This document shows positions 1 through 64,000 of a DNA stretch of 64,000 nt, piece after piece. The stretch lies in assembly GCA_965263355.1 (NCBI GenBank), contig CBDHHL010000056.1:1472001-1536000 (forward strand). The letters run 5' to 3'. Every line of letters begins with the position of its first letter. Position 1 is the first letter of the stretch. This DNA is from Leptolyngbyaceae cyanobacterium. Its GTDB lineage: Bacteria; Cyanobacteriota; Cyanobacteriia; Phormidesmidales; Phormidesmidaceae. The position numbers and the translations under genes are program-made. Below the pieces are notes generated by a model that searched no databases, was not told the DNA's origin, and worked only from the letters and a program-made list of their open reading frames with translations.

Positions 1-1
1 T

Positions 2-1474
2 ACGGCAGTAGAGCTGATGCCGGTACAACAGTTTGACCCCAACGATGCGCCATCTGGCAAAACCAACTATTGGGGCTATAGTCCAGTGGCCTTTTTTGCC
101 CCCCATCGACAATATAGTTCCAGGCAAGGCTGTATGGGGCCAGTGGATGAATTTAGAGATTTAGTAAAGGCGCTACATCGAGCTGGCATTGAGGTAATTT
201 TAGATGTGGTCTTTAACCATACGGCTGAAGGCAGTCAGGAGGGACCAACTTTGTCGTTACGGGGGTTAAGCAACGAATCGTACTACATTCTTGAAGATAA
301 CAAAGTTTTTTACAAAAACTACAGTGGCTGTGGCAATACCCTGAAAACCAGTGCGATTACTGGCTATCTTATTTTAGATTGCCTGCGCTACTGGGTCTCA
401 GAGATGCATGTGGATGGCTTTCGCTTTGATTTGGCCTCTGTGCTGTCCCGCGATACGACCGGTGAACCCTCAAACAATCCACCGATTTTGTGGATGATTA
501 ATACGGATCCAGCCCTGGCAGGCACCAAAATTATTGCAGAGGCCTGGGATGCGGCAGGTCTGTATCAGGTAGGGAATTTTGCGGGAGAGCGGTTTGCTGA
601 ATGGAATGGCCCCTATCGAGATACCACACGACGGTTTGTCCGAGGAGATAATGGGGTGGTTCAAGCCCTGGCGGATCGGATTGTGGGCAGTCCCGATTTC
701 TATGAGCAGTCCCAGCGAGGTCCCAATTACAGCATTCATTTTGTTACCTGCCATGATGGCTTCACCCTCTATGACCTCGTCAGCTACAACGACAAACATA
801 ACCTGGCCAATGGTGAGGATAATCGCGACGGAAATGACACCAATTGGAGTTGGAACTGTGGTGTAGAAGGGACAACCCATGATCCGGCAGTTCAAACCCT
901 ACGGCTCAAACAGGCTAAAAATTTCTTTACCCTATGGGCCATGTCCCAGGGGACACCCATGATGCTAATGGGGGATGAGGTGTTGCGATCGCAACAGGGA
1001 AACAACAACGCCTACTGTCAAAATAATGAACTCAGCTGGTTTAACTGGGATGGGACCACCACCCACAGTGATTTTCTTCGATTTGTAAAAGAGTTAATTA
1101 CTTTTATCCAGTCCCTGGAGCTTTTTAAGCATGACTTTCCACTTATCGTTACCCCTCAGTCCATTCTGGAGCCAGCCATTAGCTGGCATGGTGTCAAGTT
1201 AGGAAATCCTGACTGGAGCCATGAGTCCCATAGCCTTGCTTATACCCTATCGTATCAAAAGTATTATGAACGACTTCACATCATGCTGAATGCTTTTCAC
1301 GCCCCCCTGACCTTTGAACTTCCCCCGCTGCCCGATGGTCAATCTTGGCGACGCATCGTAGATACTGCTTTAGATGCTCCAGAAGACTTTTGTCCGGCAA
1401 CGGGTGCCCCTAAAATTGATGCAAATTTTTACCAGGTTGAGCCCCGTAGCTCAGTCATTCTGATGGCTAACTAA
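2..1474 (+). CDS. glgX: Glycogen debranching enzyme (isoamylase, GH13), 5'-truncated by window edge
   Basis: Frame is open from base 2 (TAVELMPV); motifs NYWGY, DVVFNHT, DGFRFDLA, AEAWD, HDGFTL, QGTPM..GDE. Confidence 0.95.
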   Translation, partial: TAVELMPVQQFDPNDAPSGKTNYWGYSPVAFFAPHRQYSSRQGCMGPVDEFRDLVKALHRAGIEVILDVVFNHTAEGSQEGPTLSLRGLSNESYYILEDNKVFYKNYSGCGNTLKTSAITGYLILDCLRYWVSEMHVDGFRFDLASVLSRDTTGEPSNNPPILWMINTDPALAGTKIIAEAWDAAGLYQVGNFAGERFAEWNGPYRDTTRRFVRGDNGVVQALADRIVGSPDFYEQSQRGPNYSIHFVTCHDGFTLYDLVSYNDKHNLANGEDNRDGNDTNWSWNCGVEGTTHDPAVQTLRLKQAKNFFTLWAMSQGTPMMLMGDEVLRSQQGNNNAYCQNNELSWFNWDGTTTHSDFLRFVKELITFIQSLELFKHDFPLIVTPQSILEPAISWHGVKLGNPDWSHESHSLAYTLSYQKYYERLHIMLNAFHAPLTFELPPLPDGQSWRRIVDTALDAPEDFCPATGAPKIDANFYQVEPRSSVILMAN

Positions 1475-1489
1475 TCGTCAGATTTGGCG

Positions 1490-1876
1490 TTATCCCATAA
1501 CGTGTACCTTTTCCATAATTGTGTTGGCCGTTAGCGGACAGGCACAGCTGTCTTGCTCTAGCCATTGTTGACCCACCTGATGCAGGGCGGTTATCACCGG
1601 TTGCAACTCTTTACCCTTATCCGTAATAGCGTACTCAACCCGTGGAGGCACCTCTGCATAGGTCCGTCGTGTCACTAGCCCGTGTTCCTCTAAATTTCGA
1701 AGTCTCACCGTTAATGTTTTAGAACTGATACCGGGCAACGCTTTTAGCAGCTCATTAGTCCGGCGATCCTGCTCCCAAAGCTCCCGCAAGATTAAAATTG
1801 ACCACTTACTGCCCAGGATATCTACTACGAACTGAATAGGGCACGTTGACGTCAAACAATCACCAGTAGTGGGCAT
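1490..1876 (-). CDS. HxlR-family winged-helix transcriptional regulator
   Basis: CP..ILGSKWSILILREL, LPGISSKTLT.RLR.LE, YAEVPPRVEY.IT.KG motifs. Confidence 0.9.
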   Translation of the reverse strand: MPTTGDCLTSTCPIQFVVDILGSKWSILILRELWEQDRRTNELLKALPGISSKTLTVRLRNLEEHGLVTRRTYAEVPPRVEYAITDKGKELQPVITALHQVGQQWLEQDSCACPLTANTIMEKVHVMG

Positions 1877-2228
1877 GGGCTATTTCCAAATAATGCATGT
1901 GCCCCGATTATCCTTAATTCTTTAATTCTTGCCTCCTAAAAAAGCTTAAGAATTTCAAAAATTAAGATTTATTTAAGGCATTTTCTTAACCCTGAAAGCA
2001 AGCAATTTTTTACTCCAGGTACGTTTAATTTTTTCCCTAGGGTTGCTAACCCGCTTGCTAGAAACAGCCTTGTAATTTTAGAAAACCATAGGAAGATAAT
2101 AGTGGCGCTGGCAAGAGAACATCAACAGATCGTTGTTAGTGTCTGCGTTAAGCGTTCTCCAGGCCACTCTACAAACGAGCACTTATGCTGACTGAGCCAT
2201 AACTGCTTACTCAAAGGAGACTTCTCAA

Positions 2229-2345
2229 ATGAAAGTAGTTCTTCAAGGCAAAAATATAGAACGGGCATCCACTCAAGGTAAGAGTTTACTTAAGGACACA
2301 TTTCAGGGGGCGGAGATAACATTGATTCTGCCCCCTGGCCCTTGA
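2229..2345 (+). CDS. 38-aa mini-ORF whose first 11 residues resemble the N-terminus of cyanobacterial LrtA/HPF
   Basis: AAAGGAGA RBS before the ATG at 2229; translation MKVVLQGKNIERASTQGKSLLKDTFQGAEITLILPPGP*. Confidence 0.4.
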   Translation: MKVVLQGKNIERASTQGKSLLKDTFQGAEITLILPPGP

Positions 2346-2373
2346 CCGTCTCAACATAGGATCAACTGCGGCT

Positions 2374-3087
2374 ATGGATAGCAAGGAATTGCTACAGGCA
2401 TATAACGCTGGTGAACGCGATTTTTCGGGATTGACACTTTTAGAATTAGAGTTGCTGCAGCTTGAGCTAAGTGATGCCAACTTTAGCCAATCCGATTTGC
2501 GTCAGTCTCGCTTAGGTCGTACGCACTTTTGTCGTGCTAATTTCGAGCTTAGTAACTTAAGCGAATCTCTTCTTTGGGGCAGCGATCTACGCAATGCCAA
2601 TTTGAAAAATGCTCAGCTACGAGAGGTGGATTTAAGTAGTGCGCTTTTGAATCACGCCAATCTAGAGCGGGCTAACTTAATAAAAGCTAGTCTATGTGGA
2701 GCCACCTTGAACGGTGCCAATCTCGCGATGGCCCGTTTGCTAGACGCTGATTTTCGTTCAAATGCTGACCAGAGAACTGATTTGGGAGAGGCGAACCTAA
2801 GTCAAGCCGACTTGAGCTATGCACTTTTAAACGGTGTGATTTTGCGAGGAGCCAATTTGTCGGAGGCTACATTGTGTCGTGCTAAATTGGGCAAAGACTA
2901 TCGCCCAGGCAGTTTTCCGACCGACCTTAGTGAAGTCAATCTCCAGGGTGCTGATCTTAGCTATGCTGACTTGACCGGTGTAAATCTAAAAGAGGCTGAC
3001 CTTACGGGCGCTGACCTCACGGGCACATTATTGTATCAAGCCAATCTCTATCATGTAACTATGCCCAATGGGCAACGCCATGAGTAA
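2374..3087 (+). CDS. Pentapeptide-repeat protein
   Basis: ELLQAYNAGERDF start and long A(D/N)LXX repeats. Confidence 0.9.
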   Translation: MDSKELLQAYNAGERDFSGLTLLELELLQLELSDANFSQSDLRQSRLGRTHFCRANFELSNLSESLLWGSDLRNANLKNAQLREVDLSSALLNHANLERANLIKASLCGATLNGANLAMARLLDADFRSNADQRTDLGEANLSQADLSYALLNGVILRGANLSEATLCRAKLGKDYRPGSFPTDLSEVNLQGADLSYADLTGVNLKEADLTGADLTGTLLYQANLYHVTMPNGQRHE

Positions 3088-3297
3088 CATCTCTAACGAT
3101 TTTGAGTTATGCAATACTACACATTGCAGAGCGTAGCAACCATCTTAGAAAGCTCATACTCTGCGACCGGATTGCTATTCTTTATAAACCCACATACTGT
3201 ACAGATCTAATCCAAAACAATTTGCCCATTCTTGCTTTGAAATTGGTATCCCATACGAGTGGGATATTGCTGACCTTGGGGTAAATAAATTAAACGC

Positions 3298-3774
3298 TTA
3301 ATGTGCTTTTTTAGTTTTTGTTGCAGCGATCGTAAGATTTCTACGAAGCAGGGTGATTTGCGCCTGGAGATGCTGCACCGATTCTGGGGTTAGCCCAGTG
3401 GCATCAAGAAGACAGCTTGGAATTTTAAGCGCCTTTTCCTTGAGCCCTTTTCCCTGCTGTGTCAGACAGATAAGGACTTGACGTTCATCGGCAATATCTC
3501 GTTGTCGAGTAATATGGCCCATTTTCTCTAGGCGCTTTAATAGTGGCGTCAGGGTGTTCGACTCTAGGAACAATTGTTTGCCTAAGCTTTTGACAGTTTG
3601 TTTATCCTTTTCCCATAGCACGACCATCATGATGTACTGCGGATAGGTTAGACCCAGTTCCTCAAGTAGTGGTTTATAAACACGGTTCATCGCATGGTTC
3701 GCAGAGTAAATGGCGAAACAGAGGAAACTGTTGAGATTAAGAAGCTCTTCAGGCTGGGGGGCAGGAGCGGGCAT
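3298..3774 (-). CDS. ohrR: MarR-family organic hydroperoxide sensor (OhrR-like)
   Basis: LCFAIYS peroxide-sensing Cys motif, YKPLL..LGLTYPQY, LESNTLTPLLKRLE, DERQV; second Cys near the C-terminus; GAGG RBS before ATG at 3774. Confidence 0.85.
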   Translation of the reverse strand: MPAPAPQPEELLNLNSFLCFAIYSANHAMNRVYKPLLEELGLTYPQYIMMVVLWEKDKQTVKSLGKQLFLESNTLTPLLKRLEKMGHITRQRDIADERQVLICLTQQGKGLKEKALKIPSCLLDATGLTPESVQHLQAQITLLRRNLTIAATKTKKAH

Positions 3775-3841
3775 TATGCATTTCCTCAAGGGAACAGTGA
3801 CTCTGTTGATACAAATTGCTTTCAGACACTGCCTTTAGTAT

Positions 3842-3927
3842 AAATCGCGCACGATATAGTCGCAAGTGCTTGACTTTTTCTTACGATGACGCTAACTTAA
3901 GTTTGCACGATTTAATCGTGTACGATT
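3842..3927. promoter_or_regulatory. Putative OhrR operator palindromes in the divergent ohrR/GST promoter
   Basis: TGCACGATT-T-AATCGTGTA (3904-3922), overlapping palindrome AATCGTGTACGATT (3914-3927) and a related AAATCGCGCACGATAT (3842-3857). Confidence 0.6.
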
Positions 3928-4018
3928 TGTTTTTGGTCTGTACGAGTGTGGGGAATCAACAGTCGTGCAGCCAGACAACGTCTTTCTTTTTTAAACCATC
4001 AAACCAGAAGGCTTTACC

Positions 4019-4645
4019 ATGGCTAAATTTACTATTTATGGTCCGACTATCAGCACATATGTCCGTACTGTTCGCATGATTCTCGAAGAGACTAACACTG
4101 CCTATGAGCTTCAAGATGTGGATATCTTCACAGCCAGAACGTCTGAATATCTCGTGCTCAATCCGTTTGGTAAGGTTCCTACTCTAAAAGTAGATGACCA
4201 GATCCTCTATGAAACCAGCGCGATTGTTGAATATCTGGATGCCGTAGTGGCTGATCATGCCTTTATCCCTCAAGATCCCATGGGTCAGGCGCATATGCGT
4301 CAGATTATGTCGATTGTGGATAGCTACCTGTATGGTCCCTCTATCAGTGAGATAACTATTCAGCGTCTGATCGTTCCTTGCCAAGGGGGCCAATCAGATG
4401 AAACTGCTATTCAAAATGCTGTTCCTAAGGTAAAGACGGCTCTGGCGGCAATCGAAGCCATCAGCAATTGTGATCCGTTTTTGTTGGGCCACACAATCAC
4501 CCTGGCAGATTTCTATTTGATGCCTGTGATATTCTATCTTTCTCAGACTCCTGAGATGGCTTTAGTAACTGCCCAAACGCCTAAACTGAAGATCTGGTGG
4601 GACTCCATTAGCCAACGTCCCAGTTTCCAACGGGTAATTGCTTAG
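4019..4645 (+). CDS. Glutathione S-transferase
   Basis: STYVR active-site region, NPFGKVPTL, LYETSAIVEYLD, TLADF motifs. Confidence 0.92.
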   Translation: MAKFTIYGPTISTYVRTVRMILEETNTAYELQDVDIFTARTSEYLVLNPFGKVPTLKVDDQILYETSAIVEYLDAVVADHAFIPQDPMGQAHMRQIMSIVDSYLYGPSISEITIQRLIVPCQGGQSDETAIQNAVPKVKTALAAIEAISNCDPFLLGHTITLADFYLMPVIFYLSQTPEMALVTAQTPKLKIWWDSISQRPSFQRVIA

Positions 4646-4806
4646 AAATCGCGATGTTTGTTATAGCGGGATCTTGTTGTGAAAGATCCTGCGGTAACAA
4701 CAATCGATGGGTCAAAGTTTTCTCAGCCACTTAACGTGCTAACCCCAAAGTTGAGATGCCGTATAAGGGCTCTAGTTGTTCTGCTATTACCTGACTTTTA
4801 ACAGTT

Positions 4807-5187
4807 TTAGCGGCTATAAGGTTGCTCTATGCTCAAGCCTGGGATAACTCGGTAGTGTTTCACGTTGAAGGTACAGAGAGTTACATGACGTCCAACAGCG
4901 CAAGCAGCAATCAAAGAATCAATTAAACCAACGTTGTGAGACAGATGATAAGCCGTAAAATCAGACAAAGCTCGGGCACAGTCAGTTTCAGTGGGCCAAA
5001 TAATCGATAAAGGCGCTACAAGTTGGAGAACCTCGCGAGCCTGCTGTTTGTTTTGAGCATCCTGAATCAACTCCATTACAACAAATCCAGGAATACTTGG
5101 TAGAACTGAGAGAGAAGCAAATCAAACTAATGCAGGTTCGTACCCCCGCTGAATATCAATTATAATATCGGTATCGACTAGATACAT
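4807..5187 (-). pseudogene. PIN-domain (VapC-like) toxin with premature stop
   Basis: MYLVDTDIIIDIQRGYEPALV*FASLSVLPSIPGFVVMELIQ...IDSLIAACA...TFNVKHY; in-frame TGA at 5122-5124. Confidence 0.8.
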
Positions 5188-5194
5188 TGGCTAT

Positions 5195-5360
5195 CTAAAT
5201 ATGGTCGCGATCCTCGGCTGCATCTAGTAATGCACCACGGAAGTCAGCAATCCCAAGATTTGCAGATCGAAAATCAGTCTGAAGAAGCTTTACTTTGCGA
5301 AAGTCCACTCCCCGCAGCCAGGTTTTACTGAGGCGTGCTCCTGTCAGATCATGCTGCCGA
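5195..5360 (-). pseudogene. Pentapeptide-repeat fragment
   Basis: HDLTG ARLSK TWLRG VDFRK VKLLQ TDFRS ANLGI ADFRG ALL repeats with no clear start of their own. Confidence 0.55.
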
Positions 5361-5367
5361 CGAACAT

Positions 5368-5815
5368 TTATCCGAAGCCCCCTAGACGAATACCTGACCC
5401 CAAAATCACAAATAAAACAGCTAACGTAGTGACACCGACAATATGATAAGCCAGAGAAGTTAGAGTCTCTTTTGTCAGGTTTGGAATAATAAAAAAAGCG
5501 AGCATGGAGCGCCAGGGCAACAGTGCCTAGCAGAAGTAATAGTTTGATGCCAATGTAGACCGATAGAAAAGAATTAAACTCCAAAAAAGATTGAAAGCCA
5601 GGAAAATAAATCCAGGTGAGCCACAATCCAGTCATCACCTGGAGAAGCAACGCGCCCAAACCAAATCCTTCAAAATGTTCTTCAAACTGATGAATACGGT
5701 CTGGGTCGTTTTGTTTGAGTGCCTGAGGTAATACTGTTGCAGCTAACACAAGATGGCCACCTGTCCAGACGGTAGCGCCCAGAGTATGTAAAACAACCAA
5801 AACTTGGAATAGCAT
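5368..5815 (-). pseudogene. CopD-like (copper resistance) membrane protein with +1 frameshift
   Basis: LHTLGATVWTGG motif; removing one base of the A7 run (5491-5497) restores a hydrophobic end FFIIPNLTKETLTSLAYHIVGVTTLAVLFVILGSGIRLGGFG* with stop at 5368. Confidence 0.75.
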
Positions 5816-5965
5816 TAGGGTTACCTCAGCACCACTTTATAGAATACTCGTTTGAAATTGTGTTGTAGGATTCTCTCCCCTGAGCTTTCAATGCCTTTAG
5901 ATTTTCTGTACACACAATGAAACAGCCATGCCTTTCAACGGGTACATTATTTTCCCGCGAATCCC

Positions 5966-7030
5966 TTAGTAAACAGTTTCTCTCAAGGCTTCGGCGTCAA
6001 TGGGCGGGATGAAATACAACTTTAGTAGGTCTCCGACTGTACCGGCCACCAGAGACACTTTGCGTAAGAATTTCCAAACTTTAGGCGCTGAGCCCTCTGC
6101 TATGCTTTTAAGCTTGAGATTTCGATCAGCACATCGATCCAGACGCTTAAAGAATTCGGGATGATCTACATCTAGAATGACGGGAAAAGCACGGGCAGAT
6201 GTATTGTTGGTCTCACGAATGACGTCAGTGTCAAACTTTGTAGCATCAAGACCCAGCATTTCGTAGAATTTGGTGCGCTCGTGGACGGTAAGGCTGTGGG
6301 TAGCAAAGACAGAGAGCAGAAAGAAGCGGCTCCAAAGACGAGATTGCCAGGTTTTCCACATATTGGGTTGAGACCTCAACAAGGCCTTAAAAATATCCCC
6401 ATGGCGATTTTCATCCTGACACCAGCTTTCAAAATAATTAAATAATGGATAGAACCGATTTTCTGGATGCTGTTCTAAGTGACGATGGATCAAAATATAG
6501 CGCCAGTAGCCAATTTTTTCGGACAGATATACTGCATAGATAATCCACTCCACCGGAAAGAACGTATAGTTCCGCTTTTTGGTTAGCGTGCCTAGATCTA
6601 ATGAGATATTAAAATCCGCCATCGCCTTATTTAAGAACCCCGCATGACGCGCCTCATCACGGGCCATTAGGGAAAATATTTCTGCCAATAGTGGACTACG
6701 CCCCTTAAGCTTGCGCGATAGCTCTTTAAACAATAAAAAACCTGAAAATTCTGAAACACAGGAACGCTCTAGATAATCTACAAATGCCTGCCGCTCTTCC
6801 CCCTGAATATGTTCCCATGCCTGCTTAAAGGCATCATTCCGTACAAAATGATGGCGGTTATAGTCGGCCCTCATTTCTGCCAGCATTGCTTCTAGATTTA
6901 CCTCACCTGCCGAAAGGTCTAAATTGGCCGCCTTATCAAAGTCAGTGGTATAGAAACGAGGCGTCAGTAGATTCTCTTCAACCTGGGATTTTTGACTGAC
7001 GGCGATACGAGCAGGGACGGTGCTGACCAT
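5966..7030 (-). CDS. acsF: Mg-protoporphyrin IX monomethyl ester oxidative cyclase (probably the low-oxygen paralog, chlAII/acsF2 type)
   Basis: LLTPRFYTTDF, EFSGFLL, RDEARHAG, EKIGYWRY, QDENRHGD diiron motifs; next to ho2. Confidence 0.95.
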   Translation of the reverse strand: MVSTVPARIAVSQKSQVEENLLTPRFYTTDFDKAANLDLSAGEVNLEAMLAEMRADYNRHHFVRNDAFKQAWEHIQGEERQAFVDYLERSCVSEFSGFLLFKELSRKLKGRSPLLAEIFSLMARDEARHAGFLNKAMADFNISLDLGTLTKKRNYTFFPVEWIIYAVYLSEKIGYWRYILIHRHLEQHPENRFYPLFNYFESWCQDENRHGDIFKALLRSQPNMWKTWQSRLWSRFFLLSVFATHSLTVHERTKFYEMLGLDATKFDTDVIRETNNTSARAFPVILDVDHPEFFKRLDRCADRNLKLKSIAEGSAPKVWKFLRKVSLVAGTVGDLLKLYFIPPIDAEALRETVY

Positions 7031-7170
7031 TTTTCTACCTCAAATACCTATTCATAGCTTTGTAGATATAGAAAGAATAATATGATTCAGCCTGAATGAC
7101 ACAGGGGTGAAATAGGCATAATTTTCTCAATAGGTTTTAGCGTTTGTGAACCTTAGGCTGAGAACAAAAT

Positions 7171-7184
7171 TTTCCTTTAGGTAA
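7171..7184 (-). promoter_or_regulatory. ChlR-type binding site (TTMCC-N4-GGWAA)
   Basis: Minus strand reads TTACC-TAAA-GGAAA in the divergent acsF/hemF intergenic region; consensus recalled from Synechocystis ChlR work. Confidence 0.6.
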
Positions 7185-7317
7185 GTATGATTTGCCAATT
7201 TTTAACTAATCTAAAGCTGTCCCTAAAAGGTAAAGTTTTGAAAATAAAAAAGAGTCCTAATCGCTTAATCACTATACGGTTATTGAAGCTAAGCTTTGTT
7301 GAGTAAAGATTTTATCT

Positions 7318-8361
7318 ATGAGTCTTCAAGTCAACCTATCGCAGGCTAATACAGCCGTTTCTTCATCGGGCTCTGTTATGCCACCACGGGATGGTCGCGA
7401 TCTCGTCAAGCACTATGTAAAAACGCTTCAGGACAATATTTGTGCTTCGTTAGAGCAGTTAGATGGTCGAGCTAACTTTCAAGAAGACAACTGGCAACGC
7501 CAGGGCGGTGGCGGTGGTCGTACCCGCGTGATTCGTGATGGACGAGTATTCGAGCAGGGGGGTGTAAACTTTTCAGAAGTATGGGGGGAGACACTGCCCC
7601 CAGCAATCTTAAGCCAACGCCCCGAGGCAGCTGGCCATGGATTTTATGCCACGGGGACGTCCATGGTGTTACACCCCCACAATCCCTACGTACCCACAGT
7701 CCACCTCAACTACCGCTACTTTGAAGCCGGTCCAGTATGGTGGTTTGGGGGCGGCGTAGATCTCACCCCCTACTATCCTTCCATTGAGGATGTGGTTCAT
7801 TTTCATACCACTTTAAAGCAAGCCTGTGATGCCCATCATCCAGAGTTTTATCCAGCCTTTAAGCGATGGTGTGATGAATACTTTTACCTCAAACATCGTC
7901 AGGAATCCCGTGGGGTAGGTGGTCTTTTCTTTGACTATTTAGATTATCGTGGCAATCTTTACTCAGGCTCCAATTTAACTGGGGATGCGGCCAACTACAG
8001 TCAACAAGTAGGAGCAGTCAACCAAAGCTGGGAACAATGGTTTGCCTTTGTACAAAGCTGTGGCAATGCCTTTTTACCGGCCTATCTACCCATTGCTGAA
8101 CGTCACCAGGATAGGCCCTATGGTGAGCAAGAGCGAGAGTTTCAACTCTATCGCCGGGGACGCTATGTTGAATTTAACCTGGTTTATGATCGAGGTACTG
8201 TATTTGGTTTGCAAACCAATGGTCGAGCTGAGTCGATATTAATGTCACTGCCGCCTTTGACTCGCTGGCAATATGGCTATGAGCCCCAGCCCAATAGCCC
8301 AGAAGCGAAGCTAACCAGCTTTTTCCTTAAACCTCGAGATTGGGTGAACTGGCTGCTGTGA
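7318..8361 (+). CDS. hemF: Oxygen-dependent coproporphyrinogen III oxidase
   Basis: [69 protein letters not shown]. Confidence 0.96.
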
Positions 8362-8572
8362 TGTTGATATCACTCATCTTGATGTCCTGAAAAGACCCTC
8401 CGGTAAGAGATAACGATGAATATCTTCAACCAACCAGAGATAAGCGACGAGGAGGGCTTCCAATTCCTGCTCCTAATAACGTCTATCATGGTTATCTCTT
8501 ACCTTTTCTACTTTAGACTCTTTTCTTAAGAGAGTTTTGTTCGACCAGACCTAATCGTTTGAAATAACTACC

Positions 8573-9319
8573 ATGGAACACAATTTAGCCTCGTGCCTGC
8601 GAAAAGGCACACAACATTCCCATACCCTGGCAGAAAATACAGCCTATATGACATGCTTTCTAAAAGGAATTGTTGAAAAGGAACCCTTTCGACAGCTACT
8701 AGCCAATCTATATTTTGTTTATAGTACCTTAGAAGATGCTATACGCCGCCATGCTGAGCATGCTGTTGTCGGTCCGACATACTTTCCATTATTAGAGAGA
8801 ACCTCTCAATTAGAAAAAGACCTGGCCTTTTATTATGGTGCCAACTGGCGTGATCAGATTGTTCCCTCTCCGCAGGGACGGCGCTATGTAGAACGGATTC
8901 AGACCCTTGCTGACCAGGACCCAGCTCTGTTAGTAGCCCATGCCTATGTCCGCTATATGGGCGATCTCTCTGGCGGGCAAGGGTTAAAAGCAGTGGTGCG
9001 TGCGGCTCTGGATCTGCCGGAGGGTCAAGGTACCGCCTTTTATGAGTTTGACGATATTCCCACAGTTGAGGCTCGACGAGCTTTTAAGGGACAATATCGG
9101 GATGCGTTGAATTCACTTCCCATTGATAATGATGTGGTACAAAGGATTATTGACGAAGCAAACCTTGCATTTCAGCTCAATTGTAATGTTATGCATGATT
9201 TAGAGCCGTTGGTTAAGGATGCCATTGGTGACCATGTCTTTGAGCAGATGACTCGCCAAGGGCGATCCGGTAGCACAGAGCGTCAGCATCGATCACCTGA
9301 GCTAGTATCTGTAGAATAA
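8573..9319 (+). CDS. ho2: Heme oxygenase 2
   Basis: HTLAENTAYM.CFLKGIVE, AHAYVRYMGDLSGGQ; HO2-type extension; clustered with acsF. Confidence 0.9.
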   Translation: MEHNLASCLRKGTQHSHTLAENTAYMTCFLKGIVEKEPFRQLLANLYFVYSTLEDAIRRHAEHAVVGPTYFPLLERTSQLEKDLAFYYGANWRDQIVPSPQGRRYVERIQTLADQDPALLVAHAYVRYMGDLSGGQGLKAVVRAALDLPEGQGTAFYEFDDIPTVEARRAFKGQYRDALNSLPIDNDVVQRIIDEANLAFQLNCNVMHDLEPLVKDAIGDHVFEQMTRQGRSGSTERQHRSPELVSVE

Positions 9320-9357
9320 TCACTTATCCATTGGATTTCTCTTATTGCATGAACCAT

Positions 9358-9382
9358 ATCCCCCGTAAGGGGGATTTTTTTT
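9358..9382 (+). terminator. Intrinsic terminator after ho2
   Basis: ATCCCCC-GTAA-GGGGGAT followed by a T run. Confidence 0.8.
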
Positions 9383-9678
9383 AGCTATGGGCTTGTTAAT
9401 AATTAAGCTCATGGTTTTAGGTAATAACTTGAGCAACTGGTGTGGAGATTAAAGTTATTGCTTGGGGTTCCTCCGTGTTCCCTTTGGTGAAACTCAAATC
9501 ATGAGGTTATTGCTTAACGGGTTCTATGCGTAAAGTATTCTAGCAACCTTTGCTAATGACTGTGTGCTCGCTAATGACAAATGCTGTGACCCAAGTGAGC
9601 TTACTAATAATCAGCCCAGTTGGGTCAAACTATATGTGAACCAAGCAATAGACTCTTATCACTATTCCCAGCCATTAC

Positions 9679-10701
9679 TTAATTACGCGATTGAGATACT
9701 GTCGGAGGACTAAACAATGCAATATAAATACCACCTAATACAAGGGCAAATCCCAGATAATTTAGGCCTGCTAGCTGTTCGCCGAATCCAATCCAGGCAA
9801 TAATCGCAACAAATACAGCTTCTAGAGGGAAAAAGAGTGATGCTAGCTCCGAAGAGATTTCTTTTAAGCTATAGGCAGTTAACCCCTGACCAATAATTTG
9901 GGAAAAACAAACAACACCAGCAATTGCTAACCACCCTAATGAAGATACGGGCCAGAAGGTACCCGATGCTAAAAAGATTATGGGGATTAAGCTTAAGCTT
10001 CCTAATAGACAAACCCATTGTAAAATCGCGGTGGATGTAAATTGCGATCGCAAATGCCCTACCAACAAACAATATAAAGCTAAAAATACAGCAGATAGCA
10101 ACGCTAAGCCATCCCCCAGAAGATTATCCAGACCAATATGCAAGTCTTCAAACCCGATTGCTACCACACCCATGAGAGTCACACCAACTGCAATTAAAAA
10201 TTGTTGACTAAAGTGATGCTTGAAAAACAGCCAGCCTAATAAGGTAGCAAAGAGGGGGGATAAATCATGCATTAAAGTAGAGTTGGCAACGTTAGTGTAT
10301 TGCAGAGAAATAGCCCAGAGCACTAAACAGGCTACCCAAATGACTCCAGCCATCAGAAATAAAAGAATAACTTTAGTAGACAAATAATTGTCTTTAGCTA
10401 CGGCATTATTTTTCTCCAAGGAAAGTGAGTTATGTTCACTATCTGTCTCACTACGAGAGGGTTGAAAGACAAAGAGTTCAGTCTGATGCCAGAGAAGAAA
10501 CACAAGACCGGCAATCCAACACCGGTTAAAAATGGTACTGAGCGAACCGATTTCTGCGACAGAGATTTTGATACAAAAGACCCCGATTGCGATCGCGAAC
10601 TGAGCCAACAAAAGTGCCAGAATGGCTGAGGTCATGGAGGACAGGGCCAATGAAGTAGAATTAGTCCTAGATGTTAGAAATGCTGTTCTCATGGAAGCCA
10701 C
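9679..10701 (-). CDS. DMT/EamA-family transporter (start uncertain)
   Basis: About 10 hydrophobic segments, two EamA repeats, SLQYTNVANSTL..LSPLF and GD.LALLSA motifs. Confidence 0.85.
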   Translation of the reverse strand: MASMRTAFLTSRTNSTSLALSSMTSAILALLLAQFAIAIGVFCIKISVAEIGSLSTIFNRCWIAGLVFLLWHQTELFVFQPSRSETDSEHNSLSLEKNNAVAKDNYLSTKVILLFLMAGVIWVACLVLWAISLQYTNVANSTLMHDLSPLFATLLGWLFFKHHFSQQFLIAVGVTLMGVVAIGFEDLHIGLDNLLGDGLALLSAVFLALYCLLVGHLRSQFTSTAILQWVCLLGSLSLIPIIFLASGTFWPVSSLGWLAIAGVVCFSQIIGQGLTAYSLKEISSELASLFFPLEAVFVAIIAWIGFGEQLAGLNYLGFALVLGGIYIALFSPPTVSQSRN

Positions 10702-11029
10702 CTATGTTGAAGGGAAATGAGGCTACGACTATGGGGAAAAGGAAAAGGCTCGGGAGCATTCCCTATAACTACCTTATCTATATTATTGTGATTGTGCAGC
10801 GGGCATTTTTTAAGGACCCAGTGATATCAGTAAAGCAGGGCTAACCTGACCACCTGTTGCCACTGATATTGAGACTAAATTTTTTAGAACCATCCTTTAA
10901 ATGCATCTTTAAGACTACCAAGGATAGAAATTTCAAAATTCTCTCAGACTTCAATCTGTAAAAATACTTTAAAAAATTTCAACGCTCAAGATAATTTGTT
11001 GCATTGTCTCAATGTCTTCCGAGTAGACC

Positions 11030-11674
11030 TTAAATAATCCAAAGGTGCTCAGTCTCATAAAATTCTCCACGTTGCTCCAGTGTAAAGTCACCCAGAAGGG
11101 CCGCAATCCATACCTCCACCAGGGGCATTTTCATTCGCTGCTGTAGGTCAATTAAGCGTTGAGGAGTCCCCGTTCGTTTACTCAATAATGTCTCAACCCA
11201 ATCGGATACATTTTCTGCATGAGACACAGCCAGGGCTTGCGCTTTAACCGCATCCTCAGTAAGTGCATCCACTAATGCCAGCACGGAAGCTTTATCCACT
11301 TCCCCAACAACAGAGGCATCGTCAGCTACCGGCTCAAGGGTATCGCGTTGGGTGGAACGCTGCACCAGGTCAGAAAAGTTCAATTCTTGGGTCTGCCGAG
11401 TAATACCTTTAAGCCAGTCACCATCTAATACAGGGCCGTCGGTATTATGGGCATCTTGCCAGTCATCCCAGAGGATTTCAGACTTAGCCTCACAGATGTC
11501 AGCCAACTGAGCCAGGACTTCCCCGCCAAGTCTCAACTGCTCGCGCCAGGGTAGCTCAACCATTACTCCCTCAAACTGCTGCCAGAGGTCCAGAATATTG
11601 GCTTCTTCTGGCACATCGGCGGCATCCTCAAAGGCATCCCCTAAGTCCAATTCTAACTGGCGAACATTAACCAT
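11030..11674 (-). CDS. Acidic hypothetical protein; C-terminus reminiscent of the ScpA/kleisin winged helix
   Basis: GGAGGGG RBS, start overlaps upstream stop (ATGGTTAA); C-terminal VEVWIAALLGDFTLEQRGEFYETEHLWII. Confidence 0.65.
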   Translation of the reverse strand: MVNVRQLELDLGDAFEDAADVPEEANILDLWQQFEGVMVELPWREQLRLGGEVLAQLADICEAKSEILWDDWQDAHNTDGPVLDGDWLKGITRQTQELNFSDLVQRSTQRDTLEPVADDASVVGEVDKASVLALVDALTEDAVKAQALAVSHAENVSDWVETLLSKRTGTPQRLIDLQQRMKMPLVEVWIAALLGDFTLEQRGEFYETEHLWII

Positions 11675-12212
11675 CGTCCCCTCCACGATGCTCAAAGCAT
11701 CCTTTCAAGGGGCAGTCAGGAATCGGACACTCAATGGGTTCTAACCGAACCTCGTTAACGAAGTGGGTGATTCCGTACCGCTCCGTCAGATATGGCAATA
11801 TCTTTTGGGAGACATACCGTTCTAACTGCCGTCGCCGATACCCGGCACAGTGAATCGGTTTTACTTCTAAAACCTTTTGACCGTCATGAATCACGGACGC
11901 ACCAATGGCATGCACCGGGGCATCCTTACGCTTTTCTCGCCAGATGTAGAGATTTGCATAGGGCATTGAGGCCTCTGCCACGTCGAGGGAAACCGTCTCT
12001 ACCCCATCATCAACTTTGGCAGCCATTACCTGCTGCTGGTAGACAGCCCGCCGCTTTTCATTCGAGTTCCGTCGATTTCGGTAGTGCGATCGCTTCCGGT
12101 GACAGCGTTTTTCATCCCAACAGCCATCACCATCAGGCCCATGCTGCTGTCGAGCCTGAGCTGCACTTAATGACACGCAAGCAACACATTTTGGATCAAT
12201 TCGCCGTGGCAT
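11667..12212 (-). CDS. Basic Cys/His-rich hypothetical protein (possible Zn-binding), coupled to the downstream gene
   Basis: CxxC...GCW...RCHRKRSHY, HCAG, CPIPDCP; AAGGA RBS. Confidence 0.7.
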   Translation of the reverse strand: MPRRIDPKCVACVSLSAAQARQQHGPDGDGCWDEKRCHRKRSHYRNRRNSNEKRRAVYQQQVMAAKVDDGVETVSLDVAEASMPYANLYIWREKRKDAPVHAIGASVIHDGQKVLEVKPIHCAGYRRRQLERYVSQKILPYLTERYGITHFVNEVRLEPIECPIPDCPLKGCFEHRGGDDG

Positions 12213-12284
12213 TTATCCTTAGAAATCGAGCGATAGCTGAAACGCCTGAAATTCAAGGTCTATGGTAGCGCAATTTAGTTAATT

Positions 12285-12541
12285 AGCCCGATCTGGTAAT
12301 TACGGACCTGGCGATGCTCGTCATGGACAGGTTCCAGTTTCTAAAACAGGTGCGTAATCGTGCAGATGTCCCAAACACACTAAAGTGATTGTTTCGTCTA
12401 CCTCCGTGTCTCAGACTAATTGACAAATGACAATCGTCCAGTTGCCGATATATCCCACAGTTGGCTAGCCAATTTATGACTGAAGAGATTGAAGAATTGC
12501 TAGAAAAATACTTAAAGGATGGACTGACCTTAGTCAAATGA
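12285..12541 (+). pseudogene. Decayed 3' remnant of a third hybrid histidine kinase
   Basis: Nucleotide match to 16464-16613 and 16867-16975 (and the HK2 equivalents), with indels and an internal deletion. Confidence 0.85.
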
Positions 12542-12711
12542 TATTTAGAGGGAACTCTATACCTAGCCTCAACGCAATTTTTATCATCTGGCAATATGAC
12601 AAGCAATCACTTAGGATGTCGCTTGCGGTTGCGAGCAGTAATCTTCGAAACTAGCCTGATTAGCGTGAACTGAAACGTCGTAGCCTACGTAGTTTAACTG
12701 AGAAACAGCCA

Positions 12712-14283
12712 ATGAATTATAACTTTACCTGGATATCTACAATCTGGCATAAGATTATTACGTTGAAATCCCCTCCCGCCTTCTTATCAATATTGTTACT
12801 AAGTTTGTATGTAATCAGTTGCAGTCAGTCTTCATCAAATTCGGTTAAGTCAAATTCTACTCCGCAACAAACTGCAGTATCAAAGCCAGAAAACTTTGAT
12901 GGTGTAAATATCAGTGTACTTACGCTGACAAAACCTCTGGGGGCAACTGTTGAAAAACGAGCTGCTGAATTTTCAGCCTTAACGGGCGCTAACATCACCG
13001 TCAAAAATGCATCCTATAGCGAGTTATATAAAACAATATTTAACGATCTGACTACGGATACCAATCAATATGATGTTGTTATTCTGACACCAAACTGGAT
13101 GCCAGACTATATTGAATCCGGTTATCTCAAGGAGCTGACAGAACATATTAATAATGATCCCAAGCTGGAATGGGAAGATATTGCTCCCTTCTTCCGTAAA
13201 TATGGTCACGTCTACGATGAGAAGATTTACTCAGTTCCTATTGATGGAAACTACCATATCATGTACTATCGGGCCGATTTACTCAGCCAAGCTGGGTTTG
13301 AACCTCCTAGTACCTGGGATGAGTATCTTGAAATTGCTAAGTACTTTAACGGTAAGGACTTAAACGGTGATGAAGAGTCTGATTACGGTTCTTGTTTAGC
13401 AAAGAAGCCTGGCAATGTGACTTACTGGGCTATGTGGTCAATTGCCGCATCAATGCTGCAATCCAAGGGAACTCAGCAAGGAGTCTTCTTTGACCCTAAC
13501 ACGATGGACCCCATGGTCAACAATGTTGCCTTTGCCAAGGCCCTTGATATATACAAAGCAACCAGTGATTACGGTGCTCCTAAAGAAATGGAATGGGGCT
13601 TAAACGATGGACGTCAAGCGTTTATTGCAGGCCGTTGTGCCCTAGCCTTAGATCATGGTGATATTGGCACCCTGGCCCTCTCAGAAGCATCAAAGATTAA
13701 GGGTAAGTTGGGCACAGCTATTGTGCCCGGTTCCACTGAAGTGCTCGATTGGGAAACTGGAGAGCTGGTAGCCTGTGATAAATTTACCTGTCCATTTGCT
13801 GTGGATGGGGTTAACTATGCTCCCTTTGCTGCAGCCATTGGTTGGGCCGGTGCTATCAATGCCGCCGCCGCCGATGATGTTCAGGCTGCCGGCTATGATT
13901 TCATATCCTATATCAGCCAGCCTGTGCGCTCAAACTTGGATGTTACAAATGGGCAATCTGGGTTAAATCCCTATCGTATTTCGCAATTTTCTGACTCTGA
14001 GAATTGGATCACTGCAGGGATGACGTCTGAAGAAGCCAGTACCTATCTAGGTGCTATTGGTGGCAGTATCAATAGTTCTAATGTGGTACTTGATTTGACA
14101 ATTCCCCGAAACTACAACTACCAGCGGGAACTGTTGGACGGTGCTGTTTCTGATTTTTTGGCAGGCAGAATCAGCCGTGATCAAACTATGGAAAGGATTA
14201 CCCAAGAATGGAATGCCTTGACTGATAAAGTCGGACGGAATGCTCAAAAAGCTTCCTACCGCACCAGTTTGGGCTTAGACTGA
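12712..14283 (+). CDS. Extracellular solute-binding lipoprotein (family 1, sugar-type)
   Basis: Hydrophobic signal with lipobox-like VISC; IYSVPIDG..HIMYYRADLL, PPSTWDEY. Confidence 0.88.
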   Translation: MNYNFTWISTIWHKIITLKSPPAFLSILLLSLYVISCSQSSSNSVKSNSTPQQTAVSKPENFDGVNISVLTLTKPLGATVEKRAAEFSALTGANITVKNASYSELYKTIFNDLTTDTNQYDVVILTPNWMPDYIESGYLKELTEHINNDPKLEWEDIAPFFRKYGHVYDEKIYSVPIDGNYHIMYYRADLLSQAGFEPPSTWDEYLEIAKYFNGKDLNGDEESDYGSCLAKKPGNVTYWAMWSIAASMLQSKGTQQGVFFDPNTMDPMVNNVAFAKALDIYKATSDYGAPKEMEWGLNDGRQAFIAGRCALALDHGDIGTLALSEASKIKGKLGTAIVPGSTEVLDWETGELVACDKFTCPFAVDGVNYAPFAAAIGWAGAINAAAADDVQAAGYDFISYISQPVRSNLDVTNGQSGLNPYRISQFSDSENWITAGMTSEEASTYLGAIGGSINSSNVVLDLTIPRNYNYQRELLDGAVSDFLAGRISRDQTMERITQEWNALTDKVGRNAQKASYRTSLGLD

Positions 14284-14305
14284 TAGTTCTAAAGGAGAAC
14301 AGTTA

Positions 14306-16975
14306 GTGCGTTGGAACCTCAGTAGTAAGCTTGTTGTTGCCTATTCAGGGTTAATTGCCCTAATGGCAGGGGCACTTTCTGCAACTATTTACTGGGAGCT
14401 TAAAACCTCTCAGCAAACGGCCCTGCAAGATCGCCTGCTGGGAACAGTGAGCTTAGCGGCACGCCAAATTGACAGCGACTACCATGCCTTAATCAATAAA
14501 CCTGAGGATACTGGTACAGCCTACTACACAGTCAATCAACAGCAACTTCAGGCTATTCAAGCCTCTGAACCGGATATTGTGCGTCTTTATACGTTGCGTT
14601 TTCGTGGAGAAGACTATCAGGTTATTTTAGATTACGCCCCTGAGAGTGAAGGATTAACTCAACCGTTAGCCACTGTGGGAGAAGTCTTAGCGGATCTGCC
14701 GCCTCTTTTGCAACAGAAAGCTGAGATTAAAACGCCGATTACTGAAACTGTTATCAAAAACAATCGCCAGGGACAACCTGTTTTATACGGATATGCACCG
14801 ATTAAAAATAAGCTAGATCGTACCGATGGTATTTTGGTGATTGAGATGGATGCCACTTCGGTTACTCAATACACTATCCATGCTCTTACCATCGCCGGTA
14901 GCATATTTAGTGTGGTTTTGGTGATTTCCTTGCCATTAGTATGGTGGCTAGGGCAATCATTGGTGGTTCGTCCCACCTTACATCTAAACCGGGTTGCTCG
15001 TCGTCTTGCAGATGGCCAGTGGGATGAAATATTGCCCACCGATCGCACCGATGAGTTAGGTCAGTTGGCCAGTTCGTTTAATTACATGGCTCTACAGCTG
15101 AAGACTTCGTTCAACAGACTACAGGATTATTCTCAAAATCTGGAACTTAAAGTAGAGGAGCGTACCCAAAAGCTACAAGAGTCTCAGCAACTGCTCAATC
15201 TCATCATGAACAGTATTCCCCAGTCAATCTTTTGGAAGGATCGAGAGAGTGTCTATCTGGGCAGTAACAAGAGTTTTGCCCAAGTAACTGGCCTGACTCC
15301 TGAGACAATTGTTGGTAAGACCGATTATGATTTGCCCTGGACTAAAGACGAGGCTGATTTTTTTGTCGAGTGCGATCGCAGAGTAATGACATCAGGTCAG
15401 GCTGAGCTAGGTATTGTTGAACCTCAGCTACAAGCGAATGGAAAACAGGCATGGCTCGAGACGAATAAAATTCCCATGTATAGTCCTGATGGCAAGGTGA
15501 TGGGAATTATCGGTATCTTTCAAGACATTACCCCCTACAAAGAAGCCGAAGCAGCCGCTCAGCAGGCAAGTGAGGCCAAGAGTGAGTTCTTAGCCAACAT
15601 GAGCCATGAACTAAGAACACCGCTGAATGGCATTCTAGGATATGCTCAAATTTTAAGACGCAATAAAACATTGGGTGAGAAAGAACGACATGGGCTCAGC
15701 ATTATTCACCAATGTGGCTCTCATCTGCTGACCTTGATTAATGACATTTTGGATCTGTCTAAGATTGAGGCTCGTAAACTAGAATTAGTCCCAGTTGCGC
15801 TCCATTTGCCCGCACTGCTACAGAGCGTGGTCGAAATGTGTAAACTCAAAGCAAAGCAGAAAGGTCTCAACTTTATCTATCGACCTAGTTCCCGGTTGCC
15901 AGAAGGCGTAGAAGCTGATGAGAAACGACTGCGGCAGGTGCTAATTAATCTGCTCGGCAATGCGATTAAGTTTACCGGTCAAGGGTCGGTCACGCTGCAG
16001 GTCGACGTGCTATTGCTTTCAGAAACACATGTTTCGATTTTGTTTGAGATCATCGACACTGGTGTCGGTATCGCTGAGGAAAATCTTTCCAGGTTGTTTG
16101 AAGCGTTTGAGCAGGTCGGTGACCAGAAAAAACAGTCAGAGGGAACTGGACTGGGGTTGGCGATTAGTCAGCGCATTGTAAACTTGATGGGAGGTGAAAT
16201 TCAGGTTAAGAGTCAGCTCCAAACAGGCAGCGAATTTTCCTTTACGGTCGATCTGCCCCTGGCGGAAAACTGGGCAAACTCGCAGATGCTGATTGACGGA
16301 GACGATCTCATCATTGGCTATGACGGCAAACGGTGTCAAATATTGGTGATCGATGACCGCTGGGAAAATCGAGCCGTGGTTCAGAATTTACTAGAACCTT
16401 TGGGGTTTGAAATTCTCGAAGCTGAGCACGGCCAGGCAGGGCTGGAGCTACTGCAGACACAACAGCCCGATCTGGTAATTACGGACCTGGCGATGCCCGT
16501 CATGGACGGGTTCCGGTTTTTAGAACAGGTGCGTAATCAGGAAGATCTTAAACACACTAAAGTGATCGTTTCGTCTGCATCTGTGTCTCAGACCGATCAA
16601 CAAATGGCACTCGATGCAGGAGGGGATGACTTTTTAGCCAAGCCTGTAGATGCACCCTCCCTATTCCAAACAATTGCTCAACAGTTACAGCTCACCTGGA
16701 TTCATGAAGCCTCAACCCAGTCTACTACCGACTCAGCAACTGATCTCACCGAGTTGGTATTACCACCGAGTGCAACTCTTGAAGCGCTACTGAAGACTGC
16801 TGAGACTGGAGACCTAAAGTTACTGCGTCAGCAGCTGAATACATTAGTAGATGATGATCTGGCATATCGTCCGTTTGTCGATACCATCCTACAGTTGGCT
16901 AGCCAATTTATGACTGAAGAAATTGAAGAATTGCTAGAAAAATATTTGAGGGATGGTCTGGCTCCAGTTCGCTGA
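14306..16975 (+). CDS. Hybrid sensor histidine kinase (TM-periplasmic-TM-HAMP-PAS/PAC-HisKA-HATPase-REC)
   Basis: AAGGAG RBS with GTG start; [50 protein letters not shown]. Confidence 0.93.
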   Translation: MRWNLSSKLVVAYSGLIALMAGALSATIYWELKTSQQTALQDRLLGTVSLAARQIDSDYHALINKPEDTGTAYYTVNQQQLQAIQASEPDIVRLYTLRFRGEDYQVILDYAPESEGLTQPLATVGEVLADLPPLLQQKAEIKTPITETVIKNNRQGQPVLYGYAPIKNKLDRTDGILVIEMDATSVTQYTIHALTIAGSIFSVVLVISLPLVWWLGQSLVVRPTLHLNRVARRLADGQWDEILPTDRTDELGQLASSFNYMALQLKTSFNRLQDYSQNLELKVEERTQKLQESQQLLNLIMNSIPQSIFWKDRESVYLGSNKSFAQVTGLTPETIVGKTDYDLPWTKDEADFFVECDRRVMTSGQAELGIVEPQLQANGKQAWLETNKIPMYSPDGKVMGIIGIFQDITPYKEAEAAAQQASEAKSEFLANMSHELRTPLNGILGYAQILRRNKTLGEKERHGLSIIHQCGSHLLTLINDILDLSKIEARKLELVPVALHLPALLQSVVEMCKLKAKQKGLNFIYRPSSRLPEGVEADEKRLRQVLINLLGNAIKFTGQGSVTLQVDVLLLSETHVSILFEIIDTGVGIAEENLSRLFEAFEQVGDQKKQSEGTGLGLAISQRIVNLMGGEIQVKSQLQTGSEFSFTVDLPLAENWANSQMLIDGDDLIIGYDGKRCQILVIDDRWENRAVVQNLLEPLGFEILEAEHGQAGLELLQTQQPDLVITDLAMPVMDGFRFLEQVRNQEDLKHTKVIVSSASVSQTDQQMALDAGGDDFLAKPVDAPSLFQTIAQQLQLTWIHEASTQSTTDSATDLTELVLPPSATLEALLKTAETGDLKLLRQQLNTLVDDDLAYRPFVDTILQLASQFMTEEIEELLEKYLRDGLAPVR

Positions 16976-17099
16976 TATTCAGGACATTAATTTGGGCAAA
17001 ACTTAGTTTGGGACTAGGGACGAGTAAGCATCTCCAGCGAGCTAGTCGAAAATCACTAATTAAGCGATAAACACCGTTATACAGGGAGATGAAGATTAG

Positions 17100-18608
17100 A
17101 TGCGTGATGTAGACTATCAACAGCGAATGGCCGTTGCTAAAGCCGTCAAGCAGTTTCGGCAAGGACGCATGAATCGTCGGGATTTCATCCGTTTTGCCGG
17201 ATTAGCAGGCTTTGGTTTTAGCAGCGCCCGCTTTTTGAGCGGTTGTCGTTCTTCTTCTCAGCAGCGCTCTTCACCATTTACCCTTCCTGGCGCAACGGAA
17301 CTGATGACTGCAGACCAACAGCAGTTTCTTAAGGATGTCGGCAAAGCACTAAAAGGTAAAACTTTACGGATCATTACAGAAAATACCCCACCTTGTCAGG
17401 CTATTTGGAAAGTTGCTCAAGAGAAATTCATTCCATTAACAGGTATTCAAATTGAGTGGGATTTACTTACTTTAGATCGTGTTCTGGCAAGAATTACTCA
17501 GGATACGGCTCGACAAGCTGGGACTCACGATATTTTTTATATTGATCAAGCCTGGATTGGACGCTTTATTAACGACAGTGTTAATCCGAAAAGCCTATTA
17601 GAAAAAGCAGATCTTGCTTATCCCGGCTATGATTTTGATGATTTTCTACCTCCACTGCTAGACAATGTTGCCTCCTATAAAGGGCAGTTAGGTGGCATTC
17701 CTATCGATATCCCTCTCTTCATCATGATGTATCGCCGGGACATACTAGATAAGCTAGGTCTTGATGTCCCAACCACGATGCCAGAATATCTGCAGGTTGC
17801 CAAAGCTATCCACCATGCAAAATTGCCAGGTGTGTCAGGTTCTGTCGGGCAACGGCAACCGGGAACCTATGCTCTTACTGGAGATATGATCTCTTGGCTA
17901 TGGGCCTTTGGCGGCTCAGTGTTTGGTCCTGATGAACAACCGGCGATCCATGACGAAAAGGCAATCGCTGGGTTAGAGTACATGATGGAGCTAGGACAAT
18001 ATATGTCTCCCCAATCGCTTATATCCGATTGGGATGGACAGGCTGCTATATTCGCTCAAGGTAAAGCGGGCATTTATATTTCTGCAGGTGAATATTTCCC
18101 AGTTTTTGATGATCCTCAAAGCTCCAATATTGTGGGACTAGCAGAAGCCGCACCCTGTCCTAAAGAAATGGCATTGCGCTTACCGTCCGAGTGCAGTTTT
18201 GGTGAGGTTCCTGGTATCAGTCGCCAAGGCGGAAGCTGTCTGATGCTCTCTCGCTACAGCAAAAACATTGATGCTGCCTGGATATTTCTGCAATGGATTA
18301 CTAGTCCAGAAATGAGTCTGCTAGCAAGCATAGAATCAGGTTCCAGCGGCATTCGCAGGAGTACCTATGAGCATCCTCTCACCCAGCAAAAAGCCAAAGT
18401 TGCTCCTGGTACAACCCGACATATGGGGGTCGTACTCGATGCCATTCTCAATCGCATGGGAACAGAGCCCCATTTACCAAACTGGGTGCAACTCGCAACT
18501 GGTGATTTTCCAGTGGAATTGGGCAAAATGGTAACCCAACAGCAATCTGTTAAAACAACCGTTAATCAGATGGCCAAACTAACTAGTGCAGTAGTTCAGG
18601 CAGCTTAG
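17100..18608 (+). CDS. Extracellular solute-binding protein with Tat/lipoprotein signal
   Basis: MNRRDFIRF twin-arginine motif, LSGC lipobox, [16 protein letters not shown]. Confidence 0.87.
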
Positions 18609-18630
18609 TACTGAGGAAGATCTTTATAAA

Positions 18631-21378
18631 ATGTCAGAAATCCTATCTCAGAAGGCTTCACAGCCTCAGTCTAGCCGAAAAACATTACGACAACAGTTAC
18701 TCTCCTCATTTCTGTTGATTTCCCTGATACCTATGGGTGCTTTAGCTCTATGGAATCAGTATACAACTCGTAACGCAATATTAGAAACAGCCAATCAGTC
18801 ACTGGAATCGGCTGCCTCCCAAACAGCTACTCAGCTAGATGGATTTATGCAAGCCAACCTCAAGGTGATTGCAACAGAAAAACAATTACCTGACTTGGTC
18901 AACTACCTAGAAAAAGAAGCGCAAGGATATCTTACAGAAAAAGAAAAAGAAACTACCCTGGAGATTCTAAAAACGTTACAGAATAAAGATCCGGTTTTTA
19001 TCGCTTCCTATGCATTGTTAGATTTAGAAGGAAGTAATATTCTTGATACAAACGCAGAGCAGCAAGGTTTTTCTGAAGCCGATCACGAATATTTCAAAAC
19101 CGCCCTGGAAACTGGCGAACCTTTTGTCTCACCAGTAGAGTTTTCTTCAACGAATAACCAGCCCTATTTTTATTTCAGCCAATCAATTCGTAATCCTGCT
19201 ACCGGAAAGGTCATTGGCATTTTGCGTAGCCAATACAGTGCTGCCATATTGCAACAGATGGTTCTGGCAAATAGTGACTTAGCTGGAGAACTTTCCTTTC
19301 CAATTCTATTGGATGAAAACCATATCCGCTTAGCCCAAGCTGCTCATATTGGAAAAGAAACTGCGACAGAGCACTTATTCAAGACCCTATCACCAGCTTC
19401 ACCGGAGCGTTTGACTAAGTTACAGGCACAACGACGCCTACCGCCGTCCCAATCTTCCAATCAGCTAGCAACAGATTTATCTGATTTTGAAACTGGAATT
19501 TCTCAAGCAGAAAGCGATAAAAACTATTTTAAGGCCTATCTTACCAATCAAAATGAAACCCTCTACGCTGGTGTCGTGAAACCGATGAAGACTCAGCCTT
19601 GGATTATTGCCTTCGTTCGCCCCCAGAACCTGTTTCTGCAGCCAGTCAATCAACACACTGCCAACCTAATCGTGTTGGGCTGTCTAACAGCGGGCAGCGT
19701 GATCTTTTTAGCTATTCGACTTTCAAATGCGTTATCAACTCCAATGACTCGTTTGACGACGGCTGCTCAACAACTAGCCAAAGGAGAATGGGACGCTCAA
19801 CCATTATTGGTAACAACAGAACAGAAATCTGGAGCCAGTGAAATTACAACTCTGGCGCATACGTTTTTGCAGATGGCTACTCAGCTTCAAGAGTCATTTG
19901 CTGGATTAGAGCAACGGGTTGCCGATCGTACCAATGAACTGCAAGAGGCCAAACTGTTAGCGGACCGAGCCAACCACGCTAAAAGCGAATTTTTAGCAAA
20001 CATGAGCCATGAATTGCGTACTCCCCTCAACGGTATCCTTGGCTATGCCCAAATCCTGAGCCGATCAGAATCACTAGCGCGTAAAGAACGTGACGGGGTC
20101 AATATCATTTATCAATGTGGATCCCACTTATTAACCTTAATTAATGATGTTTTAGATATTTCTAAAATTGAGGCCCGCAAACTAGAGCTGGTAGCAACAC
20201 CACTACATCTGCCATCTTTACTTCACAGCGTTGTGGAAATGTGTCGCATCAAGGCAGATCAGAAAGGCATTGAATTCTTTTACAAGCCCAGTTCTCGTCT
20301 GCCAGAGGGGGTACTGGCTGATGAGAAGCGATTGCGACAAGTGTTGATTAACCTGTTAGGTAATGCCATTAAATTTACTGACCAAGGCTCTGTAACCCTT
20401 GGTATCGATGTTTTAGAGATATCTGACACCCAAGTCTCTCTCTTGTTTCAGGTGATCGATACTGGTGTGGGCATTACTGCAGAAGACTGTGACAAGCTTT
20501 TCCAGGCTTTTGAGCAGGTGGGTGATCAGGAAAAACAATCAGAAGGGACCGGCCTTGGCTTAGCAATTAGTCAGCGGATTGTGAATTTGATGGGCGGCAC
20601 TATTCAGGTTAAGAGTCAGCTGGGTGAGGGTAGTGAGTTTTTCTTTATTGCCGAACTGCCGTTAGCAAACGATTGGGCTAAACAGCAGTCAACTCTAAAA
20701 AGTGGCGATCGCATCATTGGCTATGACGGTAAACGCTGTCAGATCTTGGTAATCGATGACCGCTGGGAAAATCGAGCCGTGGTTCAGAATTTGCTAGAAC
20801 CCCTGGGGTTTGAAATTCTCGAAGCTGAGCACGGTCAGGCAGGGCTGGAGCTGCTGCAGACACAACAGCCCGATCTGGTGATTACAGACCTGGCGATGCC
20901 CGTCATGGATGGGTTCCGGTTTCTAGAACAGGTGCGTAACCGTGAAGACCTCAAACACACTAAAGTGATTGTTTCGTCGGCATCCGTGTCTCAGACCGAT
21001 CAACAAATGGCACTCGATGCAGGAGGGGATGACTTTTTAGCCAAGCCTGTGGATGTACCATTCTTATTCCAAACGATTGCTCAGCAGCTACAACTCACCT
21101 GGATTCATGAAACCCCAGCCGAATCTACTAGCAACTCCACCACTGTTATTACTGAACTGGTCCTACCACCGAGTGCCATCCTCGAAGCGCTGCTGAAGAC
21201 TGCTGAGACGGCAGATATAAAGTCACTACGACACCAACTTAATACATTAGTGGATGAGGAGCCAGTTTATCGTCCGTTTGCTGATACTGTCCTGCAGTTG
21301 GCTAGCCAATTTATGACTGAAGAGATTGAAGACTTAATAGAACAATATTTAAAGGATGGACTGACTCCGGTCAGGTGA
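18631..21378 (+). CDS. Hybrid sensor histidine kinase (Cache-like periplasmic domain-HAMP-HisKA-HATPase-REC)
   Basis: Two TM helices, [12 protein letters not shown] Cache-like motif, [14 protein letters not shown], receiver DLAMPVMDG. Confidence 0.93.
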
Positions 21379-21620
21379 TATTTAACGAATAGTCAGGATT
21401 CTCGCTACGACGAGCAGCCTATAATTGCTCTTTATTTTTTTTCAGAAAAGTTGCAGTGAAAATATTAAGGTATGTTCCTCTAAGGGGAATAATGATTATA
21501 AGCACAAGCAGACTAATGTTAGGACTTTAAACCATGTTCAGGTCGAGCCCTTGAGTTTTCTCTGCGAAAAAATCAAGGGCTCCGTTTAACTAAGGTTACA
21601 GCATATTTAAGGCAGAAAAC

Positions 21621-22928
21621 ATGCTAAACGGGGTGAATATTTTAGTCGTTGATGATATGCTTACCAACTTAGAGATCGTTACAGATACGTTAACGTCTCA
21701 AGGGTATACAGTGGCTACGGCAATCAGCGGTGAGCGAGCCCTAAAACGCCTGCAAAAAAATATCCCAGGCCTGATTTTGCTAGATGTGCAGATGCCAGGA
21801 ATTGATGGGTTTGAAACCTGTCGTCAAATTAAGGAAAATCCAGACCTGGCCCATATTCCCATTATTTTCTTAACAGCGATGACCGATACAGACAGTGTCA
21901 TCAAAGGGTTCTCGCTGGGCGCAGTTGACTATATTACGAAACCTTTTCGTGAGGCAGAGCTACTTGCACGGGTAAAGACACATCTTAATCTCCAAGCTTT
22001 GACCCAGCATTTGGAAGACCAGGTTGTTGAGCGCACCTCTAAACTGCAACACGCATTGGAACAATTAGAACGCTCTAAAGTACAACTGATACAACAGGAA
22101 AAAATGTCTGCTTTGGGGCAATTGGTTGCAGGTGTAGCCCATGAAATTAATAATCCTGTTAACTTTATTCATGGCAATCTGCCCCATGTAAAAGAACATG
22201 CTCACAATTTACTTGCCTTTGTAAATCTATATCAGAAGCTATACCCAGAGCCAAGGCAGGAAATTGAGGATGTAGCAGAGGAATTGGATATAGGGTTTGT
22301 CAAAAGCGATCTCCCTAACATTCTAGATTCCATGAAAATAGGGACTGAACGAATTCGCCAAATTGTGTTGTCACTTCGCAACTTTTCACGCATCGATGAA
22401 GCTGATTTCAAAGCTGTTGATATTCATCATGGGATTGACAGTACGCTGATGATTTTGCAACTGCGACTGAAAGCGAAGCCAGAACGTCCAGCGATTCAAG
22501 TTATTCGTGATTATAGTAATCTACCTCAAGTAGACTGCTATCCAGGGCAACTTAACCAAGTGTTTATGAATATCTTCGCCAATGCGATTGATGCATTGGA
22601 AGCAGCTAGTGCCTGTAAAACTTTTCAAGAAATTAATAGAAGTCCTAATCAGATCACCATTCGGACATCAGTGCTCAATTCACAATGGATAAAGATTTCA
22701 ATCTCAGACAACGGAATAGGTATGCCTAAGTCTGTTCAAACTCGTATCTTTGAACCTTTCTTTACAACCAAACCTGTTGGACAGGGAACAGGTATGGGAC
22801 TGTCCATCAGCTATCAGATTATCACTGAGCAACATTTTGGTAAGTTAGATTGCGTCTCAATACCTGATGAGGGCACAGAGTTCATGATTCAAATTCCTGT
22901 TTCGCAATCAAGTACTAAAGTATCCTAG
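21621..22928 (+). CDS. REC-histidine kinase (N-terminal receiver, NtrB-like kinase)
   Basis: ILVVDD, LLDVQMPGIDG, DYITKPF; GVAHEINNP, LNQVFMNI..NAIDA, FFTTKPVGQGTGMGL. Confidence 0.93.
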   Translation: MLNGVNILVVDDMLTNLEIVTDTLTSQGYTVATAISGERALKRLQKNIPGLILLDVQMPGIDGFETCRQIKENPDLAHIPIIFLTAMTDTDSVIKGFSLGAVDYITKPFREAELLARVKTHLNLQALTQHLEDQVVERTSKLQHALEQLERSKVQLIQQEKMSALGQLVAGVAHEINNPVNFIHGNLPHVKEHAHNLLAFVNLYQKLYPEPRQEIEDVAEELDIGFVKSDLPNILDSMKIGTERIRQIVLSLRNFSRIDEADFKAVDIHHGIDSTLMILQLRLKAKPERPAIQVIRDYSNLPQVDCYPGQLNQVFMNIFANAIDALEAASACKTFQEINRSPNQITIRTSVLNSQWIKISISDNGIGMPKSVQTRIFEPFFTTKPVGQGTGMGLSISYQIITEQHFGKLDCVSIPDEGTEFMIQIPVSQSSTKVS

Positions 22929-23100
22929 CAAACCGGTTTATCGCTGACTTAAGCTTGAGCACGCTTGACGACTAAGCTCCTGGTCAATACCTGCTCTACT
23001 AGAATTCCTTGCTGGACTTCGATAACTAAATAGTAGTTAGAGTTAGAGTTTATCTGAGACTGATTGGGGGGTCTTTAAATTTTTCATTCCCTTATGAGGC

Positions 23101-23116
23101 TGTGATCTCACTCACA
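23101..23116. promoter_or_regulatory. CRP (SyCRP1)-type site
   Basis: Perfect TGTGA-N6-TCACA, 20 bp upstream of TATAGT (23137-23142). Confidence 0.7.
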
Positions 23117-23148
23117 AACTAAGAAAAATTGATGGCTATAGTAAGGGA

Positions 23149-23290
23149 GTTCGAGATTACAACTTAACTACACCCGTGTAAATCACACTGGAGTAGCGTA
23201 GTCTCATAGACAACACCCTCTATAATTTAACTCTCTATATCTAAACCGAAGCCCTCCATGCGCATTAGTGTTTGGGGGGCTTCTTATATT
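23149..23290 (+). ncRNA. Candidate sRNA A1
   Basis: Upstream promoter, 5' stem-loops, CTCATAGACAA, TATATCTAAACC and terminator GAAGCCCTCCA...TGGGGGGCTTC; paralog at 23437-23627; ends estimated. Confidence 0.6.
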
Positions 23291-23388
23291 CAAGAGAAAT
23301 CAGCGTCGTCAGGAAAAATTAGTAGTCTCTATTAATAACACTATATTTCGTTCTAAGTTCTGACATCCAGCGTAAAGAGTCCCCATGC

Positions 23389-23404
23389 TGTGATCATCGA
23401 CACA
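23389..23404. promoter_or_regulatory. CRP-type site (one mismatch)
   Basis: TGTGA-TCATCG-ACACA followed by the same CTAAGAAAAATTGA block as copy A1. Confidence 0.6.
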
Positions 23405-23436
23405 CTCTAAGAAAAATTGACGCTTATGTAAGCAGA

Positions 23437-23627
23437 CATTAGGGTTACGTTCTCAGGAGATGTACTTACCTCATCTCAGCGTATGGTGAACTCATAGACA
23501 AAAACGCTATTGCATAACTTCCTATCACGAACCCTATACCTAAGTAGACAGAATACTGTATTACTTAACCCCTTATATCTAAACCAAAGTCCCGATAATC
23601 GTTAGCGGTTACCGGGACTTCATATAT
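23437..23627 (+). ncRNA. Candidate sRNA A2 (paralog of A1)
   Basis: CTCATAGACAA (23491-23501), TATATCTAAACC (23574-23585), terminator AAGTCCCGATAATCG-TTAG-CGGTTACCGGGACTT; ends estimated. Confidence 0.6.
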
Positions 23628-23905
23628 GGCACATAACCCTATCATTACATGAGTGCCCATTGCAGACTCCGCTAATCACCCCTGAGTTCCTACTTCTGTA
23701 ATCTAGATGCCTATCTAACCATAATTTTCCGGCTTAAGTTCGGACCTTTTTTAGCTAAGAATTTTCCAAATCTGGAAACATTATAATCATGACATAGTAA
23801 ACGGTGAGCAGCAACACAACAGAATGGAATGAAGATCACAAAACTCTCATTGGAATTGATTGCGAGACGATTGTTTCTATTGATAACAATTTAATTCCCT
23901 CTCTC

Positions 23906-23933
23906 GCCTCTACTAACATGGTAGAGGCTTTTT
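23906..23933 (+). terminator. Intrinsic terminator (+ orientation)
   Basis: GCCTCTAC-N7-GTAGAGGC-TTTTT. Confidence 0.7.
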
Positions 23934-23939
23934 CTTAAA

Positions 23940-25535
23940 CTATGCCTCAAACTGCCAACGAGCCATTAACTCTCGTAACCGATAGAATGCCTCTTTAGGA
24001 CGCAGCTTTTCGTCAAGCAACCCACCAAATGGCCAAAATACCCCTGCTTGGTCTGAAAAATCCCACCAAGAAACAGCTTGAATTGCAGGCTTACTATAGC
24101 AAAGGGTATAAAACTGCTCTAACCAATCGGCCTGAATCTCTTCACTCCAGGGAGCATGCCAGAGACCTCGCGTTTCCTTCAGAAAAGAATCCTCATCGGT
24201 ACCCGTTGCTGACGACACGCCTAGCTCAGTGATGTGAATCGGTTTACCCAACTGACTAAACCGATCTAAGAGACGATCAATTTCAAACATATCTTGCTGC
24301 GGATAGTAGAGCTGTAAGCCAATGATCTCGAAGGGAATCTCGGCTGCCAGACAAGCTTTAAGATATTGATAAGGGCTCCTTGATGGCCAATTCGTATCAT
24401 AGGCAACTCGCTCAGCCCAGGGACAACAACTATTGAGAAGTCGTTTTACCTCAGGAAAACCAGCTGCAGCAGCGCGCACGGCAACATTAGTAATTTCCAG
24501 AAATTGTTCAGGAGAGTAACCCAACTGATTAGCAAAACGGATACCGTTTCCCTCATTAACAACATCGTAATAGGGAATGCGGCTTTGGTAGTGAGCTGTA
24601 ATATCTCTTACCCGTCGCTGGATATGGTCAAGCACTACATTATAAGGTTTAGGGCGCAACCAGTTGGGGATACCAATTTCATGAAACCAGACTAGGGGGT
24701 GCCCCTTAGGTATAATACTGGCCTGCGATAACCACTTAACAGCATCATTCACTTTCCCATAGTTAGGTTTGCCTGCTTCAGCTTCAACCTGTCGCCAATA
24801 AAAGGGTACGGTGGCAAAGTTAAACAATTCCTGAAAACGATGGTTGTACTTATCACCTGCCTGGGGATAGCGAAAAAAGTTACACCCCCATAGAAAATCT
24901 GGCCGTAATGGCTGATATTGAATTTGTTGTTGAGCCTTAGCAACAGCAGCTTCTTCCCCTGCCCATAAACTTTCCACCAATGATTCATTACACCAACTGG
25001 CCATAGCAAAATCAGTATCGGCAGACTCTGCCTTTTGTAAGGCAGTTCTGGCTTTACCTAAACGTGCCTCAATCTTGTGGGAAAATAAAAAGCCACTGGT
25101 TTGCCAATGCTGTAGAGTATTTTTAACCCGATGTAGACGCGACTGGGCAAATGCCAGATTAAGATTTAGGGGGCAATTTTCTGGGGTATAGCCTAATCCC
25201 TGATTATCGGCATATAACGTGACTTCACCAAAGCCTTTTACCGGCAAGCGTAGGGCCACCATAAAAGGGATCGTAGCTGGCGGTTCGGACCATAGACTAC
25301 CTGTCTCAACCTGGCGCATTGGATTGGGTAAAGGCTCGTCCTGCAAATCTAAAAAATACAGCTGATTAAAGGTCTTAGTCCCTAAGGGATGACCGTCTGG
25401 TAACCAGGCCTGAAATAAACAGTTATTGCTCTCAGATGGCAATCTTTGTGCGCTTGAAGAAAGGGTGGTTGCTACCATGGCGATACCACCAGTCAACTGT
25501 AAAAAAGTTCGTCGTTCCATAGTCATTGCTCTCAT
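23940..25535 (-). CDS. GH10 glycoside hydrolase (endo-1,4-beta-xylanase-like), Tat-exported
   Basis: ERRTFL twin-arginine signal; KGHPLVW, YDVVNE acid/base and IHITELG nucleophile motifs. Confidence 0.88.
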   Translation of the reverse strand: MRAMTMERRTFLQLTGGIAMVATTLSSSAQRLPSESNNCLFQAWLPDGHPLGTKTFNQLYFLDLQDEPLPNPMRQVETGSLWSEPPATIPFMVALRLPVKGFGEVTLYADNQGLGYTPENCPLNLNLAFAQSRLHRVKNTLQHWQTSGFLFSHKIEARLGKARTALQKAESADTDFAMASWCNESLVESLWAGEEAAVAKAQQQIQYQPLRPDFLWGCNFFRYPQAGDKYNHRFQELFNFATVPFYWRQVEAEAGKPNYGKVNDAVKWLSQASIIPKGHPLVWFHEIGIPNWLRPKPYNVVLDHIQRRVRDITAHYQSRIPYYDVVNEGNGIRFANQLGYSPEQFLEITNVAVRAAAAGFPEVKRLLNSCCPWAERVAYDTNWPSRSPYQYLKACLAAEIPFEIIGLQLYYPQQDMFEIDRLLDRFSQLGKPIHITELGVSSATGTDEDSFLKETRGLWHAPWSEEIQADWLEQFYTLCYSKPAIQAVSWWDFSDQAGVFWPFGGLLDEKLRPKEAFYRLRELMARWQFEA

Positions 25536-26043
25536 CTCTCTCCTAATCTTTTAGACAGCACAAACCACACCCCTGGCCTCAATGTCAGGTTTTTTTTAAG
25601 CCACCAGGATAACTCACAGAGAGTGCCCTGACTCGGTAAAGATTCGCGGCGAAACTGCCCCTCAAGACGTTGCACTAATGTAGGCCGCTGACCAGCCATT
25701 AGCATAGAAACAGGTGTTTGTAGACCGCAACCGTTATCCTGAACAGTCAAAAAATAGTACTCGTCAGACAGTTTCCCAATCGCTTTGATACGAGTTGTCC
25801 CCACGACATGTTTACCTCGGTGCAACGGTCGGTGCAATGGATTCAGAATAAACTTCAAGTGATAGCAATTCTGGCAGGTCCACAGGGGGTGACGAAGTTT
25901 TTACAGACGTGTAAAGAACAGGATCTAGCCAGTCTGGCGTGTGTTGATTGGGCTAGGGGGAAGTCTCTCTACTGAGTTTGATGTGGAAGATGCAGTTTAC
26001 CCGATATTTCAAACGCGATTGCCCCGAATGGGGCTACTAAACC
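25532..26043 (-). pseudogene. 3' remnant of a sensor histidine kinase (HATPase end, CHASE2-kinase-like)
   Basis: RDFP, GKHVVGTTRI, LTVQDNGCGL, GQFRRESLPSQGTLCELSW; stops and frameshifts upstream; cut at the IS end. Confidence 0.6.
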
Positions 26044-26548
26044 GGCACTGGTTCCGCATGACGGGATTCCGTAAAGCCTCTTTATACATAGCTTAGGGGA
26101 TAATAGACTCACTAAAACGAATGTGTCTATCTGGGGTGTTATGGACCTACTATTATCGCATCGGTGTCCATTGTGTGGGGAAGAAGAATCGGTTCAGGTT
26201 CATAGTCGGTATCCCACGAAGAGCAATGGTATGCGAACAATCTATCGTTGCCGTTATTGTGACATCTACTACAGTGAAACCTTTGGTAGTGCGGACGACG
26301 TAATGCGGCCTTTCGGCGTAAAACCAATCCCTATGCGAAAGCTCAAAAGCATTTGCAACGAACCTTGGAGGTCTTTTGGTTAATCCACAACTTTGTGCGG
26401 GTCCATTTCACCACCAAACAGGTACCTGCTGTCCGCATAGGGATTTTGGAAAAGGGACTCTCATGGTCACAGTTGTTATCGATTCGATATGCTGTTTAAC
26501 TATTATCACGCAAAGGATATAGACTTCCCATCTGACGGAACCAGTGTC
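26044..26548 (+). mobile_element. Internally deleted IS1-family-like element (505 bp)
   Basis: Terminal inverted repeats GGCACTGGTTCCG..GACGGGA / TCCCATC..CGGAACCAGTGTC; N-terminal Zn ribbon CPLC..YRCRYC..YSET joined to C-terminal HNFVRVHFTTKQVPAV..GILE.GLSW. Confidence 0.8.
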
Positions 26549-26550
26549 GG

Positions 26551-26772
26551 CTCAGAGTTGTTGCTAATAAAGATTGTCTTGATAACAATCCTGCGGCTAG
26601 GCGTTGGTTTGAACTAGTTCAAGTATCGGTTGCAGTCATGAACAAGCAAAGCTTACAGGTTTATGAAGGGGCTGATAGTGAAGAAGAGGTTATCCGCTAG
26701 GTTCAGGAGTGGACTGTAGCTAATCAAGACCTGCTTGATAGTTAGTTGGCTGATGCAAAAATAGCTTTTTAG
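26551..26772 (+). pseudogene. 3' remnant of glycine betaine/proline ABC substrate-binding protein (ProX-like)
   Basis: LRVVANKDCLDNNPAARRWFELVQVSVAVMNKQSLQVYEGADSEEEVIR*VQEWTVANQDLLDS*LADAKIAF*; two internal stops; starts right at the IS end. Confidence 0.75.
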
Positions 26773-27829
26773 AAGAGATAGATCTTCAGTATTTAGAACA
26801 TGCCTTCATTCATTGTTGTCACTCTGTTTACCCATTTGAATGACAAACACGTGGTATGTATGACTGGGTATTACTGCGGGAAAGGAGACTCTAACGTAGA
26901 CATAGTGATTGACCTTATTTGATGCCTGTGCATGTTCTTTAATAAGGTTTTTGACAAGTCACTTGAGGTTGTTGAAATGTAAGGTTTTTTTGAAGAATCA
27001 GCTACACATTAAAAAGCTACTGTAAACAGTTCATACTTTACATACATTTTTTCACAGCGATGTTTTATCTATCTTGCATACCTAATAATTAGGTTTATTA
27101 CTTAGGATAATTAGGTCTATTACGTAGAAAGAAGTATGTGCTTCATCTGATATATTCAGCAAATGTATACACATTGTGAAAGCATTGTGAAAGTCATCAG
27201 CGTGTATCTAGCTATCGGGAGGTGAGTCTGTCGTAATGAGTGATTTGGCAATACTAAATGCGTAAAAATGCGGCTTAAGTTAAGCATCTTTGAAGCCTAA
27301 GCTGCTTAACTTAAGGGCCCTCAATGATTGCACCTGGCAAATGCACAAGCCACACTAAACTGCAACCGTTATATAGTTGAATTTATTGGTTTTGTAATAG
27401 GAAACTATTTTTAGAAATTCGAAGTCTATAAATCAAACAGGTCAGTTATCAATACAGTGTTTTTTCGGTTTTTTCGTAAAGGCTGTTTGATTGTGGCAGT
27501 AGTAATAACGATGACAGTGTGGAAGCGCTTATCTGGTCATGTTTGGGGACTATATTGATTCTGCTAATTGGGTACTAGAGGGCTCGTCTCATCGGTTCTT
27601 TATTATCTGATTAAGTTTAGTCGATGAGTTAGGGCCAGCCACGGAGAGGGGATAGCTTCGGTGGTATAACACTATAAGAATAGTTGTTCAAGTGTTATCT
27701 CCTTTCACTGTCAGTCTTTTGGTTGATAGGTAGGTTGTTTCTTTTGTAGAACATTGAATGACGCTTCTTGTCTTCAGCCTTAGTTGTGAGTGTTTTGTAT
27801 TAGTAGTAAGGTAGCCTTCTAGAAAAATC

Positions 27830-28672
27830 ATGCAATACCAAGCATCAGTCGTCTCTTCAGGCCAAAAAATAAAGGAATCCTATTCAAGTTTATCGACTCT
27901 GGCTACCAGCAAAGCTGCTACAGTCAATATTCTGGATGTTGAAATTGACAACCTTACTCGAGAAGAGCTGTTAGCGCGTTTAGATGCCGATGGTGGAGTT
28001 GTTGTGACTCCTAATGTAGATCATTTGATGAAGCTTCAGCATGATGCGGAGTTTCGTGAGGTGTATGATGCTGTCGACTTTCGTGTCTGCGACAGTAAAA
28101 TCTTGATGTACGCAGCACAGTTTTTGGGCACGCCAATTTGTGATAAGATCTCGGGCTCTGATTTATTGCCCTGGTTCTGTGATTACCATCGCAACAATCC
28201 TGAAGTCAAAATTTATATGCTGGGTGCGGCTCCTGGAGTTGCCAAGCTAGCTCAACAGCGCATTAATCAGCGAATTGGTCGCGAGATTATTGTTGAGGCG
28301 CACTCGCCCACATACGGCTTTGAGAAAAGTCCTGAAGAATGTGAAGCAATTGTGGACCATATTCGTGCTTCATCCGCTAATGTACTTGTGGTTGGTGTTG
28401 GAGCACCCAAACAGGAGAAGTGGATTGTCAAGCACAGAGAGAAGCTACCCAACATTAAAACGTTTTTGGCAGTTGGTGCAGCGATTGACTTTGAGGCCGG
28501 TCATAAGCCTCGTTCTCCTGAGTTTGTCACTGACCTTGGTTTGGAGTGGCTATATAGAACCATGTCTGAGCCCAAACGGTTGTGGAAGCGTTATTTGATT
28601 GAAGATATGCCTTTCTTCGGCTTAGTGTTTCAGCAGTGGTTGGCTGCTAGAAAGTCTGGCAAATCAGCATAA
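27830..28672 (+). CDS. WecB/TagA/CpsF-family glycosyltransferase
   Basis: VVTPNVDH, ISGSDL, VGVGAPKQEKWI, VGAAIDF, GLEWLYR..EPKRLWKRY. Confidence 0.93.
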   Translation: MQYQASVVSSGQKIKESYSSLSTLATSKAATVNILDVEIDNLTREELLARLDADGGVVVTPNVDHLMKLQHDAEFREVYDAVDFRVCDSKILMYAAQFLGTPICDKISGSDLLPWFCDYHRNNPEVKIYMLGAAPGVAKLAQQRINQRIGREIIVEAHSPTYGFEKSPEECEAIVDHIRASSANVLVVGVGAPKQEKWIVKHREKLPNIKTFLAVGAAIDFEAGHKPRSPEFVTDLGLEWLYRTMSEPKRLWKRYLIEDMPFFGLVFQQWLAARKSGKSA

Positions 28673-28740
28673 GACTTGGGCATCTGGTAGTTTGAAGGCT
28701 ACAACTATCTGCTGGCGAAGTCCACAAGCTATTACTATCG

Positions 28741-28777
28741 GAGCCCTTGGATGTTTTAATCATCTGGGGGCTTTTTT
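28741..28777 (+). terminator. Intrinsic terminator
   Basis: GAGCCCTTGGATG...CATCTGGGGGCTTTTTT. Confidence 0.65.
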
Positions 28778-28868
28778 AAGTTAAGTCCTGCTTAAAAACG
28801 ACATCCCCCATGGGATGACAGGGGACAGTTAAACAAGGAACCTTACCGTTCCCTTTGTATTCTTTGCA

Positions 28869-30035
28869 TTGGCTATGGGACAGACAGCAAAAAATATTGG
28901 CATTATTGGTGGCGGCCAGTTGGCTTGGATGATGGCTCATGGGGCCAAAAAACTGGGTTTGAGCTTGACTATACAAACTCCCAATCAGTCAGATCCCGCT
29001 GTTACTATCGCTGATCACTTGGTCTTGGGGGCAGTAGCTGATACTCAGGCAACCGCAAAACTGGCGACTCAGTGTGATGTCATCAGCTTTGAAAATGAGT
29101 TTATCGATCTCCATGCCCTAAAAATCCTTGAACAGCAAGGTACTCAGTTTTACCCTGAACTACGCTGTTTAGAACCTTTATTGGATAAGTACGATCAGCG
29201 CCTCTACTGCCAGTGTCTGGGGCTGCCATCTCCAAAGTTTGCCACCTTAGATTCAGAGGCTGACTTATCTAAGCTAGAAGCAAGTGTTGCTGCGGTAGGT
29301 TTGCCGTTGGCGCTTAAAACGCGTCGCCATGGCTATGACGGTCAAGGTACCTTTATCTTGAAAGATCTGGATACGGTGCGGATGACTTGGTCACAGTTGG
29401 GATATCAGCCTATTTTGCTAGAGACGTTTGTCTCCTTTGAACAAGAACTAGCGATTATGGCAGCACGCTCCCAAACGGGAGAAATCGCGCTATATCCTGT
29501 GGTCGAATCCCAACAAATCGACCAGGTTTGTCGCCGAGTAATTGCACCTGCTGATATTAGCGACGAAGTCCAGCAACAGGTTGCTCACATAGCCACTACT
29601 CTGCTGACTAGATTGGATGTTGTCGGGATTTTTGGTATCGAATTATTTTTAACCGCTGACAACCAGGTCTTGATCAACGAAATTGCTCCACGTACTCATA
29701 ACTCAGGCCACTATACCCTCGATGCTTGCGTGACATCGCAGTTTGAACAACAGCTGCGGGCAGTCAGTGGATTATCCCTGGGACCAGCTGAACTCAGATG
29801 CTCCCAGGCAGTGATGGTTAATTTGCTTGGCTTTGAAACGGCTACCTCAGACTATGAAGCTAAACGGGAGGCTTTATCAGCACTGCCGAATGTCCATCTC
29901 TATTGGTACGGCAAAACCGAATCTCGTCCAGGAAGAAAACTAGGTCATGTGACAGTGACATGCGATCGCATCCTCAGCCGACATGAACTCAACCAATTAA
30001 TTCAGCAGGTGGAGACTCTTTGGTATGCCGAGTAG
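28869..30035 (+). CDS. purK: N5-carboxyaminoimidazole ribonucleotide synthase
   Basis: IGIIGGGQLAWM, GYDGQG, NEIAPRTHNSGH, SQFEQQLRA, RPGRKLGHV. Confidence 0.96.
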   Translation: MAMGQTAKNIGIIGGGQLAWMMAHGAKKLGLSLTIQTPNQSDPAVTIADHLVLGAVADTQATAKLATQCDVISFENEFIDLHALKILEQQGTQFYPELRCLEPLLDKYDQRLYCQCLGLPSPKFATLDSEADLSKLEASVAAVGLPLALKTRRHGYDGQGTFILKDLDTVRMTWSQLGYQPILLETFVSFEQELAIMAARSQTGEIALYPVVESQQIDQVCRRVIAPADISDEVQQQVAHIATTLLTRLDVVGIFGIELFLTADNQVLINEIAPRTHNSGHYTLDACVTSQFEQQLRAVSGLSLGPAELRCSQAVMVNLLGFETATSDYEAKREALSALPNVHLYWYGKTESRPGRKLGHVTVTCDRILSRHELNQLIQQVETLWYAE

Positions 30036-30241
30036 GGGGTTGCCCTTGTCCACGTCCAGGCCTGTAGTTTTGCCGTAGAGGAAACGCTAGGTTTCAACTC
30101 GGATGTGGTTTACCCTAAACCCTCCCTCCCTACATTTTTGAGTTCTATTTGAAATAATGATTGAGGTGGGGGAAATCGCTCAATCATCCCTATCGATCAA
30201 CCCCTGTCGATTTACCAGGACAGTTAGTTATGATGACTCTA

Positions 30242-30423
30242 GTTTCACTACGGCGTTGGTGACTGCCAACAATGTTTCTTGATCTATGCTTTTCACTTAA
30301 GGGCATCGAACAGATCCGCGGTGGCAGTATACCGGGCTTGTACCCGGAAACTTTAAACCGCGACTACGGGCCCACCTGGATTTTCCAGGTCAAAAACTGA
30401 GGTAAGACGGCGTTGCGGTGAAA
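30242..30423 (+). ncRNA. ssrS: 6S RNA (SsaA)
   Basis: About 180 nt whose ends pair (GTTTCACTACGGCGTT / GACGGCGTTGCGGTGAAAC); TATGAT -10 at 30229; typical cyanobacterial location downstream of purK. Confidence 0.88.
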
Positions 30424-30436
30424 CTTTTAAGATTTG

Positions 30437-30469
30437 AAAAGCTCTTGGTCTGTAGATCAAGAGCTTTTT
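30437..30469 (+). terminator. Terminator after 6S RNA
   Basis: AAAAGCTCTTG-N10-CAAGAGCTTTTT. Confidence 0.8.
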
Positions 30470-30533
30470 GCTGTGAGGGCGCACAATCCGGTAATATTAT
30501 TGATATTGTTAATGGGTACAAATATACTATCCC

Positions 30534-31010
30534 ATGGTTCAATACACGATTCCCCAAAGTCCTGAAGATGTATTGATTACCGTTTCTGGGCGTGATTCGG
30601 CTAAAGCCCGTGAAAAGGCAATGGATCAGCTGCTGGAAATGATGGGCGATGGTAAGCTAACGGCTGATTTAGATGACGGCTTTACCCCAAAGGATTTTAT
30701 TGAAGTGAAAGAACAAAAGACAGAGCCCACGGCTGAGGAAAACGCAATTGTTGATGCAGTCCAGGTTTTGAGTAACTTGGCAAACCTCAAGGTTAAGGTG
30801 CAGGGCTCCCGTAATGAAGCCCTAAAGGTCAGAGAATTGGTCGATCTACTCTTTACAGATGATGTTATCGAAGAAGAGCAGCTAGAGGAGTTAAAGAACG
30901 GCTTTAAGGTGCTCAAAACCTTTGCCCAAAGTAACCTGCGTTACCGTGATGCCCGTGCACAGGCAGAAGAAGCTCGTAAAGTTTTAGACGAGGCGCTGGG
31001 TAATGCTTAA
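30534..31010 (+). CDS. Conserved cyanobacterial hypothetical protein
   Basis: Long ORF with native codon usage; GRDSAKAREKAMDQL motif, helical. Confidence 0.75.
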   Translation: MVQYTIPQSPEDVLITVSGRDSAKAREKAMDQLLEMMGDGKLTADLDDGFTPKDFIEVKEQKTEPTAEENAIVDAVQVLSNLANLKVKVQGSRNEALKVRELVDLLFTDDVIEEEQLEELKNGFKVLKTFAQSNLRYRDARAQAEEARKVLDEALGNA

Positions 31011-31567
31011 GGGTAGAGCCGATCTCGATCGTTATCAATAAAGTAAAGTCGCCCATGGCCAGCAATGTGAGATTGTGGCTGGTCGCCCTCTGGGATAGCC
31101 GTAATCCTAAAGATATAGATCCCGTCAAGCCGAGGATTGCGCCGTGGGCGTAAGCCAATAGTTACTAGTCTGCCTGGAGCAACGGGTGGATCAAATTCCA
31201 CTGTGACGGCTTTGGTGTCTTCGTTGATAAAAACATTACCCAAGCCTAATGCGCTTTTCTCCTCTCCAGGTATTTCTGCAAATGCGACGGTTTCCTCTAA
31301 ACGATAGGACGTGAGATGGCGAGTCAGATTTTGTGGCTCAATAACAACTGTCTGCAGTGGCGCATCTGCATTAGTAGGTAGATCGAGGCTAAAGAAATAA
31401 GTGGCATTGCGCCGCATAACGTAGTCTTCTGTGGTGAATGCATCGAGAAATTGAGGCGGTTGTAAAAATGCCGTTGTGCCATTGGCTAATTCAACGGCTT
31501 GGGCGGTAACGGTAAGGGCAGCTACAGTGCCGATTGATAAAGGTAGGCTTAACCATTTGGCTTTCAT
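31007..31567 (-). CDS. Secreted DUF2808-like protein
   Basis: Signal peptide; GTTAF..PP, FDPPVAPG, RNPR..GIY.F, G.GRL.F. Confidence 0.8.
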   Translation of the reverse strand: MKAKWLSLPLSIGTVAALTVTAQAVELANGTTAFLQPPQFLDAFTTEDYVMRRNATYFFSLDLPTNADAPLQTVVIEPQNLTRHLTSYRLEETVAFAEIPGEEKSALGLGNVFINEDTKAVTVEFDPPVAPGRLVTIGLRPRRNPRLDGIYIFRITAIPEGDQPQSHIAGHGRLYFIDNDRDRLYP

Positions 31568-31698
31568 GACTTAGTGCTCTAATGTGGATACCCCTATTTT
31601 GAAAAATTTTCTTTGAATTGTGGGGATAAGCTGATAGGACCAAGGCTGATAATTTGGGGTGGCAGCCATAATAGGGAATAGTTTGGGGGTTCCATAGG

Positions 31699-34224
31699 TT
31701 GAGTATGATGATGAATAACGGCCCTGAATTATTAGCGCCTGCTGGGACCTGGGACTGTGCTAAGGCGGCAGTGGAAAATGGGGCCGATGCGATTTATTTT
31801 GGTCTGGATCGGTTTAATGCGCGGATGCGATCGCAAAACTTCACCGAGTCAGATCTCCCTGACTTCATGGCCTTTCTCCATAGCCGTGGCGTCAAGGGGT
31901 ATGTCACATTTAATACCCTGATTTTCCCCAGCGAGTTGGCCGCTGCAGAGCGCTACCTGCGTACCATGATTGCGGCTGGAGTGGATGCCGCTATTGTTCA
32001 GGATGTGGGCATGTGTCGTCTGATCCGTCATTTATCGTCTGATTTTCCCATCCATGCATCTACCCAGATGACCGTCACCTCAGCAGCCGGTGTAGAGTTT
32101 GCAAAAAGTCTCGGAGCCCAGTTAGTCGTGCTGGCGCGAGAATGTTCTCTGAACGACATTGAGAAAATAAATCAACAAACAAAAGAGATTGCATTACCAC
32201 TAGAAGTGTTTGTTCACGGGGCCCTATGTGTTGCTTATTCCGGCCAGTGTCTCACCAGTGAATCTCTCGGCGGTCGGTCTGCCAATCGAGGTGAATGTGC
32301 CCAGGCCTGCCGTATGACCTACGATATGAAAGTTGATGGAGAACCTATCGATCTAGGAGACAAGCAATATCTTCTCAGTCCTCAAGACCTTTCGGGGTTA
32401 CCTATTTTGCCAGACTTAATTAAGTCTGGGGTGAGCTGTTTAAAAATAGAAGGGCGGCTTAAAGCACCGGAATATGTGGCTAATGTCACCCGTGTCTATC
32501 GACAGGCACTCGATCGGACATTGCAGACTGTTGTACCTGTTGCTATACCAGAAAACTCTTCTCTTAAGCTGGGCAATCGACCGATTTCATATCAGCCGAC
32601 GGCAGATGAACGCTACAACCTGGAAATGGCCTTTTCCCGTGGTCTCTACACTGGCTGGTTCCGGGGCATCAATAATCAGGAGCTAGTCCATGGCCGGTTT
32701 GCTAAGAAACGCGGTGTTTATCTAGGGGATGTAGTACGGGTCACCAAACAGCAGGTGGAGCTACAGGTTAATGGGCCAGTCAAGGCTGGGGACGGCATTG
32801 TGTTTGATTCTGGACACCCTGATACGGACCAGGGAGGACGGATTTATGGGGTGGAAGCTCGGGGGCGTACGGTCTGTTTGAGTTTTGCTAAGCATGGTAT
32901 TGATTTGCAGCGGATAAAACCGGGGTATAAGGTTTGGAAAACCTCTGACCCAGAGCTGGAGAAGACATTACGCCAAAGCTACAGTAGTGAGCAGCCTCGG
33001 GTGCGGCAGCCCATTGATATTGAGGTCCATGGGGAGGAGGGGGCCTCAATGGTTGCGATCGCAACCGATTCCCAGGGCCATATTGCCAGAGACACGTCTG
33101 AAAAAATTTTAGAGTTAGCGCGTAAGCAACCACTCACAACAGAACGATTAGAACAACAGCTTGGACGATTAGGAAATACGCCTTTTAAGCTAGGAAACTT
33201 GACGAATCATCTGGCTGAGGGGTTGATTTTACCGGTGAGCGAGTTGAATCGCTTACGGCGATCACTGGTAAAGCAATTATTGACGCAACGGGAACGGCCA
33301 CGGGTTTGGGCATTGGCTACAGAGCGGTCCTATGGGGATTTGTTGCCGGGTTTGGGTAGTGAAGGGGCAACTCAACCTACGTTGATTCCGCTGGTACGTA
33401 ATTTTGACCAACTCCGGACAGTATTAGAAATTGGGGTCATTACGGTGTATTGCGAGCTAGAAAATCCGGTACAGTATCGCGATGCGGTGGCACTGACGCG
33501 AGCCCTGAATCCTTCGGCAAAGCTTTATGTCGCGCCGCCGCGCATTACGAAACCGGGAGAGCAATATATTCTCAAGCAGGTGCGTCAATCAAATGCGGAT
33601 GGATATTTGGTGCGTAATTATGACCATCTAACATTTTTTGCGGATCAGCCCTGTATTGGTGACTTTTCACTGAATGTGGCAAATCCGATTACGGCGGATT
33701 ATTTTAAGCAGGCGTTTAGCCTAGAACGGCTGACGGCTAGCTATGACTTGAATGTGGCTCAGCTTTTGGATTTGCTAGAAACAACACCGGCTAGCTGGTT
33801 TGATATTACGGTGCATCAACATATGCCAATGTTCCATATGGAGCACTGTGTATTCTGTGCGTTTTTGTCAGACGGAACGGACTTTACGAACTGTGGGCGG
33901 CCCTGTGAAACCCATGAAGTGGTGTTATGCGATCGCACCGGTACAGAACATGTTCTCCAAGCTGACGCTGGCTGTCGTAACACGCTTTATAACGGTGTTG
34001 CCCAAACTGGTGCAGAATTTATTCCTCGTCTGATTGACCATGGAGCCCATCACTTTCGGATTGATTTTCTCAACGAAACACCGCATCAAGTCCAACAGAT
34101 TCTCGATTATTACCAACAGCTCCTCCAAGGGAAAATCACCGGGCGTCAACTTTGGCAAACCCTAACGATATCTAATCAACTAGGCGTTACCCGTGGCACT
34201 CTAGAAAACCGTAGATCAATATGA
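31699..34224 (+). CDS. Peptidase U32-family protein with DUF3656 (RlhA-like RNA hydroxylase)
   Basis: PELLAPAG, HASTQM, EVFVHGALCVAYSGQC, NRGECAQACR, LKIEGRLK; actual start probably an ATG at 31705-31711. Confidence 0.9.
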   Translation: MSMMMNNGPELLAPAGTWDCAKAAVENGADAIYFGLDRFNARMRSQNFTESDLPDFMAFLHSRGVKGYVTFNTLIFPSELAAAERYLRTMIAAGVDAAIVQDVGMCRLIRHLSSDFPIHASTQMTVTSAAGVEFAKSLGAQLVVLARECSLNDIEKINQQTKEIALPLEVFVHGALCVAYSGQCLTSESLGGRSANRGECAQACRMTYDMKVDGEPIDLGDKQYLLSPQDLSGLPILPDLIKSGVSCLKIEGRLKAPEYVANVTRVYRQALDRTLQTVVPVAIPENSSLKLGNRPISYQPTADERYNLEMAFSRGLYTGWFRGINNQELVHGRFAKKRGVYLGDVVRVTKQQVELQVNGPVKAGDGIVFDSGHPDTDQGGRIYGVEARGRTVCLSFAKHGIDLQRIKPGYKVWKTSDPELEKTLRQSYSSEQPRVRQPIDIEVHGEEGASMVAIATDSQGHIARDTSEKILELARKQPLTTERLEQQLGRLGNTPFKLGNLTNHLAEGLILPVSELNRLRRSLVKQLLTQRERPRVWALATERSYGDLLPGLGSEGATQPTLIPLVRNFDQLRTVLEIGVITVYCELENPVQYRDAVALTRALNPSAKLYVAPPRITKPGEQYILKQVRQSNADGYLVRNYDHLTFFADQPCIGDFSLNVANPITADYFKQAFSLERLTASYDLNVAQLLDLLETTPASWFDITVHQHMPMFHMEHCVFCAFLSDGTDFTNCGRPCETHEVVLCDRTGTEHVLQADAGCRNTLYNGVAQTGAEFIPRLIDHGAHHFRIDFLNETPHQVQQILDYYQQLLQGKITGRQLWQTLTISNQLGVTRGTLENRRSI

Positions 34225-34365
34225 CATTTGTGACTTAGATCACGTATCGAACGAATTGATATTGATGGCAAACCAGGTAAATTTTGTGGCTTAGAATACT
34301 TTTTTGATGACTCCAATTAATAAAGTAACGCTGTTTATCACGTCACTTTCAAAAGCACTTGATAT

Positions 34366-34440
34366 CAATAAATAACCCCGACATTATTGCCGGGGTTGTT
34401 TACACATAGTTGGTTTCATATAAGGTGTGCCTCAAGCACA
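34366..34440 (-). ncRNA. Candidate sRNA B1 (~75 nt)
   Basis: TACATT -10 (34446-34451), 5' hairpin TGTGCTTGAGGCACA, TATATGAAAC and TATGTGTAAAC, terminator ACCCCGGCA..TGTCGGGGT-TATTTATT. Confidence 0.65.
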
Positions 34441-34759
34441 TGTTCAATGTAATTAATTTCTGCCCCTAGCACCGTAAATACCCTATAAACTTGCTTGAAG
34501 AGTGGCTAAAGTTAGTTATTTCCTTGCTTATGCTAGCCTTGAAAGGCTGACTTATAAAGGGTTTCTCACAATGACTTGTAAATGAATCAAATTTATTTTT
34601 TATGAATTCATGGTCAACGCTAAGTGTCGTTATTGTGACTTAAATCACTTATTGGAACGACTTCAATTAATGTAATCTTTCATAAGTTACGCATTTAGGT
34701 TTGACCATAAATGCACTACATATAGTATTTATCAAACTTCGTGAATTAGGATTTAAACC

Positions 34760-34834
34760 AAATAAATAACCCCGACATTGCTGCCGGGGTGGTTTAAACA
34801 TAAGGTGTTTATATAGAGTGTGTTGCAAGAACAC
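34760..34834 (-). ncRNA. Candidate sRNA B2 (paralog of B1)
   Basis: TGGCTACATT -10 region, 5' hairpin TGTGTT-CTTGC-AACACA, TATATAAAC and TATGTTTAAAC, same terminator. Confidence 0.65.
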
Positions 34835-35053
34835 AACCAATGTAGCCAATTTTTAGGCACATCACCGTAAAACCACCATAAAATCCCTTAAAGAGAACCT
34901 AAAGAGAATGAATTTAGGTTGGCTGATGATTTATCCATTGAATTGAGAAACGTTGGCGACGTAAAAATCTACAGACGCTAGAAGCCTATTTCCTGAAGCT
35001 TTCGAATGTTTCTCCTTAGTCCTTATGTCTTCCCTTTGATTGGCAATGTTTAA

Positions 35054-35404
35054 TCAGCCAAAGGTTCTGCCATTCCAGCCCCACATAGCACCGTCAGCGT
35101 CGGCAAATTCAATGTAGGTACGATCAGCAGGAACGCCTAAGGCTGACTGGACCTGGGCACAAAATTCCTGGCTCATTGTTTTGGTTTTGTTGCCCATGGT
35201 GCCAACGCTTTTGATTTCAATGTAGCAGGTTGGATCAGTGCTACCCCCAAAGGTCATGGGAGTACTGGGTTGAAATGCGGTCATTACGTAGGACTCTGGT
35301 TTGCCGATGTGCTTTGCCAAGCTAGCCGACAGCTGCTTAAGCATGTCTTCTACAGCACCTTTTGAAGGCGCATCAACTGATGTCTGAACTTTAATTAACG
35401 GCAT
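35054..35404 (-). CDS. MIF-family (phenylpyruvate tautomerase-like) protein
   Basis: N-terminal Pro, GKPESYVM, MTFGG, IKSVG, WGWNG.TF. Confidence 0.92.
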   Translation of the reverse strand: MPLIKVQTSVDAPSKGAVEDMLKQLSASLAKHIGKPESYVMTAFQPSTPMTFGGSTDPTCYIEIKSVGTMGNKTKTMSQEFCAQVQSALGVPADRTYIEFADADGAMWGWNGRTFG

Positions 35405-35535
35405 GGGTTATTTTCAGATAAACAACTAACTTGATTGTCTGAAGTAGTGGTGCCCTTTGCCAACGGAGGATATCCACACACGAGTTGTACTACTGTACAG
35501 TCAAGACTAACGTTTTCGCTCAGGCAAGTGAAGAG

Positions 35536-35697
35536 CTAGTGGTCTGTCAAGCCTAAGAGTTAGGATGAGACCAGTAAAAAGTGAAGAGTCAAACGAGATG
35601 AAGAGTGACGCTTTAACCTATAACCCTGGGGGCATGGCTGACGCTAGTACGCTTAATCAATATAGAATCCCAATCTTTAGCGTTGACGCTGCACTAG
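35536..35697. mobile_element. MITE-like element (162 bp) bounded by CTAG
   Basis: Imperfect 31-bp terminal inverted repeats CTAGTGGTCTGTCAAGCCTAAGAGTTAGGAT vs CTAGTGCAGCGTCAACGCTAAAGATTGGGAT (21/31 match); no ORF. Confidence 0.65.
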
Positions 35698-35738
35698 ACG
35701 TAAAAAGTGAAAAAAGCAGGTAAGTTTGGCCTACTTAT

Positions 35739-36137
35739 CTACACCTTGACAGAAGAATTTGGAGCATATTCGAAAATCGCTCCCCCCTGTATTAGCAGCG
35801 CTCTATTTTCAGCGGAGATGCCCTGCACATTTATAAATTGAGCTAGATTGACGAGAGCACTGTTGAGTTTAGCGTTACTGAGGTCAGTATTACTGAAGTT
35901 AGCTCCTCTAAGGTCAGCGCCCCTAAGATCAGCTCCTCTGAGGTTGACGTCCTTAAAGTTAGCAAAGCTTAAATCAGCTTCCCTCAAGTCTATACTGCTG
36001 AGGTTAATTCCTGCGAGGTCAACTCCGCTAAGGTAGCCTCCTTTAAGGTTAGCTTTGCTGAGATCTATATTCTTGATAATTTTGTCGCTGACGTTTTTTT
36101 CAATAAAGTTGCCTACAATGGCTGCAATTTTGTTCAT
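35739..36137 (-). CDS. Short pentapeptide-repeat protein (possibly truncated)
   Basis: ANLKG GYLSG VDLAG ... ADLRG repeats, L..GAIF end; AT-rich. Confidence 0.7.
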   Translation of the reverse strand: MNKIAAIVGNFIEKNVSDKIIKNIDLSKANLKGGYLSGVDLAGINLSSIDLREADLSFANFKDVNLRGADLRGADLRGANFSNTDLSNAKLNSALVNLAQFINVQGISAENRALLIQGGAIFEYAPNSSVKV

Positions 36138-36396
36138 GTAAGCTAGCGTACAAGTAGTCAGCTCTGAATTTCATTCAGTATTGTAACTGAGTTAGCAGTT
36201 CTCTTGTGTATAAAAAATACTCATAATATACTCAAGAACACTCAACCGTTTGTACAGTCTTTGAACTAAACAGTGCCTAAATTTCATTTAGTGCTTTTGC
36301 ATACACTAAATAAGAGAAGAGTCAAGAGAGAAAAGACGTAATCTTCTTAACCCTTCACCTAGATTCCTACCTGATTTTTAAGTTGTATACCCTTAT

Positions 36397-36879
36397 TTAG
36401 CCACCATAGTTCCAGCCAGTGGTCGATAGCAGTAATGCATCTCCTTCACGGTGGATGCCCGCACCAATAACTTCACCGACAAAGACGGTATGGTCACCGT
36501 GTTCTACGGCACTAATGACGTTGCATTCTACGTAGCCGAGGGTGTCCTTAATAATGGGACAGCCGGTTTCAGGGCCAGGGTAGAATTCAATATCTTCAAA
36601 CTTATTACCCACGCGACGTAGGGGCTTAAAAAAGTTTTGGGCCAGGTCTTTTTGGCCGTCTTCAAGCACACTGAGGGCAAAGACACCACTGGCTTTGATC
36701 ATGGCATGGGAGGTGGAGTCAGCCTTAACGCAGTTGACCACCAGCGGTGGAGCAAAGGATGCCTGCATAACCCAGCTAGCGGTAAAGCCGTTAACCTCTT
36801 CACCGTCTTTGACACCACAGATATAAAGCGCATGGGGAATCTTGCGCAACATCGTTTTTTTGGCCTGTTCGTCAAGCAT
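36397..36879 (-). CDS. Flavin reductase-like protein
   Basis: GFTASWVMQASF.PP, GCPI, GDHTVFVGEV, GWNYGG. Confidence 0.92.
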   Translation of the reverse strand: MLDEQAKKTMLRKIPHALYICGVKDGEEVNGFTASWVMQASFAPPLVVNCVKADSTSHAMIKASGVFALSVLEDGQKDLAQNFFKPLRRVGNKFEDIEFYPGPETGCPIIKDTLGYVECNVISAVEHGDHTVFVGEVIGAGIHREGDALLLSTTGWNYGG

Positions 36880-37214
36880 GGATTCAACCCTCTTGTCTAC
36901 AACGCTTTAGTGTAGGCGAATTCCTTCTTTTTGAATATTTCTATAGAGCTATGTGGTGCCTGCTTCGAACTCATCGTAAGCAGCTGGTTTTATAGAAATC
37001 CAGTGGGTTGCTTCTAACTCAAGAGAGCAAATTAAATCAACTAACGTGGTTAGTTCTTGGGCATGGTCCAATTGTGGAAGATATTTGAGAATGAGTCTTT
37101 TCGCAATCAAGAAATTGACAAAAAAGAGATTTGGCTGACAACAGAGAAGATTGTCACAGCAAATCTTAAAAAGGCTAACTTGGAGCGAGCCAATCTTATA
37201 ATCTGTATGCGATC

Positions 37215-37346
37215 TCAATTGCAAAATGACCAAAGCTTTGAAATGTAGCCCATATTGAAGTTAGCGGGTTCAACAGCGGAGGCAACAGGTGTGATAGCAA
37301 CAGAAGTAAGGAGAATAGTTAAAGCAGAAAGAAGTGGGCGTTTCAT
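37215..37346 (-). CDS. 43-aa ORF that is mostly a Sec signal peptide (likely truncated secreted protein)
   Basis: TAAGGAG RBS; MKRPLLSALTILLTSVAITPVASA-VEPANFNMGYISKLWSFCN*. Confidence 0.45.
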   Translation of the reverse strand: MKRPLLSALTILLTSVAITPVASAVEPANFNMGYISKLWSFCN

Positions 37347-37472
37347 AGTTAAAGCTCCTTAGTGAATCAGCGAAGTACTCCATTGATCACAAGAATGCCG
37401 GGGCTAGCTGAATGCTATCTAACCGATATTTGCAGGTTACTTAAGGGATTCTGAGATCAGCTGAGGCAATTT

Positions 37473-37488
37473 AGTGATGACCGTCACA
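37473..37488. promoter_or_regulatory. CRP-type site (one mismatch)
   Basis: AGTGA-TGACCG-TCACA in a divergent intergenic region. Confidence 0.4.
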
Positions 37489-37856
37489 GAGGTTTGAGAG
37501 TTAATGTAGCGGTGCTGTAGGTCTTCTATAGAGAGTGATCCCCACACTTAAATGTCAGGGGATCACGACAACTAGACCATTTTTTTTTGTTCTGTAACTT
37601 GCAATACCCTTTGATAGGCTGTATAACGTAGTTAGCTTAAAACAGTATCAATTAATACTTAATTGCCTCGGGTTTTGTGGTGAGGCAATGGTTGTGGTCT
37701 CATTCAATCTTTTTGACTACTTAGGCAAACGCTTCGGTTCTTAAGTTAACAGTTCATGTTGGCGCTTTGCACACTGTTGATGTTGCACGCCTTTTAACTG
37801 TTTTTTCTTGCTTACTGCCCGATAAAACTCAAACTAGCATCTGCTAGATTTTACTT

Positions 37857-38459
37857 ATGTCTAATTTTATCGACTCAGATTTTGTTGCACTGCATAGCCA
37901 ACATGTTCTCCAGTATGCTGATTGGATGAGCATTTCTGATCTTGCAAAGGCTGAGAATGTCTCCGAATGTTTTGATGCTTGGGATTTTGAAGATTTTCTA
38001 GGACTGGCAGTTTATTTGTTCGTTACTACTCAGTCTCAAGGTACTCGCGAAAAGCTGTCTCAGCTATTACCCAAGTTTGGTAGTGCGGCTGTTTTGCCAC
38101 TACTTAAAATTCTTGGTAGAAAAGAGACTTTCGCTAAGAAAAACATTCCCATGTTGGCACAGCACAGCCTGAATAACATGGCTCCCTACCCCTTAGCAAT
38201 TGGGCTAAATCAGGTATTAGAACAAAAGGCCCAGAATGACTTGACAGTAGTTGCATTACAGAGGCTAAGGCAGCTCCTACAGTCGTGTGAACCATCTACT
38301 TGCTTAGTGTTGTCTCAACTTATCTCAGATGCTAATTGGCAATTAGTGTCTGAGGTTGCAGTCTCCAAGTTGCCAACTTATGCGCTAGCTAATCGTAAAC
38401 AGCATAAACGTAGTTCTGAAGGCGCTGTGCTAGAGCATAGAGCTGTTCAGTGTGTGTAA
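37857..38459 (+). CDS. Hypothetical helical protein (HEAT-like)
   Basis: LLPKFGSAAVLPLLKIL HEAT-like segment; 200-aa ORF. Confidence 0.6.
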   Translation: MSNFIDSDFVALHSQHVLQYADWMSISDLAKAENVSECFDAWDFEDFLGLAVYLFVTTQSQGTREKLSQLLPKFGSAAVLPLLKILGRKETFAKKNIPMLAQHSLNNMAPYPLAIGLNQVLEQKAQNDLTVVALQRLRQLLQSCEPSTCLVLSQLISDANWQLVSEVAVSKLPTYALANRKQHKRSSEGAVLEHRAVQCV

Positions 38460-38737
38460 CCCTTGACTTTGTCAAAACTCTCCCTGGTTTATCGACAAAT
38501 GAACGTCATTGATTACAAGCATACCAGGAGTGCCTGAACGCTATCTAGCTGAGCCCTACACGTTGCTCAAAGCATTTCTGAGATGGGCTGAGTAAAGTAG
38601 TTAACGGGCATCACAATACTCCCGATTAAACATGGATCAGTCCGTGGGGGCAGTCTCTGGTTCGTAGCCATAGAAAAGGGGCCGAAGCCCCGATAAACTA
38701 GTAGAACTCATAGGCGTAAGCCACAAGTCTAGTTTTC

Positions 38738-38989
38738 CTAGGCCGCGCAACCAAACAAACTATCCAAGTAGAGTCTGTTCACATGGGGCTGATTCGCACC
38801 ATTTTGCATCAAAAAGAGAGAAAGCGCAGCCTGCATCACCCGCTCCTGACTCCAGAGTTCATGAGTATTCAAATACTCCTGAATAGAAATATGTAGGGAT
38901 TCAGGAATCTCGATCATCAGACTAACGGTGGTGGGTGCGGTAGTAACAGAAGGCATAGAGATAACCTTTTTAAAAGAAAGGACAGACAC
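38738..38989 (-). CDS. DUF2811-like protein
   Basis: EIPESLH..YL..H..WSQ.RV..AALSLFLMQNG...YLDSLF; start probably the ATG of MPSV. Confidence 0.8.
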   Translation of the reverse strand: MSVLSFKKVISMPSVTTAPTTVSLMIEIPESLHISIQEYLNTHELWSQERVMQAALSLFLMQNGANQPHVNRLYLDSLFGCAA

Positions 38990-39217
38990 AACAAACTAGC
39001 GCTTACTTAATAAGTCTTGCCCATCCGCTGTAATACAGATACGAACAGCAGTTAGGAACACAAGGCAAAGAAGACTTAACAGGGCCGCTTTGTTCAGTGG
39101 AGCTTCATTGTGCAGGAGACAATCGCAATTCGCAATGCCTGTCAGGCTTTAGAATCTTCTAACGAGAAAAAATACCTAACGAGACCAAGCGGGCTAAGCC
39201 CATATTTTCGTTACATT

Positions 39218-39349
39218 TGTTGATAAATAAAGATTGATCCCCCGTTGAAAGGGTTTTCCACAGAATGTCTGAATGCCTTGAGCGCTCGTAAAAACTTGGG
39301 GATAACTTGACTCACCTTGGGGAAAAGTCCTAAAAAACCTTGGGGAAAA
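39218..39349. promoter_or_regulatory. Cluster of five DnaA-box-like 9-mers
   Basis: TTTTCCACA (39254-62, +); on the - strand TTATCAACA (39218-26), TTATCCCCA (39297-305), TTTTCCCCA (39318-26 and 39341-49). Confidence 0.55.
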
Positions 39350-39484
39350 CCCGTTCTATTGTTAAGAAAAAAAAAGTAGTGAATTTATGCAGCTCAGTCT
39401 TAATTTGTGAACGGTTTTTGACTCTATAACCCTTGTCTAGTAATGGTTTACTGTCTCAGCTAACCATCCTTTAGTCTAATTGTC

Positions 39485-41776
39485 TTATCTAACAACCTGT
39501 CCCATATAGTTACTCCATAGCTGGGCGGCTTGGGCACTACTACCATAAGTGGCGCTGTTATCGTCGTTACCAAGCCAGATACCGGTGACGAGGTTAGCGC
39601 TGGGGACAAATCCGACAAACCATAGATCAACACCGTCATTAGTGGTGCCTGTTTTGCCAGCTTCGCCCAGACCCAGGTAAGCGCCACGCCCCGTGCCACT
39701 GTTGACGGTTCCCTGCATAAAAGATGTCATGGTCCGGGCGGTATTGGGGGTAAGCACATCGCGATCGCGATCAGCCCCCTTGTCAATGGCAAAATCAAAG
39801 ATGACGCGGCAAGTATTGCGATCGCGATTATCCTCACAATCGCTACTATCCAATACCCGCTGAATACCATGGGGGCGATTCCAGATGCCATCGTTTGCGA
39901 TCGAGCCCACCGCCCCAGTCATTTCTAACGGGGTTACCCCGCTTTGACCCAACACCAGACCTGGTACCGGATCTAATTCCGATTCAATCCCCATGGTCTG
40001 AGCCAGATTCACAATATTCTCTAAGCCAGCTTCCCGTGCCACTCGCAGGGCAACTACATTTTCTGATCGGGCAAAGCCGTCATACATATCGAGCGTACCG
40101 CCACCCGAGCGACAGCCCTGATAAAACTGCCCACCCCAATTCATATCGCTGCAGCTAAAACCAGTGCTAGCCGCAATATTTTGCTCAAGGGCACTGGCGT
40201 AGGCAAAGACTTTGAATGTGGAACCGGGCTGTCTAATGGCTTGAGATGCGCGATTAAACTGGCTTTGGCTATAGTCGGCACCACCTACCAGGGCCTGGAT
40301 TTCGCCTGTGGATGCCTGTAGGGTAACCAATGCCCCCTGGGAAAAGCCATAGCGATCACCTAAGTTAGCAATGCCTGAACGCATTGAGGTTTCAGCCTGA
40401 CTTTGCATAGCCAAATCCAGGCTCGTTTCCACATAGAAATTACCTTCTCTGGCCAAGCCTATGCCCAAAATCTGGTCTAGTTCATCAAATATATAGCTGT
40501 AAAAATAAGGAGCCCGAATACTCTGCAACTGTTCACGGGCTTTGGGACTAATTTCAATGCGAGAGCGGCGGGCACGACGACCGTCTTCCTGGCTAATCAT
40601 GCCGAGGGCCACCATCCGCTCAATTACGCGATTGCGGTAGTCTAAGGCATCATCGTAGCTTTGGACGGGGTTAAACGCATTTGGGGCAGGTAAAATGCCC
40701 ACTAGGGTGGCCGCTTCTTGAATAGTTAAGTCTTTTGCTGATTTATCAAAATAAAACCGGGACGCATCTTCAAAGCCATAGAGGTTATTGCCCAGATAGA
40801 CTCGGTTGAGATACAGCAACATGATGTAATTTTTGCTGTAAAACGTTTCCAGTTTTAGGGCGACGATCATCTCACGAATTTTGCGCATGGCGCTGTCGTC
40901 GCTGCCGACATATTCTCGGTAAATATTACGGGCCATCTGCTGGGTGATCGTGCTGGCCCCCTCTCGGATAGTGCCGCTCCTGAGGTTGGTTTTAGCCGCG
41001 CGGGCAATGCCCCAAGGATCGACGCCCAAATGCCAGTAGTAGCGTGAGTCTTCAGAGGCGATTACAGCCTGGGGTAAGTATTTAGAATATTCTCGCAGTT
41101 TCGTTTTTTCGATGTGGGCCTGGTTGTTGATCGGGTTAAGTAAGACGCGATCGCCATTTTCGTTGCCATAGACTGACACCGGCCCCTGTACTGATTCGGG
41201 AATAGGATTGATGGGAATTTTGGGCCATTCAATGGCAACGACCCAAAACGTGATCAGGGCAATGCTGCCAGTAAGGCCGTAAAGACCATAGCGAATTGTT
41301 TTGAGGTACCACGGAGCGGGGTTTTGAAACCTTAGAGTGACGGCATCATTGAGTTCTTTTGGTCCCAAGCTGAGCACATCGCCGTCTTGAAGCTTGAAGG
41401 TCTTTAGACGTTTTTTGCCACAGTAGGTGCCGTTGGTGGATTTTTGGTCTTTGAGAACAAAGGGATTGCCCGGTTGGGTGCGATCGCGAGTCAAGGTCAA
41501 ATGAGTCTGACTGACCAACGGGCTGCGAACCACAATGTCACAGTTCTTAGAACTCCGTCCCAGAACATAGTGATCACCCACCAGGTCATATACCTTTTGC
41601 TCGCTGTTATAATCCACCAACAGCTTAGGTACCCGAGCCCCTGGTTTCAAGGCTAACTTGTTGAAATCGACCCGCGCTACATTCTGAAACACCTGGGTCA
41701 CCGTGTCCAAAATCGTGCGGGGCGGCGTTGTCGATGAGTTACGGCGGGGCGGCTGAGTCATCCTTAGACCATTCAA
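39485..41776 (-). CDS. Class A penicillin-binding protein with N-terminal FHA domain
   Basis: FHA (LGRS..CDI, VSQTH, STNGT), transglycosylase EDSRYY/GASTITQQ, transpeptidase STFK, SEN, KTG. Confidence 0.93.
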   Translation of the reverse strand: MNGLRMTQPPRRNSSTTPPRTILDTVTQVFQNVARVDFNKLALKPGARVPKLLVDYNSEQKVYDLVGDHYVLGRSSKNCDIVVRSPLVSQTHLTLTRDRTQPGNPFVLKDQKSTNGTYCGKKRLKTFKLQDGDVLSLGPKELNDAVTLRFQNPAPWYLKTIRYGLYGLTGSIALITFWVVAIEWPKIPINPIPESVQGPVSVYGNENGDRVLLNPINNQAHIEKTKLREYSKYLPQAVIASEDSRYYWHLGVDPWGIARAAKTNLRSGTIREGASTITQQMARNIYREYVGSDDSAMRKIREMIVALKLETFYSKNYIMLLYLNRVYLGNNLYGFEDASRFYFDKSAKDLTIQEAATLVGILPAPNAFNPVQSYDDALDYRNRVIERMVALGMISQEDGRRARRSRIEISPKAREQLQSIRAPYFYSYIFDELDQILGIGLAREGNFYVETSLDLAMQSQAETSMRSGIANLGDRYGFSQGALVTLQASTGEIQALVGGADYSQSQFNRASQAIRQPGSTFKVFAYASALEQNIAASTGFSCSDMNWGGQFYQGCRSGGGTLDMYDGFARSENVVALRVAREAGLENIVNLAQTMGIESELDPVPGLVLGQSGVTPLEMTGAVGSIANDGIWNRPHGIQRVLDSSDCEDNRDRNTCRVIFDFAIDKGADRDRDVLTPNTARTMTSFMQGTVNSGTGRGAYLGLGEAGKTGTTNDGVDLWFVGFVPSANLVTGIWLGNDDNSATYGSSAQAAQLWSNYMGQVVR

Positions 41777-41836
41777 AAAGACGGATGTTTGAATATGGGT
41801 TCACTATAAACCCTTAATCAATGCTGGCCCCTGATC

Positions 41837-41869
41837 TCGTAGGGGTATTGCATGTAATTACCCCTACGA
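41837..41869. repeat. GTAG-type REP palindrome
   Basis: TCGTAGGGGTA-TTGCATGTAAT-TACCCCTACGA overlapping the lspA stop; related copy at 52239. Confidence 0.6.
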
Positions 41870-42358
41870 CGACGGAGACCGTTTTTCCGTTAGCAAAATC
41901 GCAATCAACAGACACACAATACCCACGTTGATCCAGATATCTGCCAGATTAAACACTGGAAATCGAGTGATCGGAAACGCCTGGATAAAATCCACCACTT
42001 CCCCCGCTTTTACCCGATCAATGCCATTGCCCAGCGCTCCAGCCAAAATAAAGCCCCAGCCTGCCCGCTCCCAGCGATCTTCAATCCGCATGATCAAGCC
42101 GTAGCCAGCAATTCCAATGCTCACAATCACCGACAGCCAGGGTAACAACCAGCGACAGCCATCACCGCTGCAAATACTCCAAGCGGCACCGCGATTAAGC
42201 ACATAGGTAAAGTTCAAGACTCCTGGAATAATCGTCACAGGTTCGCCCAGGGAAAAATTTTGGACAACCCAGTGTTTAGTGATCTGATCTAATAAGAGTC
42301 CAATAAAGGCGGCCACCCAGAACAGGCGATTGACTTGTTTTCTCCTTAATCTGCCCAT
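41864..42358 (-). CDS. lspA: Lipoprotein signal peptidase II
   Basis: DQITK, NRGAAWS, GALGNGIDR, VVDFI, FPVFNLAD. Confidence 0.95.
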   Translation of the reverse strand: MGRLRRKQVNRLFWVAAFIGLLLDQITKHWVVQNFSLGEPVTIIPGVLNFTYVLNRGAAWSICSGDGCRWLLPWLSVIVSIGIAGYGLIMRIEDRWERAGWGFILAGALGNGIDRVKAGEVVDFIQAFPITRFPVFNLADIWINVGIVCLLIAILLTEKRSPSS

Positions 42359-42373
42359 GCTGTTATGGCAAAG

Positions 42374-42973
42374 CTAGTAGAACATAATCTGACGCATACC
42401 GTAGGCCAGCACCGAAACTGCACAGACCAGAATGAGCTGCCCTGGAATAGGCGCAATTGAGTACGTGAAAATAGCCTCTGCTAAAGATGCAGGAGCATTT
42501 TCACCAGTCCACTGTAATACATAGGCTAGGGGCAAATACACTAGTCCCACTATGTGAATGGTCAGTAATCCTGCCAAACAGCTGAGGGCTAAGGTCTCTA
42601 GCTTAAGCGTTTCCCAAAATGCCAGGTATCCACAGACCCAGGCCGCTGGAATAAAGCCAAGTAAATAGCCAAAGCTCGGTTCCTTTAAGTAGCTCACCCC
42701 CCCACCCTGGGTAAATACCTGCAGATCAAAAACTTGGAACAGTAGAAGACCCAGGCTGAGATAGGCAACCTGGGACAGCGCAGCTGCGTTTTGCCCGCCT
42801 AGACAGCCGATTAGTAAGACGGCTCCTACTTGAAAGCTCACTCCTAGGGAAAATACCTCTATGCCGTTGCTCCAATGCCAAGGTCCGGTGGTAATGAAGA
42901 CCTCTAGCCATGTGCCTCCAATCGTAAAAATCAAGCCAATTAATGCCCACAGCAACTCTGCCGTTGCAAACAC
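42374..42973 (-). CDS. bioY: Biotin transporter BioY
   Basis: AYLSLGL, VFTQGGG..Y..PSFGYLLGF; adjacent to lspA. Confidence 0.9.
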   Translation of the reverse strand: MFATAELLWALIGLIFTIGGTWLEVFITTGPWHWSNGIEVFSLGVSFQVGAVLLIGCLGGQNAAALSQVAYLSLGLLLFQVFDLQVFTQGGGVSYLKEPSFGYLLGFIPAAWVCGYLAFWETLKLETLALSCLAGLLTIHIVGLVYLPLAYVLQWTGENAPASLAEAIFTYSIAPIPGQLILVCAVSVLAYGMRQIMFY

Positions 42974-43290
42974 CTATATAGTCCTCACGGTGACGGTGGC
43001 TTATTTTATCGTTTCTGGTTGCGGTGTGATTCTAAGAATGGCGGGGTTTAAGAATGGTGGGTTGCTTGGGTATTGGCCTGATTGCAAAAAATTGAGGTAT
43101 GAGTATCAACCCACCCTACGATATCTCTAACATTACTTTTTTTAATTTCCCTGAAAATATACCCCCGTCAAGGTTTTAGACTGTTTACTTAATCCGATCA
43201 CGTCCAAGTTGATATCTGTAGGTTCTGCTACGGAAGCACTCTAATTCTGGATGTGAAAAATATTCAATACGGCTTTCTTTAAGAATTACC

Positions 43291-44277
43291 ATGTTTCCCA
43301 CTCATCGTCCCCGCCGGTTGCGCAACCATCCCCAATTGCGTCGTATGGTCCGTGAAAATGCTGTTACCACTAGCGATTTTATCTATCCTCTGTTTGCAGT
43401 TCCCGGTGCAGGTATTGCAAATGAAGTTAAGTCGATGCCCGGTGTGTACCAGCTGTCGGTGGACAAAATTGTAGAGGAAGCGAAAGAGGTTTACGACTTG
43501 GGGATTCCATCGATTATTTTATTTGGAATTCCAGACGGTAAAGATGATAATGCGACGGGCGCATGGCACGACTGTGGCATCGTGCAAAAAGCCACAGAGG
43601 CAGTAAAAAAGGCTGTGCCTGAGTTGATCGTGACGGTGGATACCTGTCTTTGTGAATACACCCCCCATGGTCACTGTGGCTATCTGGAAGTGGGGGACCT
43701 CACTGGCCGAGTATTAAACGATCCGACGCTAGAACTATTGAAGAAAACGGCTGTTTCCCAGGCCAATGCAGGGGCCGATATTATTGCCCCGTCTGGCATG
43801 ATGGATGGCTTTGTGGGAGCTATTCGTTCGGGACTAGATGACGCCGGCTTTGAAAATATTCCGATTTTGTCCTACGCCGCTAAGTATGCGTCGTCTTACT
43901 ATGGGCCATTTCGGGATGTGGCCGAGTCTGCTCCTCAGTTTGGCGATCGGCGTACCTACCAAATGGATCCGGCCAACGGTCAGGAAGCCCTCAAAGAAAT
44001 TGAACTGGATATTGCCGAAGGCGCTGACATGTTAATGGTGAAGCCAGCCCTTGCTTACATGGACATTATTTGGCGAGTCAAAGAGGCCAGCAATCTGCCT
44101 GTAGCTGCTTACAATGTCTCTGGAGAATATTCCATGGTCAAAGCGGCATCGCTTAATGGCTGGGTAGATGAAGAAAAGCTAGTTATGGAAACCATGATGG
44201 GCTTTAAGCGTTCAGGAGCCGACTTGATTTTGTCGTATCACGCCAAGGATGTCGCTCGTTGGCTAAAAGGACAATAA
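43291..44277 (+). CDS. hemB: Porphobilinogen synthase (ALA dehydratase)
   Basis: RPRRLR, CLCEYT.HGHCG Zn site, [26 protein letters not shown]. Confidence 0.97.
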
Positions 44278-44336
44278 AATAGTCTGAAAGCATAAAACCT
44301 AAACAGGGTGACAAAACCTTGTACAAGCGTAACAAT

Positions 44337-44373
44337 AATTAACGAATATCCCAAATAGAGATGTTCGTTAATT
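44337..44373. promoter_or_regulatory. Long inverted repeat upstream of the CsoR/InrS-like gene (possible operator)
   Basis: AATTAACGAATATC-N9-GATGTTCGTTAATT (13/14 match). Confidence 0.4.
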
Positions 44374-44405
44374 TTCACCGTTCGCCCACTTACGAGTTTT
44401 AGCCC

Positions 44406-44732
44406 TTGAGCACCTTTCCAGACGCCATTCCCCAGTCCCATGATGCTAATGGCCACGGCCATACCCACAGCGAGGAATCGCTCAAACGCATTGTTAATCG
44501 TTTGTCGCGTATTGAAGGCCATGTGCGTGGCATTAAGACGATGGTGCATGAAGGCAGACCCTGTCCTGATGTCCTCGTACAAGTTGCTGCTGTGCGAGGA
44601 GCCCTTGATCGGGTAGCCCGATTGATTTTGGACGAACATCTGAGTGAATGCATTAGTCGGGCTGTGACTGAGGGCAACATTGAAGCGGAGTTGACTGAGC
44701 TAAAAGCTGCCCTCGATCGTTTTTTTGATTGA
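44406..44732 (+). CDS. CsoR/RcnR-family metal-sensing repressor (InrS-like)
   Basis: His-rich N-terminus, NRLSRIEGHVRG, PCPDVL.Q, EHLSEC; TTG start. Confidence 0.9.
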   Translation: MSTFPDAIPQSHDANGHGHTHSEESLKRIVNRLSRIEGHVRGIKTMVHEGRPCPDVLVQVAAVRGALDRVARLILDEHLSECISRAVTEGNIEAELTELKAALDRFFD

Positions 44733-45084
44733 GACTAATTGTGCTCGTTTAGTCGACACATAACTCAGAATTCTTCGACCAATATTGCGAAAGATTTCGA
44801 AATACTACGAGAATGACATTCTCTGCTTTCGTTACAACATCAGGTGGCGATAGGTTTATGGCGTTTTGTTGTCAGTTTAAGCAGGTAGATCTTCGGGTGT
44901 CTGCGTAAAAAAATGTAATGTAAAGCCTCATCAAAACGTTTTACGGTAGCAACTATGGTGATGTCCCTAGTCCTTGAACGCATGTACGTTTGGGCCTAAT
45001 TTCAGTCGTATCGATGCTGTTTAACCCATCGTCCTAGGCAGACATCGGACGATATTAAATTCATTTAACGTCGAGATATTTAGT

Positions 45085-45801
45085 ATGAGCAGCAATTTAG
45101 CCGAGAAGCTCAAGACAGGTACGCAGAAAGCACATACGATGGCCGAGAATGTAGGTTTTGTTCGTTGTTTTTTGCGTGGCGTTGTTGAGAAGAAGTCCTA
45201 CCGTAAGCTGGTAGCTAACTTCTACTATGTTTACGCTGCCATGGAAGAAGAATTGGAACGTCACAAGGATCATCCTGTCGTTTCATCGGTTTACTATCCT
45301 GAGCTATATCGTAAGGAAACGTTGGAGACTGATCTGGCCTATTACTATGGTCCCAATTGGAAAGAGCAGATTTCTATCTCTCCAGCGGGTCAGGCATATG
45401 TTGATCGGATTCGTGACGTGTCTAACAAGTCGCCTGAGTTACTGATTGGTCATTCTTATACACGTTATTTGGGTGATTTGTCTGGTGGGCAGATTCTTAA
45501 GAACATTGCCCAGCGTGCTATGAATCTAGCTGATAACGAAGGGGTGGCTTTTTACGAGTTTCCCACAATTTCTGATGAGGGTGCGTTTAAGGATACGTAT
45601 CGCAGTACTATCAATGCAGCTCCTATCGATGATGTGATGGCAGATCAGATTGTCGATGAGGCAAATGATGCCTTTGGTATCAATATGCAGCTGTTCCAAG
45701 AGCTTGAAGGCAACTTGGTCAAGGCCATTGGCCAGATGTTATTCAACAGTCTCACCCGTGGCCGCCGTCGTGGTAGCACTGAACTAGTCACGGCTGAATA
45801 G
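45085..45801 (+). CDS. ho1: Heme oxygenase 1
   Basis: HTMAENVGFV.CFL.GVVEK.SYRKL, HSYTRYLGDLSGGQILK. Confidence 0.94.
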   Translation: MSSNLAEKLKTGTQKAHTMAENVGFVRCFLRGVVEKKSYRKLVANFYYVYAAMEEELERHKDHPVVSSVYYPELYRKETLETDLAYYYGPNWKEQISISPAGQAYVDRIRDVSNKSPELLIGHSYTRYLGDLSGGQILKNIAQRAMNLADNEGVAFYEFPTISDEGAFKDTYRSTINAAPIDDVMADQIVDEANDAFGINMQLFQELEGNLVKAIGQMLFNSLTRGRRRGSTELVTAE

Positions 45802-45841
45802 GGTTTCTGACGATTAGCTGATTCAAGCTCAAAAATCATAG

Positions 45842-45878
45842 AAATAGGCAGTATTCCACCGGAGTGCTGCCTATTTTT
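45842..45878 (+). terminator. Terminator after ho1
   Basis: AAATAGGCAGTATTCC-ACC-GGAGTGCTGCCTATTTTT. Confidence 0.8.
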
Positions 45879-46206
45879 AGTGCTGCATAATTTAGGGCTT
45901 GTCCTTTGGGGACTACTGCTGTATTGTTAGGCTCGATTTCTAAACAGCGGGTACACTAGTCTCGATTCCTGATGGGCTATGTTTGCTGAGAATAGTCAGC
46001 TCGGCAGTTGATGACTTTATATTGAGTGCCGGAAAATACTGGACAAGTTTATCTTTTCTGTTATTTTTTGGTGAGGTGTGGGAGATTAAGCCTGTATACG
46101 TTCATCATCCCAGTTCTTTTGAGGGGAGGATTGCAGTTTAAGGCTACTGTGTAACCACATCGCGTTTGAGCAATTATGCGCTCTAACGCTTGGGGCAACG
46201 CTAAAA

Positions 46207-46806
46207 GTGAGGAGTAAACGAGTGGGTTTTGCCGTTAGGGCTGATCAAAATAAGAGCGATGGCGTTCAAAGCTCTAGAAAGCAGAATCTGGTATTACTGC
46301 GTCCTGTTAAAAATCTAAATTCAGTGGCGACTGAGCGCCTGTTTGAGGCTCCTGTGCAGACCGTTCCTTCCGGGGCATCGTCATCACAGACTCTGCCAAA
46401 TGAGGTAGCTACTCAGCCTGCTGAGGTGAAGCAGCTGCCCAAATCACCGCGATTGCCGCTTGGGCTCAAATTGTTGGTGGGTATACAGCAGGGGTCCACT
46501 GTGGTTACCGGGGGATTAGTGACAACAGCTCTAATTATCTATAGTTGGACGGTTTACTTAGATAAAGCGGTTGCTCGTTCCTTTCAACATCTGGAAACCC
46601 TTAAGGCTTCGATTCAGCAGGTAACGACTGTAAATGCCACCTTAAAAAACAGTATGGCTGAGCAGGCAGAACTGCCTACGGCTGGATTTAAACCCTTTGA
46701 ACCTAAGCGTGCTATCTTCGTGTCACCTGCCCCGGTACGTGCATCTGTTGAGCTTGACTTGGAGCCTGAACCTCAGTCTTCTATGCCCCATCCAATGGGG
46801 TATTAA
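46207..46806 (+). CDS. FtsL-like membrane protein upstream of ftsI (start uncertain)
   Basis: Single TM (LIIYSWTVY), coiled coil, P.GY end; position before PBP3. Confidence 0.65.
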   Translation: MRSKRVGFAVRADQNKSDGVQSSRKQNLVLLRPVKNLNSVATERLFEAPVQTVPSGASSSQTLPNEVATQPAEVKQLPKSPRLPLGLKLLVGIQQGSTVVTGGLVTTALIIYSWTVYLDKAVARSFQHLETLKASIQQVTTVNATLKNSMAEQAELPTAGFKPFEPKRAIFVSPAPVRASVELDLEPEPQSSMPHPMGY

Positions 46807-46816
46807 TCCATTCTCT

Positions 46817-48544
46817 ATGGTTACGCAGCCATCCAGTCCAGAACGTCGTCAGCGCCGTCCCCACCAATTGTCATCACCTCGGTTTCGCTTGGTGACAGTT
46901 TGGGCATTCATGGTGCTAGTTATGTTTGGGCTGAGTGCTCGTGTTGCCCGTTTACAGCTGGTCGTAGGAGACGAGCTTAAAGCTCAGGCTCAACAACAGC
47001 GTCAAAATTCACCCCAAGTTCCGCGGGCATCGCGTCGGCCTATTATTGATCGCCAGGGCAATTTGCTAGCAGTGGACCAGGTGGTCTATACCATCTACGC
47101 GCATCCCATGTTGTTTGGCCGTCCCCGCGAAGAGGTGGCTGGCACCCTGGAGAATTTGCTGGGGCAACCTCAAGGTACGTTGCTGCAACGTTTTCAGCAG
47201 CAGGAAACGGGGATTCAGGTGGCTGTAGATGTGTCGGAAGAACTGGCCAAGCGTATCCGTGATATGCGGCTGGATGGTCTGGAGTTTTTGCCTAGCCAGC
47301 AACGGTTTTATCCACAACAGGCATTGATGTCTCAGTTGGTGGGGTATATCAATCTGGAGGGAGTACCTCAGGCTGGGTTAGAGTATGCATTGCAAGAAAA
47401 ATTGCTATACAAGCTAGATGATGCGCCATTGCCCCATTCGCTGCAACAGTTGCCTAACCGTGATGGTCTCAGGCTACAGCTGACGGTGGACAGTCGTTTA
47501 CAACGGATTGCTCAACGCAATTTGGAGGACACTGTGCGTCAATATGGGGCTAAACAAGGGGCCGTGATTGTGATGGATAGCCGTAATGGGGCGGTTTTAT
47601 CGTTAGCGGTTGCGCCTACTTATAATCCCAATCGCTACTACGAAGCGGAGGTTGAGCAGTTTAAGAACTGGGTAGTGAGCGATTTATACGAGCCAGGTTC
47701 GACGTTTAAACCAATCAATGTTGCGATCGCCCTTGAAGAAGGCATTATTTCCCCTGATGACTATATCTATGACGAAGGTCGTCTGCAATATGAGCAATGG
47801 ACCATCCAAAATGCTGATTACAGAGCCGTAGGGGGACGGGGAGCCATTACCATTACCGACGTGTTACGCCATTCAAGCAACGTCGGGATGGTTCACATTA
47901 TGGAGCAGTTAAAACGCTCGGACTATTATGACTGGCTGGAAAAATTAGGCTTAGGAGAACTCATGGGTATTGAGCTACCGGCTGAGGCACCGGCCCAACT
48001 TAAGAGTCGTTCTCAGTTCGTTAATAGTGCAGTCGAGGCGGCAACCACATCATTTGGTCAAGGATTTTCCCTGAATCCTATGCAACAGGTTCAGTTGCAT
48101 GCCGCCCTGGCCAATGGTGGTCAGTTAGTCACTCCCCATGTGGTACGAGGGTTAGTTGACCAAGGGGGAAATCCTACATGGCAGCCTGTGCGACCGCCTG
48201 CCAAACGCATTTTTTCTGAGGAAACTACCCAGGCGGTGCTGAGGATGATGGAGGCCGTGGTGGAATCCGGGTCGGGACAAAACGCACAGGTCGCAAATTA
48301 TCGGGTGGCGGGTAAGACAGGCACCGCCCAAAAAGCAAATGCCTACGGTGAGTACGGGGATGGTCGCCTGGTTAGCTTTGTGGGAATTGTGCCGGTGGAA
48401 AATCCTCGCTATGTAGTGTTGGCTGTGATTGATGAACCTTTAGGTGAAGATGCCTATGGCTCGTCCGTTTCTGCCCCTCTAGTTAGATCGGTGGTTGAGT
48501 CCCTGGTGGTCATGGCAGGGGTACCTCCCTCGGTGGCAGAGTAA
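46817..48544 (+). CDS. ftsI: Class B penicillin-binding protein (FtsI/PBP3)
   Basis: [31 protein letters not shown] at 46817. Confidence 0.9.
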
Positions 48545-49169
48545 AGACAGCTTGTTCTAATTTCTGGACAGCTCGCTCCAGGTCGTCGTTAACGATTTGG
48601 ATATCAAATTCGATAGCAGCCTCGATTTCGACCTTAGCGCGGGCCAGTCGTTTTGCGATCGCAACCTCAGAATCTTGACCCCGTTGACGAATTCGGGCTT
48701 CTAGTTCCTCTAGGCTGGGGGGTAGCACAAAAATTTGCCGCGCTTCTGGCAGGGTTTTTCGCACCTGACGAGCCCCTTCCAGTTCAATTTCCAAAATCAC
48801 TACGCTGCCATGGGAAATCATGCTGTCTAGAGGGTGGCGGGGGGTACCGTAGTAATTGCCAGCAAATTCGGCCCATTCCAGTAGCTGGTCCTGATTTACC
48901 AGGGCATCAAATTCAGGACGGGATAAGAAGTAATAATGTTTACCATGCTTCTCCCCTGGCCGGGGTTGGCGAGTCGTAGCAGAAATCGATAGCTGAATAT
49001 CTGGATGGCGCTTAAGCAATTGACGCAATAGGGTCCCTTTTCCCACACCGCTAGGGCCTGTGAAGACAATCAGTTGCCCCAAGACTGGAGATTGTGCAGC
49101 GGTTTGTGAACTCAGGGGCAATGATGATATTGAAGCCATAGTGAACCCCTCAATCGTTTGGTAAATCAA
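48510..49169 (-). CDS. gmk: Guanylate kinase (start probably 49139); 3' end overlaps ftsI by 35 bp
   Basis: [31 protein letters not shown]. Confidence 0.95.
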
Positions 49170-49884
49170 ACAGTACCGTTGTCATATATCGTTCAGCCCA
49201 AACCGGATCGAAGGCTTTTTCTAAGATGCGGCGGGTTTTATCATTTTGCTGCTGATGGGTGCAATAGTTGCGTTGTCCGGCCAGAATCTCCGCTCGTTGC
49301 CCAGGGGTGGCAGGCGTAGCCTTGGCTTGTTGACAGTGCAAGGTCAGGTAGTGGCTAACTTGATTTAAGAAACGCTTTTGTTCTTGGGGGCCGATGGGTT
49401 TAACAAAACAACAGTAGTCTGAAAAGATATGTCCCCAGCTAGGTAGCTCCCTGGGATGGCTATAGCCAGCGGTCCCCATACCTGCCAGTCCATGGTTATA
49501 AGCCGTGGGTAACCCGTCGGCACTAATGGGGGATAGATCCACAACAGCAGCACTGATTTGACCACGACCACTGACAATGTCACAACCAAACATTGGTAAT
49601 ACATAGTCTGGACGAGGAAACATGACACAGTGAAGAATATCCAGATTGGGACCCACCTGAGCAAGTTCTAGATGAAGTTTACGGAACTCTGGGGTTTGAT
49701 AGCAGACATTCTCAATGACTAACCGTTCACCTTCCAGACGGCTTTCTACATAGCCCAAATCATTAGGCAGATGATACGGCGATAAGGCCAGATAACGCTG
49801 CCAGGTTACTTCAATAATATCGGCCAGGTCACAGATGGCAGAATGCTGATGCTGGCGTATGGAAGACTTTACCGTAATCGACAT
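49150..49884 (-). CDS. pcyA: Phycocyanobilin:ferredoxin oxidoreductase
   Basis: [42 protein letters not shown]. Confidence 0.95.
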
Positions 49885-50266
49885 GGATGAGCGTTCAGTT
49901 CACCTTATAGACAGAGCGGACTGCACCATTAGAAAAACGGTATCGTCGCTGATGGAGGAATATTTCAAGTTTACAGCAGTGCTTAGGGCTCAGGCAGAAT
50001 TGACGAGTGATGATTCAATTCGTCACGTTATTCCTGATGTAGCGGATTTTTTTGGGAAAAGATGTGTACTTAGTTGTTTCCCTTATTAGGGAATAACAAG
50101 GGTCATGCTAAACCTTATCGATGGCCAGAAAGGTCGTTTTTCCGGTGAAGAATCCACAGGTTTCAACGTGGACGTGGTTTAGCATTTTCAGTGTCGAATA
50201 CTGTTTGGCCTAAGCCTCCACTTTTTGTTGCCCCGCTTCAACGTTACACACACTTTTTCCTACGCT

Positions 50267-52216
50267 ATGGTGGCTACACAACTCAAATCTCGCCAAGTTT
50301 TGGGGCTGAATCAACGTCGATATCAGGGACTCAAAACCGCACTCCAACTCAACCTCAGACGGCAGCTTTTGATTGCTGTCTGCGATAGTGAAACGCTGCA
50401 AACACAACTGGTTGCGAGGCTACAAGGGGATTTGGCAGTTGCGGATATTACCTCAGACGATTTTGGTTCGGTATCACTGGCGCAGCTAACGTTTGATCCT
50501 CATCAGCCTGATTTGATGTTGCAGCTAGTCCAGTGGCTTAAGCAAGCGCCCAAGCCCACACCCCATTTACAAGTGGTGGGTTTAGACGCGATGACCCATC
50601 AGTCAATGCGATCGCAAAATCATTTTCTGCGTTCCCTCGAAAGCATTCAGTCCTTGCTGCCCCATCTCGATAGTAGTTTGGTTTTGTGGCTACCATGGCC
50701 CTGGTATCGTACATTGCAACAATCGGCTCCTGAATTTTGGAGCTGGCGGAGTGGTGTTTTCACCTTTGTGGGTGAGCCTGTCCCCATGGTTGCAGATACG
50801 GCAGTTAAACGTCCAACCGAGGATGGCCTTTATGGGGGGGATGCTGCTAATGCTCAGAATGCTGATATCTGGCAAATTCTGAGTGAGGACCTGGCTCAGC
50901 TAGAGAAAGCCCCTAATCCAGCTGATGAGGTTGTCGCCCAAACTGAGCGATACCAGCAGACAACAGCTCAACCCCAGTCTTTACCGCAATCTTTGACTGT
51001 GGATGTGACTACCTTAGAAAAGCCTCTAGAAACCTTAGCTCAGCTTGAAGAACAGGGAGCTACACCGGAGGAGATCATCCAGGCTTATCGGGCGTTGGGT
51101 AACTATTATCGCGATCGCATTGAAGCGGGGGAAATGACCCCCATCTTATTGGCCACCGCCATTGAAACCTTTAATCGCTATCTACACTGGTTGCCCCAGG
51201 ATGATGACCAGCGAGCGGCCGGTTTAAATGATTTAGGTACCTTGCATTGGCTTCAGGCCCAGTACCAAAGTGAGCGTACGGCCCTGCTGGAGGGAATGCA
51301 CCGGAGTACTGAAATATATAAAGAAGGTCTCCGATGTACCGCCATTGATACTGATACCGCTAGCCGTTTATACGGTAATTTGGGAGCCGTATACAGTGCT
51401 TTAGCAAATTACGACGACTCAGCCACCTATCTCAAAGAAGCGGTCACAGCCTATCGTCAAGCCTTACCATTTTGCTCAGCAACAATCAGTCCTGAGGAAT
51501 ACGGTACATTGCAAAACAGCCTGGGCTCAGTGTACTGGAAACTAGCCTATTATGAGCAGCCCAAACCCCACTTACATCAGGCGATTGCTGCCTATAATGA
51601 GGCCTTGCGCTGTCATCATCCAGAAACGTCTCCATTAGAATATGCAGCGGTACAAAATAATCTAGGCATTGCCTATTGGAGCCTGTCACACCAGGAGCGG
51701 CCTATCTTTTTGCTGAAACATGCCATTGCGGCCTATCGCGATGCTCTAAATTATCGTACGCCTACCACCGATGCCTGTGCCTGTGCCAGTACTTACAACA
51801 ATTTAGGGACAGCCTTTTGGGAGTTAGCAAACCATCCCGATGCTCCTGCCGATCCGACCGGTCGATATAAACAAAATGCAATTATTGCCTATGAGGCTGC
51901 CCTCAAAGCGTCTGAGCTAGCACCATCCACTTTAGACCTGGCTTCGATTCGTCATTGTTTAGGTAGTATTTATGACAAACTGGCTCGGGCGACGGATAAC
52001 AAGGACGTGATTATCGGCAATCTGGAGCGAGCACTCGTCCATTACATCGCAGCGCTTAAACAGACTCCTCAAACAGCGGCGATCTATGAGCCTATTTTTA
52101 AGTCTCTAGTGCAAAATGTATCGGCCCATTACGAGCTATTAGGATTAGAAGGGCAACAAACAGCCCTCAATCGCATACCGGCTGAGCTTTTACCCGATGT
52201 CATGTTGAAGGTATAG
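50267..52216 (+). CDS. Tetratricopeptide-repeat protein
   Basis: Repeated NNLG.AYW / AIAAY..AL units; N-terminal APEFWSWRSGVF segment. Confidence 0.85.
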   Translation: MVATQLKSRQVLGLNQRRYQGLKTALQLNLRRQLLIAVCDSETLQTQLVARLQGDLAVADITSDDFGSVSLAQLTFDPHQPDLMLQLVQWLKQAPKPTPHLQVVGLDAMTHQSMRSQNHFLRSLESIQSLLPHLDSSLVLWLPWPWYRTLQQSAPEFWSWRSGVFTFVGEPVPMVADTAVKRPTEDGLYGGDAANAQNADIWQILSEDLAQLEKAPNPADEVVAQTERYQQTTAQPQSLPQSLTVDVTTLEKPLETLAQLEEQGATPEEIIQAYRALGNYYRDRIEAGEMTPILLATAIETFNRYLHWLPQDDDQRAAGLNDLGTLHWLQAQYQSERTALLEGMHRSTEIYKEGLRCTAIDTDTASRLYGNLGAVYSALANYDDSATYLKEAVTAYRQALPFCSATISPEEYGTLQNSLGSVYWKLAYYEQPKPHLHQAIAAYNEALRCHHPETSPLEYAAVQNNLGIAYWSLSHQERPIFLLKHAIAAYRDALNYRTPTTDACACASTYNNLGTAFWELANHPDAPADPTGRYKQNAIIAYEAALKASELAPSTLDLASIRHCLGSIYDKLARATDNKDVIIGNLERALVHYIAALKQTPQTAAIYEPIFKSLVQNVSAHYELLGLEGQQTALNRIPAELLPDVMLKV

Positions 52217-52238
52217 GACAATAGATAACGGGACGCCC

Positions 52239-52267
52239 TGTAGGGGTGTTGCATACCAACCCCTACA
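52239..52267. repeat. GTAG-type REP palindrome
   Basis: TGTAGGGG-TGTTGCATACCAA-CCCCTACA between convergent genes. Confidence 0.6.
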
Positions 52268-52289
52268 AGAGGATTGGGCAGTTCAAGGT

Positions 52290-52715
52290 TTAATTTTTGG
52301 TGCCGACCAATTCTGGTACATTTTTGGCCAATATAGTCTTTAGCTCCAGGCTGAGGTCGTTATCGCTACGATGGGCCTCCCACGGGCCGCTATGTTTTGA
52401 ATTAATTCGCCACTGACCATTGATATGGTTTCCATCTTCGGACACAGTGCCTGTGTACTGAATGGTATGACGAGGATGATCAAAATACTTTTTAGTGAAG
52501 CTAACGTTTCGTCCAGTGACTTGCCCTTGCACCTGTGCTTCGCCCAAAGGACCATCATCGACAATGCGGCCACTTAGACTATTGCGCGCTTGTACAAAGG
52601 TGGCTTCAAAACGAGTAGAGTCATTGGCTTGCCAGTATGAGCCTAGCCATGGACCAGTTAATTCAGCCATCGCCATATGTCCTCGTGAACGAAACTTATA
52701 TTGATTTTGCGCCAA
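52290..52715 (-). CDS. Conserved hypothetical beta-rich protein (start uncertain)
   Basis: G.WLG.YWQ, RFEATF, F.K.Y, YTGTVS, G.W motifs. Confidence 0.7.
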   Translation of the reverse strand: MAQNQYKFRSRGHMAMAELTGPWLGSYWQANDSTRFEATFVQARNSLSGRIVDDGPLGEAQVQGQVTGRNVSFTKKYFDHPRHTIQYTGTVSEDGNHINGQWRINSKHSGPWEAHRSDNDLSLELKTILAKNVPELVGTKN

Positions 52716-52847
52716 CTCGCTTGATTTGGCAGGGGCGATAATGATGGCATCTGGTGTCTGAAAATTGAAGAAATTCTCAATTTTGACTCATAAGCAAGGA
52801 TGTTCAGGTTCACTAAGCTTGGTTACCCTTGCTATCTGATTGCTGTT

Positions 52848-53696
52848 ATGGCGCTATTTCTTATTTTTGCTCTGGTGATTGCGTTTTTTGCGATCGCATT
52901 CGCCCTCCAAAACGATCAGCTGATTACCATCAACTTTTTTATTTGGCAACTAGAACAGCAGCATCTGGCCACGGTATTGCTGCTCACATCAGGTTTAGGT
53001 GTGCTGTTTGGTTTGCTAGTTACTATACCGGCCTTTCTCAAACGAGAATGGCGCATTTCCCGTAGCAAACGGCAAGCTCATAGCTTGGAAGACCAACTGC
53101 TAACCAAGCAACAAGAAGTGGACAGCCAAACCCGCAAAGCGGACACGATTCGCAACAGCTATCAAAACTTGCTTCAGTCCCTGGACCTGCTGGATCACAC
53201 TACAGGGTTGGTCAGCGATGCCGTGATTCCCCGGACCACCCGAGCCCTGCTTCAACAGATAAAAATGCATCCTGAAGAATTCCAGGCTGTAGGACTCCTG
53301 ATCATTCAACCCCAGTGGCAACAGTCTGACCCTGGTGATCTCAAAAAAGAACAAGCTCTATGGTCTGCTGTTTCCCAGGTATTACAGCAAAACCTAACCG
53401 TTGATTCCTGGTTATTTAGCAACAACCAGGGCCAGTTTACCTGTAGCCTCACAGGGTTAGATGTCAAAGCAGTCACACAATACGCAGAAACGATCAAATC
53501 ATCCCTGACCAACGAACCCATTAGTCTTCAAAACGGTCCCCGTATAGCTTTGGATGTACATATTGGTGGCGTTGTGACTGACACCGAGCATCCCACTGAA
53601 AGCGAACAGTTGCTAATCAAAAAAGCTGAAGAGGCCCTGGCTACTGCCGTAAAACGAGGTCGTAATCGAATAAGGGTGATGTGGGTGACGGACTAA
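52848..53696 (+). CDS. LapA-like membrane domain fused to a degenerate GGDEF domain
   Basis: FAIAFALQN....INF..W LapA motif; D.TTGL, NNQGQF at the GGDEF position, AEEAL..A.KRGRNRI end. Confidence 0.75.
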   Translation: MALFLIFALVIAFFAIAFALQNDQLITINFFIWQLEQQHLATVLLLTSGLGVLFGLLVTIPAFLKREWRISRSKRQAHSLEDQLLTKQQEVDSQTRKADTIRNSYQNLLQSLDLLDHTTGLVSDAVIPRTTRALLQQIKMHPEEFQAVGLLIIQPQWQQSDPGDLKKEQALWSAVSQVLQQNLTVDSWLFSNNQGQFTCSLTGLDVKAVTQYAETIKSSLTNEPISLQNGPRIALDVHIGGVVTDTEHPTESEQLLIKKAEEALATAVKRGRNRIRVMWVTD

Positions 53697-53931
53697 ATGT
53701 CATCGTTAGGTCATAAAATCTAAATTTATTTAAAGAATATTTTAAATTTTTTGCGCCTTTAAAATATTCACAATCCCTTGTTTTAGAGGCTTATGAGTAT
53801 TTTTACTCAATGATCGATTTGATGAGCTAAGCGTATTCCTTGACACAGAATCTTGAGCCCAGGGCCGTTGGTGCCTAAGATAAAACTAACGCCTGAGTTT
53901 AAGAAAGTCTAAAGAAGCAGGAGATACGTCC

Positions 53932-54885
53932 ATGGCAGAGCGCCCAATTATCCTTGGTATTGTTGGAGACAGTGCCGCTGGTAAGACCACCTTAACCCGC
54001 GGAATCGCCCAGGTACTCGGTGAGCATGATGTGACGACCATCTGCACCGATGACTACCATCGTTACGACCGTAAGCAGCGCAAAGAAATGGGTATATCCG
54101 CACTGCACCCCGATTGCAACTACGTTGACATTATTGAGCAACATCTGGAGCTATTGCGTCAGGGTGAGCCTATCCTGAAGCCCATTTACAACCACACCAC
54201 TGGTGAGTTTGATCCGCCAGAGTACATCGAGCCTAAGAAATTTGTTGTCGTTGAAGGTCTGCTAGGCTACTCCAGTCAACGGGCCCGCGATGCTTACGAC
54301 GTCAAGGTTTACTTGGCCCCCCCGGAGGATCTTCGTACCAAGTGGAAGATCAAGCGTGATACCCGCAAGCGTGGCTATACCGATGATCAGGTGATCGCCG
54401 CGCTTGCTGCCCGTGAGCCCGACTCCGAAGCCTTTATCCGTCCCCAGCGTAAGTGGGCTGATGTCGTCGTTACCTTCTATCCGCCTGACGCTCCCGAAGA
54501 GCAGGCTAACGATCTGCTCCTCAATGTAAATCTGGTTTTACGTCCTACTATCCCTCACCCTGATTTCACTGACATTTTAGACAGCGACCTGGGTAAAGCG
54601 ATCCGTCTAGGTCTTGAGCGTGATATGGGTAAACCCGTAGATGTTCTATCTATTGATGGTCATGCTACTCCTGAGCAGGTGCAACAACTTGAGCGTATCT
54701 TATGCAGTGACGTTCCTTATCTAGGGCAGTTTTGCAGTCTAGAGGGCAACCAGGAAGTCGGTAAGATTGTTGGCACCACTGGTGAAACTCTGCAGAGCTA
54801 TCCCCTAGCCATAACTCAGTTGCTGATCACATACCACATGCTGATGGCCATGGGGTCTGCTGGTAAGATGAAAGTAGCTGCTTAG
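53932..54885 (+). CDS. prk: Phosphoribulokinase-family kinase (non-canonical PRK paralog)
   Basis: GIVGDSAAGKTT, DDYH, KPIYNHTTG.FDPPE, WKIKRD..RGY, FIRPQR..AD. Confidence 0.8.
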   Translation: MAERPIILGIVGDSAAGKTTLTRGIAQVLGEHDVTTICTDDYHRYDRKQRKEMGISALHPDCNYVDIIEQHLELLRQGEPILKPIYNHTTGEFDPPEYIEPKKFVVVEGLLGYSSQRARDAYDVKVYLAPPEDLRTKWKIKRDTRKRGYTDDQVIAALAAREPDSEAFIRPQRKWADVVVTFYPPDAPEEQANDLLLNVNLVLRPTIPHPDFTDILDSDLGKAIRLGLERDMGKPVDVLSIDGHATPEQVQQLERILCSDVPYLGQFCSLEGNQEVGKIVGTTGETLQSYPLAITQLLITYHMLMAMGSAGKMKVAA

Positions 54886-54935
54886 GGCAATCGATCGCTA
54901 CAATCTTATTTACTTTAACTGGAAGATAGTTAAAT

Positions 54936-54975
54936 TAGTGCTCTCTGGATTTTTCTCTGGAGAGCACTGATTTTT
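54936..54975 (+). terminator. Terminator after prk
   Basis: AGTGCTCTC...GAGAGCACT-GATTTTT. Confidence 0.7.
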
Positions 54976-55058
54976 GTCGTAAATTTGCAGGCTTACAGAC
55001 AGACTTACAGATATTGGTGAAAGCGATATACTGCTTGGCATCTCCCAATAGCTGGACT

Positions 55059-56345
55059 ATGTTTGGTTTTTCTAAACTAGCGCCGATCCATACATTTCAG
55101 ACCTATGACCAGTGGCGTCATCGGTTTATGCAGCGGCGACTACGGTTAGGTATATTGTTTGGTCTTTTGTATTTTGTTACCTTTTTGCCACTAGACACCC
55201 TCAAGTATGTTGCAAATCGCAATCCATTTGATTTGTGGTGGATTATTACTAATCTGGTGCGCATAGCAACTTTGGTATTCTGTCTGAGGTTAATTCGGCA
55301 GCAAGTTTATCGGCCTCGGCGAATTATGGGTGTGTTTTTACTAGCGTCGTGGTCCATCAGTTTGTTACATAGATTTCATGAGACCTATGTGGGGCTGACG
55401 AGTAACACCCCAATTGCAGAACCCGATTTATTTAGTTGGGCGCTGTCGTTTATTACTCAGGCCACATTGATTCCGGTGGGGTGGTCATTGCATTTAATTT
55501 CCCAACTGGGGGTAATTGTTTATTACTTTGTGGTGAATCCATTGTTGGGACTACAGGTAGTTACACCTGGGTTACCTGCAGCCAGTCTATTGCTAAACAC
55601 ATTTTGGATTTGCTGTATTTGTAATTGTTCGGTTTATTTCTACGAGAAACTGTCGCGGGAGAACTTTGAGGCTAATCAACAACTGTTGGAAGCTCAAGAA
55701 AAGTCAGAACGGCTGTTGCTCAACATTTTGCCCCGTCCCATTGCGGAACAGTTAAAGCAAAATCCTGATATTATTGCCGAGAATTTTGCAGAAGTAACAG
55801 TGTTGTTTGCTGATATTGTTAACTTTACCCAGATGACAGAGTCTCAGTCGGCGACTCATGTTGTTGATTTTCTAAATCAGGTATTCTCTCGATTTGATCG
55901 ACTAGCGGAAAACTATGGGTTAGAGAAAATCAAAACCATTGGTGATGCCTATATGGTAGCGGCGGGGTTGCCGCAGCCCCAGGAAAACCATGTGGCAGCG
56001 GTGGCAGCAATGGCTGTGGATATGCAGAAAACCCTGGCAGAGTTTAATGTCCAGACAGGCCAGGATATTTCTCTACGAATTGGGATTCATACGGGTCCGG
56101 TGGTAGCTGGAGTCATTGGGTTGAAAAAGTTTGCCTATGACCTCTGGGGGGATACAGTGAATACGGCCAGTCGCATGGAGTCCCATGGGGTACCCAATGG
56201 AATTCAAATTAGTGAGGCGACCTATGAGCGTTTAAAGGCCAGTGGCGAGCACTATGAGTTTCGATCGCGAGGGCCAATTGTAATTAAGGGAAAAGGGGCG
56301 ATGGTGACCTATTTGATGGCACCCTGCGGGGTGGATGCAGAATAA
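55059..56345 (+). CDS. Membrane-bound class III adenylate/guanylate cyclase
   Basis: About 6 TM; SERLLLNILP, LFADIVNFT, EKIKTIGDAYM, YDLWGDTVNTASRMES (K/D residues typical of ATP specificity). Confidence 0.92.
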   Translation: MFGFSKLAPIHTFQTYDQWRHRFMQRRLRLGILFGLLYFVTFLPLDTLKYVANRNPFDLWWIITNLVRIATLVFCLRLIRQQVYRPRRIMGVFLLASWSISLLHRFHETYVGLTSNTPIAEPDLFSWALSFITQATLIPVGWSLHLISQLGVIVYYFVVNPLLGLQVVTPGLPAASLLLNTFWICCICNCSVYFYEKLSRENFEANQQLLEAQEKSERLLLNILPRPIAEQLKQNPDIIAENFAEVTVLFADIVNFTQMTESQSATHVVDFLNQVFSRFDRLAENYGLEKIKTIGDAYMVAAGLPQPQENHVAAVAAMAVDMQKTLAEFNVQTGQDISLRIGIHTGPVVAGVIGLKKFAYDLWGDTVNTASRMESHGVPNGIQISEATYERLKASGEHYEFRSRGPIVIKGKGAMVTYLMAPCGVDAE

Positions 56346-56435
56346 ATTGATCGCAATCTTAGAGTTTAGCCGCCAATTCGCCTCCGACTATAATTCGTAA
56401 TAATTAGGGTCTGTTATGAATCGGATTTCTAGATT

Positions 56436-58049
56436 ATGGCACCGTTGTTGACGGATCGTTTTTTTAATACGGCTGGCCCCGTGCGGGCCGACTGGCACTA
56501 TTTGATCGATCCGTTGACCCGCTGGGATATGGATGAGATTCTGCAGCTGATTGCCCAGGGGAAATATTTTGTTCTGCATGCACCTCGGCAAACGGGAAAA
56601 ACCTCTTGTTTGCTGGCCCTGATGGAGTATCTCAATGCTGAGGGTCGCTATCAGACTGTCTATGCCAATATCGAGACGGCCCAGACGGCCAGGAATGATG
56701 TGTTTCGTGGTATGGACACCATTGTTCACACCCTCGCATCGGCAGCTCAGCTCTATCAGCAAGATCGTCGATTATACGAGTGGCGGCAGGGGTTACTGCG
56801 GCAGTCAGTACCCGCTGATGATTTACTGCGGAGCCTGTTATCTCAGTGGACAACCCAAACAGACCAACCGATTGTTCTCTTTTTAGATGAAGTCGATGCC
56901 TTAGTAGGAGACACGCTGGTTTCACTATTGCGTCAGTTGCGCTCAGGCTACAACCAGCGACCTCATGCGTTTCCGCTGTCAATTATTCTCTGTGGGGTGC
57001 GAGATGTTAGAGACTATCGCATTCAGACTTCAGGCCAGGACATTATTACTGGCGGCAGTGCGTTTAATGTTAAGGCAGAGTCTCTACGATTAGGGCATTT
57101 TATTGAATCCGAGTTACAAGCATTGCTGCACCAGCATACGGACCTGACAGGGCAGAAATTTACACCAGAAGCACTGGCCTATATCTGGCAGCAGACCCAG
57201 GGACAACCCTGGTTGGTGAATGCCCTGGCCTATCAGGTGTGCTTTAAGTTAAAGGAAGGGCGCGATCGCACCCAGCCCATTACCCTGGAACGCATGAAAA
57301 CCGCCCGAGAAAGCCTGATTCAACGACGCGATACCCACCTGGACCAGCTTACCGACAAGCTAAAAGAGCCCCGCGTTCATCGAGTCATTGCTCAGATACT
57401 GGCGGGGGAAGTCCAAGTGGATGAGTTTTCCATAGACGATGCCCAATATATTGAAGATTTAGGGCTAATTTGTCGTCATCCTACCTGGCAGATCGCTAAT
57501 CCTATTTACCAGGAAGTGATTCCTCGGGCGCTAACCTGGACTAGCCAATACACCATTCAACAGGAGCCCGATTGGTATATCCAAGCCGACAAACGGTTAG
57601 ATATGTCCAAACTGTTGCGAGCCTTTCAACAGTTCTTTCGCGAAAATAGTGACGCCTGGATTGAACGGTTTGACTATAAGGAAGCAGGTCCTCAACTGTT
57701 GTTACAGGCATTTTTACAACGAATCCTCAACGGTGGGGGCAGACTCACACGAGAATATGGTCTGGGACGTAAACGTACCGATTTGTTAATTGAGTGGCCA
57801 TTGAACCAGGCGCAAGAGTTTCTGGGGTCAGTACAGCGTATTGTGCTGGAGCTAAAGATTTTGCATCGATCCCTAGAGGCTACATTGGCCAGTGGTTTAC
57901 CTCAAACTGTTGACTATGCAGATATGTCTGGAGCAGAAGAAGCTCATTTAATCTGTTTTAATCGAGATCCTCAGGTGAGCTGGGACGATAAAATTTTTGA
58001 ACAGCTCGAATCCTATCAAGGACGAACCATCTATATTTGGGGGATGTGA
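56436..58049 (+). CDS. AAA-type ATPase with C-terminal PD-(D/E)XK nuclease-like domain
   Basis: Walker A APRQTGKT, Walker B LFLDEVD; C-terminal REY.LG..RTDL...VLELK, Q..DY. Confidence 0.85.
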   Translation: MAPLLTDRFFNTAGPVRADWHYLIDPLTRWDMDEILQLIAQGKYFVLHAPRQTGKTSCLLALMEYLNAEGRYQTVYANIETAQTARNDVFRGMDTIVHTLASAAQLYQQDRRLYEWRQGLLRQSVPADDLLRSLLSQWTTQTDQPIVLFLDEVDALVGDTLVSLLRQLRSGYNQRPHAFPLSIILCGVRDVRDYRIQTSGQDIITGGSAFNVKAESLRLGHFIESELQALLHQHTDLTGQKFTPEALAYIWQQTQGQPWLVNALAYQVCFKLKEGRDRTQPITLERMKTARESLIQRRDTHLDQLTDKLKEPRVHRVIAQILAGEVQVDEFSIDDAQYIEDLGLICRHPTWQIANPIYQEVIPRALTWTSQYTIQQEPDWYIQADKRLDMSKLLRAFQQFFRENSDAWIERFDYKEAGPQLLLQAFLQRILNGGGRLTREYGLGRKRTDLLIEWPLNQAQEFLGSVQRIVLELKILHRSLEATLASGLPQTVDYADMSGAEEAHLICFNRDPQVSWDDKIFEQLESYQGRTIYIWGM

Positions 58050-58130
58050 TAACACATTATTCTATTTGCTAAACTTTAAGTGCTATTCGCGACTACTGCG
58101 ATATCTCATTGTTTCTACTGGTATTGACCT

Positions 58131-58910
58131 ATGGGCGCTACGATTGGATTTTTGATGCTTGCCCTAAGCATTCTGGTTTCAACGGGCGTAAAAATTGACC
58201 GTGAATATCAGCGAGGCGTGATCTTTCGGTTGGGTCGCCTGAAACAGACTAAAGGACCTGGCCTTTATTGGATTATTCCCCTCTTAGATCAAAAGGTGCG
58301 GGTTGATGTCCGCACTAAGACCGTTGATATTATGTCCCAGGAGACCGTGACAGCGGATAGTGTCACGATCAAGGTAAATGCTGTTCTTTACTATCGCATT
58401 CTTGAACCGAAAAAAGCGATCAACCAGGTAGAAGACTATAAGGTTGCCGTGTATCAAACGGCCCTGACCACCCTCCGCAACGTCGTAGGCCAAAACAAAT
58501 TGGACGATGTTTTGCAAAATCGGGATAAGGTCAACTTTCGAGTCCAGGAAATCGTGGATGAGATTACTGAGCCCTGGGGCATTGTAGTAGAGCGAGTTGA
58601 AATGAAGGATGTAGAGATTCCCGTCAGTATGCAACGGGCCATGGCCAAGGAGGCGGAAGCCTTGCGTGAAAAACGAGCCCGCCTGATCAAAGCCTCGGCT
58701 GAGCAAGAAGCTTCGATTAAATTAGCGGAAGCCTCTAAAGAAATTTTAGAAAATCCAGCTGCCTTGGAACTGAGACGTTTACAAATGCTAACTGAAGTGG
58801 GCGCTGAAAATAATACGACCACCATTATGATGATGCCCTCAGACTTTATGCTGCTTGCCAAAAACTGGTCACAGGCAATTCAACGGGCTGATCAAAATAA
58901 GATTGACTGA
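58131..58910 (+). CDS. SPFH/stomatin (slipin) family protein
   Basis: RGVIFRLGR, GPGL, QTALTTLRNVVG, WGI.VERVE.KDV, MQRAMA.EAEA.RE. Confidence 0.93.
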   Translation: MGATIGFLMLALSILVSTGVKIDREYQRGVIFRLGRLKQTKGPGLYWIIPLLDQKVRVDVRTKTVDIMSQETVTADSVTIKVNAVLYYRILEPKKAINQVEDYKVAVYQTALTTLRNVVGQNKLDDVLQNRDKVNFRVQEIVDEITEPWGIVVERVEMKDVEIPVSMQRAMAKEAEALREKRARLIKASAEQEASIKLAEASKEILENPAALELRRLQMLTEVGAENNTTTIMMMPSDFMLLAKNWSQAIQRADQNKID

Positions 58911-59095
58911 CTGCAAAACACGTCCAAGTTGAAACTTAGTAGTTTCCTCTAAGTCAAAACGACTGTTCTAGACGTAGACAAGGTTTAAATAAACTTATGC
59001 GATCGCAAATTTATTTTTTAGCCATTGCAGCATAATTTGTCTCTGGCTCTAATCTGTAACAATTAGGTTCGTTATGGATTGCGAAGGAACTAATC

Positions 59096-60781
59096 ATGGC
59101 TGATAACCGTAAAAGCCGCGTCGTTACCGAAGGAGTACAGCGCTCCCCCAACCGTGCCATGCTACGGGCGGTAGGCTTTGGAGATGATGATTTTAATAAG
59201 CCCATCGTTGGCCTGGCCAATGGCTATAGCACCATTACCCCTTGCAATATGGGGATTAACACCCTAGCGCTGCGGGGTGAGGCGGCTTTGCGGGATGCCG
59301 GAGCGATGCCGCAAATGTTTGGCACTATTACTATCAGCGATGGGATTTCCATGGGTACGGAGGGGATGAAGTATTCCTTGGTATCCCGTGATGTAATTGC
59401 TGACTCTATCGAAACGGCCTGCACTGGCCAGAGTATGGATGGGGTGCTGGCAATAGGCGGTTGCGATAAGAATATGCCGGGGGCGGTGATTGCGATCGCA
59501 CGCATGAACATCCCCGCCGTTTTTGTCTATGGCGGCACCATTAAACCCGGTCATCTCGATGGCGAAGACCTCACTGTTGTCAGTGCGTTCGAGGCCGTGG
59601 GTCAGTACAGCGCTGGCAAAATCGATGAAGAACGCTTGATGGCTGTCGAGAAAAACGCCTGCCCCGGAGCCGGCTCCTGCGGCGGTATGTTTACAGCAAA
59701 TACCATGTCCTCAGCTATCGAAGCCATGGGGCTGAGCCTGCCCTATTCCTCCACCATGGCAGCAGAAGATGCGGAAAAAGCAGACAGTACAGAGAAGTCG
59801 GCCTTTGTACTGGTAGATGCTATCCACAATCAGATTCTACCTAGCCAGATCCTCACTCGCAAAGCCTTTGAAAACGCTATCTCTGTAATTATGGCGGTGG
59901 GGGGCTCCACCAACTCGGTGCTGCATCTATTGGCCATCGCCCATACCATCGGTGTGGAGCTAACCATCGATGATTTTGAAGCCATTCGTAATCGGGTTCC
60001 TGTTTTCTGTGACCTAAAACCATCGGGACGCTATGTGGCGACTGACCTGCACAAGGCGGGCGGCATTCCTCTAGTGATGAAAATGTTGTTAAAGCAAGGA
60101 TTACTCCATGGCGATGCTCTAACTGTTAGTGGTCAAACCATCGAAGAAGTATTGGTGGATGTGCCAGATACTCCCAATCCTGACCAGGATGTGATTCGTC
60201 CCTTTGATCAGCCCCTCTATGAACAAGGACACTTGGGTATTCTTAAGGGTAATCTCGCTACTGAAGGGGCTGTTGCCAAACTGACTGGCATCAAAAAGCG
60301 TAACATCACTGGCCCTGCCAGGGTTTTTGAGTCTGAGGAAGATTGTCTTGATGCAATCTTGGCGGGCAAGATTAAGGCGGGTGATGTGATTGTTGTTCGC
60401 TATGAAGGTCCAAAGGGTGGTCCAGGGATGCGAGAGATGCTAGCTCCTACATCGGCGATTATTGGAGCTGGTTTAGGAGACTCGGTGGGTTTGATTACTG
60501 ACGGGCGTTTTTCTGGCGGCACCTACGGTATGGTAGTGGGTCATGTGGCTCCTGAAGCTTATGTGGGTGGCACCATTGGCCTGGTGGGAGAAGGCGACTC
60601 GATTACGATTGATGCGGATCAGTTGTTGTTGCAGTTGAATGTGTCGGATGATGAGTTGGCGAAGCGGAGAGAGAGTTGGACTGCGCCGGAACCTCGGTAT
60701 AAGCGTGGAGTGTTGGCGAAGTATGCAACGTTGGTATCGTCAAGTAGTCAGGGAGCAGTAACTGATAAAGATCTGTTCTAG
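59096..60781 (+). CDS. ilvD: Dihydroxy-acid dehydratase
   Basis: [42 protein letters not shown]. Confidence 0.97.
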
Positions 60782-60940
60782 GCTCAAAAGCCTGGTTCGA
60801 AACCTTAATAAGGGTATTTGTGATAGCATCCCTAATCTGCTCAATTTTTATTGATTAATTAGAGATGCTATCTACGTATGGACAAACATATGTATCGTTC
60901 AACCTTGCTATTCCCAGATCAGTAAACTGAACTTTAAAGA

Positions 60941-61141
60941 ATGTCAGACCTAACACCTATCGAAAAAATAAAGTTAGAGAAGTTGCTCGATATGGGCAGT
61001 GGCTACGTGCTCAGTTTTACAAATGCGACCTTTCAGGAATTTATCTTAGATACGCTCCAAATCGATATATATGATGAGAAGTATGACGATCGAAGTGGTT
61101 CCAAGGCAAATAGATTAAATAGTTGCCTTCGCTGGATTTAG
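60941..61141 (+). pseudogene. Truncated N-terminal domain of abortive-infection / restriction-like protein
   Basis: LEKLL.M.SGYVL.F.N.TF.EF...DIY.EKY...GSKANRL, then an unrelated 7-aa end. Confidence 0.55.
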
Positions 61142-61512
61142 CCAACGAAGGCAACAACATAGAACTATATAAACAAACGCCTTAACAGATATTTTAGGAA
61201 TGGCTGACCAGAGCCATGGCTGAAAACAGACAAACCATGACAATTCCTAAAGCCCAAATCAATTCATAAAAAGCATAGTTTACATTCTCTGGATACGTAG
61301 TCATCCGGCGACTACGCTCGTTGTCTGGCATTAAAGTCATGGGCCTAAGACTGCTCCTTATATAGGGTGGACTTAGGAAACTAGTGTAGGCAAGCATATT
61401 TGGGGATCATTGCCAGTACCAGAAAAATTTACCTCCCCTAGTCAAATTAAATATTTGGAAACATTTGTTTAAAATCCTGGCATCAGCTGAGTCATTATTC
61501 AGACAATGAAAC

Positions 61513-63522
61513 TTATATTGATTGGGTAATGGGTAATTGAATGATGAAGATGCTGCCTTGTGGAGCATTAGGTTGGAAGGTGAGGCAACCATGATGTTGC
61601 TGAATATATTGATAGGCTACAGCTAGCCCTAAACCCGTTCCTTCTCCAACGGGTTTAGTGGAAAAAAACGGGTCAAAGACTTTCTCTTTAATAGAGAGGG
61701 GAATGCCAGGACCCGTATCGTGAATTGAGACGGTTACCCAATTTTCTGCCTGAGTACAGGTATGAATACTAATTTGCTTTAAGGCATTTTTACTAAGAGA
61801 GTTGATAGCCTCAATGGCATTTAGCAAAATCTGCATGAATACCTGATTTATTGCACCAGGTTCACAGTGTACTAAGGGAAGTTTTTCATAGTCTTTAATA
61901 ATCTTGATGTCATTACCGATACGTGACTTTAAAATCAGTAATGTGTTGTCGAGGCTTCTATTTAAATCAGTTGGTTTAATACCTTGTTCGTGATTGCAGG
62001 CAAACGATTGCAGACTCCGAACAATAGTTTCTATACGCTCTGCACCCTTAGTAACAGATTGCAAGATTTTGGGCATATCCTCCTGGATATAGTCCAGATC
62101 AATTTCTTGACTATAACGGTCGGCTGCTGAAGAAGTCTCTGCTTTTGTCTGTTGTTGGTATAAGCTGATCAGTCCCAAGAGGTCTTTCCCATAGCCCTTT
62201 AGAACATCAATGTTGCCAGTAATAAATGTCAACGGGTTATTAAACTCATGGGCAATGCCTCCCACTAACTGCCCTAGACTAGACAATTTCTCAGTTTGAA
62301 TGAGTTGGGCTTGGGTATGTTTCAGTTCCTGCAATGTGCAGCTAAGTTCATCAGTGCGTTCAGTGACTCGCCGTTCTAGCGTTCGTTCAGCCTGTTTTTG
62401 ACGGCGAACCGCATCAATTAACACTGCAATGGCAATGGTACCAAGGATAAAGATGGAAAGGGCATACCATGTTAGCTGACGATACTGTTGGTAAAACGAC
62501 AGTTTCTGATTGATCAGCACACTGCCAAGTGGGAGATTATGGTGCTTAATATTAAGACGTTCTAATTCTTGAGCATCAAAAATCCATTGGTTCTTGGCCT
62601 TGATAATAGGGTCTACTTGATCAACTGGCATCCCGTCTAACAGTTTTTCGGCAAGCTGAACAGCTTGTTTGGCATGATAGCTACCTTCAAGGACTCTACC
62701 TCCCACCACACCATGACCTAAATCTGCACTACTGACTGTGTAAATTGGGTTTTCTAACTGCGATCGCAATAACTGAATCGTTTCCTCAAAGGGTAACAAT
62801 GCTCCATCTTCATCGCCTGAACGCAGTTGTCCCCGCAAAAACACAGGCCAATCATTGGGATAGCTCCCAAGTGTTTGCTCAATACTGGTGGAAGTGACAT
62901 CCACCACCACTGTAATATCGGGTAGTGTTTTATCATCAGCTTGAATTTGCTTGAGATGCTCAAGATTTGCCTGACCTGTTTCTGTAGAATCGTTGAGAAA
63001 GATAATGTGGTCGGCTTGAGTTTGGCGTGTTGCCTCTAACAGTGTGTCTTTATAACTGTGAGTTTCAAAGACTCCAGTCAACCAAGGAATGGTTAATAAC
63101 TGGTCTTGAACATGATTAATGCCCAGAAAAACAACCGGTAAATCTGGAAAATATTGGTCGCGGTTCGCCAGAACCATATTCAACCCAGGATCGTCTGCCA
63201 CCATCAATACTTGCAGCTCTGTATCCTGATACTTTTTATCGAGATAGCTTAAAAACGCTTGATGATGCCCTAAATCTGGATAACGTTTCGCATCTAAGAA
63301 CTCGTGATACACCGTAACCGCATGGCGACTAGCTTGAAATCCTTCATCAATGCCTTTTTTTCCTTGTGCTGTCCAGGAAAGCTCAGGATTATAAGAATGA
63401 ATAACTAGTATGTTTGAATTATTTTGATGCAGCGATTGGGCGGTAACTGGTGTGGCAAATCCTATAAGCAGGAGTGACAAACAGTAGGCTGTTTTTCGTT
63501 TTAGACTGCTTGTGTGTACCAT
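61513..63522 (-). CDS. Sensor histidine kinase with fused ABC substrate-binding-like periplasmic domain
   Basis: ILVIHSY...[42 protein letters not shown]. Confidence 0.9.
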
Positions 63523-63721
63523 AGGCTGCCTTTAAGAGATATCCATCAGTACAGTGAGTCTCTGCTATATTTCAAGCTTTCTTCTAAATGTGCCCAAATT
63601 ATTCCTCAGTCACACTACTTAGTTACTCTTAAGGAGTACGACATGTATCTTTCAACACATAGCAATGTTAAATATGGCTCACTGCAGTGAGTGTAATAGG
63701 GCAGCAATTCTCAATATGAAA

Positions 63722-63766
63722 AATGATGCATTAATCCTTAAGTATGCCAGGGATTAATGCATCATT
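63722..63766. repeat. Perfect 16-bp inverted repeat
   Basis: AATGATGCATTAATCC-N13-GGATTAATGCATCATT. Confidence 0.8.
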
Positions 63767-63926
63767 ATGTCCTTGCCAACCATGCTCATCTCTTAAAACC
63801 ATCAAGATATTTCGATACCTTAATGAACTAGTAATGACAGACCGCAAAGATCGAAGCGATGATTGGATTATCCAAAAATCATCCTTGCGGTAAGGTAGCG
63901 TCCAAACAACACCCAAGCTTCATAGC

Positions 63927-64000
63927 CTATGCCGATAGAGGTAGTTGGTTAGTTTGATAATAGTCTTTGAACCAGTCTATAAACTTGGGAAGGCCTACTT
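63927..64000 (-). CDS. C-terminus of probable NAD-dependent epimerase (runs off window)
   Basis: VGLPKFIDWFKDYYQTNQLPLSA* resembles UDP-glucuronate epimerase ends. Confidence 0.55.
   Translation of the reverse strand, partial: VGLPKFIDWFKDYYQTNQLPLSA

Follow-up and report, generated by a model that had tools for sequence, protein, structure and literature searches.

A multi-copy family of predicted small RNAs with a repeated UAU-N3/4-(U/G)AA unit in Leptothoe- and Nodosilinea-related cyanobacteria

Four short units at two loci in a 64,000-nt stretch of Leptolyngbyaceae cyanobacterium DNA (the window) are, on comparative grounds, copies of one paralogous family of non-coding RNAs, which we predict to be small RNAs (Table 1). 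Judging from the collected members, the conserved element is a short unit, YYUAU-N3/4-(U/G)AA, repeated 13–15 nt apart, rather than the 11-mer TATRTNTAAAC by which the units had been noticed. The family, one of filamentous cyanobacteria, is apparently undescribed. Our best explanation, in which belief and doubt are about equal, is that the units are independently transcribed RNAs of ~70–135 nt that would act as co-regulated, redundant decoys for a protein binding single-stranded RNA.

The repeated unit, the hairpin and the range of the family

A sequence-only reading of the window had placed TATRTNTAAAC at four sites, each 1–3 nt from a terminator stem. All four sites were recovered, position and strand included, and a stable hairpin lies 1–3 nt behind each. 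The motif also held up against shuffled DNA (four matches in the window vs a mean of 0.21, with 0/100 shuffles reaching four), a comparison that overstates the surprise because the pattern was derived from the same four sites. The 11-mer is present in the four units but is no signature of the family: its exact form occurs 13 times in Leptothoe kymatousa against 14 times for the reversed control, and only 33 of the 95 collected members carry it. Nor are the two loci otherwise dissimilar, as had been supposed; both have the repeated unit and a C-run/G-run stem, and they belong in one family, with bridging copies between the loci. The opposite strand was also considered, the motif then being the U-tail of a terminator that runs the other way, and was rejected: model scores on the reverse strand are much lower and the promoters point the way listed.

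Table 1. Features of the two loci, numbered from the first nucleotide of the window. Ends of the four RNAs are inferred.
Feature	Position	Strand	Remarks
CRP-type box	23101..23116	+	0 mismatches; centre ~-97.5 from predicted unit 1 start
Conserved upstream promoter block	23117..23160	+	follows the box and precedes the variable spacer; approximate boundaries
Predicted -10 element, unit 1	23194..23199	+	TAnnnT position in type A copies
Unit 1, predicted short type A RNA	23206..23290	+	~85 nt
Unit 1 repeat units (n=2)	23220-23231, 23235-23246	+	
Unit 1 terminator hairpin	23248-23283	+	
CRP-type box	23389..23404	+	1 mismatch; centre ~-97.5 from predicted unit 2 start
Predicted -10 element, unit 2	23482..23487	+	
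Unit 2, predicted long type A RNA	23494..23628	+	~135 nt
Unit 2 repeat units (n=5)	starts 23507, 23522, 23534, 23558, 23573	+	
Unit 2 hairpins	23541-23567; 23587-23620	+	middle hairpin; terminator hairpin
Probable gene-less remnant of secreted repeat-protein cassette	23803..23935	+	promoter-like block, then terminator
CRP-type box	34229..34244	.	1 mismatch; not followed by an RNA copy here
Unit 3, predicted type B RNA	34366..34439	-	~74 nt, with 5´ hairpin
Unit 3 repeat units; terminator	34423-34413, 34409-34398; 34397-34374	-	
Promoter of unit 3	34446..34510	-	four TTYA repeats spaced 11/10/11 bp (34510-34474); -10 34451-34446
CRP-type box	34634..34649	.	1 mismatch; centre ~-202 from predicted unit 3 start
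Unit 4, predicted type B RNA	34760..34832	-	~73 nt
Unit 4 repeat units; terminator	34816-34807, 34803-34792; 34790-34769	-	
Promoter of unit 4	34839..34903	-	four TTTA repeats spaced 11/10/11 bp (34903-34867); -10 34844-34839
MIF/tautomerase-family gene	35054..35404	-	syntenic landmark upstream of type B array in many relatives

A second unit is found 11–19 nt upstream (mode 13–15) in 79/95 members, compared with 78/665 control positions, the members, here and in the other counts, being related sequences and not independent events. Long type A RNAs mostly hold 4–5 units and short ones 1–2. Within the unit, UAU and AA are constant while the centre varies between paralogues; a pyrimidine-rich run precedes each UAU, and the A/U-rich stretches that bear the units have a G fraction of 0.12. 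As a mimic of a -10 element the unit was rejected, since its invariant positions disagree with TAnnnT. A small-peptide reading was likewise rejected, as no reading frame is shared among 40 of the 95 members.

The predicted RNAs of the four units fold with z of -2.9 to -5.4. A terminator scan did not call the hairpins of units 1 and 2, whose U-tails are weak. Comparison among copies nevertheless shows the predicted 3´ hairpin to be maintained by compensatory changes. In the type A stem, 8/12 pairs have changed on both sides, and in a joint alignment 99.6% of cells are paired and two-sided change is seen in 4/6 pairs, above all slid controls; type B stems compared among themselves have two-sided change in 0/9 pairs.

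With one covariance model, members are found in 72/150 genomes of a sample of the Leptothoe/Nodosilinea family, in 4/4 genomes of a second family and in a few others. Members total ~250. A genome may hold up to 17 copies of one type, including tandem arrays of up to four, and cultured carriers are Leptothoe kymatousa, Nodosilinea sp. AN01ver1, Phormidium tenue FACHB-1052 and Leptolyngbya sp. FACHB-60. Of the proposal of a multi-copy small RNA family, then, the putative family itself stands, with conserved promoters and terminators, and the definition by motif does not. Narrower searches returned little: model R1 alone is found in 2/46 named genomes, and a strict pattern run on 401 genomes of the phylum matched five, against ~26 control matches, with only two matches in one relative (G001) resembling members, although this pattern is insensitive and recovers 2/8 copies there. 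Heterocyst formers among 39 named genomes gave no model match. Two model matches, one in G186 (E 0.0026) and one in G267, lie directly behind stop codons without a promoter and may be plain terminators rather than members. Spread by phages or plasmids was rejected: viral contigs gave 0 and 1 pattern matches, the single one unconfirmed by the model, and a plasmid collection held no match to the family.

Promoters and neighbouring genes

The four TGTGA-N6-TCACA boxes of the earlier reading are all present with 0–1 mismatch. In the cyanobacterial CRP promoter described in PMC2633013, this box is followed by a -10 element ~22 bp behind it. Such an arrangement is kept in only 2/24 type A copies, unit 1 among them, where the upstream block contains TAnnnT 20 nt behind the box; a class II CRP promoter with a start near 23149 was rejected on this ground. 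TAnnnT is instead found 77–79 nt behind the box in 24/24 type A copies, which had been chosen without use of TAnnnT, while other 3-nt windows score 0–4% and one window 42%. By their spacing, the CRP boxes are not close-in promoters. The intervening spacer changes in sequence and is constant in length, and the fixed box spacing recurs in copies of the Nodosilinea group. The upstream block also has, by eye, ~11-bp spaced repeats.

A CRP-like box lies upstream of 50/95 members, compared with 0.13 per 330 nt in the window, and a CRP gene is present in relatives G001, G095, G120 and G344; a CRP-type regulator of relatives has an RETV-R recognition helix. The suggested link to cAMP may hold for the part of the copies to which boxes are tied by fixed spacing, and does not hold in the form of close-in promoters. 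The picture of two boxes driving two RNAs at each locus fails at the second locus, where unit 4 lacks an upstream CRP box and no copy lies behind the 34229 box. Such a box is followed by a further copy at a fixed distance in some relatives, and the offset of the 34634 box (252–255 nt before the stem) recurs in 9/41 type B copies. Three spaced repeats with a -10 element are present in 45/72 type B-like copies compared with 0/2160 shuffles. One kind of RNA body is thereby served by promoters of two designs. A literature search gave no usable consensus for a factor binding the ~11-bp repeats; RpaA, RpaB, SphR and CcaR are possible leads at most.

Type A copies are often followed, on the same strand, by a gene for a secreted repeat protein. 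This protein scores above cut-off with none of the NCBIfam families, and the Atlas clusters that it matches at ≥0.9 are all unnamed. A block like that of the probable cassette remnant precedes such genes in one relative (G065, loci L407 and L408), with a similar terminator behind one of them. A PsrR1-like match at 23850-23932 (26.7 bits, cut-off 42) was rejected as better explained by this remnant; a genome search for PsrR1 matched nothing, controls included, and is uninformative. The type B array adjoins the same MIF/tautomerase-family gene across many genomes, and the neighbours overall include MIF-family, U32 peptidase, response regulator and GH10 genes.

Possible functions

The varying centre and constant UAU and AA fit base-specific contacts with a protein better than a continuous seed, and of the two roles suggested before, a shared seed or a protein-titrating site, internal repetition and the variable centre would favour the second. 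In a decoy mechanism, a response-regulator-type factor would bind the ~11-bp repeats, cAMP-CRP would assist from upstream at part of the copies, and a signal would switch on many copies together, along with the secreted repeat-protein genes of the same promoter build. Several protein molecules would bind to each RNA and be drawn away from their mRNAs, at a dose set by gene copy number and repeat number. Single-RRM Rbp proteins are our leading guess for the partner, held tentatively; an RRM protein does bind a 14-member sRNA family in Bacteroides (PMC11697453). That precedent is weakened by the account in the same source that the Bacteroides sRNAs act by base-pairing and that the RRM protein opposes them. 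RRM genes lie beside copies in G035, G095, G098 and G020, but the linkage is thin: 3/38 RRM matches in five genomes fall within ~1.2 kb of a copy, none do in G001, G114 or G120, and there are probably only two independent arrangements. Also counting against a decoy, the units are predicted to be only partly unpaired (mean probability 0.61 for the last unit and 0.54 for the preceding one, with 39/95 members above 0.7). Moreover, mRNA ends have no excess of units (518 genes; sense 5 vs antisense 3 at starts, 4 vs 3 at stops) and the tandem form is confined to the RNA copies (three matches in five genomes), unlike a CsrA-type motif shared with targets.

The main rival, somewhat unlikely in our judgement, is that these are redundant base-pairing regulators like FopS, NsiR1 or Yfr1, in which the pyrimidine run and UAU pair with purine-rich ribosome-binding or start-codon regions of a set of mRNAs and the repeats offer several registers. 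The run before each UAU resembles the C/U-rich stretches of Synechocystis sRNAs, multi-copy pairing families are known (FopS, NsiR1), and cyanobacteria either lack Hfq-type chaperones or have ones that do not bind RNA, so that partners may be few and specific. Against this, the seed centre differs between paralogues, and the four RNAs pair with 450 of 518 start regions no better than with coding windows, and no better than 12 shuffled versions of themselves do; the start regions of four neighbouring genes rank at the 19th–88th percentile, and the top matches are G-rich windows. These tests took in roughly one tenth of the genome of a single relative and ignored accessibility, and they leave room for specific targets. 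An A/U-rich, G-poor stretch directly before a stable stem suits RNase E sites, and the units have just this setting, which would be expected if the RNAs were decoy substrates of such a ribonuclease or if cleavage at the units left short 3´ hairpin RNAs that are stable. Cleavage sites do not usually call for conservation as strict, or spacing as even, as the unit shows, and we regard this reading as improbable.

Slightly less probable again is that the copies are leader modules, such as the actuatons described in Synechocystis (PMC5386190), where a strong regulated promoter and a leaky terminator tune read-through and the RNA does little in trans. The weak U-tails of units 1 and 2 and the frequent secreted repeat-protein gene downstream would suit such modules, but this gene has its own CRP-box promoter in 21/23 upstream regions, downstream neighbours in relatives vary widely, and what follows each of the four units in the window is a further copy, a remnant or a gene in convergent orientation; tandem arrays would make no sense as leaders. 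We give very little credence to a selfish or neutral DNA repeat, copied with adjoining DNA and without RNA function. Copies are indeed numerous, clustered, on small contigs and often duplicated with a neighbouring gene, yet the promoter spacer keeps its length and not its sequence, the stem keeps its pairing, both promoter builds lead into one RNA body, the type B array stays by the same gene across many genomes, and a scan of 105 proteins, of which 98 are neighbours in relatives, turned up no shared transposase.

Should the decoy reading be right, it may extend to a Csr/Rsm-like post-transcriptional switch of independent cyanobacterial origin: as many as ~20 redundant decoy RNAs per genome, controlled by cAMP and a two-component system, would titrate a single-RRM or so far unknown RNA-binding protein through repeated UAU-N3/4-UAA, as one arm of a regulon that includes the secreted repeat proteins. 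We offer this extension as a speculative possibility. Cyanobacteria are described as having no CsrA, ProQ or RNA-binding Hfq and few known regulatory RNA-binding proteins; RNAs with the build of a protein decoy lend themselves to use as bait, by which the partner and its binding site could be found. The conserved promoter, with its upstream CRP box and four ~11-bp repeats, outlines an unnamed regulon shared with an uncharacterised secreted protein family.

Relation to known RNAs

The earlier view that this is not a recognised family agrees with Rfam 15, where the best scores at the units are far below the gathering cut-offs, the whole window yields only 6S RNA, and 16 loci of relatives give no match. 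As had also been stated, it is neither Yfr1 nor Yfr2: by eye, the four predicted RNAs lack the unpaired ACTCCTCACAC motif of Yfr1/SyR5 as well as the 5´ GTGAGGA start and GAAACA loop motif of Yfr2, which has no Rfam match here either. Two supplementary lists that include CsiR1, PmgR1/Ncr0700, NsiR4, IsaR1 and other abundant Synechocystis sRNAs contain, by eye and unaligned, no repeated unit before a terminator; a motif search of the supplements of PMC4734099, whose main table gives coordinates rather than sequences, matched nothing and is uninformative. PsrR1 (RF02701) has a 3´ hairpin similar to that of type B copies, but only model positions 48-79 match (17.1 and 14.7 bits, cut-off 42) and the conserved 5´ part is absent. 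In type III toxin-antitoxin systems, an RNA with repeats and a terminator lies directly upstream of the toxin gene; this possibility was rejected, as the neighbours scanned share no downstream toxin gene.

Other cyanobacterial RNAs are likewise multi-copy. Trichodesmium expresses very abundant RNAs of unassigned function from tandem copies; as far as their description goes, they are ~260 nt long, derive from repeats of 736–973 bp and are reported to lack similarity elsewhere (PMC4143802). NsiR1 and Yfr2 occur as tandem or dispersed paralogues, Yfr2 in one to nine copies (PMC6596454), but NsiR1 is described from heterocyst formers, where it precedes hetF and is controlled by NtcA/HetR, a context not found here, and the Yfr2 motifs differ and are absent. 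FopS of Bacteroides, bound by the RRM protein RbpB, comprises 12–15 dispersed paralogous RNAs of 65–70 nt per genome in a phylum that, like cyanobacteria, is described as without classical RNA chaperones (PMC11697453), and type A copies number 5–17 per genome in 5/5 genomes. It belongs to another phylum (PMC11697453). FopS, as described, has one 5´ seed and represses by pairing near start codons, whereas the present RNAs have a repeated unit with a varying centre.

CsrB/CsrC and RsmX/Y/Z are protein-titrating RNAs that display GGA in hairpin loops. They share with the present family several redundant RNA genes, a short motif repeated within each RNA, a 3´ terminator and, as proposed here, promoters under two-component control. 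CsrA is reported missing in cyanobacteria (PMC12475003). The repeated element here is UAU-N3/4-(U/G)AA, and the 5´ parts of the four RNAs contain no GGA. Even if the RNAs act by base-pairing, the family would be, to our knowledge, among the most expanded sRNA families of cyanobacteria, with Yfr2 as the comparison.

Copies and range of the family

The four TATRTNTAAAC motifs, the hairpins next to them and all four CRP-type boxes were confirmed at the positions given by the sequence-only reading; the motif matches the window four times against 0.21 expected, with the pattern itself derived from these sites. Units 1 and 2 (locus 1, plus strand) specify predicted type A RNAs, and units 3 and 4 (locus 2, minus strand) predicted type B RNAs. 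The closest named relative by U32 peptidase is Leptothoe kymatousa (81% identity). Among 150 genomes of the Leptothoe/Nodosilinea family, type A DNA has matches in 24 and type B DNA in 26. A type A model found copies in all five genomes tested (5, 7, 9, 12 and 17), scattered, clustered and also on small contigs. Type B occurs as 1–4 tandem copies, behind a MIF-family gene in the closest relatives.

A relaxed pattern revealed bridging copies that combine a type A motif with a type B stem, and 40 diverse copies can be aligned via two repeat units and a C-run/G-run stem. In this joint alignment, whose stem structure was drawn by the author from the same sequences as tested, 99.6% of stem cells are paired and four of six pairs show two-sided change, exceeding all slid controls. 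R3, a joint covariance model of both types, recovers units 1–4 of the window, all of them used in its training. The bridging copies, the joint alignment and R3 thus uphold the proposal that the two loci belong to one multi-copy non-coding family. The 11-mer proposed as its signature was not borne out, since across the L. kymatousa genome it is no commoner than its control (13 vs 14) and is present in only 33 of 95 collected members.

R3 gave 256 matches in 72/150 family genomes, with 31 candidates scored per genome and 27 of the 72 having supplied training rows. Six of 39 named genomes were positive, one of them doubtfully; they include L. kymatousa and P01_G01_bin.38 (training) and Nodosilinea sp. 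AN01ver1, Phormidium tenue FACHB-1052 and Leptolyngbya sp. FACHB-60 (new). The other 33, including Nostoc, Calothrix, Fischerella, Chamaesiphon and Pseudanabaena, gave no match among 119 candidates scored in each, which is not proof of absence. Ten of 151 genomes in a class-wide sample were positive, seven of them outside the family sample; four of these represent a second family, labelled Elainellaceae at family rank by one source and positive in 4/4 genomes. An order sample including Leptothermofonsia yielded 2/41. Judged by comparison of sequences, the small-RNA gene family is real, widespread and strongly expanded in Leptothoe/Nodosilinea-type cyanobacteria. It is decoy-like in build, and its promoter is of a two-factor type.

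Promoters and neighbouring genes

In 24/24 type A copies, picked by box and terminator, TAnnnT lies 77–79 nt behind the CRP box, across a spacer of varying sequence and constant length. This spacing predicts the starts listed in the table and a box centre at about -97.5. A study of cyanobacterial CRP promoters (PMC2633013) places the -10 element some 22 bp downstream of the box, a layout kept in only 2/24 type A copies. The type B promoter consists of four TTYA repeats at 10–11 bp spacing that end near -35 and are followed by TAnnnT (45/72 copies vs 0/2160 shuffles). This four-repeat build is reminiscent of OmpR/PhoB-type sites.

A CRP-like box is found upstream of 14/41 type B copies, in 9 at 252–255 nt and in 4 at 140–141 nt before the stem, and these offsets link the box at 34634, at about -202, with unit 3. 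Unit 4 is without a box and the box at 34229 has no RNA copy behind it, so the claim of two CRP boxes per locus holds for their positions, but not for each box driving an RNA at locus 2. Most Nodosilinea-group copies have the box at a fixed distance; none was seen at second-family copies. Given the box spacing, and given that a CRP-type regulator with a recognition helix like those of solved CRP-family proteins is encoded in relatives, cAMP input is likely for type A and part of the remaining copies, as helper rather than core activator. In the second family, a tandem copy pair is divergent from an HU-like gene at three loci (L336, L343, L348).

Features of the window and of loci in relatives (L-numbers)
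Feature	Position	Strand	Remark
CRP-type boxes, locus 1	23101, 23389		
Predicted type A starts	23206, 23494	+	
Probable gene-less cassette	23803-23935	+	promoter-like block and terminator
Overlapping short frames	26121-26400		resemble insertion-sequence fragments (by eye)
6S RNA gene	30242-30425	+	98.9 bits; just 3' of purK-like gene, midway between the loci
CRP-type boxes, locus 2	34229, 34634		
Gene with homologue in relatives	37857-38459		homologue in type A cluster regions L196, L197, L199, L200, L201
Unnamed 200-aa gene and DUF2811 gene	37857-38989		same pair near type A clusters in relatives
Secreted repeat protein	L199:8648-9157	-	
Single-RRM gene with RNA copies	L197:12056-14008		between or beside copies
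Single-RRM gene with RNA copies	L200:11453-13310		between or beside copies

Type A copies often adjoin genes for a secreted repeat protein without a named family; no curated family matched it. Of 23 regions upstream of these genes, 21 contain a CRP box of the gene's own at a fixed distance, followed by ~11-bp repeats, and box start to -10 measures 92 nt (hand count, one region) vs 93–95 in type A. Such multi-copy proteins, with internal repeats and highly conserved promoters of this build, were also seen at L135, L144, L202, L408 and other loci. Segment 23803-23935 of the window looks like a secreted repeat-protein cassette minus its gene, which lies between such parts in the related genome G065; the weak PsrR1 score of this window segment is probably chance, explained by the cassette remnant.

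CP12, DUF2811 and RRM genes recur near copy clusters. Of 38 RRM matches across five genomes, three are no more than about 1.2 kb away from a copy, and G098 and G020 each add one further case; the linkage is weak and probably comprises two independent arrangements. Single-RRM genes between or beside copies also occur at L153 and L110. In L196, L197, L199, L200 and L201, type A clusters share the region with several CP12 paralogues, which have an N-terminal extension, and DUF2811 genes. In G035 and G095, type A clusters adjoin CRISPR-like repeats and cas-like genes (translations judged by eye).

The repeat unit and possible modes of action

The recurring element is YYUAU-N3/4-(U/G)AA. A second unit lies 11–19 nt upstream, mostly 13–15, in 79/95 members vs 78/665 control positions, the members being related sequences chosen by last-unit pattern and stem; the pattern misses some copies, e.g. 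unit 2. Long type A RNAs mostly have 4–5 units and short ones 1–2. The bases at the three central positions differ from one paralogue to another, and the repeat stretch is G-poor (G fraction 0.12). The 40 members printed have no reading frame in common. In G035, a 20-mer similar to the relaxed pattern is present in 16 identical copies and probably belongs to another repeat.

Comparison establishes conserved promoter geometry, a conserved stem, a repeated unit and many copies. Beyond this, we give roughly even odds to a scheme in which the copies would be transcribed into 70–135 nt RNAs and induced jointly, each RNA binding several protein molecules. The RNAs may act as decoys for a single-strand RNA-binding protein, because units repeated inside each RNA and from RNA to RNA, a centre that varies while the bases around it stay fixed, and a freely changing repeat number are expected of a dose-dependent decoy. 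Against this count the predicted unpaired probabilities (0.61 and 0.54), by which the units open in part only, and the mRNA ends, which do not share the unit. The main alternative, that the RNAs are redundant regulators that pair with mRNAs, has a precedent in the FopS sRNAs, 14 paralogues that are reported to base-pair close to start codons, with an RRM protein binding and opposing them (PMC11697453). We consider it the less likely reading here. Pairing was not in excess for 450/518 start regions, nor for four neighbouring genes, in a search covering ~860 kb with accessibility ignored. Still less probable are roles as leaders, nuclease decoys or neutral repeats.

Comparison with known systems

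Rfam returned only 6S RNA over the whole window, with no score near a cut-off at the four units, and no match on 16 loci of relatives; no link between the 6S RNA gene and the sRNA family was shown. Two Synechocystis sRNA lists, compared by eye, contain no RNA equal to the family. No description was found in literature searched by keyword rather than sequence, with one query swamped by unrelated papers and most subscription journals outside its scope. The family is apparently undescribed; preprint supplements and Trichodesmium repeat RNA sequences, which lay outside the comparison, could bear on its novelty. It is set apart from Yfr1, Yfr2, PsrR1 and NsiR1. Judged by motif, the window's RNA family does not belong with CsrB/RsmY, which it nevertheless resembles in build.
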